Source of the DNA: Takakia lepidozioides
Lineage: Eukaryota; Plantae; Bryophyta
NCBI GenBank assembly: GCA_030704615.1
Contig: CM060733.1
Span: 57,412,001-57,476,000, forward strand
Direction: 5' to 3'
Length of the DNA stretch: 64,000 nt
Positions 1 through 64,000 of the stretch are shown in pieces. How positions within the stretch are numbered: position 1 is the first letter of the stretch; every line of letters begins with the position of its first letter. Below the pieces are notes generated by a model, which was given only the letters and a program-made list of their open reading frames with translations, ran no database searches and was not told the origin of the DNA. The translations under genes were made by a program, and so were the position numbers.

Positions 1-3000
1 CTACGGCAAACATCTTATGAGTACACTGTGATTTTCTCGCTTGGCCAGTTGGAAGTGCCTTTGAAGGACTCTGTCCTTTTGTGACACATTCTTAGAGTGT
101 GAAATTCTTTGCCAGACGGCATCCAGCTGAGGCTGTGACCTCTAATCCATTAGGATATTGTTGATTTCAATTTCCAATACAAAAGATAATTGTATCATCA
201 TGGTAATGTTCTGTATGGCTACATGCCTGAGCCTTTCATGTGCAAATGTTAGGTTACCCTGCTTTTGTTTCCGTATTTTAGCTATGTAATTGACCAGTGG
301 GTACCTCAGGAAATGTTCAGTGTGCAAGAATCCCCTTTAGCCATCCTTCCAGCAATGTCTTCAAGCAGTTTAGTTCAAATGTTTACTTGTCAGAAACTCA
401 GATTTATATAATGGTATGCAACCACGAAGTATAGTCGACGTTGAGTATAGTCTTATACGTGATCTACAGCCACGGTCATGCTGAGAAGTCATTGCGGAGT
501 GTGGCAGCTTGTCACTGCTGCAGATGAAGCTGATGGTTAAGACTTTGTAATTGACAACACAATGTTAATGAGTTGCCTAGTTTAGGGTTTAACTCGGACT
601 GGTGCAATATCTGGTCAAGTTACTATATGGAGTTGGAACGTGCAAACGATTCATGTTTAAGGATAGATATGTGTTCTGTAGGGTAGCAGTAGGAGAATCA
701 AAGTCCTGTCCTTCAGTCCCTTATGGCTGAGAAGACTGAAAGTGCAGAGGCCAATTTTGGCTTGTGCAGAGCAGTCACGGGATCAATTTGCGAGTCTGCC
801 CTGAATCTCATAACAACTGATTATTCCCTGCTGTGTGAAATGCCTCATATTGCTTGATAGTATGATTTCGCAGTCTACTGAGCTGTTGGTGGGTGGTTCA
901 TGCTGGTTCTGATGGTTGTGCTGGAGTGTGGCTGCGCCTAGTCCAATTTCATATTTGAATTTAAGAGTTTGGGAAACAGTAGATTTGACTACTAGGTTCT
1001 GCTGTAAGGGTGTCCTCACACATGAGACATTATATTAGGGTGTTAGGTGTAGTGGGCAGATTCCTGGAAGCACAACTCATGCTGGCTGGTACAAGCTCAG
1101 ATCAATACCAATTAACAGCTTGCTTCCAAACAAGGACTTTTTGCAGAATTTCCACCATGTGGCCCAGACCTCGTCCCACTCACACATGAATTTGTGTTGT
1201 GGAAAGCTTGAGTGGACTGGTATCAAACTTTGGTAGAAGTGCAATTCAATCAACCTTTTTAAGACTCCACAATGTGACCCCTAGAATTAAGTGTCTCAAT
1301 CTTGTGGAGGATGTGGAGGATGTGGCACGTGCCACTTTCTGGAGAGCAAGTCTTTACCATGGTATTAACTAGTTCTGTGCCATCTATGCTTGTGAAATTG
1401 CCTGGATCAGGCTCCATGCGCAAGCTTTGACACTGGCAGCCCTGGCTGGAGCTGCAGTTGTGGAGTATTACGAGCATCAAAGTGGAGACAAGGCCAAGCG
1501 GTATGAGAAGCACATTCAATAAAACTTGTGTTAAACATCCAATGTTTAATAGAGGCTTTGGACCCGAAGAAGATGTGTGGCCAATTATAAGGTGCATGTG
1601 GTCATTTGTGTCGAAAGTGTGGGTGAGGGGAACTATCACCATGCTCAACACCCATGATTAAATACATCAGTATCATGTTATTGCTTTTGTTTGGCATAGA
1701 ATGCCATCAGTTTTATTGGAGCAAAAGTTGTAGTTTCATCACAAGTGCCAAAGTGGGTTTCCTTTTCTTTCTACTCATAAAAGCACATCAGATGTGACAG
1801 TCTATCTGGTTTGTATATGACCAGTAATAAACATAGCAAGTTTAACACACATAACAAGGTTCTTGACGAATCTACCAAAAAACAAGCTTACTGATAATAG
1901 CAAAATGAGAAGATAGCAGCATAACAACGAAAGTAAAGTTAGAACTACTACTGATATTCCCATGATTTTGAAACCCGCATTCAAAATAGAAGTCCACCTG
2001 TCTCTGTGCAAAAATAATTAAACACAAACACAAGTTGAGAAAGGCAAATTCCCTTGTATTTATCATCGAATCAAATCAATGAGTTGAAAGGTTGAAAATT
2101 TGGTGAAACATTACTTCTATAAGACATATGAAGATTTCAAATATTATTGATGCATGATGCAATTTATAAAGATTGACCGATCTCTTCAAATCATACAATC
2201 ACATATCGACATTCCAGAAAACATATGACTTCAACTAAATTTAGTACTCGTTTGTTTGGGGAAAATTTGAAGGTCAAGAAAATAGAGGCAGTCCGAGGGA
2301 CCAATAGGCAGGTACGAGCAAGAGCACTCAGGAAGCTACTGGAGGAAGACCTGTGAAGACCTGTGGGGCTATGGCCGGCCAGCCAGCCTTGGAAGGCTTA
2401 AGCGCCGCCTGACGAGGTTGCGGTGCGGCCTAAGAGGGTAAGGAGAGGAGGATTGGTGGCTCTCTCGCCTCCAACCTACTACGAATTACTAGCAGCAGGG
2501 CCTCCAGTAAAACATGGAAAGACCCAACAGGTACCATCACTATCCCATCACTATATTATATACTAGCTCAAATAAGTATCTAAAATGGCAGACCAAAGGG
2601 GTCATTTCTTAAAGTTTTTTAAGAAAAGAAAAGAAAAATAGAGTAGCCAATGGGGTGGGACTCCAGGGTTGTAGGAATGGCTCATTTGTGAGGCCCTTAC
2701 ACAGCAAGGAAGTAGCAAACATTATGAGGCAGTGGGACCCTCCTTCAAAGGGTGGCAGATATGGCTACCAAGAAGGTGGGTAGAGAATTGCACAACGATT
2801 GCTTAACCTGTAAAGGACGAGCCTGTTTTTTGTGGGCGTGTCCAAAACCAGACATACCCACATGGATGAGGGTATATCTCTCATTTGACAAACATCCAAC
2901 GGGATAAACCGTACGAAATTGATCCTACCTACTTCATGCACCTCCTGTAAGAATATCAGGAGATTTGACCCTGTAATGAGGAAGATTATAACAGATGTGC

Positions 3001-4569
3001 TAGGCAAAATTTTCTACCATTCCCCATTTTCATAGTGAAAAATTGGTTTGATCAAGCAGATGGCCTACCATTTACAATTTTCCTTCATACAGGCTATCCA
3101 GATTCTGATCATATGGCACCTACAGCATGTCCACCCAAAAATCCAAAGCCAAATTCCAAAAATTCACAATGGTTGCTTCGTATGGGAAAACAGGGGAATA
3201 AAAATGGCCATTTTTACCATGGGGCGCCCAAATCATCCCAAATGTGTCTCAATTTCTTAGGGAAGCAAAATTCCTCTGGTCATGTTGTTGCTAGCCTTCA
3301 TACTCACTACCCTGAAAAAAAATGACACCATTCTAGGCTGTTTACATGTAGAGATTGCCAAAAAACCAATTACCTACTTGAATCCCAGCTCAGGCCAACT
3401 ATTGCTTGAGCAGGTAGAGACTTCCGGGCAAGAAAAAGGGGCCACCTCAGCAATTTCGATGAAATGACAGGAGCCCTGGCGCCACCCTTCGCGCGTGCCG
3501 TGGGGCCTGCCGCTGTCCACACGGGTGGACATGCAGCCCCCGCTGGCACCCAGTCGCCCCAAAATCCCCATACCCACTCCCATTTGCTGTGCCACGTGGT
3601 GAAGTCAACGCTACCGGAGGCCCCAAACCATCAGATTTTGGGTACCCCTGCACTCCAAAAATTCCTGACGGCGGTCCTTTAGGTTTTTTAGAATGCCATC
3701 GACGCAGGGGGCGTAGAATTTAATAAGCTACACTTTTCATTCATGGCTCAATTTCATCCAACTTCATCTGCAACTTTTCCATCCATTTGAAGTTTTGACG
3801 CCACCGTCCCTTAGGGGTTAAGCACCCTTCACACTTGGTGATAAGTCTCTGATAGGGTGGTGGTAGGCGCACCCTCATTTTAGCCCGATTCACACATAGG
3901 GTGTTATTAAACGGAAATGTTGAGGTGGCTGCCATGGTGGCAGAGGATGTTAGCACATAGTTAAGGGGAGTGTTAGTTACCACTCAATCCAAAAATAAAG
4001 ATTCCTCATTAATTTTCTTTTTAACATAACAAGCCTACAGATAGGTCCTATAAGTCATTGCTACGAAACCCCGCTCTCTACCTGTCGTCACCCTCATTCT
4101 TCCAACCCCTACGGTCTGTCTGTCTGCACACTGCAGTCAGGATTCAGTATGCACAATGCTGGAAGTTCAATCACTGGATTTCTACTCTTCACTACTACTA
4201 CATTCAATTATTTGTTTGTTACTACACACTATGGACAAAATTTTGAGCTTCAACAATTGTGAGCCGTCGTAGAATGAAAAATATCAGTAAGTTCCAATTT
4301 TGAGTTCAAAATTCAGTATATTTCTCTTTATTTTACACTTCATCTGTACGTTCTCCAACTTGTCACCAATGATCGGTATATTTTTTTGATTTTCTGGAAT
4401 TTTTCTAAATCTGTAATCTACAAGAACCCACATAAAATCATGCTAGTATTATTTTCTACAATGCAGCACATGCGCAGAATAACAACGGCAATGAATGAGG
4501 TCCATCGAGGAAAGGGAAGAAGAAAGTGAGCCTATCTTCAGATTCCACATCTGTTGAAGTGCAGTCACA

Positions 4570-4925
4570 TAAACCACGACAGCCGAATTGGGAATAGGGG
4601 GAGACAATGGCCTTTCTCAAGGCGAAGAGGGATGAGTACATTGCCTCCATCGAGATGAACGTGATCCCCCTGTGATCACTTTGAGATTGCAACAATGAAG
4701 TGGAAGAAAATTTTGTCAAGTGTTATGGGTGCAGGTTATTCTCAACACTTGAGAAATGGACTTGCCTGCAAAGACAAATGACAGTCTATTTATTGGGAGA
4801 TCAAAAAGATTATGATTACATGTTGGATACTGGGCATAACGAGGATTATTGGTCAATGTTCCCCCAGGATAATGGTGCTTTGCATTTACCCAGAGTCTTC
4901 AAGAGAACCATCTATGACATGATAG
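4570..4925 (+). pseudogene. Degenerate trihelix Myb/SANT-like domain remnant (type carried by PIF/Harbinger transposons)
   Basis: Joining across stops and frameshifts gives KPRQPNWE*GETMAFLKAKRDEY...MKWKKILSSVMGAGYSQHLRNGLACKDK*...DYDYMLDTGHNEDYWSM...LPRVFKRTIYDMI, the GT-1/Myb-SANT pattern (W..ET..L...KW..I...R...CKDKW...YW.M...LP..F). No matching DDE transposase was found. Confidence 0.55.
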
Positions 4926-6934
4926 CCCGCTGCAAGCTATGAAATTTGCACCATAGGCCAACTTATAAATCACACAATAGACACGAATCTCAACATGAAT
5001 TGTTTTCCTTTATGTGGTGTCTTTTTTCTTGAGAATAGGTCTCAATTTCTCAACAATATCAAACAAGGTTGCCTTGTTCATGCGAAAATTTTCTACCCAT
5101 GTGTCCTGTAAAGAAAAATCTAAATAATTTGGTAGTGGATTTAGGCTTGTCCCAATGGCCTAGGTTAAGAGACAATACACTCATAGCACTCGAAATTTTG
5201 TAGTCATGCAAGACAGCACTAACAATAGCAAATTGAGAATCCATGATGTGTTGCGAATAATTGACTTTCAAAAAAGGGTCAACAAAGGGTGAAGCTACCG
5301 TCTATCTTGAGGCGTTGCACACTTGTTTGATTACTTCTACCAACAACATAATAGTAGCCATAAATAGAACATCCTCAAAGTGATTGTCCATGATACCAAG
5401 AACCTGCGACCGGATGAACAAATAAGATATAGGAGACCAGATGAACAAATAAGACTAGATGAGCAATAACGTAAACTGATTTGCAATAGCGCAAACAAAA
5501 CTGGCCTACAACATTAAAAAAATCTAGCAAAAACGATGAGAAACAATGAACAAGACAACATGAAATAAGGAAGCCGAGACCTGCCAACAAGAGACCCAAC
5601 GAGCACAAGAGATCTAAGAGCAAAAGACGAAGAAGTGACGGTTGGTAGTGGTGGCTATCAGGTGTGATTCATGTGATGATGGTGACAATGTTACCTCAAT
5701 GTTATCTAGCAAGTGTGAATAGACGAGTGATAGCCTAGCTCGTATTATCTAGAGTTAGGTGTTAGTTAGCCACATGGACGTTAAGCTGGGTGTGAAATCT
5801 TGACAGTGGCAGCCCTTAGATCCATACCCCTCCTCACGTAAGGGATTGTTTTAGGTGTTGTCACCATGGTAATTTTATTCTGGCAGGGTGGATTTCCACC
5901 ACCAGCTTTAAGGGCATTATCATCCTTTGTGCTCTAGCTAACATCCACAAGGAACAGTCAAAGTACAACTCTTCTAATTTAAGTTGGTTGAATTTTTCCT
6001 GATTTTCTGACCGTTTGCTGAATTTTATGCAGCACCACGATTTACGACGTTGAGTAGGATACCCGATGAGTGCCTTTTAGCTGATGGCCAACACCACAAG
6101 GGGGTGGGAAGGCTCATGAACAGAAGTGAATGTATTGTAACAGTTTTTATTAGCGACCACCCGATATTCGTTTCTAGGGGATGATGATAGGTACGATATG
6201 GAGAACATCACGACGTTTGACAAGCGTATTGTGGTTTTGATTGGGCATCCCAGAATGGACATCGTCTTGTTGAGGGGTGCACCGGGCCAATGTTTCACTA
6301 TAATTAGTTTTGGAATGTTGGAGGCTGGGCAACATGACATTCGAAAGCTGTCATACCCGATGGTTGTGGATGCCGAGTGGGATTTCCAACATGTGGTGGA
6401 ATGTTCCATTACGGAAGGATAAGTGACCATGGTGACCCCCACAAGACGGGCAACTGGTGCAGATTATGGGATTGCTATGCCCAACTGCTCAGAACGACTA
6501 GCTTCTCACTTGCATCCACGTGGGAATAACGTTTCACAAGAATGAGGATGATCTCCCTCATCTACCATCGAGGACATCTGGATTCCCAATAGAGCTCCTC
6601 GGAGCTACATGAAGGTGCTCAATCGTGAGGTTGATAATATGGGCAAGCTCTACCTGCACGCAGTTTCACAAACATCAAGCACAAGTCTTTTATTGGCGGT
6701 TCGTGCCGGCGTGGAATTTGATTAATCTTTTGGGGGAGATGGACAACAAGAATGTGGTTCCCTTCGATCGACCGAGGCCTTCAACGTGGTCATCCGGAAG
6801 GCTTTTGACGAAGTGACAGAAGGGCTGAGAGAATTATTCGTCCAAGTCGTGTTTGAAGGAATGTTACCGAGCTGGTTCTTCACCGAGTCGTCAAGAAGAA
6901 ATGAGTGTACTCGGATTGGCACTAAAAGCCCCTA

Positions 6935-7345
6935 ACACAAGTGTGAAAGGTGCATTAGACTACTTAAATTGTCTCCATCTCCGACTTGACAATCTTTCTA
7001 CGAAAATCTTTCTATATGGTGAAGAGCCTCGAGAAGAAACATAAGTTTCCCATGGTTTGTCAGATTGACACAATTATGCTACGATCTACTACGCCCTATA
7101 TTCACATATGAAACTTTTGAATTACTAGCAATGGGCATTAATTCACATAGGGCTACCAAGAAGGTGGATAAAGAATTATACAACGATTGCTTCCACTGCC
7201 TAGATTGTCTCCTTCTCCGACCTTACCAATCTTTCTACAAGAATCTTCATATGTGGTGAAGAGCCTCGAGAAGAAAAAGAAGATTTCCCAACGGTTTGTC
7301 AGATTGACTCAATTATGCTACGGTTTACTAGACATCAAACGTCAT
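6935..7345 (+). repeat. Diverged ~240-bp tandem duplication, with a third related copy near 2760
   Basis: ATTGTCTCC.TCTCCGAC..T..CAATCTTTCTAC...GGTGAAGAGCCTCGAGAAGAAA...GGTTTGTCAGATTGAC.CAATTATGCTACG occurs at ~6968 and ~7204. GGCTACCAAGAAGGTGG.TA.AGAATT..ACAACGATTGCTT occurs at ~2763 and ~7151. Confidence 0.75.
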
Positions 7346-9083
7346 TCCCATATTTGGAAGTGCATGCAATGGGCATGAATGTCAAGAGCCCCACAGTCAC
7401 AACCACTCCAATTGTGGTGGTGTTGTATACATTTTTCTTCTATGTCCGTTGGCTTGACTGTCTATAAAATGTGTGTAGTGGTCATAAGCAAAATAATTCT
7501 TAGTTAAATGTCAGCCTTTGAATTCGCTGGCTAGTTTTCCCTTTAACGAGTTGGCCTCCAATGTTGCTTCTATTTTTGTTATAGTCGTATTTGGACTTCT
7601 ACATATATATAGATCAAATGTCTCTTTTATATATATATATATATATATACCACACAATTATGTTGTCGCACTTCTGATCATACTGTATTCAAACATAAAG
7701 TAGAACAGATCTTTAGAGCTGCACTTCATATCAAATTTTAAATTAAGAAATATTATTAGTTTTACACAAAAATAAAGGCAATTGATAATTGAAATGTTGA
7801 ATATGTCAAAGAAACAAAAGAATTTAAAAACAATTATATGATCGAATAGTTGTTTTTTCCTAATAGAATGTGAATATTCAGTTTTTCAATCATACTAATG
7901 AGCATTTAAAATAATTCTTCATGTCAGATTTTATGCTTCAAGCGAGAAAATACGGACTCAAGTCGTGGTGGCTATTGTAGTCAAAACAACTTGTGGTCAG
8001 TGACTCAAATTCTCATACACAGCTGTTCATTGTAGTAGGTGTGAAAACATGCTTATGTCGTTTTCCGCAACCAAATCTCGAGGATGCACCACAAATGGAA
8101 CATCATCAACACCTATGAACGTTGTGTTTTCTTTACATTCAACACCCATGGACATCATGTTCACAACACGCTAGACTCTTGTTTGTAGCCTAGCTACGAT
8201 ATGAGCCTAACCTTGTGAGCTCGTGAGCTCAGCTCATGCAACTTACTAAGCACGAGCGCATGATGGTACTGTATGAGAACTAGACCCTATACCCTATGAT
8301 ATGAAAAAGATGGTTTATTTAATGTGGAAAGAAGATGAGAATGAGCAAAAACAAAAAGCCCACAAGTCATACTAGGGTTGCCTATCAATACCACCGCCCC
8401 CACAACCAACCTTATCATCCACTTTATTGAGTTTTATTATTATTATTTTATATTATTTATTTATTTAAGAGAAAAGGGGGGATAGTCTTAGTTACTGAGA
8501 TTACTGATACCCCAACACAGCTCTTCTAGCTAAAATGCCCCAATAGCGCAGCCACCAATTTTAAACGGGATTGTGCCGCGTTGCCGCGTCCCCAATAGCA
8601 CATTCTTGCACTTCAAAAATGGTGAGGGTCCCCTGTTCTCTAAATAGTGACCCTCACCAACTTTTGTCCCACTCCCGCACTATCTAATGCGCTCTTGGGG
8701 AGCGACATTCTCCCACACAACCATAGGATCTGCTGCCCTTATGGACTGGGAGTCTCTTCTTGCTACCGCCTCGTGTGGCGGGGCCCCCCATGGTCGGCGA
8801 TCTGCCACCTCAGCCTCTGATATGGTGGGTTGCTGGGGCTCTTGCCACACACTATCTAGCTTGCGTGCCTCACCATATGCCCCACTAAAATAGTGATAGA
8901 GCGGCAGTTTAGTGAGAGACTGCTGGTCATGCTCTAAGAGATCTAGATTTGCTCCTTGCAGCAAAGAAAGTTTTTAAGGAATTGAGGGGTGTGAACTTTG
9001 CAGCTATCATGTATTGGGCAAACTATTTCATTGAACCAGGACTTGCTGTATGTACAATATACAATTTACAATATAGTACAGTA

Positions 9084-9135
9084 TTTATTCAAGACTAACA
9101 ACAAATATTATTTTTTGTTGTTAGTCTTGAATAAA
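9084..9135. repeat. Perfect 22-bp inverted repeat with 8-nt loop
   Basis: TTTATTCAAGACTAACAACAAA (9084-9105) is the exact reverse complement of TTTGTTGTTAGTCTTGAATAAA (9114-9135). Confidence 0.9.
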
Positions 9136-10083
9136 CACTATTCCTTTTGATATAGTATGGCCTCCTGACCTAATTAGGGCACCCTTTTATACAATTTTTA
9201 CCATATATAAGAGAATCGACTAAAATTGGCTGATAAGTTTTAGACAAAGTAACAATTTTTTTATTTTTTTATTTTTGTGTAGAGGCATGTTGAAAGCATA
9301 CCTCAAATAAAATGAGGATGATTTGGAGAATGAATTTCCCTATAAAATTCAGAGTTAAAATCATTTAAAAAAAATACAGAACAGGGGGATTGCAGCCCTG
9401 ATAAATTTTATTAATAAGTTATTCGGGGAAAAAATCCCTTTTAAACCATAAGGCATACACACCCTAATCAGTGAAGATCGAACCCCACCCCCTTCCCGGG
9501 GTAAGCGAACACTCAAATCAAATTTAATCATGGGAATGAAGATATTATAGGAGAACAATATAAAAACTCAATAATGCAAAGCGTGCGATCTTTTCAGTTT
9601 TCAAATCTTTCCCACCCCCTCTCAAGAGTGAGACAAATTGGAGTGACACCAGATACGAGTGATACTAGTATGGAGTGTCACTCCAATCAGTGTACTCCCA
9701 CTTGGTGTCATAAAGTTTAAGTAAAAGGGTACAAAAAGAAAGTGATACAAAACAATGGAGTGACATGGCATTGGGGTGACATGGACCGCGATGCCACAAC
9801 AATCCAGCAAAAAATCGAACTTCATACCTACCTTCACCATTATTCTACCATCATTCTACTCCTCCATACCTCATACTCCATACTCAACAGATTGTGGTAT
9901 TTTAAAAGCTTTAATAGTGAGTACGGGGTGGGGATGATTTGATAGGGGGCCTGCCGGAGGAGATGCCGCCCGCAACCGGCGAAAGTACCGTCAGATCGCA
10001 CGCTTGCCTAAAGTTCTTAACTTCTTACATAATTCCTCCATTATCTAGCTTCCCATTGGCTACACCCAGGGTATATTCTCCTA

Positions 10084-10215
10084 GATAAGGATGAAATATC
10101 GATGTATTCATCCATTTATTCATCCAAAGGAGAGAAGAGGCCCGTCCAGTGGAACAGTGAGCGAATGGCGGCCTCTCCTTCCGATCGCGCACACCAGCCA
10201 CACGTTCCCCATAGC

Positions 10216-10247
<32 letters not shown>
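10084..10247 (+). promoter_or_regulatory. Putative SBPase proximal promoter/5'UTR: I-box-like GATAAG and (CT)n tract
   Basis: GATAAG at 10084, ~230 bp upstream of the ATG of a Calvin-cycle gene, and a (CT)n microsatellite at 10219-10247. Short motifs, so weak evidence. Confidence 0.3.
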
Positions 10248-10250
<3 letters not shown>

Positions 10251-10311
10251 CTCTCTCGATCTCTGCGATCTTGATTCCGTCGTGCAAGTGTCTGTGTGTC
10301 TTGTAAGAGAG

Positions 10312-13300
10312 ATGGCAACAGTGATGGCTGCAGCCAGCACCATTTCGGCTCTCGGTGGTCGCTTGACTACCAGTGCAGCTGCTGGAAATAGCCAAAGCTG
10401 TGTGGCCCAGGCAGCTGGCCCCGTGCGAGTGGTGTCATCGGCCTCCAACCTCGTAAGTGGCTGCATTTGATGAAATATAACTCTTGGAGGCATGTTATGC
10501 TAGAATTATGTGGTATCGGTTTACTGCGGACCTGCGTCCGTCGATTTTGCGCATTTTGTTTCATTTTTCAAAGATTGCATGAGTTACTTGTCTCGTGAAT
10601 TGGTGCAGATAGTGTCACTCGTCTGAATTCACCTACGTTCAGGTTAGTCTAGTATTATTGCTGCGGCAATTGCAAGAGGACTAATTAGCTGCACTATGCA
10701 AGCTGCACACATTCTGATTAGTCTCTTTTTGGAGTGCTTGCAGGGAGGGAAAGGAAGCTCGCTCTATGGAAAGTGTATTCCAACTTCCCTGGGTGTTTTG
10801 TCTCAACGGGCGTCTTCGACCTCAAGAGGTGCACTTACCAGAGCTGAGCTTGGAGACAGTCTGGTAAGTCCAATGCTGCAGCTTAGACTGGTGTCTTCTC
10901 CTTTCTTCGACAGAAAAAAACAATAGTGATAGAACCTATGGGACGATTGCGCAACAAACAAAGAAATAACTAAAATAGCAGAGGCCTAAATTGCTGGTCG
11001 AAGATGAGTTCCTTAGGAAGGTAAGGGACTAAGCATGTCTGATAGAAACGTAACTGAATGCCTTTGCGGAGGATGAGCAGCCTCCGGTATCTCCCTCGGA
11101 TCTCATCATGTATGGGGCAGGATAATGGAAGTGATGGTTTAACAAAGTAGTACAATCAGGCTCATAGCGAGTGCACTTTTGTCTTGGCGGATAAAATTTC
11201 TAAAGAGAGAACGAAAGAAACAGTGAGCAGGGAACTTGGACACGGAAAATGCACGAGCTGCTGGAATGTGAACATTTAGAATCCTAGAAAAGCAAATCAA
11301 AACCTGACAAGTGTAAGTATCACACGTCCAAGATAAAAGACATTTACTTGATCACCACTGGGAGGTGCTACAGTGTCACATTTGACTCATTGTTAACAAA
11401 TTCAATCTAAACCCTCAAGCTGGCAAGTTTCTCATCTTCTAATTTTTGCTCTCCATAAGTCACAGTTACTGGAATTGATGGGAACATGGTAGTGAAAAAC
11501 TTAGATTCGCCAAGTATTGAATGAGCATATATTCAATCCATGGCAATGAGCAACAGTGTGAAGAACTGAACCAATTGTGTCACCACTCTCAAGCGCTGGT
11601 GATTGGGCTATTCAAGTCTGTCTTTCAAAGAAATAACCACTAAGTTCACGTAATCGGGTGTCAATCTCAAGACAGATTTGCCAATACCTCTCACATCCAG
11701 TGACATCCTGCATGCAAGAGTTGCCTTTGACCTCAAGCACGACAATTTTGATATGGACAACAGCCATCCTACAACAAACAATGTACCAAATGCAGCGAGG
11801 TCTGTCGTAAGGTTGCAAAAGTCTATGTTCACAATGTGTGTCCGAGGAATGGCTGAAATCCCTGAACCAATGAACTGGAGACCCTTTGCTGGCAGCCAAC
11901 AGTCCTGCAGTCATTGGAACCTGTCAGGAAGATGATAATGCTGAATATACTGTTCTGATTGCAGGAGGAGTTCCTCTCAAAGGCCACAACTGACAAGAGT
12001 CTGGCCAGGTTGTTAGTTTGCATGGGTGAGGCCCTCCGCACTATTGCCTTCAAGGTCCGGACTGCATCGTGTGGTGCCACTGCCTGCATCAACACCTTTG
12101 GTGACGAGCAGCTTGCAGTCGACCTTCTTGCCAACAAGCTCCTCTTTGAGGTCTCTTTTCTGGTTCGATAGTCCTGTTGTGTTTTTTTCGTCCTTTCAGC
12201 CTCTCAAAACTTCTAAGTTCCTTCCTTCCTTCCTTTCCCCCCTCTCCTGTCCCCCATTGGCATGACCTCTGACTGTTTCTATTCTCCCTCTCTACACTGT
12301 GCCTGCACAATGAGCTTCATGCTCTTTTGCAAAATCGCTTCTCCTGCTCTACCTCCTCTTGACTCACGCTGCTATCATGTCACGGCTCTTTGATCCACTG
12401 GCCTGACTTGTTCCGTCAGATACCTTACTTTTGTTGGTGATGATGAATTTAAATCAGCTCTGTTCCAGTACCAGCATCTACTGCAGAAAGTTTCCCCTGA
12501 TACATATGTTACAATATAACCAGCTTTCACTGAGACTCTATTAGGTTTGTGTTTCCCTTGAAAACCCAAGGAAGGCGGTCTTTCTCCTCTCACATGTGAA
12601 CTTGGTGCATTCCAGGCTTTACGTTTTTCACATGTTTGCAAGTATGCTTGCTCTGAGGAGGATCCTGAGCTCCTGGATATGGGCGGCCCGTCAGAAGGTA
12701 ATATCAGGGGATCATCCTCAATGGGGCCTAGGGTCAGCTTCAGCATCACATTGCCCTGCTTAGTCAGCTTGCCTGTTGCCCTTGAGTTTCAGGTTTAACC
12801 ATAGACAACTTTAAATTGAACAGGTGGCTTCAGCGTGGCCTTTGATCCCTTGGACGGCTCCAGCATTGTTGATACAAACTTCACAGTTGGGACCATTTTT
12901 GGAGTTTGGCCGGGTGACAAGCTAACCGGAATCACAGGGAGAGACCAGTCTGCAGCAGCCATGGGTATCTATGGACCACGAACCACTTACGTGGTTGCTG
13001 TTAAAGGCTTCCCTGGTACCCATGAATTTCTGCTGCTGGATGATGGTAGGAAGACTTTCCACCTTGTAACTCCTCTCCCCGATCTTTGGTTGTTTCTTGA
13101 AAATGTAGCTCTCTGGACATGTAAAGTTGTGTTGTTGTCCGGTCAAGCCTTGGTTTGCTTGAAACAGTAATTCTATCAGAGCACATATGATGTCAGATCA
13201 AATGTAAGTCAATTGTCTCCATTAACTACTACCTCCACTGCTCTTGGGAGAGATTGCATACAATCTATCTCAAAGCAGAGAGAGCTACAGAAATGCTTTC

Positions 13301-15053
13301 CAAAAGAATGCACAGTGATTTGATCTGCATTGTGGATATTTGAAACATTTAATTCATGGATATCTTGCATTCACTGTTTATAACACATTCTTCAACCTTT
13401 TCTAAAAGGGGGCAGTAACTGAAAGGCGAAGTGGCTCTTAGTTACACCGGCTTTGGCCGGAGTCCTCTCTCTCTCTCTCTCTCCTCTCTCTTCAACCTTT
13501 TCACAAAGTAACATTTGTCGGTGGTGAACAGGTAAGTGGCAGCATGTGAAGGAGACAACAGAGATTGGCGAGGGCAAGCTCTTTTCCCCCGGAAACTTGC
13601 GAGCCACTTTTGATAACCCAGAATATGAGAAGGTAGTCGCAACAGAGTCTTGATATTTATTGGCACATGACGTTTTGTTAGAAATATCAAGGTTTAATAC
13701 TGTGGTTGAGGATTTAGAATGAGGAAGTTAATTCTCTCAGCATTTCTTTTGAGGATGGTTTTTTCTGGTCAATATGATTTATGGTTGAGAGATTTCTTAC
13801 CATCACTGAGAGGAAGCTATGGTTCCCATAGATAGAGACTACTGGTATGAGGCAGATGTTTGTCCAATGTGCTAATAAGTTGGAACCTTTGACATTATGT
13901 CTGGACCAAAGTTTGTGGTAGGTGCCGACATCATATCTCGAGAGCATTACATGGTGCTAAGGTTACTTACTGTTTGCTTGTTTTGGTTGGTAGTTGATAA
14001 ACTATTATGTGAGCGAGAAGTACACTCTTCGTTACACGGGCGGCATGGTTCCTGATGTCAACCAGGTATGCCTTCAGAAGTACCTATGAAGCAGAGAGGT
14101 GAAGTTGGTGTACTTGTTAGCCTTTGATTGTCTCAGTGTCACCTTTTACTCAGATACTTGTTTGATCAGAGAGAAAGTGGTCAACTGGTAGGGGAAGAGA
14201 AGTACTATTCCTTGGTAAGGCAACTGCCATGATCTCCCCTTGACGGCATAGTCCTGACAGAATAGTCAGAGCTAGGATAACTGCTGAGAACCAACCAAAA
14301 GGTGTCGGAGTTTCTGTGGACATCTGAATCTCTTTGAGCCTTCCTTATCTAGTCCAGGGGTGGTCTCGGTTGCAGTAAATGGTCTAGTAGAGATCAGAGC
14401 TTGCTGGGGTAGAACATGGTGCTAATTAAAGCCTGAAACCAATTCCAATGAACTCTGGCCAGATACTTTACAAAGTGCATGGCCACAATCAGAAAGGAGA
14501 CCTGTAGTGGCCCCAGCATCCTGCAAAATGACCCTGTTGACAACCCTTACTTTGGTGTTATCTGGTCTTTCTAGTCAATGGCTGAGAAAATCTGGACACT
14601 GAATGTTGGTACATGTACATTGGAAGGTCAGACAGCACTTGTAGAGCTCTAATAAGGTCTACTGGTTCTATATCTCAACAGAGGATACGAATGGTTGATC
14701 AAAAAAATAATCAACCTGCTGACTGCCATTGAACTGGGACAAGGACTGAGCAGTCTCCGCTGTTCAATGTACAGATCCTAGTAAAGGAGAAGGGTATCTT
14801 CACCAATGTTATCTCTCCCACGACCAAAGCCAAGTTGAGGCTTCTGTTTGAGGTTGCACCCCTGGGTTTGCTGATCGAGAATGCGGGTGGCTACAGTAGT
14901 GATGGCAAGCAATCAGTGCTAGATAAAGTGGTCATTAATACAGATGACAGAACACAAGTGGCCTATGGTTCTAAGAACGAAATCATTCGGTTCGAGGAAA
15001 CTCTCTATGGAACATCCAGATTGGCAGCAGAACTTGCAGCTGCAACCGTTTAG
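10312..15053 (+). CDS. SBP: Sedoheptulose-1,7-bisphosphatase, chloroplastic (400 aa, 8 exons)
   Basis: Exons 10312-10452, 10744-10863, 11965-12150, 12616-12697, 12824-13045, 13532-13632, 13994-14065, 14775-15053; all GT-AG and in frame. Ser/Ala-rich transit peptide, redox motif [66 protein letters not shown]. Confidence 0.97.
13403..13488 (+). mobile_element. Short 5'-truncated non-LTR retroposon-like insert with (CT)n tail in SBPase intron 5
   Basis: 86-bp insert flanked by an exact 14-bp direct repeat TCTTCAACCTTTTC (13389-13402 and 13489-13502) and ending in a CT microsatellite. Confidence 0.65.
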
Positions 15054-15394
15054 AAGGCCAGATACTCTCATCCTCCTTTCATCCTTTGTCCATGCAGTAC
15101 TCAGGGTTGCCAGTTCATTGAGAACGAGAGTAAGATTCTAACTTCCAAGTTGTCCAGCCATTGTTCTTCCAAGTCTAACAAAATTGGGCAGTGTCAGTTT
15201 TTTTGATACGAACTTCCTTATTGTAAAGGTACCTTCCTACCTTTCCACCATTATTTTTCACATCTCCCAATACATTGCCTAAAGCTCCAAAAGATATGGG
15301 GCCGGGATAACAGTTGTGTTTGACATACTCATAAAGCACTTTGTGTTTTTTCTCTTTGTATTTATGGTGCTCTTAAAAAGCAGAATTCATCGCC

Positions 15395-15600
15395 TGGCCG
15401 GGCGGGGCATTACACTCCCGTGGAATGCACTGGACAGCGAGGCCGGTGCATTACACTCGGGTGTAATGCCCGCCGTACCTTTTTGTTGCACGTGCTTTAT
15501 GCAGGGTAATGCCTTGAGTGGAGGCATCCCCGGATTTTCGGGCCTTCCCCTCGGGCTACCGCCCTCGGCCAGTGCCCTCCACTCAGGGCATTACACTATA
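15395..15600. repeat. GC-rich element with multiple inverted repeats (probable non-autonomous transposon remnant)
   Basis: Hairpin GCATTACAC-TCGG-GTGTAATGC at 15448-15469; 19-bp inverted repeat 15506-15524 / 15576-15594 with one mismatch; GCATTACACT recurs three times. Confidence 0.6.
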
Positions 15601-16940
15601 CTTAAACCCTCTGACAAAGAACTGTTCTGAAATTGAAGGCTATTTAAGCGTGCCAGAACTGTTCTCTCTCCTATATGTTTATGAGATTGTAGGTGTTGCT
15701 TGTACTTGTGTTGTTTGCATTTGCAGTTTGTTTCTCCCTCATTAGTACTGATCAATTTCTGAGAGAGAGTAATAGCTGGCCAACATGTCCTAGCCATGTT
15801 TGGACCCTGAGAGAGAAAAAATGCGCTTGCATCTGCTTTTAACAAGCTTTGTATACTTCCACCCAACTGCAGGGTCACTTCAAGAGTCCCAGTCCAACCA
15901 AGGATAACTGGATAGATTTCATCTGTGTCCAGGCAAGCCCATTCCTGATTCCTTCAAACGCGATCTTCACATTTTCTAGGTTTTAGCCTTCAAGCTTCTT
16001 TTGTAATGATATAAAGGCAACTTGATCCTGCATGTCTACCTGTCTTTCCAAGCTGCCTGAATGTGATACTAACTCTTCCAGCAAATCATGCGCACCAATA
16101 CAAGGAGAAGCTCTTAGCACCACGAGTTGTTCGAAATGCCCGCCCACCAGGCCCAACCATCTTGCTTTTCTGTTTGTTTTGTGCTCACCACTCTTGGCTC
16201 ACAAATTGCTGCGCAGATTTCAGAAGAAAATGACCACTGTAGTGGAATATTCCTACAGGTGGTGTCATTCATGCAGTCAGTTTCCATGAAGATGTGAGGA
16301 AGCATGGACAGTGGAAGTAAAAGGGTGGGGTGGCCTCAATAGGCCTTTAGGGTTTAATAAAAACACAAAAGACTAATAAAACTAATAAGGCTAATAAAAC
16401 TTAGTGGCATACAGGAGGGTGGCCAATTTTCGCAGTCTGCCATACTTTCCTTGCCAAAGTTCACTTAGTGAGGGTGATTGTTGTCCAGCAAAATTGAAAT
16501 CACAGGATTTAGTTTGGAAATCAATAAATTTGAAATCTGGTGACCATAGAGGTCTTGAATAGCTAATATACTTGCAGCACAGTTTCCCAAAACCAATATT
16601 TCACAATAATAACCAGCATGATTTTTTACACTGCCAGTGATTGATAAAGGGGCCGGAAAAACTCAGTAGATATTGTAAACCGTAACCTTTGATTGGGATA
16701 TGTCTACAAGATCTTACAGTTTGAATCCAAGGGATGATTTGAGGAGGACAGAAAACGACAAATGGAGGAGAAAAATTGTGTGCTGCCAGATGACTACACC
16801 AGCAGAAGGGCAAGACACCATCCCTGAAGAGAAGGCAACCATCTGAGAAGAGGATTCTCTCACTGATGACTTGATTACACCTCTTGCAAGATAGTTGCAG
16901 GCCTGGCACTGTAACGGCAAACAAAACGCCCTGCCAAACT

Positions 16941-19900
16941 TCATCGTCTCCGGGATCCGCCGGATCCTGCAATTCGTTGTGGAGCGCCAGCAGCCTGTGC
17001 TGCTCCCCCTGGAGCAGCTGTCGTCTCTTCTGGCATGTTTGCAACTTGAGTGATAGCGTTGACCACAATAAGGCCCAAGGGAACAATATACATCCACTGC
17101 ACCAATGATCCCACCAATCCCAAGATTTTCAGCATTCTCGCCTCCCTTTCGTATTGGGGTCACAAAAACCTGAGCACAAAAACCACAAAACAGCAGAGTA
17201 GGCACATACATATTTTTGCCAGAATGTTTTCTCGATAATCTTCTTGGGGGCACCTTCCTCGCCCTCTCCAAGCTTGTCTCCGTCCACTGTGCTCACCTCC
17301 TCGTTCAAAAATATCATCCTGCCATTAATCAACGTGTCCCCTCAAGATATTTCCAGTCTGTGATTAAGAAATTCTGGACTCCAGATTGCAACGACGGTGT
17401 CATGTGCTACTGCATGGCAAACTTGAGGTCCCAATTTGCTTCATGCACATTATCCTGCCATTTTCAGGCATCTCAAAATTTTAGGAAGGGTCCTACACCA
17501 TGTGGAATCCCTGTTTTCTCTACAGACAAATATGGGATCCTAATCTTTGATCCTTGCAGGGAATTATCCTGCATTCACCAACATTAGCTTAAGAAGCTCG
17601 AGAGATCTCATTTACGATCCAAGTTTCCACTACTCATGGTCCCTACTTTCTTCGATTCGTCAATCATAAACCAAATGAAATGGGGCTTTGACACAATTTC
17701 TAACCACAAGTCAGCGTTTCCTGGCCATTAAATCAAGGGGGAAGGAAGGGAGAGGGAGAGGGACAGAAGTACCTCAAAGCTTGTTCACTGGTCTTTGTTA
17801 CAATCCACGAATCAAAAGACCAATCTGATGGCTGACACACCCAAAATCCAACTGGCATATTACCAAATTGAAAAAAAACAAGGAGGCATCACATACAGGA
17901 GAGATTAATGGCCCAGAAGATCCTTATCGACAGATAGAGAAATGCGAATAAATGTTCACTAAAAACATTAGACAATGGCTTACCTTTATGACATAACCCC
18001 CGCCCCCCAAAAAAGCCAGCATGGGTTTTTATGTAGTGGGATGGGAACTCCCCCAAGACTGCAAAAGCAGAGAGATGGAGAGAGAATGTACTCATAAGAA
18101 GTTGGCCGTAGCCTTGTGGCAGTCTGAGCAGACAGAGAGAGAGAGAGAGAGAGGGAGAGGGAGAGAGCTACAGGACTGCTTGACAGAGAATAGATACTTC
18201 TGAAGAGTCTCCACTCTGTATCTCATCCTAGGAAAAATCGGGAGATTCGACCCTCATCAGAGGGCCTGATATGAAATAACCAGCTGATAGGTGAACAATC
18301 ATGGTTGTCTACCTGCAGACAAGCCATACAGGCTTACTTACTATAAGAAAACCCCAATTTATCATCCTCCAAAACCTGACAGCACAATGCAAGAGAGAGA
18401 GAGCCCTCACAGCAACTTGTGGACGTGGATATGGACAGTCACCAGCTGCACTATACGTAATGCCAATCACAGAACCTTGATCCTGCACACCAGTAACAGA
18501 GTCCCCTCCTTACGTCATCAACACTTTACCAAGGAAGGGGTTTTGGTGCTTTTTGGGGGTCAGGACACTAGATTTGTAATTTAACAAAACTTCAACAAAA
18601 GAAACCAGCAGATCAACCATACCAAGTGTAAGTCAAAACGCTCCTTCAAATTTGCTGCTGCCAAGCACCGCTGCAATATCCCCCAAAATGAAACAGAGAG
18701 TTAATTACATCATTCGGTACCAGGTCAATTTGTATGAGCATCTAGAAGGGATAAATGTGACTAACTAGAGGAGTCAAATGGTAGACCCACTCTTTCTCAT
18801 ACAACAGTAATGGATAAACATTCCCACCAATCCTGCAAGAAAGAATTGTCCCTAGCAGTCTGCTACCAGGAGATGACGACAAGCATGGTTGCAGTGCCAG
18901 CCGCCGAGCCCTGGAGAACGGGAGACCTCCCGTGATAAGGTCTGCTACGGCGCAATTCTGGGTTGAAGTTTCAGAGACCTGTACGTGGAGCGCCATGAGG
19001 TATGGGACAAAGTGTACACCAGCAATACTGACGTCAGAGACAGGTGCAGGTGGCGCTCGCTGGGAGCCTAATGGATGAAGTAGGCCCTACTACCTGGTCG
19101 TGTGGAGGCAATAATTCTTAACAAGAATCAAACACAAAGCAAATTACAAAGCATATAACTGTGAGCTTACAGCTTTGACAGATGCCATGACGAACACTTT
19201 GCCTGGGTTCAGCACATCGGCAGATATCCTCACACTATAAAACCCATCATCTCTCACCAGTGCCTGTCCAACGCAAATTACCGAGTCAACACGGTACCCT
19301 CCAGTGTATCAGAACAGCTTCATTTCACACGCAAATTCTCTTATTATTTCGTCTTGAGGATCAGGGTAAGCAAGAAGAGTTAAACTGAGCTTAAATGTAT
19401 TCCTCATGCGTTTGGAAACACACGGCCCCCTTTCCTTCTCTCTTAGACAAGCCACGACTGGCAGGACTTTGAAAATCTGTTGTTGTGTGTGTATCCAACC
19501 ATTGACAGTGAGGAAAATAAGGGACACTTACACGTGGAAAAGATCAGAGAAGCTACCTTGAAGGCTGCCTTGTCACTTTCTGAGAATGTATTCCTTGTCA
19601 GCCGCAACTTAGATAGAGACTGCAAAGAAAAACAGTCTCAACATTGTACATTTGTAGACATGGATGGGAAAATCGAAAGGATAAAACTAGTATATGTTGT
19701 AAATTGGAGAAATTGGTAGTAGGATGCCTCAGCAGAGGATGGTAAGTTTGATCACAATCTGACGCTTGTTGTATCAGGGCAACCTGCCACCAGCATACAG
19801 AAGAAATTCTGACACCATCCCGTTTCCCGCAACTACAGTTAAACGATATCTGTTCGTCGAGGGGATTAGTATGACCCAGATGCTGCGACAAGGGTGTGTG

Positions 19901-20693
19901 TCCCCTAATTAGTTTGGATCTTCATTGAAGCCGAATTTCCCTCGAGAGCAGCTACTCGTCTTTCTGCCTCTATGCTCCCAACAGTGGTTTGACGGCATCT
20001 GACAATCCTCGTTTGCGTTTGAAAGAGAAGGAGAGGACTGCTACGCCTCATGGACACGCCATATCCCCATAAAACAGTCGCCATGAAGATTCTTTAGACC
20101 TAAAATCTTCCTCGCTCCCGATTTGGTTAGAAAAATAGGAATTCAAATGGCACAGCGATCCATGCCTGGCGGCCAGGAAGATGTCTATATATGCGTCGAT
20201 GCGCGTCAATGAGAAGTGCGGGAGACAATCTAACCCTGTCTGTGACCAATTACCCGTCAAGCTCTCAAAAGCCTAATGAATCCACGTCTTCCCAGGACTG
20301 ATGCAAGGGCCAACGAAATACTCCGGAAACATACCTTGAACACTGTCCCGCTCCCAATTATGATCAATAACATACCTGACGGCCATGCGATGACGACCGC
20401 ACACGAGCGGAGAAGGTGCCCCCGGCCGCAAATTCCGAGCCCGCAAATGAGTGCTCCAATGTAAACTGGATCTTCTTGTCACCAAGTGCATCCAAGGGTG
20501 CACTGGCACCCAGGTCTACTCGTTTTCCCTCAACAACAGCACTCCTTGGAGAATCTCGCTCCCCATTCCTGTGAGATCCCCCTACAATGCCCCACTCTTC
20601 GTCGTCTTCAGGAAGCTCATCAGACGTGAAGCTAGTTCCCCGCACGGACACAAACCCCAGCAACAACAAAACTACGACGACTTTCATGGCCAT
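16941..20693 (-). CDS. EMC10: ER membrane protein complex subunit 10-like (305 aa, 8 exons)
   Basis: Exons 20693-20376, 19619-19557, 19263-19171, 18670-18623, 18482-18411, 17831-17773, 17318-17210, 17096-16941; all GT-AG and in frame. Signal peptide, DDEEWG, KIQFTLEHSF..SEF...GTFSAR, LSKLRLTRN, RCL, CPYPR, EKTFWQKYWMYIVPLGLIVVNAITQ transmembrane segment, C-terminal RRR. Confidence 0.9.
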
Positions 20694-23572
20694 GGCGAAA
20701 TGCGAGTCATGGCAGAGCCGCTAGCCCTAACCAGACGTGCGAGACAACGGGCAGCCTAAATTTGTTTTCATTCCTTTGTTTAAGAAATTTGGAAAACGGC
20801 ACGAGTGGCTACAGAGTTTTGCGAAAAAAAGCGGAACTTTCATCCACTGAAATTCATCCACATCTGTACTTCATTCCATTTGTATCATCCTTTTTTGGAA
20901 AATTCATCCATTTTTTATTTTTTATTTGGAGGAATTTGGCGATTTCATCCATGAAAAAACAGGGAATTCTAGACAGAATATTCCATTTTCTTTTTTGAAG
21001 TCGAAATCTGGCGAAAATTCGCCACTGACAAAAACGCTGAACTTTTGAGTACGTACTGCAGAAGGCTTCTCTCAGCTTGGACAGGAATAAACTACTAAAG
21101 CGGGTCAACTCAACATCCAACACTCTAAACATAAGCTTATTAGACTAATCATGTTTCTAAGATTTTCAGAATACTCGACGCAAATGCAGTGGAGGAGGAC
21201 TCAAGATCGAAATGCAAGAGCTTTGGGGAGGAAATGAATGGCACATCCAACAGTCATAAATGGGAGTAGCACTGTGCTGTTGGCAGTGAGAAAGAGTACA
21301 AGAAGTGATCTAATTTCAGTGCCCTTCAGTTCTTCAGTTAACACTCTGACAGTTTGCATTATGACAAGCATCTTTTAGATGTGTTTGCCAACAGCTTTTT
21401 GATTGTTTGTGGCGGGAAGTGGAGTGGATATGGGAAAGACAAGCGCAGCATTGGAATTTGGAGGTGGGTCTCTTCATGGTTGTAAACATGCGCACAATGC
21501 CGCCCTCATGCATAATAAATGCAGTCTTGTATACAAGTGATGCAGTTCATGGTATTATTAGTACATATCTATATGTAAGCCAAAGTATACAGCCTGTGCT
21601 TGGGCTCTACTAGGGAGTCAATGAGGTCGCAACTGCATTGGCACATCATAATGTGGCTTATCTTTTGTGCATCCTTGAATGTTGATCTGCCTCGAAATTC
21701 ACCAAATGCGACCCCTGCGGACAGGGTATCCTTGTGAACGAGTGGAGTTGATTATCCCCGTGGTAGGTAGTAGTGGAAGGGAGAGGTCGGGAAAGTATGA
21801 GGTGACTGTTAAACTGTTAACCCCCATTGTTTGAATGAGTGACTTGTACGTGGATCACTAAAGCTGACAGTTAGATATGTATTGGCAAGAAAGGCTTGTG
21901 CTTCAAGGTACACAGGACACTCACATAATTTCACGTGATACATAACTGCAGCAAGTCGAGTTTACCACTGGATATGTTAGTTATGTATCATATGAGAAAA
22001 AGATCCATCTGAAGTCACATGCTGTGGAGCTCTAACAATTGAGGGTGGAACTCTCAAGTGCCTTGCACAGCGAGTCAAGTTTAAACTAAGACTTTCTGCA
22101 AGTGAGTTATTAAGTTGTGATGAGGCTGCAGACGTCAGAGTGTGTACTTAGCAGGTTGTTGAAGCACTTGGATTGCCTACAATAGCAGCAGGGCCAATAT
22201 GGGACATGTCGAGTCTACACTGGGTAGCGGCTGAGTAAGTGAGCGAGTGACAGGGCAGCGTTGCCGTGCCAACACTGTCTCCCACCAAAAGGCGGCGGGC
22301 CTACCATTGGATAAGGTACCGAGAATATGGAGGCCCAAAGTCTCAACTAGAGATATGCTCCCACGGCGTATCCAATTGCAAGACTCAGTCAGTCGTGAAT
22401 GATTCATTACAAACTTCTCTGCGCAGCTTCGCTGTGACCTCGTGAGAGGATAGGAATCCTAGCTTCTACAAGGAACTTGTAAGTTGTGCGACTTTCTGGC
22501 GGAGGAGGGCGGCTGAATCCTCGACTCACATGGAAGACTGTGCCTAGCAGAGGGTACAATCCTACCATATCCCTCAGATTCGTCTCATATAAACTCTCCA
22601 TAATACATATCTGGACTTTGCCTCAACTTTGCCTGCAGTGCCTGGCCTAGGTATTCCTTTGTCTCTACGGAAGTCGGTGAAGTCTAGCAGGTAGCCAAGA
22701 CTCTCCAGCAACTGTGCTTGCTAGCTGCTTGTGAGCTTGCTACACATAGGCTTAGTGCCCCGTGCAGTGGCAGATGGAAAAGAATCCAATGCAGCTGTCA
22801 CTCACTTGCAGGCTCTGCCAGACAGACAGGAGTGGAGCAAAGGCAAGCATAAGTCAGTTTAGAATAGAAAGCTCAAGGTCAGTTCAGTGCATGGCTGTGT
22901 AGCTTCCGATATGCCTCTGTAGACTGTGACCTCCGCATTAAGCGAGTTGGTGGCTCTGCATGCTGTACATCCACTTAGGGCACCATATTTTTAGACTATG
23001 CTTTCTAAACAGTTTTTGGTTGTTTTTTTTTTCAATGGCCAGTTTAGAGGATTGTCGAGAATAACCTACTTCAGGGAGCCAACGTGGCTGACGAACCAAC
23101 AGGGGATTGAACGAATTGAACCCCGCCCATGAACAAACAGGGAATTGAAACCAATGCAAAGGATGGGCAAAATGCCAGGGTTTTGTTTATTTGAAAAGGC
23201 AACCCGACCGAACACCCATGAACCTGCAGGGGTTGAACCCCCACAAGTCAATGCAGGGGTTGTCTATTTTTCGAAAAGGTCACCCCTTTAAGGAACCGAG
23301 TCTGGCCGAGGAACCAACAGGGGATTGAACCCAAGATCCACAAGTCAATGCACAGGTTCGGCAAAGTGCAGGGGATTTTCTTTAGTTGAAAAGCCCGATG
23401 TGCTTCCACGTCGGCCGACATTCTTTTACAGCAACTAGAGGCGTGCTTCCACGTTGGCCTGACAGTCTCTTATAGCAACTCGAGGAATTCTGTTCTCCCG
23501 CCTGCCTGAAAATTGAAAAAGCATTCCATGGATTCCACCTCGTTTCCGGCCAAGGAGGAAACATGGAATATA

Positions 23573-23942
23573 GGGTATGTTGGCCTATGACCGTTCAAAT
23601 AACGATGATGAAAAATCTAACGGTGAATTTTTGTCATTTTTACCTCAGGTAAATTTCATAAGGTGTCCCACATATGGGGCAACCTACAAACTTGGAACTA
23701 TTTTGATTTCATGAATCCTACACAAAGTTGTAGGGTTTCAAAGTCCAACCAATCAGAATGCTTGTATACACCAAGAGCCCTATAACCAATCACACTTTTG
23801 GGAGGGTTATATCAAATGATTGTTTACCAAGTGGCAAAAATGGACAGTCTTGGGACCATCAGTGCATGGTCATAGGTACTGACAGAAGCGTTAATGGGGT
23901 GTTCGGTTATAGACGCCCGTTCGGTCATAGGCCAACTTACCC
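23573..23942. mobile_element. MITE (~370 bp) with ~21-bp terminal inverted repeats flanked by TA
   Basis: TA|GGGTATGTTGGCCTATGACCG ... CGGTCATAGGCCAACTTACCC|TA, one mismatch in the TIR, no coding capacity. Confidence 0.8.
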
Positions 23943-24145
23943 TAGTCCAGCTTTGGCCCGCTTAGGGCATTGGCAGAGTTTGGCTTATTCAGCCATCTTT
24001 TAAAGTTCCTGCCACTTTGCTTTCCCGGATTTTCGAATCCCGCCCTCCGGATTCTCAATTCCAGTGCAAGCGGCAGTTTTACCTCTCTTACAGAATTTAT
24101 CGCATCTATATATATAAGTATATAAGTATATCGATATGTGAGGCT

Positions 24146-26712
24146 AGATTCCGGGGCCGTCGGATTATTCCTCTCTATCCCGGGAAATTACCTGCATTGG
24201 GGATGTATGCCTTGTAGAGCAGAGCACACTAAGTAGGGGGGAATCTTCCAACAACTTAACACAAAGAGCCACTTTTCATCCAACACAAGTACACCAAATG
24301 AGATCCAAAATCCACCACCCCGTTCTCTCTCGAGTGCTTTGATTATAGTACTTAAGCAAGTAATCTTATCTAGGCCAAACGATTGTCTTCTATTGGTTAG
24401 CCAGATGCCATCCTAGCTCGACCACACAAGCCTGCCACATCCTCTAATCTGATCCTAACTAACTGTTAACTAAAGACACCATCAACTTAATATAGCCAGC
24501 TGTACCAGCGTCTAATGCGTAACGACTACTCCACCTACATCCAGCTAAGTTTAACTGAAAGCCTCATCCGATGTCATTCGTTAGCCTGAATGAGCATCAC
24601 CATCCTGCTCCATCCACGATACCATTCATCCATGCCCAAAACAAGTGGGAATCAAGCCCTTGTATATGTAAGGCTTGTTGGCCCCACTAACTAAGCGAGC
24701 TCCAGCGAGCAATCAAGAAAAAGTGAACAAGGGATCTATAACAAAATTAAGCAAAAACTAGGCATCCGATCAAGCTTGGGATGAAAAAACCAAATGAACA
24801 AAACCTTGCCCTGCAAGGTGGGCGAAGGACAAAAGATCAAAGTGGAAAAACCCCAAGTTTGGTACAATCTGATGCCATCTCTAGCACGATACAATAAACA
24901 AATATTAACTATGGCTCAGATTCGACAGATTGCAGGTGGGAGAGAACAGCCTTAGTTGGAATATAAATCACCTGTTTATTTTCCACATTCAAACATGTCA
25001 AGTCAAATGTTAGAGTGCAGGGAACTAATAACCAGCCAGATAAGGAGTGGAAGAGTGTTGTGGGAGGAGCACATACTGTCTACCTGGAAGAATTTCAGTG
25101 ATAAGGTAAGGGCCATCCATGCGCCGCTTAGCCTTAGAGACCTGCTTCCCTGGTTGCAATCTGACACAAACAGATTGTCCTAGTTTAAAAGACTCAGAAT
25201 AAACAACCCTACGGTTATAATACTTAGCCTGAGATGCCTGAGCAAACTAGATATTGGACTTGGCAGTCTCACGAAGGTTTCTGCGTTTAGCATCCATAGT
25301 ATGCAAAAATTGCTCTCAGTTTTTAGGTTCAGTGACCGACATCTGCAACCATGAAATGTGCAAAGGGATACAACACTTCCTGCCATACAACAACTCAAAA
25401 GGGGAAAGCTTAGTACTAGCACGAATAGAAGTGCGATAAGCAAACAACATAATTGGAACAGTCATGTCCCACTTGTCAATCAAAGTCTCATTCTTCTCCA
25501 ATTTCTGACACATGGTCTTGTTAAAATGCTCCGTCAAGCCATTGCATTGGGGGTTATAAGGAGCAATCACCGCATGACTAGTATTCAAGTTAAACAAGAC
25601 AATATCCATGAGCTGGTTACAAAACTCGGGTACCTTGATCCGTGAGGATCTCAAGGGGACATCCGTGGCGGAGGATCACCTTGTCAAAGAAAAATTGAAT
25701 CACTTCATCACTGTCCTTAGCAACCAATGGTCGGAGCTCAACCCATTTCGTCAGGTAATCCGTGGCTACAACAAGGTATGCATGATTCTCATCAAAGGCA
25801 GTATATCTGCAAATGTCCTCGCTCAAACGCACCCTCAACTCATGCAGAAAAGTCTGCTCAAAATCTTGGTCAGGCGTGGATTCGCTAATGACAGGAACAG
25901 ACTCAGAGGGAGACGCCATTGCACACAACAAGGAGAAACGCAGCTAGCTTGAACACGAAAGAGAAGAAGGCATACAAACGAAAAATGAGACTCGCCGCCA
26001 TTTCGCCTTTCTGACGGCTGTACCTTATGCCCTTGCCACACACGCGGCACCTGTTATGAATAATACATTCGTTCCCGGTAACAGATTAGATGCCCCCCAT
26101 CTCCACCAAGATTCCGGGGCCGTCAGATTATTTCTCTCTATCCCGAGAAATTACCTGCATTGGGGATGTATGCCTTGTAGAGCAGAGCACGCTAAGTAGG
26201 GGGGAATCTTCCAACAACTTAACACAAAGAGCCACTTTTCATCCAACACAAGTACACCAAATGAGATCCAAAATCCACTACCCCGTTCTCTTGAGTGCTT
26301 TGATTTATATAGTACTTAAGCAAGTAATCTAAGCTTATCCATTTCATCTTGTTTGTTTTTCGCTGCTTCACCTTGCCGCTCATTTTGGCCTCTCATTTCT
26401 TGTCAACTCCATGAATTGTAGTGTGTGGTATCTAGGCCAAACGGCTGCCCTCTATTGGTTAGCCAAATGCCATCCTAGCTGGACCACACAAACCTGCCAC
26501 ATCCTCTAATCTGATCCTAATCTAACTGTTAACTAAAGACAACATCAACTTAATATAGCAAGCTCTACCAGCGTCTAATGTGTGATACTCCACCTATATC
26601 CAGCTAAATTTAACTGAAAGCCTCATCCGCTGTCGTTCGTTAGCCTGAATGAGCATCACCATCCTGCTCCATCCGCGATACCATTCATCCATGCCCAAAA
26701 GCCAGCAGGTGG
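24146..26712 (-). mobile_element. Internally deleted Ty3/Gypsy LTR retrotransposon (two LTR-like repeats plus integrase core)
   Basis: Direct repeats at ~24146-24650 and ~26109-26712; the right copy extends to a TGTT terminus at 26052, with PBS-like GGTGCCGCG adjacent on the minus strand. Frameshifted rve core on minus 25800-25316: YLVVATDYLTKWVE...RHGCPLEILTDQG/EFCN...YNPQCNGLTEHFNKT...FAYRTS...SPFELLYGR. RT and RNase H are absent. Confidence 0.85.
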
Positions 26713-26790
26713 GAAATAAGTATTAAATAAAAAAAGAAATTAGAATATGATTCCCGCCTGAAAAACATTCCGTGGCTTAGGTGGAATTGC

Positions 26791-27039
26791 ACCATGGTCA
26801 GTAGCTCAGCTGGATAGTGCACGGAGTGCCACCCATATGATTATGGGGTCAAATCCTGCTACATTGCTGGGTGTGGTATGTTGTATGTTCTTCTTCCCCT
26901 TCCCTGGCTGGGCGGTGTCCCATGCGTATGCCTTCACGGCGAGGTTACTGTGAAAGAGGTTATTTTCTCCTCTCAATTATATAAGGGGCCTGATTTGTGA
27001 GCTGTTGCTCCCAGGTGTTTCCATTCAAAGAAAAAGAAA
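26791..27039 (+). mobile_element. tRNA-derived SINE, full length
   Basis: A-box TAGCTCAGCTGG, B-box-like GGGTCAAATCC, A-rich tail, target-site duplication AATTGC (26785-26790 / 27040-27045). A second copy lies at ~50398. Confidence 0.8.
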
Positions 27040-28661
27040 AATTGCTTCCTCATGGGGCCTGCAAGCGTACAATATATGTTAATATACCACCAATCAAACA
27101 CTTTCCAGGGCAGCATTGATTCATTATCCGGCCTCCAAGCGAACAATACCAGTATATGTTTTTGTTAACGACCAGCCGGTAACTGTTGGATAGTTAACCA
27201 AGTGCCACCCATGTTGATTCTGGGTTCATATCTTTCCACCCTTTAAGCTTTATAAAATGACGTAGAGGGAAAAATAACCATCTTACGGTAAAAGAGAAAT
27301 AGATTGTACCGACGCCACGTATTCAAAGCTTACATGGGACATTGAACGCACATACGTGTACGTGGTCCTGTACACAACAAGCGCCGTCAGATTGAGCAGC
27401 AGTAAACCGTTAGATGTGGTGTAAATGCGCTTTTAGTGCGCGGATACAGGGAGCGGATGCCAGGTAACCCTACTCTTCCCTTACGCTCCACGTGACACCT
27501 AGGTTTTCGCCTATATCCGCGCCCTAACGTTATTCTCCCATGCAGAAGGTAATTCTGCCGAAAATTACCTGGACTACCTATAGACTTTGCTGTTTGCGCG
27601 TGCGAGTTCCATTCGTGGAGTTGATGTGGGGCTCGAATATGAAAGAAATGAAGGAACAGGAAAGGCTATGGCCTGGAAGGATCGAGAAAGGAACAGCTCT
27701 CGACGTGGGCAACCCACACACAAGGCCTGGTGTCGCTGCTGGCATTGAGCTTTGGTCCAGATTGTTGTGGTGGTCCACCTCCAGATGAGTATCCGATTTG
27801 GGAAGCGAGCTTTTTATCATGACGCATGGGTTAGCAACGGAACAGTGGGATTCGTTGCCATATGGATTCTGGAATATATCCCTAGGTGAATTGCTACCTG
27901 GCCTTTTCTCTCTCACTCGTTTCTGGAGATCTAGGTGAAGGACGATCAGCAGGCTACGGCGACAGCCTCGCTGTGTATTCCAGCTTTGGCCTAAGCTTAG
28001 GTGGTCTGTGGCGGCAGTGGCCCACTGAGAGCTACCTAGTTTGTCTCTGATCAGTTCGATTATTAGTGGAACCGAACTCGGAAAAAACCTGGCTTAGACA
28101 ACACCTTCCGGGAAGGTGGCCAGCTGCCCCCCATTTCCTGTTGTCAGGAGTGCTGCATTGTTGCATTGAAAGCAGCAAGCTGTGACGTCCAGGCTAGCAA
28201 GCTGCTCCATGCATGTGAAGGAACCATGAAACCTGTGCTGTGCTGGTTATCGGGAGGCCTCATAATAACTTTGGGTAGTTGAGGCAGCATCATCGTGTTC
28301 TTAGGTGTAAAGAGAGGAGAGACTGTAAGTGCTGAAATCAATAGCTTTATACTCTGCAAAGCAAGATTTACAATGCAAGTTTGACCTCGATTCACACATG
28401 TGGGTGTTTCATTGAAGATCAATCTGTGGATAGGAACTACATACTGTAACTGGAAAGGGGGACTCGGGAGTGATCAAGTTGGGCCAAAAATGATCCAGAT
28501 GTTTTCTATGGAAAAAAAACCAGCTCTTTCGACAAGGCCAGGATACTGCATCTTCCCTGTCCGTCAGATCTGGATGATAACTCTTCTCGTTCATCCGCTT
28601 GTTTCATCCATCCAGACCCGGGAAACCACCATATATACATATGTGTAGTATGTATGCATGT

Positions 28662-28665
<4 letters not shown>

Positions 28666-28713
<48 letters not shown>
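28666..28713. repeat. (TA)n microsatellite
   Basis: Uninterrupted TA dinucleotide run of ~48 bp. Confidence 0.95.
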
Positions 28714-28726
<13 letters not shown>

Positions 28727-30023
28727 CTCTGGCACTTGGGGTGACAGCTCACAGTTCAGCGCGTGGAAAATTACAAGTAAAGATATAGGATAACTAAACT
28801 TAAATACAGCTCACAAACAGCTCCACCACACCTACTCCATCCAAAGGACCGCCCATCTCCATCCATCCATCCATGCATGGTCCATTTCGATTTACTAATA
28901 TCCCATCATATTAAGATATAATTATATTTAGGGTAAGAAGTAATTAGGAGGGCCTGCCAACATGAAGCCGTTGTAAACTGGCTTTATTGGATTCCATATT
29001 TAGGGCCTTGCAACGATTCCGTCTATCGTTGGCCACCTATTTGGCCGGGTTCCGGCACCGACTTCCATCGGGGCCGCCGGCGTTACCGACGGAGAACCGA
29101 CGAATCAACACTCCGTCGGACGAAGTTACCCGTGCATGCGAAGGAATAGCCGCGCGGTGGGCCCGCGCGGTTGTATGTCGCGTCGGCGTCGCGCAGCCGC
29201 GGCCAACAGCGCTCGGGCCGCTGTGGGCTGTCCTATCCAGCTGTCCGCCATGGTAGGGTCCTCATATCCGTGTACGCATTGGAAAATTAGTATTATCATA
29301 TCCATTTAATTAGCTGGGAACAACCTTCAGGGGGGTTGTATGAGACCTTAATTGTGGGGTTGTGTGGCATGCCTGCCACGTGCCAATCGCTTAGTTTTCA
29401 CTTTACCCTAACCCACAGCTCCGTCGACTATTGGACGGCGTCCGGCAACATGCAGACGGCAAAGGGGGAAGGACAAGTCGACGGGGACTGGGGAGCAGAG
29501 GTCTGGCAGCCAAGCTGGCGATGGTGTCAGAGGTGCCAGGCGTTCACAAAAGCTGGCCGGCCTCAGCGGGCGGGAGGCTGGAGTAGGCTAAGTGCTGATC
29601 GCACTCTGCATTCTTCTTCATCACCATCACTGCGCTCATTAAATTGGAGCTCCCCCTCCCTCCCTCTGCCTGCAGCTCTTCACGTTCAAGTCATAAAGCC
29701 TTGCAGTGCACTGTGACTCGCGTGCTGGTCCTGATCAGTCTGCTGCGGGCAGAGTTTGTGTGGATGTCCGCCCCTTAGTTCGTACTTCACCTTCCCCACC
29801 CCTGTGTAGCAGGAGCAGCATCAACTTTGGAGTGCTGTCATTTTCCAGTGTGATACTTGGAAGAGTCCGCGGGTTGAAGCACCTCCCTAGCTCGGACATC
29901 CTTGTAGCTGACTGTCTTCCTCTACAAGGTGAGCGTCCGAAAGGTGTGATTGGGGAAGTGGTGGTGGGCTGGCATTTTGAGTAGCTTGTGTGTTAGACTG
30001 TTCAGCTGGAGTTTTCAACCCAG

Positions 30024-30230
30024 TTTCACATACGGGGGAGCTGGGGATGGATGGTAGTTGTGTGAGAGGTTGTCAGGAGGCTTGAAGTAGAGGTGGGATC
30101 GCAGGTTTGTGGTAGGATTCGAGAGTTGGTTTCGCATACGGGAGCTGGGTGCATGGTGGTTTGAGTGAGAGGTTGTTAGGAGGCTTCAGGAAGAGGTGGG
30201 ATCGCAGGTTTGTGGGATTCGAGAGTAGGC
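30024..30230 (+). repeat. ~105-bp tandem duplication upstream of the PME start, probably in a 5'UTR intron
   Basis: CATACGGG.AGCTGGG...GTGAGAGGTTGT.AGGAGGCTT...AGAGGTGGGATCGCAGGTTTGTGG...GATTCGAGAGT occurs twice, followed by an acceptor-like TGTGCAG ending at 30276. Confidence 0.8.
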
Positions 30231-30284
30231 GTGTCCACAGCACGGGTTTGTTTTTTATGTTTGATTCCTTGTGCAGGTTGTTCG

Positions 30285-32839
30285 ATGGGAGAAAAATGTC
30301 GGGGGCGACCCTGCCTGTGGGTTCTGGTGGCCTTCGTGGCATGGATGGGGAGCACCTGCGCTGAGATCGTCTCCACCTACCCTGACGAGCCTGTCAATAC
30401 TGATTTCGACAACTGGTTGAGCTACATTGCGGAGACATCTGACCAAGACGACGTTCCTGCTTCGACGAGCAATGCACCAGCGTTGTCTGCTGGATCCTCA
30501 AGCGCAGTTTTAAGCGGTCATTTGCCCGGCAGCATCTCTTCCAAAGATGAAGATCATGAAGATCATGACGACAAAAAGCATAAGAAGAGTAAGAAGGGGA
30601 AAGGGACGAAGGGGAAAGGAACCAAGGGAAAAGGAACCAAGGGATCAGGAACCACGAGTCCGTTAACGGGCCTGCCCAAGCCTAAAGGTACTCCTAAGAA
30701 GATCACAGTTTCCAAACACGGCAAAGGGGATTTCAGGACGATCAATGCTGCGCTGGACTCCATTCCCGAACACAGCAAGTTTCGACACATTATTCACATC
30801 AAAGCTGGAACTTACGTGTATGTCCCGGCGCACACTTTCGATTAGCTGGTTGTTTTTTTTGTAGCTGTCTGAACCTTGGCGCTTTGAAGTGATTGCTAAC
30901 GACTTCAGTCGATTCTGAGATTGGCGTGGGGTGTTCATTGCAGGGAAAAAATCTTCATCAATACATCGAAGCCTTACATCACATTCAGGGGGGACGGTAT
31001 GTTCAACACCATCATTTCTTGGAACGACACTGCAGGTGATTTTGATGACCAAGACGTGCTTCTGAAGACCTACAAGAGCGCCACAGTAGGTGTCAATTCG
31101 GAGTTCTTCGTCGCCGAGAATATTCAATTCAGGGTATTGAATCAAGCCCGCAACTTTTTGTTCTGGACATCTGGTCAAACACTCCAGTAGATGTTTCATT
31201 GTTCTTATTGTTGAGTTCTCGTCCAGTTTTACACATGTTTCGTTTTACGGAGGTGGGCCGATTCTGTATGATAATGCCAAGTGGTTTTGTCAGCCCATTC
31301 TGCCACTCAAGATTACGCAATGGTGCTGTAGATCGCTGAGAGTTTGCTTCTAAACAGCGTGCACAATGCTCCTCTCCATGTTGTAGTTCTGTAAGCTTGC
31401 ATGATGTGTAAGTCGTCTTGCCTTGAACTTCGTTTTTTTTATACGCATTATGCAGGAGTAACCTCTAACCTCAAGAGTTGACTTGTGCAGAATACCGCAC
31501 CATCACCACCTCCAGGTGCAGTACTGAGGCAAGCCGTTGCCTTAAGAATAACTGCTGACAGGGCAGCATTTTACAATTCCTCCTTTTTCGGTTTCCAGGA
31601 TACTCTGTACGATCACAGAGGCCGCCATTACTTTGAGAACTGCTTCGTTCAGGGCTCTATCGATTTCATCTTCGGCAATGGCCGCTCCCTATACAGAGTA
31701 TGCACCACTTCCCCCATCTACTGCTTGCAGACCAAGCAGTTCTCGTTTTCTCTACACGGTTCCTCCTGACATTATTTTCCGCCTCGCTACAGATTCTAGT
31801 AAACTGCCATTCCTTCCTGATTTTAAGTTCTGTAGAATTTTTTCCTTTGTTTGAATCTTCAAAGCAGCTTCCATGGCGATCTGCGTGACTGCACTGTCCA
31901 TTTTGGGACCATTAGCGTTGGCCGCGTGGTGGTCCCCTCACCACGCGGTCCGTTGGACCGAAGAGATATCCTTCAATCCCAAACGCAACGTAACGCTGGT
32001 ACGGAGACTAATCGCCAGCTGGGAAAGGGCCAACTGGCATCCCTCGTCTGACCGGCTTTTTCCCGTAACCAATCACCGGGACGGGACTGTCCTCTTGGGA
32101 CATTTCACCCCTTATTGCCGGTTCTCCCGGTGGCACCAGCACCTTCGTCGTATCGTAGTCGACCCTGTTCCCGTTGTGATTTTGTGACTGATGATGTTGT
32201 CTCTCCGATTACAGGGATGCAAGCTGCACGCTGTGGCGGATACCTTCGGTTCACTGACTGCACAGAAGAAGAACGAATCTCGCATGGACACTGGTTTTTC
32301 TTTCGTGGATTGCTCTGTTTTTGGAACTGGTATTATTTATTTGGGCCGTGCTTGGGGTAACTTTTCTCGCACAGTGTACTCATATACCTGGATGGACAAC
32401 ATTATCTACCCTCCTGGCTGGTCAGACTTCGGATTTCCCGACCGTGATCAGTAAGTACTTAGAACTCTTTTGTAGATATGAGCTGTGATCTGTGGCCAGA
32501 AATTCCTTTCTGTTTTTGTCATGTGCCGATGAGTTTGGTTGTTCTAGTGCACTTGAGTTTCTGCAGTTCGTCCTGTGCATTCTCTTTGCTGCTCTACACC
32601 CGGATTACTTCTTATTTCTTTTTGCACCTGGAATCGTCCTGACACGGTCTTTGGTGGTGTGGAGCAGAAAGGTATTTTATGCCCAATATCACTGCACCGG
32701 TCCTGGCGCTAGCACTGTTCAACGAGTCCCATTTGCACGCCAATTGACTGCAGTGCAAGCTAAACCCTTTTTATCTGTGAACTTCATCAATGGCAAAAGC
32801 TGGTTGACACATTACATTAAGACGCCCAAGTTCACGTGA
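30285..32839 (+). CDS. Pectin methylesterase (CE8), type II without PMEI pro-domain (445 aa, 5 exons)
   Basis: Exons 30285-30817, 30944-31133, 31491-31697, 32215-32450, 32668-32839. Signal peptide; motifs [55 protein letters not shown]. Confidence 0.95.
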
Positions 32840-34404
32840 GCAGTTATTTTTGAAACGCCGAAGCCAATTGTTGCCCGGATTGAGTTGCAAACTTCTGCTT
32901 TGAAGCGGTCGTGAGTGGGGAGAAGTCTCCCAGCGGATCGTGGATGTTGCCTCTTTCGATTGGACGTTAGTCATGTTAGTCGGTCATGTGATCACACTTT
33001 TGTACCCGCATGGTCGTTTGCCAGACTTGCGAAGGCTAGATATTGACCAGCTAAGTTAATTGGTCCTTCAGTTGTCTCAGATCCAAGGAGAAATCTCCAT
33101 ATATCTAACAATGCTCAATTGTAATCTGATGTTATTGTGTTGGGGTAAGGAGGGAAGTAAGAAGCTCAAATTTGAGATCAAAAAATCTTTCTTTCTTGCC
33201 AGTGTCACAAACATTCAATAGCAGTGAATTACAGTGATCTGAATAAGGAGGGAAGAAGCCCAATTTGAGATAAAAAAAACAAGCTTTCTTTCTTGTTAAT
33301 GTCACAGAAACATTGCATAGCAGTAAGCTAAATTGTGTAACACGACAGGGCAGATTGGTTGGCTGTGGCTCAATAGGGCTCAATAGGATAGGAAAATTAG
33401 CACTGTCAGGTGCTTCCATTGCAGTGTTTGATCTTGCCCAACGATTTAAATCAGAGTTTCTTGCCTTTTCATCTCAAAAATAAACTCACTCACGCTCTTG
33501 GTCTCCGCTACCTTGAATCGGATGTGGTGAACTCAGATGGAATTATCGCACCTGGCTACTAAGTATCTCACTTTAGCTGTGTGAGTGTTCAAACAGAGGT
33601 CTTTCACACCGTCTGGATGAGCATTCAATTTGCAATGTATCACGATGCTGTTGTCTAGAAATGCTTGTCCTGTGTCATTGCCGATGTTGCAATCTCTCTC
33701 ACGAACGTCAACCTCTACAGTAAACCATGTGCTTGCATGTTTTCCCTGTGAAGTAAACTGCAGGACCAGGCTTTCTACATCCATCAGTCTGAAGCAGACC
33801 TCACCCCTTGGGGTTTAATTTGGACTAGTAAAATGGAGAGACAGTAAAAAGACAGGACTTCTGCAGTCTTTTTGGGGAAATCGTGGAGGTCACAGCTATG
33901 TCAGCACATCACTTGCTTAAAGATGTATGAAGTGAAGGAGGTGAGCTCGATAAAGGGGGACACATTACAAGTAAGATTTGAGCTTGTACCTTTGAAGGAC
34001 CTCTTAGATGTTGAGTTTCTCTTCAGTTGGACAAGGATACTGTATATGAATGTGTCATCCGTTGTACAATCAGCTCAAGAGCATATGAAGAAATGCCTTG
34101 CTTCTGACAGATGCCAATGGAGTATGCAGCCCCTCCCTGTTGGTTATCAAATGCAAATTATCTGACATATTCTTGACGTAGTTGTGTGACATGAGCTCTG
34201 GAGCTCCAAAATACAACATCCAATCACGAAAAACTCATTGATTAATCTCTTTAAAATTTGCTGCATGATTATGAAGCTGGTGGCGCAGCAAAAGAGACAG
34301 GAAGCCATTGAGGGTTCGTTTGAAGAGTTCTTGCAGAAACTGGACCATGTGCAATGCATGAAGCTCCTCTATCATTGGTCACTGTCCTCGCCTCTGAATT
34401 AAAA

Positions 34405-34490
34405 TTATTTCACGCCCAGCTCATATTCTGGGGTGCCTGGAAACTTGTGCATCCCTTCATCGATCGAGTCATGAGGGACAAGCTACAAAT
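34405..34490 (+). pseudogene. Isolated CRAL-TRIO/Sec14-like gene fragment
   Basis: Translates as LFHAQLIFWGAWKLVHPFIDRVMRDKLQ, matching the Sec14 C-terminal pattern (P.IF...WK.+.PFID..T..K+). No other exons were recognised. Confidence 0.5.
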
Positions 34491-34692
34491 CAATCATTTC
34501 TGAATTCTTCTGAAATTATTCAATGTCAAACCATCCAAAGGCAAAATGGCAAGTTCAGAAGTGGTGATGCAGTTCAGCAAGGAGCCATCATCCCTAGCTG
34601 TTGTTAGGGGTTGAAAATGCATGCTTTATGCTAGAGGAAGAGAGAGTATTCCCTAATTGAAATCTAATGTGAAATGTCTCCCTTCAAACCTC

Positions 34693-35780
34693 AATAGGGT
34701 AGCCTGTGTCATTGGCCCAAGTGTCCAATGTCATCTAAGTCCAAGTGCATCAATATATGAAGCAAAGCCATATCTAATCATTTTTTTCCCATTTGAACCG
34801 GAGACCTTTCCCTTGATATCTCCAAGTGCAATCCCTATATAAAGTGTGTCTCCTATGTCGAGGCCCAAATGTGACCTGTAGGATAGCTTGTGCCGTTGGC
34901 CCAAATGCCTAGTGTCATCTAAGCCCAAGTGCAAGATCTCATATGTATCCTACTGCGTCTCCCATGTAGACGCCCAAGTGCGACCTCAAGTGTTTTTCCA
35001 ACACTTAATTTTGTAATTTAGTTGAATTTCCAGAGACCAAATTTTATGAAAACAAGTCGACGCACTTGGGCCTACTCATCGATGGCTTTCCAACGGTACC
35101 AAAATCGTGGCCAGAGGCCCAACGGTTTGGGCGATCCCATCGACGCTACAAAACATATTGTGAACGCCAATATTTTAAAATGACCAATTTACATTTATAT
35201 CCACGTGCACAAAAGAGAAATGAAGGGCCAATCATTGTTGCCGGATTGAAAGCCCACCTTGCCATTTTTCAAGAATTTCCAACGACCAAAAGTACTTGAA
35301 ATTTGTTTTAGGCATATCTAATCCATTTTTTTTTCTAGGGTAGCATGTGTCGTTGGTCCAAATATCCAATGTCATCTAAGTCCAAGTGTAATACTCTCTC
35401 TATCCAAGTGTGTCTCCTGTGTTGAGGCCCAAATGCGACCTCTAAGGTAGTGTGTGCCCTTGGCCCAAGTGTCCAATCTCATCTAAGTCATCTAAGTCTA
35501 ATCGTTATTTTTCCACAGAACCTACGACCAGATTTGAACTGGAGATCTTTCTCTTCATATTTCTCCTATCGAGGGTCCAACTTGTCTCAGGAATGCACAC
35601 TTTGCAATTTTTCGGGAATTTCAGCGACCCAAAGTACTTGAAATTCCACATTTCCACATCTCCCACACCGCAGGTCCAAAAATCGTGAGACCAAACCCGT
35701 GCACCCCTCCTCATCGAGGGCTTTCCAACGGGACCAAGCACCAGCACTGGGCCTCGCGGTTAGAGACATCTCAACGCTAC
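34693..35780 (-). mobile_element. Non-autonomous Helitron-like repeat family, copy group 1 (ends at a Gypsy LTR at 35781)
   Basis: Repeated GGCCCAAGTG..CAATGTCATCTAAG subunits and CTAGGGTAGC.TGTG.CGTTGG.CC motifs (minus strand: GGCCAACGGCACAGGCTACCCTAG, resembling Helitron 3' ends). Homologous to 45707-47460. Confidence 0.6.
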
Positions 35781-38222
35781 TGTCACGGACATAGTCCAGA
35801 GGAACTTACCAGGAGTAAATACCAGAAATTATCAAGTTACCATGTTACCGAAAAGTATCGTGATTTATCATGATCTACCATGATTTACTATTAATTATCA
35901 TTAGTTATCAAGTTACCGAGAATTTACCAAATTACCGAGAGTAACTTGAAAAACTGCTCAGGAAGCTTTCTTTGGTTGAAACTTCTCCATCAAGAAACCT
36001 TCATTGGGGAAGCTTTTTAGGGAACTTCCTAGTAGCCAGTATATATAGGAGACGAGACTGGACACTCTTCAGTCTCGCCAACACAAGTTCAAGCTATTTT
36101 TGTTTCCAGTTCCAGTACTTCAGTCCAGCTTCTAGTACTCTAGTTCAGTTTCCAGTATCTGGTACCCCAGTCCAGTTTGCAACATTCCAGTATTCGAGTC
36201 GAGTTCCAGTATCTTGTACTCTTGTCCATTGTTATAAATATCATCTTGATTCATGTTTATCCATCATGCATTCAGCCACGCCGACCTTGACTTCTTGTCT
36301 CGTCTTGTACCTCTAGTCTGATATCTTGTTTGTGTTCAGTCATGTTCTCGTCCTTGACAGTTTGGTGAGACTAAAGTTTGTTCCTTAGTTAGTTAAGATG
36401 GAAGGCACATTTGCGGAAATGGTCGCCACATTGCAGAATCTTCAGCTCCAAATGCAAGAACTTCGTATCTCTACCGCCCAATTACAAGCTGATCAGTCTC
36501 AAGATCTTGGCAACGCTCTCCACAATTTGCAACAACAAATTTCAGAGTTAAAGGAGTCGAACAATGGATCTTCAACCATACGAGTCCCTACTGGAACAGC
36601 TCCTACTGCAACGGTTCATCTTCAACAGATTACGAGAGAACCAAAGATCAACACGTCCGAGAAATTTGATGGGACGAGATCAAGATTTCGCGGTTTTGTT
36701 CAACAAGTACGATTATTCCTACGACTACATCCACAACGTTATCCCAATGAAGGTATTCAAATAGGATTCATGGGCACCCTTCTATCAGGCACTGCCCTAT
36801 CTTGGTTTGCACCACTATTAAAAATAAATTCGCATTTACTTTACAATTTTGAAGCGTTCATGTCCGAGTTCACTGCAACGTTTGGGGAAAATGATAAAGA
36901 GAGAGTTGCAGAGACAAAGATGCGAGATCTTCGACAGGGAGCACGCTTCCGTTTATACTACCGAATTTCGACAACTTGCTTGCGACCTCGACTGGAATGA
37001 GAAGAGCCTCATTAGTCAGTTTCAATGTGGGCTAAAAGAGGATGTAAAAGATTATTGCTAACAATGTCAAACGTGAGCACGCTGAGTGAATTCATCACCC
37101 AAGTCATTGCATGCGATTATCGTTTGTTTGAAAGACGTCAAGAGAAACGATTTGAATGGTCGACGACGCATCATGCCGCTGCTAATACGACATCAAACAC
37201 AACGATCCATCAGACATTCGGTAGTGATCATATGCAGATTGATGTTGTCCGATTCAAGCCGTTGACGCCACAAGAAAAACAAAGACGGCGCTCGAATGAA
37301 TTATGCTTCTATTGCGGAGAAGAAGATCACATAACATTAAACTACCCCAACAAGAGAAGATTCAAAGCTCGGGGCGCACTCAACTGTTCCATTCGAGGAG
37401 GTCGGAAAACGAAGATATCCAGTCACAGTAGGGACCATGCGGCTAAACACCACAAATTCATCACCAAAAAAATGTCTATTTCTACTTTCAGACACTACAC
37501 CTTGCTTCACAGTTCCGGTAAAAATCAGAGTGCAAAATCGAGATATCTCTGTAAAAGCACTTTTGGACTCAGGGGCTTAAACATGTTTTATTGACAAAAA
37601 CTTTGCGAAGCAACACAATTTAACGCTCGTAAAAAAGAAACTTTTGGCCCCCGTTGAAGTCATCAATGGACGACCGTTAATATCAGGAGATGTTGACCAT
37701 GAAACTCGACCACTTGAAGTGAAACTTAATATCAAACATCATAAATTATTCTCAATGTCAACCAGTTTTCAACGAATCATGTGATCATTGGACTTCTCTA
37801 GTTCGTAATTCACAATCCTGACATCGACTAGCGATCGCGAAAAAGTTCTGCAAGACAAAAATGTAGAAATATCAAATATATTCAACCCTGTTCCTTTGGA
37901 GCTAGAAGTTTCATGAGAGCTACTAAAAAAAATTTGACATCTACACTTTATGCGACTCTAATCAAGACCACAACAGACAAAGGCACTTCAACATTACCCA
38001 CTCAATATCAAGATTTCAAGGATGTCTTCAAGAAAAAAAATGCAGACATATTGCCAGAACATCGACCTTATGACTGTGCAATTAAGTTACAAGAAGGGCC
38101 CAAACACCATTCGGTCCAATCTATAACTTATCCCAGATGGAGTTGGCTGCATCACATGAATATATTGAGGAAAATTTGTCGAAGCACTTCATCCGACATT
38201 CAAAATCACCTGCGGGGGCGCC
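35781..38222 (+). mobile_element. Ty3/Gypsy chromovirus (Tf1/sushi/Tcn1-like) 5' half: LTR, gag, protease, start of RT; decayed
   Basis: LTR 35781-36359 (TGTCA...TGACA). Gag from 36398 with EPKI..EKFDG.RS.FRGF, LLSGTALSWF, MQID, LCFYCG..DH; protease ALLDSGA region ~37555; LP.QYQDF.DVF...[12 protein letters not shown] and SKSPAGA at the RT start. Stops and frameshifts present. Confidence 0.92.
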
Positions 38223-39810
38223 TGTCAAGGACGAGAACATGACTGAAATACAAACAAGATATCAGACTAGAGGTACAAGACTAGACAAGAAGTCAAGATC
38301 AGCGTGACCGAATGCATGATGGATAAACATGAATCAATGTGATATTTATAACAATGGACAAGAGTACAAGATACTGGAACTCGACTTGAATACTGAAATG
38401 TTGGAAACTGGACTGGAGTACAGATACTGGAAACTGCACTAGAGTACTAGAAGCTGGACTTGAGTATTATGACTAGAAACAAGAGTAGCTTGAACTTGTG
38501 TTGGCGAGACTGAAGAATGTCCAGTCTCGCCTCCTATATATATTGGCTATTAAAAAATTTCCTAAGAAACTTCCCTAATGGAGGTTTCTTGATGGGGAAG
38601 TTTATTCCAAATGAAGCTTCCTGAGCAGTTTCCCAAGTTGCTCTCGGTAATTTGGTAAACTCCCGATAACTTGGTAACTAATGGCAATTAATGGTAACTA
38701 ATGATAAATCATGGTAGATCATAGTAAATTATGGTAACTTGGCGGTAACATGATAATTTGGTAACTTCTAGTATTTACTTCTGGTATTTACTTCTGGTAA
38801 ATTCTTCAAAACTATGTCCGTGACATCACCCCCTCCTCTAACGTCGAGTTCCTCGAGGAGCGGTAAAATCTTGGACTTGCTTAGAGTTGGAGAAAATCCA
38901 AAATCCGGCGAATGGTACTTTCCAAGTATTCGGCTCTTCATTCTTGACTCAAATGATTTCTACGTCCCTGCAACCATTGATAGTGTCCAACACCTTGAAC
39001 TTGGGACTACGCAGTGATTTGAGCATTCTGATTTTCGAAGCTGCCTTCAACGTCTCGAGAGCATCGGCATGATGTTGAAGGTCGTGAAAGTCGGAACAGT
39101 TGATCTGGTAGTTGGGCAAGCGACAGCTCCAATGTATCTGGTTCATGTGACTCCATGCTGCCAATACAAGATACAAGAGTGCTGGAAATGTAGCTATATA
39201 TATTGATGTGTGGTGATCTTTCCTCCTTAGCGTGTATCAAATACACTGAATATGGAGTCTTCACCTTGAAGCTAACTTGGCTAACATCATCATTGTAACG
39301 TCTTATTGACGTGTAGCTCGGGGCCTAGCTGGATATCGTTGATGAAACTCTTGGACTTTGTCAAATGCATTGGCGAGGTTGGATGAAGGTTCCCACCTTC
39401 GTTCGCTGATATCGTAGCTTTTTCAATGTACAAAATATTCAAGACGTTTATATTTTATGCGAGAGTCTAGGACTTCGTTGATTTCATACTCGATTTCCTG
39501 ATTGACTTCGATTAGTGGGGGTGGTACGAAGACTCTCCTTGGAATATTCGATGGATGATACAACTCCAATAATAAAACATGAAAGACTGGATGGATGCGC
39601 ATACTTCGTGGGAGTTCAAGCCGAAAACTGACCAGATTTATTTGTCGAATAATTTTGAATGGTCTTAGGTGTTGATAATCCAACTTCTTTGATGGTTGCG
39701 AGGTTTGTATGTCCCGTCGAAGAAGCCACACACGATCTCCGATCTTAAACTGGGGTTGGAGTTGGCGATGTTGATCTGCATACTCCTTGTATTGTTTTTG
39801 AGCTTCTGCT
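38223..39810 (-). mobile_element. Same-family chromovirus 3' half in opposite orientation: integrase C-terminus, chromodomain, PPT and 3' LTR
   Basis: Inverted LTR copy at 38223-38825; PPT AGAGGAGGGGGTGA adjacent on minus; FKIGDRVWL...KKLDYQHLRPFKI...IHPVFHV..L (GPY/F region) and chromodomain EYEINEVLDSR...LEYFVH*K.YD...WEP. Confidence 0.9.
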
Positions 39811-40228
39811 AGGTGGAATGTAAGCTCCTTGCACTACAACAGGTCGCAGTATATCTGACTGCCGAGCCGCGGTAGTCATGGTTTTCTTGACTTTGACCAT
39901 GACTTCCCTGTATTTTTGGACCAAATGGGGCTTCACGTAATCGTTGAAATGACTTCGTGACTACGTAGTTGCTCAAAGGACTACGTTGGTAGACGTCGTC
40001 ATGACTGCATGGTTCCGCAGGAGACGGAAGGGTGGTCAACGATGATTGACTAGCGTCAGCTTGCCACCAACAGTCGTCGGAATGACTTCTAGTGCAAGCT
40101 TGGTAGCCAAAAGGTTAAAAAATTCAAAAAGTTGTTTGTAGGGTTGCCCATTAGAGGGCTAGGACTTAGCCTCATTTTGGTTTTTTTTTTTTTTTTCTCC
40201 TGCGCGTTTTCTTAGTATAGAGCCGATA

Positions 40229-40340
40229 GCATGGAACGCGATGATCGCAGGATATGTAAGGGTGTGGGATGGAGGCTTTGCAGAGCTATTCTTGAGCAGG
40301 AAGGGCGAGGATATGCACAACGTGGGCATGGTATAGACAC
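40229..40340 (+). pseudogene. Small PPR motif fragments in plus orientation
   Basis: AWNAMIAGYV and GYAQRGHGID are readable on the plus strand, opposite to the neighbouring PPR cluster. Confidence 0.55.
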
Positions 40341-40889
40341 TACAATACAAGTTGGGCTTTTCGACTCTGTATTTGACTCATTTTTTAGTCGTATAAATAT
40401 AAATATACATACATATATATGAATTGGGAGGCTTTTTATTTAATATTTGGTTTTTATTTTTATTACTGTTATTTCGTTTCATTTACTTTTAGTTTATATC
40501 TGTACGTATGTGAATTAGTGGGTATTGTATTTAAATTTTTTGATTCGCTGCACTGCATTGAAAATATATTACAAATACAACAAAACATAGAATACAAATA
40601 CAGGTCGGAACCAAAAACATTTGGATGGCTCAAAACTGGTTTATATCAAGAGTGTTTTGCAAAACAAGTTTTGGCCACATTCTACAAATGACCAACATGA
40701 GGGCCATGTTGCCATATCCATAGATCACTGCCCAACTAAAGTCATTGAGTAAGGATAATCTGCTGTGCAGCTAGGTCCAGCACTATCGTGGACATGTCAA
40801 GAGAACATTAGAAATCATTTTGAGAATGAATTCAGGTAGTTCCAGAGAATGGTGGTGCCAGCTACCTTGTCACCCACATCCACTTCCAG

Positions 40890-42410
40890 GGCTGCCCTTG
40901 ACATACATATCCACCAAGGCAGTGTTTAGAGTGACAACTCCAGCTTTGACGATGTCATCGTGGACCTTTGTGCCCTTTTGAGGGCTGCCAGGCTCACATT
41001 TGACGTAGATGTACACCAGGGGAATGTTCAGAATGACATCTGGTACAATTCCAGCTTGGATAATGTCACTATAAACCTCTTTGCCCCTTCCCAGGGCTGC
41101 TAGGCTCGCATATGCATATTACAAAAACAAATGAACATGACGGCCTGGTCTGGCTTCATCCCTTCCCACATCATTTGCTCTTATGTTTCCAAAGCCTTAA
41201 TCCCATATCCATGCTGCACATACCTTGCAATCATGGCACTCCAAAATACCACATCTCGTTCAGCCATATTGTCAAACTCTCCCTTCACATCAGGCTTATT
41301 GCACCCACATTTGGCATACATGTCCACCAAGGCAGAGTTCAGAATGACAATTTCCACTTTAACGATCGGCATAAGCAAGGGGAAGGAGACAGCAGAGCTG
41401 CTGCTCTCTCCCAGTGCCAAAAAAACCAAAAGAAAAAAAAATGGAGGGGCTGAGAGAGCCGCCATGGCTGTGAAGTACCAATATGCTGCAACGTGACGTG
41501 GTTGGGCTTCACCCCTTCCCCCATCAATATTTGATCATAGGTCTCCAAAGCCTCCATACCATGTCCCTGCTGTGCATACCCTGCAAGCATCACATTCCCC
41601 CACGTTCCATGACACCACATCTCGTTCAGCCAGTGTTGAAAACTCCCTTCACATCCTTAATGCACCCACATTTGGCATACATGTCCACCAGGGCAGTGTT
41701 CAGAATGACATCTCGTACAAATCCAGCTTTGACGATGTCACCATGGACCTCTTTCCCCTTTTCCAGAGCTCCCAGCCTTGCACACGCATGGAAAACACAA
41801 ACAAATGTGATGTGGTTGGGTTTCACCCTTCGCGCAGCAGTTGCTCATAGGTTTCCAAAGCACTCCTACCACACCCATCCTTGGTAAATCCTGCCAACAT
41901 TATATTCCACGTGATCAAGATCGTTGAGGCACTCTGTGGAAAACCTGGTGAGCATCCATGATGCTCCCACACTTAACATACATGTTGACAAGGGTGTTGA
42001 GTAGAAAAACATTTGGCGTTAATCCACTTTGGATAATGTGAGTGTGCACCTGTTTCCAGCTTCTAGACCTTTCATCTTGATGCACTTAAGCAAGATATAG
42101 ACAGACGTATCTGAATCTGCTGAAATGCCTTGTTGGTTTAAAGTTGTAGAGCCTCTGTCAATCTGCCTGCCTCACAAAGCATCTTCACATGCCCAGCAGA
42201 AGAGGCATTGTGGACTCCCTCTCTTGATCCTCTTTCAGAAGCTGTGGTCATGGTTGAGGTGCCTCATTTTATCAACTGTGCCGCTGCAACTGCTACCTTT
42301 ACTTCACCATCTACCCATGCAGCAGGTTTCTTGTAGCTATTGATCCACTTGGAATCATAGGTAATCTGGAGCTTGAAATCCAGCCCTCTTGGATGAATCT
42401 CGACCCACAC
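40890..42410 (-). pseudogene. PLS-class pentatricopeptide repeat pseudogene, copy 1
   Basis: Repeated PNHITFVCVFHACARLGALEKGKEVHGDIVKAGFVRDVILNTALVDMYAKCG, DVVFWSAMIARYVQHGYGIKALET and MLAGYAQQGHGMEALETY motifs, broken by frameshifts, stops and an unrelated insert (~41365-41485). Confidence 0.85.
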
Positions 42411-43154
42411 TCTATCCCTGCCCCTTCAGCTATCCATACATCTGCACAAATCATGCATACATCCTTGCCTTGCTGCTAGCAGCTGACAATGACAGCCTAG
42501 AATTGTTCCAGCAAACACCCCAACCCTACTTATCACACTAGTTCAAAGTCACTCCAAACCACCACAGATCCGCCCAATGAGCTAACTTACAGAATTCAAT
42601 ATGCATCTCAGGGCCAAGTCTGATGAGGGGGCAAAACAGGCTGCAACAGGTCCAAGAAGAAGGTGCCCTCACCACATTGTCATTGACCCATGGAGGATTT
42701 GACCGAGCATCAACCCAAAATGACCTCTTGTGTGTGATGTTTGTGTCTGTAGTCAGGTAATGTTGGATTGGTCTGTGAGAACCACCACGCTGAGCAGGCA
42801 GAGATTGAAACACGGCCTACTAAGACCAAGCTGACTCTCCCAACTTGTAAACATCAGGAAGAACACCAAATCATGGTACTAACAGGAGCCAAGAGCCCAC
42901 CTTTGCAGGATGGATAAACTTCTTCACATCGTACATTAAGAAAAGCCACACCTTGTGATTGCAGTTGTCCCACCATCGTGAAGGATCTTTATAAAACTCA
43001 TGCCAGCTCACATCATAAACGAGCTAACTTGCAGAATTCTACATGAAATTTAGGGACGACTCTGATAGCATGGCAAAACAAGGTGAAATGTATTGAAGAA
43101 GGTACCTTCATTAGCAGCAAATTGTTCTATCAATTGGGCTGCTGCCGCTTCTGT

Positions 43155-43870
43155 TTCCAGGATGACATCTGATACAATTCCAGCTTTGACAATGTCACTA
43201 TGGATCTCTTCCCTCTTTTCCAGAGCTCCCAGGCTTGCACACGCATTGCAAACACAAACAAACGCGATGTGGTTGGGCTTCACCCCTTCACGCAACATTC
43301 GCTCATAGGTCTCCTAAGCATTCCTACCACACCTACGCTTGGTAAATCCTGCCAACATAATATTCCACGTGATCAAAGATCATTGAGGCATTCTGTTGAA
43401 CACTTGGTGAGCATCCATGATGCTCCCGCACTTAACACATGTTGACAAGGGTGTTGAGTAGAAAAACATTTGGTGTGAATCCACTTTGGATAATGTGAGT
43501 GTGCACCTGCTTTCCAGCTTCCAGACCATCCATCTTGATGCACTTAAGCAACAGACAGACATATCTGAATCTGCTGAAATGCCTCCTTGGTTTAGAGTCT
43601 GTAGAGCCTCTGTCAGTCTGTGTGCCGCACAAAGTATCTTCACATGCCCAGATGTGCCAGAAGAGGCATTGTGGACTCCCTCTCTTGATCCTCTAATTTC
43701 AACAGTTGTGGTCATGGTTGAGGTGCCTGATTTTATCAACTGTGCCACTGCAGCTGCTGCCTTTAGTTGACCATCTACACATGCAGGTTTCTTGTAGCTA
43801 CTGATCCACCTGAAATCAAGGTAATCTGGAGCTTGAAGTCCAGCCCTCTTGGATGAATCTGGACCCACAC
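43155..43870 (-). pseudogene. PLS-class PPR pseudogene, copy 2 (tandem duplicate of the N-terminal part)
   Basis: ~43160-43995 duplicates ~41700-42545. GKQVHTHIIQSGFTPNVFLLNTLVNM, KCGSIMDAHQVFNRM and MLREGVKPNHIAFVCVCNACASLGALEK lie in different frames. A third partial copy is at ~44290-44490. Confidence 0.85.
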
Positions 43871-44959
43871 TCTATCCCGCTTCTTCAGCTATCCATGCCT
43901 CTGCACAAATGATGCATACATCCTTGCCTTGCAGCTGATAATGACAGCCTAGGTTTGTTCTAGAAAATACCCAACTCAGTTTATTACACTAGTTCCTATA
44001 CTGAATAGCGTCTGCTACTCTCCTGTAATCTAACAAGCATTCACCTTTTCGCCTGGTGTCCCACCATTGACTGGGGTCAGAAAAGTATTCATTCCACAGC
44101 TTCTCCTCATCTCTATTACGTATTTTTGGATACTTTCCTGTTGTCACAGTGGCGGTATCATGTCAAAGTCACTCCAAACTACATTCACTCAACCAGCTAA
44201 CTTGCAGAATTCAACATGGAAATTCAGGGCTGATTCTGATAAGAGGGAAAAACAGGGTGAATGTGAAGAAGGTGCCTTGATTACCAGTGCCTGATTTTAT
44301 CAGTTGTGCCATTGCTGCTGCGGCATGACAGTTGACCATCTACCCATGCAGGTTTCTTGTAGCTATTGATCTACAGGAAATGATAAGTAATCTTGTGCTT
44401 GAAATCTGGCCCTTTTGGATAAATCTAGACCTACTCTCTATCCCTGCTCCTTCAGCTATCTCTGCCTCTGCACAAATCATGCACACATCAGGGAGCTAAT
44501 GACAGGGGAGGAGGGCATGGCAATTCGAACCAGGGTAGGGAAACTCAAATATTGTGCTCATAAGGATATGGCCAAGAGTGGATCCTCAACTAAAAACTTG
44601 CTGGCCTTTGTGGAGGATCTCAAGTCTCAGATTGTGCAGACCAAGACTTTGGAGGAAGAATGATTGATTGTTGACACTGTCTCTCGCATGCCCTAAGATC
44701 TGAAAATCACGTTGAAAAAGTAAACCACGTGACTCTGTTCAACCCATCTGCTGAAGGCCTTAAGAGACATTTAGGGCCGGTTCTGATAAGAGGAAAAAAC
44801 AGGGAGAAATGTGCTTGCACTTGACTCAAGCCAGTGTCCAACTGAGGTCTCCCTATAAGAGGACCCTTACCCTATCATTATTGCCATACTTTTCAATTTG
44901 CCACTCCTTAACTTATACCTCTCATGTTCTCCTCCTTTTCTTGGACCTCTAAGCGAGTC

Positions 44960-45705
44960 TATGTCTAGCGAGTGGAGTCTTCCATGTTTGTTTGTCCATT
45001 TCTAACTTAAACCAAAACCTCTACCTTAGTAAACCCTTATCCTAGTAAAACCCTGTAACCTAAACCCTTTACCCTAAAAGACCCTTAAGCATTTATCCCT
45101 AAACCCTTACCATTCCTTTTGCAAATTGGATTGTACTATCCATACCATAACCAATAATGGTTATGGACCTTATGGTAATCCAAATCTCTTCTCCTTTCCT
45201 TTTTGCGCTATTTTTCTCGTTTGTTTTGGATTCACATGCACTTACTTTTATATACTAGTGTGCTTTCTATGTATCTTAAGACTAGGTTCCAACGACGAGT
45301 CGTTAATTTAAATACTTATCCGTCTCAATGACTCTTCCATAATATTTGTTTCTTCATTTTTATTTTTATTTTTTTACCATAATTATACACACCAAGTTCT
45401 AGTGAGTGCGGGTATTCCATATTTGTTTGTCCATTTATACCTTTACCATCACCCCTAAACCCTTACCCTTCGCTTTACCCTTCCCTTAACCCTAAACCAT
45501 TACTCTTACCATATACCCAAAATCTTTGTGTACTACCATAAATCCAAACTCTAAACCCTTACCCTGGCCTTAATCCTTACCCTAAGCTTAAGCCTGACAC
45601 TTACTACCCTAAACCATTACTCTTACCATATACCAAAAACCAGGTTAGTGTGCTACCTAAACCCTTACCCTTCCCTTTACCCTGGCCTTAATCCTTACCC
45701 TAAGC
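44960..45705 (+). repeat. Degenerate CCCTAAA/CCCTTA-rich tract with internal duplication
   Basis: Scattered CCCTAAAC and CCCTTACC units at 45030-45115 and 45450-45705. TCTAG.GAGTG...TTCCAT.TTTGTTTGTCCATTT is repeated at ~44964 and ~45398. Confidence 0.65.
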
Positions 45706-45706
45706 T

Positions 45707-47460
45707 CTAGGGTAGCCTGTGCCGTTGGCCCAAGTGTCCATTGTCATCTAAGTCCAAGTGCAATCCCTATGTATCAAAGTGCGTCTCCTATGTGAGGCCC
45801 AAATGCAACCTCTAGGGTAGCCTTTGCCGTTGGCCCAAGTGTCCAATGTCATCTAAGTATTTTTTTTTCCACAGAGCCTACGACCAGATTTGAACCGGAG
45901 ACCTCTAGGTAGCCTATGCCTGTGCTGTTGGCCCAAGTGTCATCTAAGCCTAAATGTAAGATCTTCTATGCATCCCACTGCGTCTTCTATGTCGTGGCCC
46001 AAGTGCGACCTCTAGCGTAGCTTATCCCGTTTGGCCCATCTGTGAAGAGTTGAATCTAAGACCAAGTGTAATTTCCTAAGTATCCAAATGCATCTCCTAT
46101 GTCGAGGCCCATCTACTCCCAAGTGCAATCTTCTATTCATGTATCCAAGTGCATCTCCCATGTAGAGCCCCAATTGTCCACTGTCATCTAAGCCCAAGTC
46201 CAATCTCCCATGTATCTAGTGCAATTTCCTATGTATCCAAGTGCGTCTCCTATGTTGAGGCCCAAGTAAGTTTTTTTCCACAGAGCCTACGACCAGATTT
46301 GAACCGTAGACCTTTCCCTTGATATCTCTCCCATCGAGGCTCCAACCATTGTCCGAGGAATGCCCACTTTGCCATTTTTGCTATTTTTTGTGAATTTCCA
46401 GCGACCAAAAGGACTTGGAATTCGACATCTCCCACACCGTAGGTCCAAAAATCGTGAGACCAAGCCCGTGCACCCCCTCCTCATCGAGGGCTTTCCAACG
46501 GTACCAAGCACCAGGGTTGGGGCCTTGCGGTTCGGGACATCTCAACGTGACCAAAAAAAAAAAAACAAACAAAACAAACGTCTTGATTCATATATTGACT
46601 AGGTAGTCTCTGCCGTTGGCCCAAGTGGCCCAAGTGTCCAAGGTCATCTAAACCCAAGTGCAATCTCCTTTGCATTCAAGTGAGTCTCCTATGTCTAGGC
46701 CCAAGTGTGGCCTCCAGTGTAGCATGTGCCGTTCCCCCAAGTGTCCAAGTCCAATCAATTCAAGTGCGTCTCCTACGTTGTGATGGCCCGTTCTCTCCCT
46801 GCTCCCAATTCTCCCTGACAGATGATTAATTAGTACCGCCGGATGTAATGTAGAGAGTTGTTCCAGGGGCTGCTCTGACATACTACTTTAGCCATACCGT
46901 TGTAAGTACGCCTTTAATTCTAGAAACCATTGATATATGCAATGACCCTGATAAGCCTACTTGGCAGTTGTCCACTCACGCCTTGCCGCGTGGTAGTGAC
47001 TCACATGTGATGTGGCAGCTGAATAAAGGGGTTCCTGAAAATGGAATGGGGAGGTATTTTGGTGTATAAACTTGGTGTACGAGAGAGAGAGGGGTGTGTG
47101 CATGAGACGAATGTGTATGTGAGAGCAGGTTCTGGCGTGGTAGCTCTGTACGTTCTGTGGCATCTGACTGACTCCTCATCATGAGATTCCCGCCTCATCG
47201 CGTGACCTGCTCTGCCGTGCTACTTCCCCGGTTACATGTGCATGCAGGAAGAGGAAGGAGAATCCCAACCATAAGCACGTTTTGAGCCATCACAATGTCT
47301 AGGCCCAAGTGTGGCCTCCAGGGTAGCATGTGCCGTTTGCCCCAAGTGCCCAAGTCTAATCATTTTTTTTCCATAGAGCCTACGACCAGATTTGAACCGG
47401 AGACCTTTCCCTTGATATCTCTCCCCTCCAGGCTCCAACCATTGCCCCAGGAATGCCCAT
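45707..47460 (-). mobile_element. Head-to-tail array of non-autonomous Helitron-like elements
   Basis: Minus-strand 3'-end-like motifs (GCCAACGGCACAGGC..CCCTAG) at ~45707, 45812, 45905, 46012, 46599, 46714 and 47318. 5'-end-like TCAATATATG...(GTTT)n starts at 46598 and directly abuts CTAG at 46599-46602. Confidence 0.65.
46779..47294. mobile_element. Solo LTR (516 bp) inserted in the Helitron-like array
   Basis: Termini TGTGATGGC...GCCATCACA (perfect 9-bp inverted repeat). Flanks ACGT / ATGT duplicate 4 bp of the host unit TCCTATGTCTAGGCCCAAG, which is seen uninterrupted at ~46687. Confidence 0.75.
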
Positions 47461-48067
47461 GCAGATTATATTCCTGGATGACTTAAGTGATTGAGACAAT
47501 CACAGTGGAAGAGAAAGTTTGAGGAATGAAAAGCAAATTGCTTAGGTACTTCTGTGCCCATTGTACCAAATAAAGTGTACATAGAGTCTTTCTCCGCTAC
47601 TTAAATACGCAAATTGGTTTCTAAACCTGTGACTCTGTGCTTTGAGATGGTTTGCAGTTTGTGAAGCTTCTAGATGGAAAACTAGGATCTGCTCACGTTT
47701 GATATTAACAGAAGAACAAGCCTTGATTTTGCTCTGGACAGCATAGCCTACTGCCTCATTTGAGACATCTATGGTAGCTGGTAATTGTGTGCCAGAGTTA
47801 CAACACACGGCAAAAAGAACAGCTGCCCAAAGTACACCTGTGGGCCTTTACATTCACTGAGCTGTAGTGGAGGTTGATTAGGCCCTACACATGTTATGTT
47901 ATCTCTTTCTCTTTCTCTCACCTACATATGCAGGAGAAACTGATCAGAGCAGGAAAGGCGATGGTCTAAATACTCTAAATATCAGCAATACTTGGACCGA
48001 TTGCCGTTGATACCAAGTTTCTTGGGCTCTTATTTACGCTAACTTCGGCATCTCTCTCATCTACTTA

Positions 48068-50071
48068 TTAGAACTCTATCTCTTGGCGCTCATACCAAAA
48101 CTTCCCTGAAGGCCCTCCAGGAGGCTGGAGAGCTACCCACACACCAGTATCAGCACCTTCATCAACGGGAATGGGTGTGCGGGGTAAAGGCACCCCCTTA
48201 GCCATCGCCTGTACCACCATATCTGTTTCAGTAAGCCCGGGAGTATAACTGTTGACAACGATGCTCTCGTCTTGCGATCGACCAGAGAGGGCGCGGTGCA
48301 GTATGCTGACGTACGCATTCACCGCAACCTTCGAAACACAATACGCTGATGCCTGCATATATGTGGGCCAACCCTTTTCCTTTAACGACCCAGTACTCAA
48401 ATCTTGGAGAAACTCATCAATGAACTTGTTGACGGTGGCTTCTTCGATGTGTTCACGATCAGCCAACTCTTCACGAAACTTGTTTTCCAAGAACTGAAGC
48501 AGTCAAAGAAACAATGTTCCACGAAACTCAGCAGCTACTACTGCAAGACAGGATGAAGAGACAAAACTACAGCATGCTCCAGGCAAATTGGATAGACGTA
48601 TCAGGACTTATATGTACACACAACTCTCAGATAGCTCCAGTATCAATTGGCAGACCTGAAGAAAAAGGTTTACTAGTTAGTCTTCTCCAGAAGAATACCC
48701 ATATGACGGAGAAAAGAGACTAATTTCACAATATCTGAGAGGGAGACCTGCAATTGGCCAAGTCTCGAGGAAACCACCAAAATGCGAGCACCAGCCTGAG
48801 TGTGTCGTAAAAGAGGGAGCAAGGCTTCTGTTACACGCTTGACACCATCATAGTTGGTGCTTATAACATCTTTTGCATCCGCTACACTCACAGGGTCGAC
48901 CCCGGCGATCGCAGCATTATTTACCTGCCCACGAAAAAATGCACCAGTTTGTCAACTTCCAACAAAAGACCCCCTAACTTCCTGAGGCTCGCGTCTGTCT
49001 GTATAAGGATCGATCTTCTTGTCTACCTGGATCTTTGACAGTACGAGGGACAGGATCCGAGAATTAAACGCCCTCAAAATTGGGGAATTCTCCCGGAACT
49101 AACCAGGATATCGATACCACCGTAGGTGTGGCGAAGCCAATGTGCCAGTGTACCTGCAGAATCCTCGCTGGTGACGTCAAGAAGATGGAAAGCCACCTGC
49201 TGTAACCCTTCTCTTTTCAAAGCTTCAAGGGCCTCACGCCCACGACGTTCATCGCGCGCAGTCAGAACCACAGTGATCCCCTGTTTTGCCAATTGGCGTG
49301 CAATCTCCAAGCCTATGCCCTTGTTGGCCCCCGTCACCACTGCCACTGTGTCCTTCGACCACCATCTCGTTCTGCATGCATACGAAGAAGCCAGATGCTA
49401 CATCACGTACATTTGAGAATCAGGTAACTGGGCCAGAGCTACATTTCAAATACACCGAACATCGACCACATATATGAACTTCAATTCAACATGGGGAAGC
49501 AGTGTAGCGTCGGAAGGAGTATCATACATGTTGAACAACAGAGCTGACATCTGGTCGTTCTCAATTCATATTCCTCCGAACAGAATTGATGGACCTCGGC
49601 GCAAAATCTTATTCCCAACACAACTACCGCACTGTATCCGAACTATCATTGAGCTCAAAAAAGTGCGCCAAGTAAGCTCAGTGCACAAATTAAGGTACTG
49701 TTCGATGAATCAAATGATTGATAATGCGTAATCCCTATGACTCAGTATGGTTGCCATTCTGCCAAATCAATAACAATCTATGACAAAATTCCCACTGGAA
49801 GCTACTGTAGTTGTACATACAATTAAGATGACCCCACCTGCACTCCTCAGACTCATTTCACTCAAACATCACATGAGCACCACAGTCTCGACTGACTTCT
49901 CTAAACATCCCCAAGCTAATCTCTAAATCGAATCCATGAAAAACCATAATCTCAACACGCTACAGACAGACAAAACATGGAGTTAAATGCAATCAAAAGT
50001 CGCCTACTCAAGGCGACGCTGTGACGAGCGGGATGAGAGTCGCAGACAACTTACTGGGTAACTGAATCCAT
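48068..50071 (-). CDS. Short-chain dehydrogenase/reductase, carbonyl reductase / (+)-neomenthol dehydrogenase-like (~295 aa, 4 exons)
   Basis: Exons 50071-50055, 49371-49104, 48924-48748, 48493-48068. RWWSKDTVAVVTGANKGIG (TGxxxGxG), LDVT, DILVNNAA, VVSSRLG, YCVSK (YxxxK), PGLTETDM, EGADTGVWVAL..PGGPSGKFW. An alternative in-frame upstream ATG exists at 50164. Confidence 0.93.
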
Positions 50072-50397
50072 AGCTTCCGCCCCCGTGATCAGTATTTCCA
50101 AATTGCTGTTTGCTTTGCTTGCCCCTTGTGTGGCTGCACTCCGCACTCCCCCTTCTGTCTCCATATGTACCAAGACCGTGATGTCGGTGTGGAGTGGGTC
50201 CTACCTTCCTGTTACGCAACTTGCCGTGCACTCCAGTGCAGAGAAGTTGCCAGGGTTGCTTCCGGAGTCCGGACCGAGTCCAACACTGCTGCTTCCGGGA
50301 CATTGTAAATTCTGGCAGAGCTATTCCTTCTCCAACCCATGATTTAAGGCCTTCAACCAGACAAGGGCCGACAAATTGTTTGCAATAACCACACTAA

Positions 50398-50558
50398 CCA
50401 ACAGTCAGTAGCTCAGTTGGATAGTACACTCAGTGCCACCCGGATGATTTTGGGGTGAAATCCTGCTACCTTGACGGGTGTGGTATGTTCTTCTCCCCCC
50501 TTCCCTGGGCGGTGTCCCATGCGAAAGCCTTCACGACGAGGTTATTGTGAAAGAGGTT
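50398..50558 (+). mobile_element. tRNA-derived SINE, 3'-truncated copy
   Basis: Colinear with 26791-26961: GTCAGTAGCTCAGTTGGATAGT...GTGCCACCC...AAATCCTGCTAC...GGGCGGTGTCCCATGCG...GTGAAAGAGGTT. Confidence 0.8.
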
Positions 50559-53500
50559 GGTAGTGGACCAACTCCTCCTGTTGGTGTTCAGGTGGGCAGT
50601 ATGAGGCATACTTTTACTCTTTTTTTGCTAAGCGCACTGATCCCAGTGTAGAAGAAGTAGTTAGTCTATACTCAGATTAGGTGTTACTATTAGTTAGTAG
50701 CATCTAGGAGGTCTGAACAGTTAAGACTTTTGGTTCTAGATTTGAACAGATAGATCTAAACAGGTGTGTTTGAGATCTCAAGAGGTGAACATCTTGCACT
50801 GTGTAAACTCTGAGCTCGGGGGAGAAGCCCATCATCTTGTTCTTGATCATAAGGCTTCTATGGTTGGGAGGAGAGCTCCACTGTCTAATAAAAATTCTCT
50901 TTGTTATTTACTATACCCAGTGAAACGTATGTTGCTAGATGTACACAGTTTTTCAGATTGCAGAGTACATAATCTTTAGCAGGAATGGTTAATTTTAAGG
51001 TATTGAATGACACTGATAGTGCTGTCTCCGGGTTGGGTTCACTGCTTGATTACAGGTTGCAGCCAAGTATGTAGCCATGGTACCTTCTGACAAGGTATTT
51101 GACAGGTAAGTTGTCTCTCTGCCTGACCCACTTCTTCAGTTTTGATTTTCCAACGGAAGCAAGATAAATGTATCAGTGGGTCATTATGCAGCCAAACAGG
51201 GAAAATTTTGAAAGGACTCCAGGTTGGGCTACAAAGTTTGTCGAAGGCAAGTTTTGGGGTGTGGGCCAACATTGCAAATAAATAATGACTGTGCTTCAGA
51301 ATTGCTAGTTGCAATACAGGAAGAGTGTTGTTCCTGCCTGAGTACAACTCTGGTATGGAGACAGAGAGAGATGGAAACCTATGGTTTTGTCCAAATGGTT
51401 GGCGTCTCAAATGGCCTTGTCAGATTTTTGAGACCCCCATTTTGAACCTCGCAGCCATTACCTGCCATAATAGGCGAGAGTGGCAAGGGACTCCCATAGA
51501 AAAAAGGGGCACCCATGATTCAGATTACCAGAGTCATCAAGAATGGTAAACCGATGTGACAACGCACAAGTCAATCTGAAACGGGAGTGCCAACAGCTAT
51601 CTCATTCATAGCTTCATTCATAACTGATACCTCCTGAGGTGGTTGTATTTCACAAAATATGTGACACCCTAGTACTGAATCTTCACTGCCACCTCAGACA
51701 TTTTTCCTCATGTGAAAGCGGGTGTCACGAAGTTTTATTTGGCAACACGATCTGTGTGGCAGTGGTTGAAAAGACCATGGTAGTATTCACCGACCAGTGC
51801 CACCATGTGTCTGATTCAGTTCTTTGGAGAAGGGGGTGCCTTGCATTTTCCGAGTGGGGGCAGGTCAGGTGTGTTACTATCTATCACATTACTCTGCATA
51901 TGGTCTAGGGTGTACTGTAGACAGTACGAAGTGAGGAGCAGCTTTGTGGGATGGGTTCTCGTATGCCTGTATTGTTACGTCAGCGTTTTCTGCTGGAAAT
52001 GTGATATTGGTTCCCATTTTTTAAGGATGCAAGTGCTTGGAGGAGTAGCACTGCAGCAAATGTGTCTTGCTACAAATAACATTGATTCCCTCACAACTTC
52101 TGCAGACTCAGGGGAACGTGGGAAAGTGGAAGAAGAAAGGTGGTGAAACCCCTTTCCAGCTGCTATTTCATATACAGCTCAGAAGCATGGAACGGTTACA
52201 GCAGTGTACATCAAAGACATTAGAAGACAGAGTTCTTCCTGCTGAAGCACAGGTTAAAGCATTCTTGTCCGATCCAATCAACCCGGAAAGAATCGTATCA
52301 TAAACTCTGACCACAGCCTTTTCTTCTCAGCACCAGAAAAACTTCACAAACATCTAATGGAGATCGCACGCACCTACTCTAAGTAAAAATTAGGTCCAGG
52401 GAGTTGTTGAGTGTCATCTTCCCCTCTACTTCTCCGATCTCTGTGCCAAGGTCTTCAGTGTGTGCTGTAAATGGACCTAGGCTCAGGATGCTCTGCTGAC
52501 TATGAAGCCTTCAGAGACCATTTCCGTTCTTTGAGGACACATATGCTACCACATGGATACTCCAGCGCGTTTCCAGTCAAGCTGCCTAGGATTTGAACTG
52601 CATGACCCCAGAAGTCCATGATTTCTACATTTCAATGGACCCTTTCCAATCGTGCCCTCTCAATGTGCCCTCAACCACAGCTTGGAGCATGGTCAGCACC
52701 TCCTGCGAACTATGCATCCTAAGAGACCAAGGAATATGAGTTGGGTGCCACAGCCGGTGACAAGTCAAGTACCAGGGGTGAGTGCATTTTGTGATACAGA
52801 ATAGAGAGAGCAAGATGTTGAATCCTGAAACAGGAGGAGCTGAGGCATGCATGTGTCTGGTTGGATGAGAGAGGAAGGGATTATTTGGACTATTCTCGTC
52901 CCTAGAGAAAACCCAATAAAGTGCATTGGTGGTGAAACTGTGGGATTATATATGAAGGAGAGAGAGGCACCCACAACATGCAAAATACATATCAAACACT
53001 CTTAAAGGTGACACCGACTGTCTCTGTGAGGTTATCCTTCAAGAAACCATAGCTATCTTTACTCCTACAATTAGTTCCAGAGGACAATTGTTATGGAGAG
53101 CTGGGAGAGCTGTAAAAAAATTGAAAGTATGGATACATAATATTGTAATGAGGATTGACCTGTAATGCACATTGGTTGCTGTGATAATCTATTCAATTGC
53201 TCGTCCAATCATGCAAGATACTTGAAGGAACTGTAGTTACCAAAAAGGTGACCAGAAACGACGTCAGAATTTCTCAGCTCCCTTCCCCTAGTCGTCAATG
53301 CTCAGTTACTTGGAATTACAGTGGGGCCTGGAGCCATTTTCACAATCAACACACTTGCTTTCTAAAGATTACATTCCAGCCCCAGGGCCGATGGTTCAAT
53401 GGCTGACAGATGCGATCGCAGATGAATGCAAATGAAACAAAAATAAAACACACACACAGAGGCTTCTCACAAGAGGCACTGCCAATGCAGTGTGAGGGCA

Positions 53501-53979
53501 CAGTTGACACACTTCGGCACCCGCAGTTGAAGCTGACAGTAGCCTTGAGCTTCTCCTCAGCGGCAACACCGACCACCATAGAACGTCCACCTCCTTCACT
53601 TTCTTCTCTACAAACCTACACGTACAAATACCCATAGATGATCTCCTTTCTTGAAGGAACAGAGTCCTCCTACTCCAAACACCCACTTCACGTCACTTGT
53701 CTCCTCACTTGCTCCTGTGGCTATGGCGTAAAGACGGATGCGAGGGAAAATGGGCCGACAAACGTGTGTTTAAAACTAACATTACGCACTAAAATGTGTT
53801 AAGCTAAAATTTTAGTGCGGCAGGCATTCTGTTAGTTGGAGCAGCTGTTAGCAAAACACACCCATCCTTGGCATTCACTGTCTCCACATCATCTCCATTG
53901 CCGTTAGAATTCACCCTCTGTGTTGCACGATCTCTTGTAGCTTGTGAACCACGACTAGACCTAGGACTGAGCTCAAGAG

Positions 53980-56900
53980 ATGGCGCTGGGGATTCAGCCT
54001 TGTGGTGCGTTCTATGCGCAGTGGCAGCAGGCATTGGACACTAGCAAGTTGGGCACTCCGCGCTCGGTGGTGGGCTGTCTCCCTGCATCTGCGCGGGGTT
54101 GGGCTACTGTCTTGTGCGAGGGCGAGGGCACAAGTCAGCCTAGAAAGGGTTTTGGGACCGAAGTGAAGAAAGGGGGAAAGCAGGGTTCTTCTAAGGGGCC
54201 CGTGACAAAGAAGATCGGGAACAAAGGAGATAAACGTGCGATTTCTGTGAGGGAGGGGTCCAAGCAGCTGCAAAATGTTCTAAAGGCTGTGGAGAAAGTA
54301 CTCCCTTTTACCCTGTGATTCCTATTTCAGTTCCATTATTGTACGCCTCTCTCGTGTCTTACGTTCTAGTGCTGTGAGAGTGTTGGCGACGATCATAGAA
54401 CCTTCTTTGTTGAATGGGTTTTGCAGGAGAGCGCAGATGAGCGGTCCAAGGGCCTGGGCATAGATCCAGAGGCAGCAGCCAAGTGCAAGGTGGATTTTGT
54501 GCGGGTACAATCATGGGGTTCCGAGGGAGGCGGTGAACAAGAACTGGATAATCTCAGATTGAAGAGCTTTAGCCCAGCCTTCAGCTCTGAAGAAACTGAT
54601 GCCCCTTTTTATGAACAGCTTGTCCGTCGCCTACAGCTTCTGGATTTCAAGGTATTTTGGCTAATTTTTTTGTGGCTGTGGCTGTCTAACTTACGGTGTA
54701 TGCACGTCATGATTTCATCTTACAACGATTGATCATCCTAATGTTGAGACACTAGAAGCGAACGTGACGCAGGGGATAATGGGTGGACGGACAGGGCGAG
54801 TTATCGGTGGCTCAAGCGCGACCATTGCCACCTTTTGAACGGTGGAGCTTTAGTGAGGACCGATATTTGCAGTTCTTGCAGGATCAGGTCTCTACTATTT
54901 TTCTTGCTCTATGTTCCCTGCTGTGTATATTATCTATTTTGCATTGCATAATCTGATATACAATTTGTGTAAGTGACCAGTTCGAGTAGGTGAAGTCCCC
55001 GGAAGTTAAGAGTATGTGGTCTTTGTGTTGTAGCATGCAGTCTACGAAGCTCTGAGGGAGGTCATTGCAGCTGTCAAGAAATCAATTATCAATGATGGTG
55101 CACCTTCCACAGACCACAGCCAGGTCCCTGATAGCAGAGCAGCCACGGCCATTGCCGTGTTCGATACCCCTCTTGGCCTTGACCGCTCTGAGGTCAGCCA
55201 CATTCCTTTTGCATCCTGCTCTCTGTCTCTGTTTTGTATATGTGCGTCCCCTTTGAGTATGGCTGATGCCTATACACCTTTGTAGAAATGCAATGCAGAC
55301 TCTGATGGAAGTGTGAGTGTGTAGGTTAGGCAGGGTCTTTATTGCAAGGGAACTGACCAGGTACCTGGGATCATGCGTCCACAGGTCTCAGAACTTGTTA
55401 CGGTCAGTTGGTGGTGTAATTGGGAGCTAGCGTGTCAATGGATGAAATGCTTTATGTCCATACAAAAGACTAGGTGTCAGGAAGATGGTGATAGGAGTGA
55501 AAATCTTGACCTTCATCCCGGTCAATTCTGCTGGCAATGACTCTGACTGTGTTGTTGCACCTGCAGGAGCTTATGGCCGACATTTCTTCCTTGTCCAGGG
55601 CAGCCACTGGACGCAGTGGCACTCCTAAGGATTTGCCAGTGCCCACTATTCAAACAACTGCATATGTGAAGGTACGTCTATATCTAGGGTTCTGAAGTTC
55701 CAGGGGTGGCCTAGGTAGGTAATTGATAGATCAAACACATGGTGTGGTTGTGGCAGTGATTTTGACCTGGTCATGGACTCTTGTGGATGGATAGGTAAAG
55801 TTGATGAAGGTGGGGCATTGCAGTACCTAAGACAAATTGGGCGAGGTGCTGCACAAGAGAAGGATGGGAGTAATGCATGCCTACGACTTATGGCACACAT
55901 TTTTGCGATTCATGTTGCTCATCTCACCACAGGTTAGTAGTTTTTCTAGCATTCTTTCTTTATTCAATGCTTTATACGTAGCAAATTTTTTTCAACGTTG
56001 ATTTTTCAATTTCTTTCAGTTGCTGTTAGTTATGTGTTCTCATCTTCTTAAAAAATGTTGTGGTGGCCGAAGGGAGGTAGAGAATGTAGTAGAAAACATG
56101 ACAACATTATCTACCTCCCTTCTCCTTGGTGTGGCAAACATTCTGTTGTGTTGCAGAAAGTGTTGGAGTGGCCACAAATTGTACTCAATTATGGGATGGG
56201 GACTACAGGCTCCACCTGGGTGTGATGGCCTTGCTTCATTACAGTGATTGTTCGATAAAGCGAGGTAGATTGGGAGCTGGTTAGCCACAGCTGCATAAAA
56301 GTTAATGATTGGCCTGATTTCGCAGGTATGAGGGTCGGGGCAAAAGCAGTGGAGTGCATGTCCATATTGGCAGAGTCCAAGGCTGTGAGGTTCTATCGCG
56401 ACTACCCGCCGGTATTACTTCCACTCCCTTGTTTTTATTTTGAAAATATCAACACATTTTAAGCAGGTGCCTTTGATTTACTTGTCCCCTGCTCAATAAC
56501 AAGGAACCACTGGACTACAGTAGACAAGGTCAGGCTGAGCCTGAGCTCCAGGGTTGGTTGGGTTTGCAGCAAGCACGAGATCCACTCCGCGTGTTCATTG
56601 CAGCAGTTAATAGTGCAGGCTCTTCAATTGCCCTGGCAGATGACCATGAACAGGTAACTCTGGAACCACTACAATGAAGTAAGGGGGTAGCCGGCTCTGA
56701 TTGAAAACCAATCTGCCCTACAATTTGAAAAACATAGTTGTGGTTTGGGACCATTTTGTGAATGACTTAAGGCAGGTTCTCCTGCTAGCTGCTTCATGTT
56801 CCTCTTTGTTGGTCCCAACTGTAGCTTCTTGTATGGCGAACATATCTTTATCACAACAATCTTATGAATTCATCAGCATGATTAGGGGGATGGCATCTAC

Positions 56901-57124
56901 CACCTGCTTTGGAAATCAAGCCGAGCACACACTGCGCCCAAGCCTGTACTGCACTCCTCTTTTCCTGAGTGAACGTGTTGCATTAGTGACATCAGCTAGC
57001 CAATTGTTAGTGACAACAACATGTGGAATCACAGGTGATGCAGGAGCTTCCTAAGGCGATGCAGAAGACCAGCTTGCTTTTTTCTGTGCTTGCTGTGGAG
57101 GAACAATCTCACATGACTACATAG
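53980..57124 (+). CDS. Divergent heme oxygenase-like protein lacking the proximal His, probably plastid-targeted (422 aa, 9 exons)
   Basis: Exons 53980-54297, 54427-54651, 54795-54887, 55034-55192, 55567-55671, 55824-55932, 56326-56411, 56570-56653, 57035-57124; all GT-AG and in frame. Colinear with plant HO1 motifs: RYLQFLQDQHAVYEAL ~ GYLRFLVDSKLVYDTL; GLDRSEELMADI ~ GLERAEKLSTDL; AYVKYLRQI ~ TYSQYLKEL; AHIFAIHVAHLTTGMRVGAK ~ [20 protein letters not shown]; VRFY ~ LEFY; MQELPKAMQKT ~ LEETEKSFKYS. Confidence 0.82.
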
Positions 57125-57868
57125 AATCAGAGGCCTAATTGAAAGATGCGTGCTCCCCTGGTACCATGGATTTACTGAGTTGACCGAAAGAGTGAAGCAT
57201 CAATGCATGCTCTTTGCCTGTATGAACAAGATTCACAGCTCTAGCACTGAAGATTCACACAAAAATTCACCATTGGAGTTCACCGTGGGGTTGCCCAATG
57301 CTTAATTCACCCAACACTTCCATTTACATAGTAATCAAATGACGTGTACTTCCAAGGCAGTGACCCAAGAGCACTGAGGGTCGAGGGTCTCAGTGACACC
57401 AGGCCCTGTAACCAGCTAAGTCCTTTTAGCCACTGAAGATTCACACACTGTCAGCAGTTATCATCTATTCCTCTTCTGAAATACTTGTACAAAATTTCAG
57501 ATGCATGGAAGTGGGAAAGACACCCAACAGGGCCAACATTGAAAATGCTGCAATAAATAACTTTTGGTTATGACTGACTCTTAATATTGTTGTTTGTAAC
57601 CACGATTTGCAAGGCTTTTCCTTGCATGCACTTGACATTTTTCAGGGAAGGGATTCCAAATGTCCAGTCTTTCGGTGAGCATCTTCCAATTTTTTGGAGG
57701 TAGTATCAAGGTTGCTTAAAAGTCTCATCTAGTAGTAAAGGACACCAGAAACTGCTGTGGAAGAAGCATGACCATGGCGACATTCAAAGCAAATGTTGTA
57801 GCCAGTGGCCTCCAGGGTCACTAGTAGGTAACTAGGGAGCAGTACAACACATTGTTTATCAAGAGCAC

Positions 57869-60800
57869 TAAAGGAGTAAGTTGCATTAACTTACTTAATA
57901 TGCATCAGCACTGGCAACGTGGGAGACACGGTGTCGAGTTTATGTTATCCACTGAATTCAAATCTAGCCAGCTAGCTTGCATTGTAGTCCACTGAATTCT
58001 AAAATCCCAATGATACTAGTTCCCGCTTGATGGACATAATCTGGCTGAATAGGCTACTTGCATTCTATCTTCTCTATCCATCGTGTAAGGGGGAGTGAGC
58101 AATTTCAGAATAGCTGGAATGATAGGCTGTGTGTTTCCCAGCTTAACTAAGTTGGTGTGTACCTTTTTGGCCTTTTGCAATTTACAAGCATTGTTACTTG
58201 CAATTCGTGTGTGCAGTCTTGTGTCACAGGTCACTCTTTGTTATTAGTATGGTTTTCTTCAGCATGAGCGTCAGGAGAAAGCTTATATTCCTTTAGGTTA
58301 TGGGCCCACGAAGATGTCCTTAAATTGCGTCGTCATTTTTATTTTATTTTGTTTTAGTGCAGCCTGAAGTACGTTTGTGTCAGCATGGCGGACGTTACTG
58401 AAGATCTGGGAAATGGCGAGAACTATGGAAAGAGTTGATGGGGGCGGGTAGTGGACGGGACAGAGCCCAAACCAACAAGCGCTGGTGCTGATCAGTTAGC
58501 TTAGGTCAAGCGAGACAGTCAGGCGATCAGCCTTCTTTGTCAAGTCATAGACAAAAAGTATTTGAAGAACGTTATCAGTTGCGTGACCTCAAATGCAATT
58601 TGGGCGAAGCTGATATTAATTCAAGAGCAAGACGCCAACGAGAGCATTCATGTCTTGCAGCAGAGGTTTTACAAAGTACAGCTAGGGGAGGGAGAGGGGA
58701 TCGCTTCTTTTCTCAACAACCTAGACATGGTCGTTAGTCAGTTGGCTAGTAGGGGAAATAAGACGTTCACTAAGGCTGCCATCATCGCTAAGATCATGGC
58801 CAACCTTCCATCAGGGTACGATAGCTTTTTGTCATCGTGGGATATCACCCCGAATGCATCCAAGACTATGGAGAATTTGACCTTGCATTTGCTGCAGCAA
58901 GAAGCTCGGATCAAGAGTCGTTAGGATGCTAGTACAGACAATGTGACGGCTTTCGTGGCTACGAAATCAGAAGGAGGTTCCAAGTCTGGACAGTTCGGCG
59001 GTGGCGAGAAGCAGAAGCAAACTTTAATGTATGAGCAACGGCAGGCTAGACGTAAGAGGATAAAAGACCGGAAGAAGACAACCGCGTGTCATAAGCGCGG
59101 GCGAAAGGGGCATTGGGTGCGCGAATACACAGACGACGACCCAAAGGGCTCCAAGGCTAGTGAGAAAAAGGAGTCCAATAGCAGAGGCGCTAAGGAAGAC
59201 GACGAGAAAAGGAAATCTAGCTTTGTCTCATACAAGGCGTTCATGGCAAGTTTTTCCAACTTGTCCAACGGCCACTGGTATGCCGATAGCGGGTGCACAC
59301 AGCACATGACGGACCAAAGATCTTGGTTCACGACGTTTAGAGAGCTTTCTCAGCAACAGCCGATTCAGGGGATCGGAGGAATAAAGATGTCGGCTAAGGG
59401 AGTTGGCGATATCTTGATCAGAATAAGAATTGGTGATGGCGGTGTCACTAGCATGCTTACTGAGGTATTGTACGTGCCTGATTTGGGAAGAAATCTTTCT
59501 CGTGTTACAAAGCAGCGCAGAAAAATATTTTCACGCTCCACATGAAGGATGGGTGCTAGATGATACAAGACGGAGAGGTGGTCATGACTGGCATTTTGAG
59601 GAACTGTATGTATCAGCTTGAATTCGAAGCTGTCGCCAGAGACGATGAGACAAGTCAATAGTTGGCAATTGTGGCAAGATCATTCGGAGTCCAGACAAAC
59701 AGAGGCGGTACCCAGACGCTTGAGGTATGGCATGAGAGGCTTGCTCATGTTAATCATAGTATGATTAAGAAGATGGCGTCTACTGGGATGGTGGACGGCT
59801 TGATTCTTGAGAACAAGAATGAGGAGTTTTGTGTTGGCTGTGCATGCGGCAAAAATCATAGAACGGTGTTCCCTTGGAATGAACATCGCGATAGAGCCAA
59901 TAACCCGAGCGAATTAGTGCACACGGACCTCTGTGGGCCGATGCACACACCAAGCATTGGAGGAGCTTTGTATTTTGCTCTCTTTAAGGATGATACTACA
60001 GGGTATCGGGTCATTGAGACGATCAAGACAAAATCCGAGACCCTGGCTTGTTTCAAGCGCTTTGTCGGTCAGATGAAGCAAGAAACTGGCTTTGGCATCA
60101 AGATAGTCCGCAGCGACAGGGGGATAGAGTATACAAATTAGAAATTCCGTGAGTTTCTCGAGATTAGCAACATCAGACAGGAACTCACTGCAGTGTATAC
60201 TCCTGAACAGAACAGTGCTAGCGAGCGGGACAACCGTACGATCATGGAGGCTGCACGTAGCATGATTCATGCGAGTAACCTGCAAATGAAGTTTTGGGGA
60301 GAAGCCGTAAATATTGCAACATACGTTTGAACAGAACCGGCACGAGAACCCTGGAAGGAATTACTCCATACAAGGCATGGTTCCGTGTCAAGCCATCAGT
60401 TGGACACATCAGAGTATTCGGATCAGATGCTTACATACATGTACCCAAGGAGCTGACGCACAAACTTCTTCCGAAGAGCAAGAAGGAGATTCTCTTGGGC
60501 TACTCAGACACGAGTAAGGCATATAGGCTATGGGATGTGGCTGACGGCAAGGTCGTCGAAAGTAGAGATGTGCTTTTTGATGAGAGACACGTGCCAGACC
60601 TGATCTAATGGAGAAGAAAGATCTGTCCAAGATCTTCACAGGATCTTCTTCGATGTTGGGGAGATAGCACCAATTACTCCAGTTCAACAGGATGAGATGG
60701 ATAGTCCAGTCATTCCTAGCAACCCTAACAGTGGCTCAAACGAGGAGTGAGTAACTCATAGCAGTGTCGATGGATTGGCCGACCACTCTGCTGATGACAA

Positions 60801-62227
60801 CATCAACGATGAAGTGATGGCAGACGGCCCAGAGGAACCGTTCAAATTTGACGACATAGGAGCTGATTGGCAGATCGATGAAGACGAACAACTAGCTCCT
60901 GATTATGTTGACTTTACTGATGAAGAACTGGCAGTGCAACCGACAGTTCCAAAGGCAGTTGCACAACCTGAAGCAATGGGAGTGGTGGCACGAGATCCAA
61001 GATTGAGGCGACCGCCAGAAATGCATCCCGATAGTCGTGCCAGCATATCCGAATAGCGTAGCTAGACTAACAGTCTACAGTGATGAGAATGAGGCTTTTG
61101 ACGAGAACTTCCCATACAAGAGTGCGATTGGGAGCCTGTAGTTTCCAAGTATGGGATCGAGACCGGATATCTCATACTCAATGTCAAATGCTGCTAAGTT
61201 CACAGCGAACCCAAGGGTTCCACAGGTTTCAGCAGTTAAGCGCATCTTCAAGTACCTACGAGGAATAACGCACTACAAGATCACTTACAGAGGAGGGGCC
61301 AACAATCATCAGTTGACTGCGTGTTGCGACGCGGATTTTGCCATGGATTTAGATGACTCACATTCTAGATCCGGGTTCGTACTGATGATCAACGGCGAAG
61401 CCATTGCATGGGCTCTAGGAAGCAAGGATGCGTAGCTGGGAGCACCACAGAGAGTGAATATGTGGCAACGCACCTAGCTACACAGGAGGTAATCTGGATC
61501 AGACGCTTGCTGGGTGACTTGGGATACGAGCAGTTGATGCCAACTGTTCTATTCTCGGATAATCAGGCGGCAATTTGTCTTGTACGCAACCCGGAATACC
61601 ACCGTAGGACAAAGCATATCGACATTAAGTATCATGTCATACGTGAAGCCCAAGCTAACGGACAGATCAACGTGACTTATGTATGCACAACTGACCAGCT
61701 AGCGGATATACTCACAAAGGGGCTTCCCAAAGATCGTTTTGACCGACTGAGATCCATGCTGGGTCTCACAACTGCTTGATTATATGTCACTACTAGTGTT
61801 GTGCGAGTGGGAGTAAAGGAGTAAGTTGCATTAACTTACTTAATACGCATCAACACTGGCAATGCGGGAAACAGGGTGTCGAGTTCATAACTACTATGTT
61901 ATCCACTGAATTCAAATCTAGCCAACTAGCTTGCATTGTAGTCCACTGAATTCTAAAATCCTAATGATAGTAGTTCCCGCTTGATCTGCTTGCATTCTAT
62001 CTTCTCTATCCATCGTGTAAGGGGGAGTGAGCAGTTTCAGAATAGCTGGAAGGATAGGCGGTGTGTTTCCCAGCTTGCCTAAGCTGGTGTGTACCTTTTT
62101 GGCCTTTTGCAATTTACATGCATTGTTACTTGCAATTCGTGTGTGTAGTCTTGTGTCACATGTCAGTCTTTGGTATTAGTATGGTTTGCTTCAGCATGAG
62201 TGTCAGGAGAAAGCTTATATTCTTTTA
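57869..62227 (+). mobile_element. Ty1/Copia LTR retrotransposon with TA...TA termini; RT largely deleted
   Basis: LTRs 57869-58295 and 61814-62227; TSD AGCAC (57864-57868 / 62228-62232); PBS GGTTATGGGCCCA; PPT GAGTGGGAG. Gag, mutated zinc knuckle, protease WYADSGCTQHM, WHERLAHVN, integrase VHTDLCGPM/SDRGIEY, RNase H DADFA/SDNQAAI/RTKHIDIKYH/DQLADILTK. Many stops. Confidence 0.96.
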
Positions 62228-62466
62228 AGCACCCAACGGCAGACACCATGTTTCTGCGATTCTATCAATCAAACCTTGGAAATGACACTCCTTGACCCTC
62301 CACTGACTGAATTGCAGATTTGCACTGAGGAATTTTGAAATTTATAAGCGAAGCTGAATTTAAGCTGAATTTCTAGATCACACCTCCCTTTTGCGGCAGT
62401 CGGCAGAGCCTTTGGCCGTTTGCGACTTGTTCCTTTGTGTAAAGAAGTTGGAATTTGTGGATTCCC

Positions 62467-62945
62467 CTATATGAGTGTGACATCGGTGATGGATGACACA
62501 CAAGAGATGAAGTCTGCATCTTCCTGCAGTCTCTTTGCAACATCGTGAGGCAGTTTCAAGACTATTTTTATTGTACCATCCTTGTGTTGCGGTGTGAAAT
62601 GGATCAGATAACACAGATCCTTCTCGGTAAAAATATGATTGTTGAGAAAAGCCGTGCTACATCTGAAGTTGAATTGTTCAAGACCTGGGAATCGAATCGA
62701 CGTAGCTGTCTTCACATCAGTAGAAGGTCTGGAAGTACGAGCAAAGATTCATTTTATTTTATTTTTCTCCATCATGGTGAATAAAGACTCGATGTGTTGA
62801 GGGGTCATATCTGCAATCGTCTTGTGCAGCAGGTTTGTACCATATGATATTTTATTTCCCAAAAGCTCTTTCACGGTGCTGACTGCCACCGCGTCAAGAA
62901 TTGCATTTCCAAAATAATTGTGAGGGAGCTCTGGCCACCGTTGTT
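62467..62945 (-). pseudogene. BAHD acyltransferase C-terminal fragment
   Basis: RWPELPHNYFGNAILDAVAVSTVKELL...KNKIK*...TSIRFPGLEQFNFRCS (degenerate DFGWG position)...KDGTIKIVLKLPHDVAKRLQEDADF in one frame with an internal stop at 62749-62751. The N-terminal HxxxD half was not found. Confidence 0.7.
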
Positions 62946-63546
62946 GGAAGTAATTAAACATATCTAGAAGACTAAGAGTCTTGAAGGCCAAAGGTTTAGA
63001 AGTCTAAGAGACTATCTTGTTTAACTCACCTTTGGAAGGTGAATGGCTAGAAGGTGGATGGTCACCATAGTGGAAGTGGAAGTGACCAAGTAGGATTTCC
63101 TAGAGACCTTCTTGTACAAGCTCGGGGGTGAAGCCACTAGTCTAAGTGTAAAAGTATGATGGTGGCTTCTATAGTTGGGAGGAGGTTAGCTATTTCATGA
63201 GCATGAGCGGCATGAGCAGAGTAGTAAGACAATCGGTTTTCATGAGCAGAAGTACAAATTTCGAAAATAAAAAACAATAAAAACATTAATTTAATGCAAT
63301 GTGTCAGGAAAAACAAATATATTATTCGGCCCCTTGAAGGGAAAATTGTAGTTTTGACAATTGTGCTCATGATATTTCATCTTCCGCTCATGCCAATTCC
63401 CAGCGACATGTGCAAATATGGCGCCGAATTTCGCGGTAATAGGGTCCGTAACCTGAAAAAACGGCGACGTATTTCGCGGTAATAGGTCTCTTTGGCGAAA
63501 AATGGTGCCGAATTCCGCGGCTATAGGTCCCCTCATGACAGGTAAT

Positions 63547-63850
63547 TCGGCGCCATTTTTCCAATGCATGTTCGGACTTAGCCAGTTTTCGGCGCAAAAT
63601 AGGGAAATTCGGCGCCATTTTTCCAGACACTGTACCAGTGCATGTTGGGACTTAGCCAGTTTTTGGCCCAAAAAAGAGAAATTCGGCGCCATTTTCCAGA
63701 CACGATACCAGTGCATGTTGGGACTTAGCCAGTTTTTGGCCCAAAAAAGAGAAATTTGGCGCCATTTTCCCAGACATAGGTACCAGTGCATGTTGGGACT
63801 TAGCCAGTTTTCGGCCCCAAAAAGAGAAATTCGGCGCCATTTTTCCAGAA
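63547..63850. repeat. ~60-bp tandem minisatellite, about 5 copies
   Basis: Unit GGCGCCATTTT.CCAGACA...TACCAGTGCATGTTGGGACTTAGCCAGTTTT.GGCCC.AAAAAGAGAAATT. It is preceded by shorter ATTTCGCGGTAATAGG subrepeats at 63420-63530. Confidence 0.9.
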
Positions 63851-64000
63851 ATGGCCCCACAACTGCTTCTGTTGGATCTCAGTTTGAATGGAATATTGCC
63901 TCATTCCAGGAGTTTTGGGGTGCATTTCATTACACTGCAAAAAAAAATCTGATACAGCAAAATGCAATTGAAACTATCCATATGGAGGATTCCTTTGCCC

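Follow-up and report, generated by a model that had tools for sequence, protein, structure and literature searches.

A nine-exon Takakia gene represents an old and apparently undescribed green-lineage family of heme-oxygenase-fold proteins that probably lack catalytic activity

Our analysis of a 64,000-nucleotide window of the Takakia lepidozioides genome (contig CM060733.1) revealed an intact gene on the forward strand (positions 53980–57124) whose product, according to the model of an ortholog and a family profile, has the fold of plant heme oxygenase 1 (HO1), and which is very probably non-catalytic. The family to which it belongs is best read as a further pseudo-heme-oxygenase (pseudo-HO) lineage beside Arabidopsis HO2 (AtHO2) and Plasmodium PfHO. 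As to descent, the best explanation traces the gene, as sole ortholog, to an ancient duplicate of the plant-type HO (HO1/HMOX1), one that would be older than the split between chlorophytes and streptophytes. Pseudo-HOs are already known as a kind from AtHO2 and PfHO; the lineage described here is a distinct and old one, apparently undescribed.

Reading of the interval from 52.5 to 58.5 kb yielded nine exons, from an ATG at 53980 to a TAG at 57122–57124, with GT-AG borders at all eight introns and a single open frame of 422 amino acids, as the first-pass annotation of this DNA had described. Twelve of the acceptor combinations tested leave the frame open, and one of them, with exon 3 starting at 54795, exon 6 at 55824 and exon 8 at 56570, gives exactly 422 residues. 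We chose this set because exons 2–9, aligned one by one, tile the Physcomitrium ortholog end to end with neither gap nor overlap; longer variants of exon 8 aligned more poorly to that ortholog and were discarded. On the Physcomitrium protein (P0028), exons 1–9 correspond to residues 1–104, 105–177, 178–208, 209–261, 262–295, 296–332, 334–361, 362–389 and 390–414. The eight intron positions are identical in the Physcomitrium and Marchantia orthologs, and the purine-rich acceptor preceding exon 3 has a similar counterpart in the Physcomitrium gene. The Physcomitrium ortholog was found on 227 contigs, and the four that we read are assemblies of about 2 kb with an uninterrupted frame, i.e., spliced mRNA, which agree with the Takakia gene exon by exon. 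We consider the nine-exon, 422-codon gene confirmed, its junctions resting on those of the orthologs. Features of the gene are collected in Table 1.

Table 1. Features of the Takakia gene (window coordinates)
Feature	Position	Strand	Description
Exon 1	53980..54297	+	aa 1-106; about aa 1-46 probably a chloroplast transit peptide, then KGFG motif and Lys-rich segment; targeting inferred
KGFG motif	54145-54156	+	aa 56-59; KGFG-like in 17/20 proteins checked
Exon 2	54427..54651	+	75 aa; carries the N-terminal motif specific to the family, then the proximal helix; 52/73 identical to Physcomitrium
N-terminal motif outside the HO domain	54460..54576	+	V, W and L invariant; G is Cys here (54484-54486); two short strands modelled at low confidence
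Proximal helix without His	54607..54645	+	Asp (54643-54645) at HY1 His86; Val (54622) at HY1 Arg79
Exon 3	54795..54887	+	31 aa; loop PLPPFERW, with Phe matching HY1 Val106 and an invariant Trp matching HY1 Trp109, then the beginning of helix 2; purine-rich acceptor
Exon 4	55034..55192	+	53 aa; last part of helix 2, then a variable insertion and a GLxR motif in common with HO1
Exon 5	55567..55671	+	35 aa; helix 3, then a variable insertion and the beginning of helix 4
Exon 6	55824..55932	+	109 nt; helix 4 and first half of distal helix; His (55920) at HY1 His206, Thr (55929) at HY1 Gly209, Phe at HY1 Tyr200
Exon 7	56326..56411	+	86 nt; second half of distal helix; family-invariant Arg (56331, HY1 Met212), Tyr at HY1 Tyr230
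Exon 8	56570..56653	+	28 aa; helix 6; Ile (56597) at propionate-binding HY1 Arg244
Exon 9	57035..57124	+	29 aa and TAG; C-terminal helix lining the pocket; 21/25 identical to Physcomitrium

Exons were aligned and searched singly or by way of relatives, and the joined frame served for counting codons and stops; single exons, too short as queries, gave no match in Pfam or the PDB. Summed over exons, identity reaches 66% with Physcomitrium and Ceratodon, 62% with Sphagnum and 51% with liverworts. Across exons 2–9, dN/dS against Physcomitrium, a check that had been called for at the outset, is approximately 0.14 with dS near saturation, and the codon comparison thus shows a gene under purifying selection. 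The high intron count noted at first pass does set the gene apart from HO1, but with eight introns it is a trait of the land-plant family rather than of this gene alone.

The protein begins with a variable, acid-poor leader, most likely a transit peptide that would direct import into the chloroplast stroma, followed by the KGFG motif and a Lys-rich stretch, both already noted at first pass. The 45 residues after KGFG contain 12 Lys or Arg in Takakia and 7–15 across the family, with no conservation of their sequence. Next comes a motif of about 40 residues upstream of the HO domain, with G, V, W and L invariant in the family, which a deeper AlphaFold model renders as two short strands at a pLDDT of about 55 and for which the ESM Atlas held no look-alike. 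The Takakia copy carries Cys (TGC) where all aligned relatives have Gly, which may be a change in the species, an allelic variant or an error of sequencing. Within the domain, intron 6 splits the distal helix (HLTT/GMRVG), and three variable insertions relative to HY1, the Arabidopsis HO1 (in exons 4, 5 and 6, where two had been counted before), are unconserved loops.

Elsewhere in the window, a fragmented Copia-type LTR retrotransposon with gag, Pol beta-barrel, pre-integrase and integrase pieces lies about 1.4 kb downstream of the gene (58562–60141), and a Ty3/gypsy gag remnant (36398–37594) is flanked by short tandem repeats (36105–36228 and 38355–38799). The start of a pectinesterase gene occupies 30210–30845, its domain preceded by a Lys/Gly-rich 15-bp repeat (30594–30654); tandem arrays of 43-bp and 73-bp units fill 63414–63849; and a reverse-strand open reading frame (43380–43868) ends in sequence that is PPR-like by eye and has no Pfam match.

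Three word-based searches gathered about 50 near-full-length relatives, and exon 6 alone as a query matched one hornwort and one Cryptomeria protein. The family ranges over chlorophytes, streptophyte algae, bryophytes, lycophytes, ferns and conifers. Land-plant members come from mosses (the Physcomitrium ortholog is LOC112282303), liverworts (Mp6g20090 in Marchantia), a hornwort, Selaginella, Diphasiastrum, ferns, Cryptomeria and Taxus, and algal members from Spirogloea, Mesotaenium, Mesostigma, Pyramimonas, Trebouxia, Coccomyxa, Myrmecia, Elliptochloris, Symbiochloris, Chlorella, Stichococcus, Botryococcus, Monoraphidium and Raphidocelis. In the family tree, which mirrors the species tree as expected of a single-copy ortholog, further sequences group with ferns, conifers, mosses or algae; Riccia species have two copies, neighbouring or duplicate. 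Word-based searches, one with a conifer query included, returned no family match from angiosperms, and the family has likely been lost in flowering plants; the same kind of search gave no match in Chlamydomonas or the Mamiellophyceae. A pattern-based search of bacterial and archaeal genomes and viral contigs, which reaches close relatives only, retrieved no family member. A separate search for viral plant-type HOs returned none. In the ESM Atlas, the highest-scoring feature match (0.86, a lead only) falls on a cluster of short HO-domain proteins from Nucleocytoviricota; viral HMOX1 of this kind, with altered pockets, has been described in a preprint (10.64898/2026.08.07.743453).

As the first-pass annotation had anticipated, the family already sits in databases as uncharacterised protein: its members are named "uncharacterized", "hypothetical" or, in UniRef, "heme oxygenase (biliverdin-producing)", the last a label that looks automatic. 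One member, P0044 from Adiantum nelumboides (560 aa), bears an additional PF24626/PF00385 (chromodomain) annotation and is probably a gene-model fusion with a retroelement. We found no description of the family in the literature, where subscription papers were thinly covered and a passing mention in some phylogeny is possible. A published count of a single HO gene in Marchantia (10.1101/2023.10.30.564862) evidently omits Mp6g20090.

The assignment to the HO fold, proposed earlier from the letters alone, was borne out by both profile and structure. Searched against the PDB, the family profile retrieved only 7EQH and 7CKA, the HO1 structures of Arabidopsis and soybean, with E values of about 1e-9 and an hhalign probability of 97.5. 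Two AlphaFold models of the Physcomitrium ortholog (pLDDT 84.8 and 84.3) matched Arabidopsis HY1 (7EQH) best, with Z scores of 21.9 and 22.1 and an rmsd of 2.6 A over 204 residues at 23% identity, followed by 7CKA (Z 21.3), PfHO (18.4–18.8) and animal and bacterial HOs (about 17–18); no di-iron or TenA relative scores above 14. In Pfam, Heme_oxygenase touched 12 of 35 members, none significantly (best E 7.7e-5). The structural alignment begins at model residue 49, equivalent to HY1 residue 71, in a register that agrees with the sequence alignment. Because local profile alignments begin only at Trp109, the register of the proximal helix rests on these two alignments; the Takakia helix contains no His anywhere, so the loss of the proximal His is independent of register.

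We examined descent with a canonical HO1 set obtained by a pattern scan (Arabidopsis HY1, two other land-plant transcripts and His-bearing algal-type genes from presumed lichen metagenomes), using cyanobacterial, cyanophage and other bacterial HOs as outgroups. In two maximum-likelihood trees, which have long stems and partial algal HO1 rows and were built without HO2, PfHO or red-algal HOs, the family forms one clade (support 98/99 and 99/99) outside an HO1 clade of algal and land-plant sequences (99/94 and 99/96). Since both clades appear to hold algal as well as land-plant members, the duplication would predate the chlorophyte/streptophyte split. HO1 introns, located after about residues 141, 217 and 252, coincide with none of the family's. 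The earlier proposal of a third plastid HO-fold lineage, neither HO1 nor HO2, is supported by this separate clade, the missing His and the lack of HO2 features, with HO2 itself absent from the trees.

Heme contacts of HY1 (PMC7948506, PMC9433822) were mapped onto 49 family members. At the position of the proximal ligand, His86, none of 48 sequences has His or Arg; Glu (33), Gln (9) and Asp (6) take its place, so that the Asp of Takakia (codon 54643), correctly called at first pass, is a minority residue in its own family. An acid occupies position 83 or 86 in 46/48. The propionate anchors are gone as well: Arg79 is replaced by Val, Ala, Cys or Gly in 48/48 (Val in Takakia) and Arg244 mostly by Ile, Val, Met or Leu (Ile in Takakia), with Arg in 3/49. 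Remodelling of the distal helix, likewise recognised before, extends throughout the family, in which the position of Gly209 is Thr, Ser or bulkier and Gly in no member (Takakia has Thr-Gly at Gly209–Gly210), Ala208 is Thr or Ser, and the nearby basic residue Arg215 is replaced by Ala in 86%. Tyr200 is Phe in all 30 streptophyte members, Takakia included. Retained from HO1 are Trp109 (49/49), Tyr116, Tyr230 and Gly210; His206 is kept in 30/30 streptophytes and 11/19 chlorophyte-side members, and the distal hydrogen-bond network of Tyr116, His206 and Tyr230 is present in Takakia and nearly all streptophyte members. New conserved pocket residues are Arg at Met212 (49/49), Phe at Val106 (98%) and Ala at Ser269 (98%), together with a near-invariant PLPPF loop. 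With contact residues lost and new ones near-invariant, the cleft is conserved in a new form, not decayed. Without a His ligand, anchors for the propionates and a distal kink, heme degradation is most likely impossible.

Two earlier ideas about metal binding fared less well. The family alignment contains no family-wide set of metal ligands, whether His/carboxylate or multi-His, and the only two partly conserved His columns (73% and 84%) are both inherited from HO1. In the His stretch of exon 6, thought to hold an extra His, the first and last are equivalent to HY1 His198 and His206, and the middle one, His in less than 60% of the family, was dropped as a candidate ligand. The near-invariant acids of the Physcomitrium protein (D207, D266 and E393) occur in HO1 too and are probably structural.

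What might an HO fold stripped of its heme ligand do in the plastid? Our tentative preference, held at a little under even chances, is for a non-catalytic binding or scaffold protein. Phe, Thr and Thr narrow the old heme cleft, and a bridge between the acid at the proximal position and the invariant Arg on the distal side probably spans it. Together with the N-terminal motif, the cleft would grip a peptide or partner protein; the conserved W/V motif has the look of a segment that folds only upon binding. The partner would probably belong to a plastid process dropped by flowering plants, plausibly at the tetrapyrrole/chlorophyll branch, to judge from paralogy and distribution. PfHO sets a precedent as an essential non-catalytic plastid protein of HO fold (PMC11634067), but the retained Trp109, Tyr116, Tyr230 and streptophyte His206 (30/30) fit a small-molecule site too, and porphyrin binding persists in AtHO2 and PfHO despite the missing His (PMC3488054). 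It is conceivable, if on balance rather unlikely, that the protein is instead a non-catalytic carrier or sensor of protoporphyrin IX, Mg-porphyrin, protochlorophyllide or a bilin, in which Glu, Asp or Gln, paired with the invariant Arg, would be the axial ligand, and that it may serve a step lost in angiosperms such as that of dark-operative protochlorophyllide reductase (DPOR). Pocket-lining columns are highly conserved, and Glu-Arg pairs, which ligate the Mg of chlorophyll in light-harvesting proteins, offer a precedent for such a site. Protoporphyrin IX is bound more tightly than heme by AtHO2 and PfHO (PMC3488054), and the family's overall range, from green algae to gymnosperms with no angiosperm match, equals that of chlL/N/B (PMC5443842), although flavodiiron proteins and other angiosperm losses match this distribution too. 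The loss of both propionate-anchoring Arg, the Phe for Tyr200 in all streptophyte members and the bulkier pocket lining speak against a tetrapyrrole ligand; of the tetrapyrrole or bilin binding suggested at first pass, the canonical mode has become less likely than was supposed there. We speculate further, giving the idea little credence as a whole, that the Fe-heme site gave way to a Glu/Arg site with Mg-tetrapyrroles as its ligand (or a subunit of the enzymes handling them), which would make this pseudo-HO an accessory factor, encoded in the nucleus, for a plastid pathway that angiosperms have lost, e.g., light-independent chlorophyll synthesis by DPOR.

The remaining explanations are harder to reconcile with the pocket and the tree. 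A plastid gene-expression factor, using the Lys-rich segment after the transit peptide to bind nucleoid or RNA, would mirror PfHO, the next structural match, which acts through its electropositive, plastid-DNA-binding N-terminus (PMC11634067). The Lys and Arg residues following KGFG throughout the family agree with such a role, yet the basic segment is unconserved and in many members weakly net-positive, the HO domain is neutral to acidic (net charge +3 to −17), and PfHO, at 17% identity, is an analogue rather than a shown ortholog; we regard this role as improbable. That the protein is still an enzyme, either an HO with a carboxylate axial ligand or one with a new non-heme metal site resembling the HO-like di-iron oxidases (HDOs), strikes us as very improbable: the distal hydrogen-bond residues are largely retained, several members carry the biliverdin-producing label and HDO folds match with Z scores of 10–14, but the proximal residue varies (Gln in nine), Gly209 in the distal helix and the pair of propionate Arg have gone, 8/19 chlorophyte-side members have another residue in place of His206, the near-invariant acids are those of HO1 with no conserved multi-His set beside them, and the Pfam HO score reaches significance in no member tested. 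There is hardly any chance that the gene is orthologous to HO2, or that it arose in Takakia as a recent degenerate copy or a pseudogene of HO1. The missing proximal His and an acidic stretch recall HO2, the trees were built without HO2, and the Takakia copy has Cys at an otherwise invariant Gly; against this, an acid and not Arg stands at the His position, there is no acidic spacer, identity to HY1 is 20–28% where AtHO2 is strongly similar to AtHO1 (PMC3488054), chlorophytes have members and the clade lies outside algal and land-plant HO1, no intron is held in common with HO1 genes, and dN/dS is low. We largely reject orthology with HO2, as judged in trees that do not contain it, and likewise a pseudogene or degenerate HO1 copy.

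Plant HO families are usually described as HO1 plus HO2. The lineage reported here would add an older one, kept by purifying selection since the green-plant ancestor; its apparent loss from angiosperms would explain why it escaped Arabidopsis genetics. The family points to an unrecognised conserved plastid function and indicates that a set of database entries named heme oxygenase is apparently mislabelled. The HO fold appears to have turned enzyme-dead in plastids once more, probably independently.

Among known systems, plant HO1 (HY1/GUN2; 7EQH, 7CKA) and algal HMOX1 provide the best structural and profile match, down to the short proximal helix of the plant type and the loop that follows it. 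W109, Y116, D122, G149–L150, R152, D159, Y230 and E265 are common to HO1 and the family, and plastid targeting is probable in both. Unlike HO1, the family lacks His86, Arg79, Arg244 and Gly209, adds the invariant pocket Arg and Phe, the N-terminal motif and the three insertions, shares none of its eight introns and is apparently missing from angiosperms. The seed-plant protein AtHO2, also a His-less HO1 paralog, plastid-located and catalytically inactive, is a functional analogue. The Glu/Asp-rich spacer of HO2 is located after the proximal helix; the corresponding loop in our family has 18–21 residues with 2–3 acids, compared with 19–28 residues in HO1. HO2, defined by Arg at the His position and by this acidic spacer (PMC9433822), lies near HO1, whereas the family has Glu, Asp or Gln there, diverges much further and goes back to the green-plant ancestor. 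Plasmodium PfHO (8ZLD) is likewise a plastid pseudo-HO without the His and the distal Gly and with a basic N-terminal extension, and it belongs to a class whose roles are largely unknown (PMC11634067). It differs in having Lys at the His position, a red-lineage plastid and a range limited to hematozoa (with chromerid relatives), and we regard it as an analogue by fold and residues. HO-like di-iron oxidases and TenA/PqqC proteins (UndA, CADD, SznF and HrmI) have the helical superfamily in common with our family (Z 9–14), but the match is far weaker than that to true HOs, and the family is without their conserved set of three His plus carboxylate.
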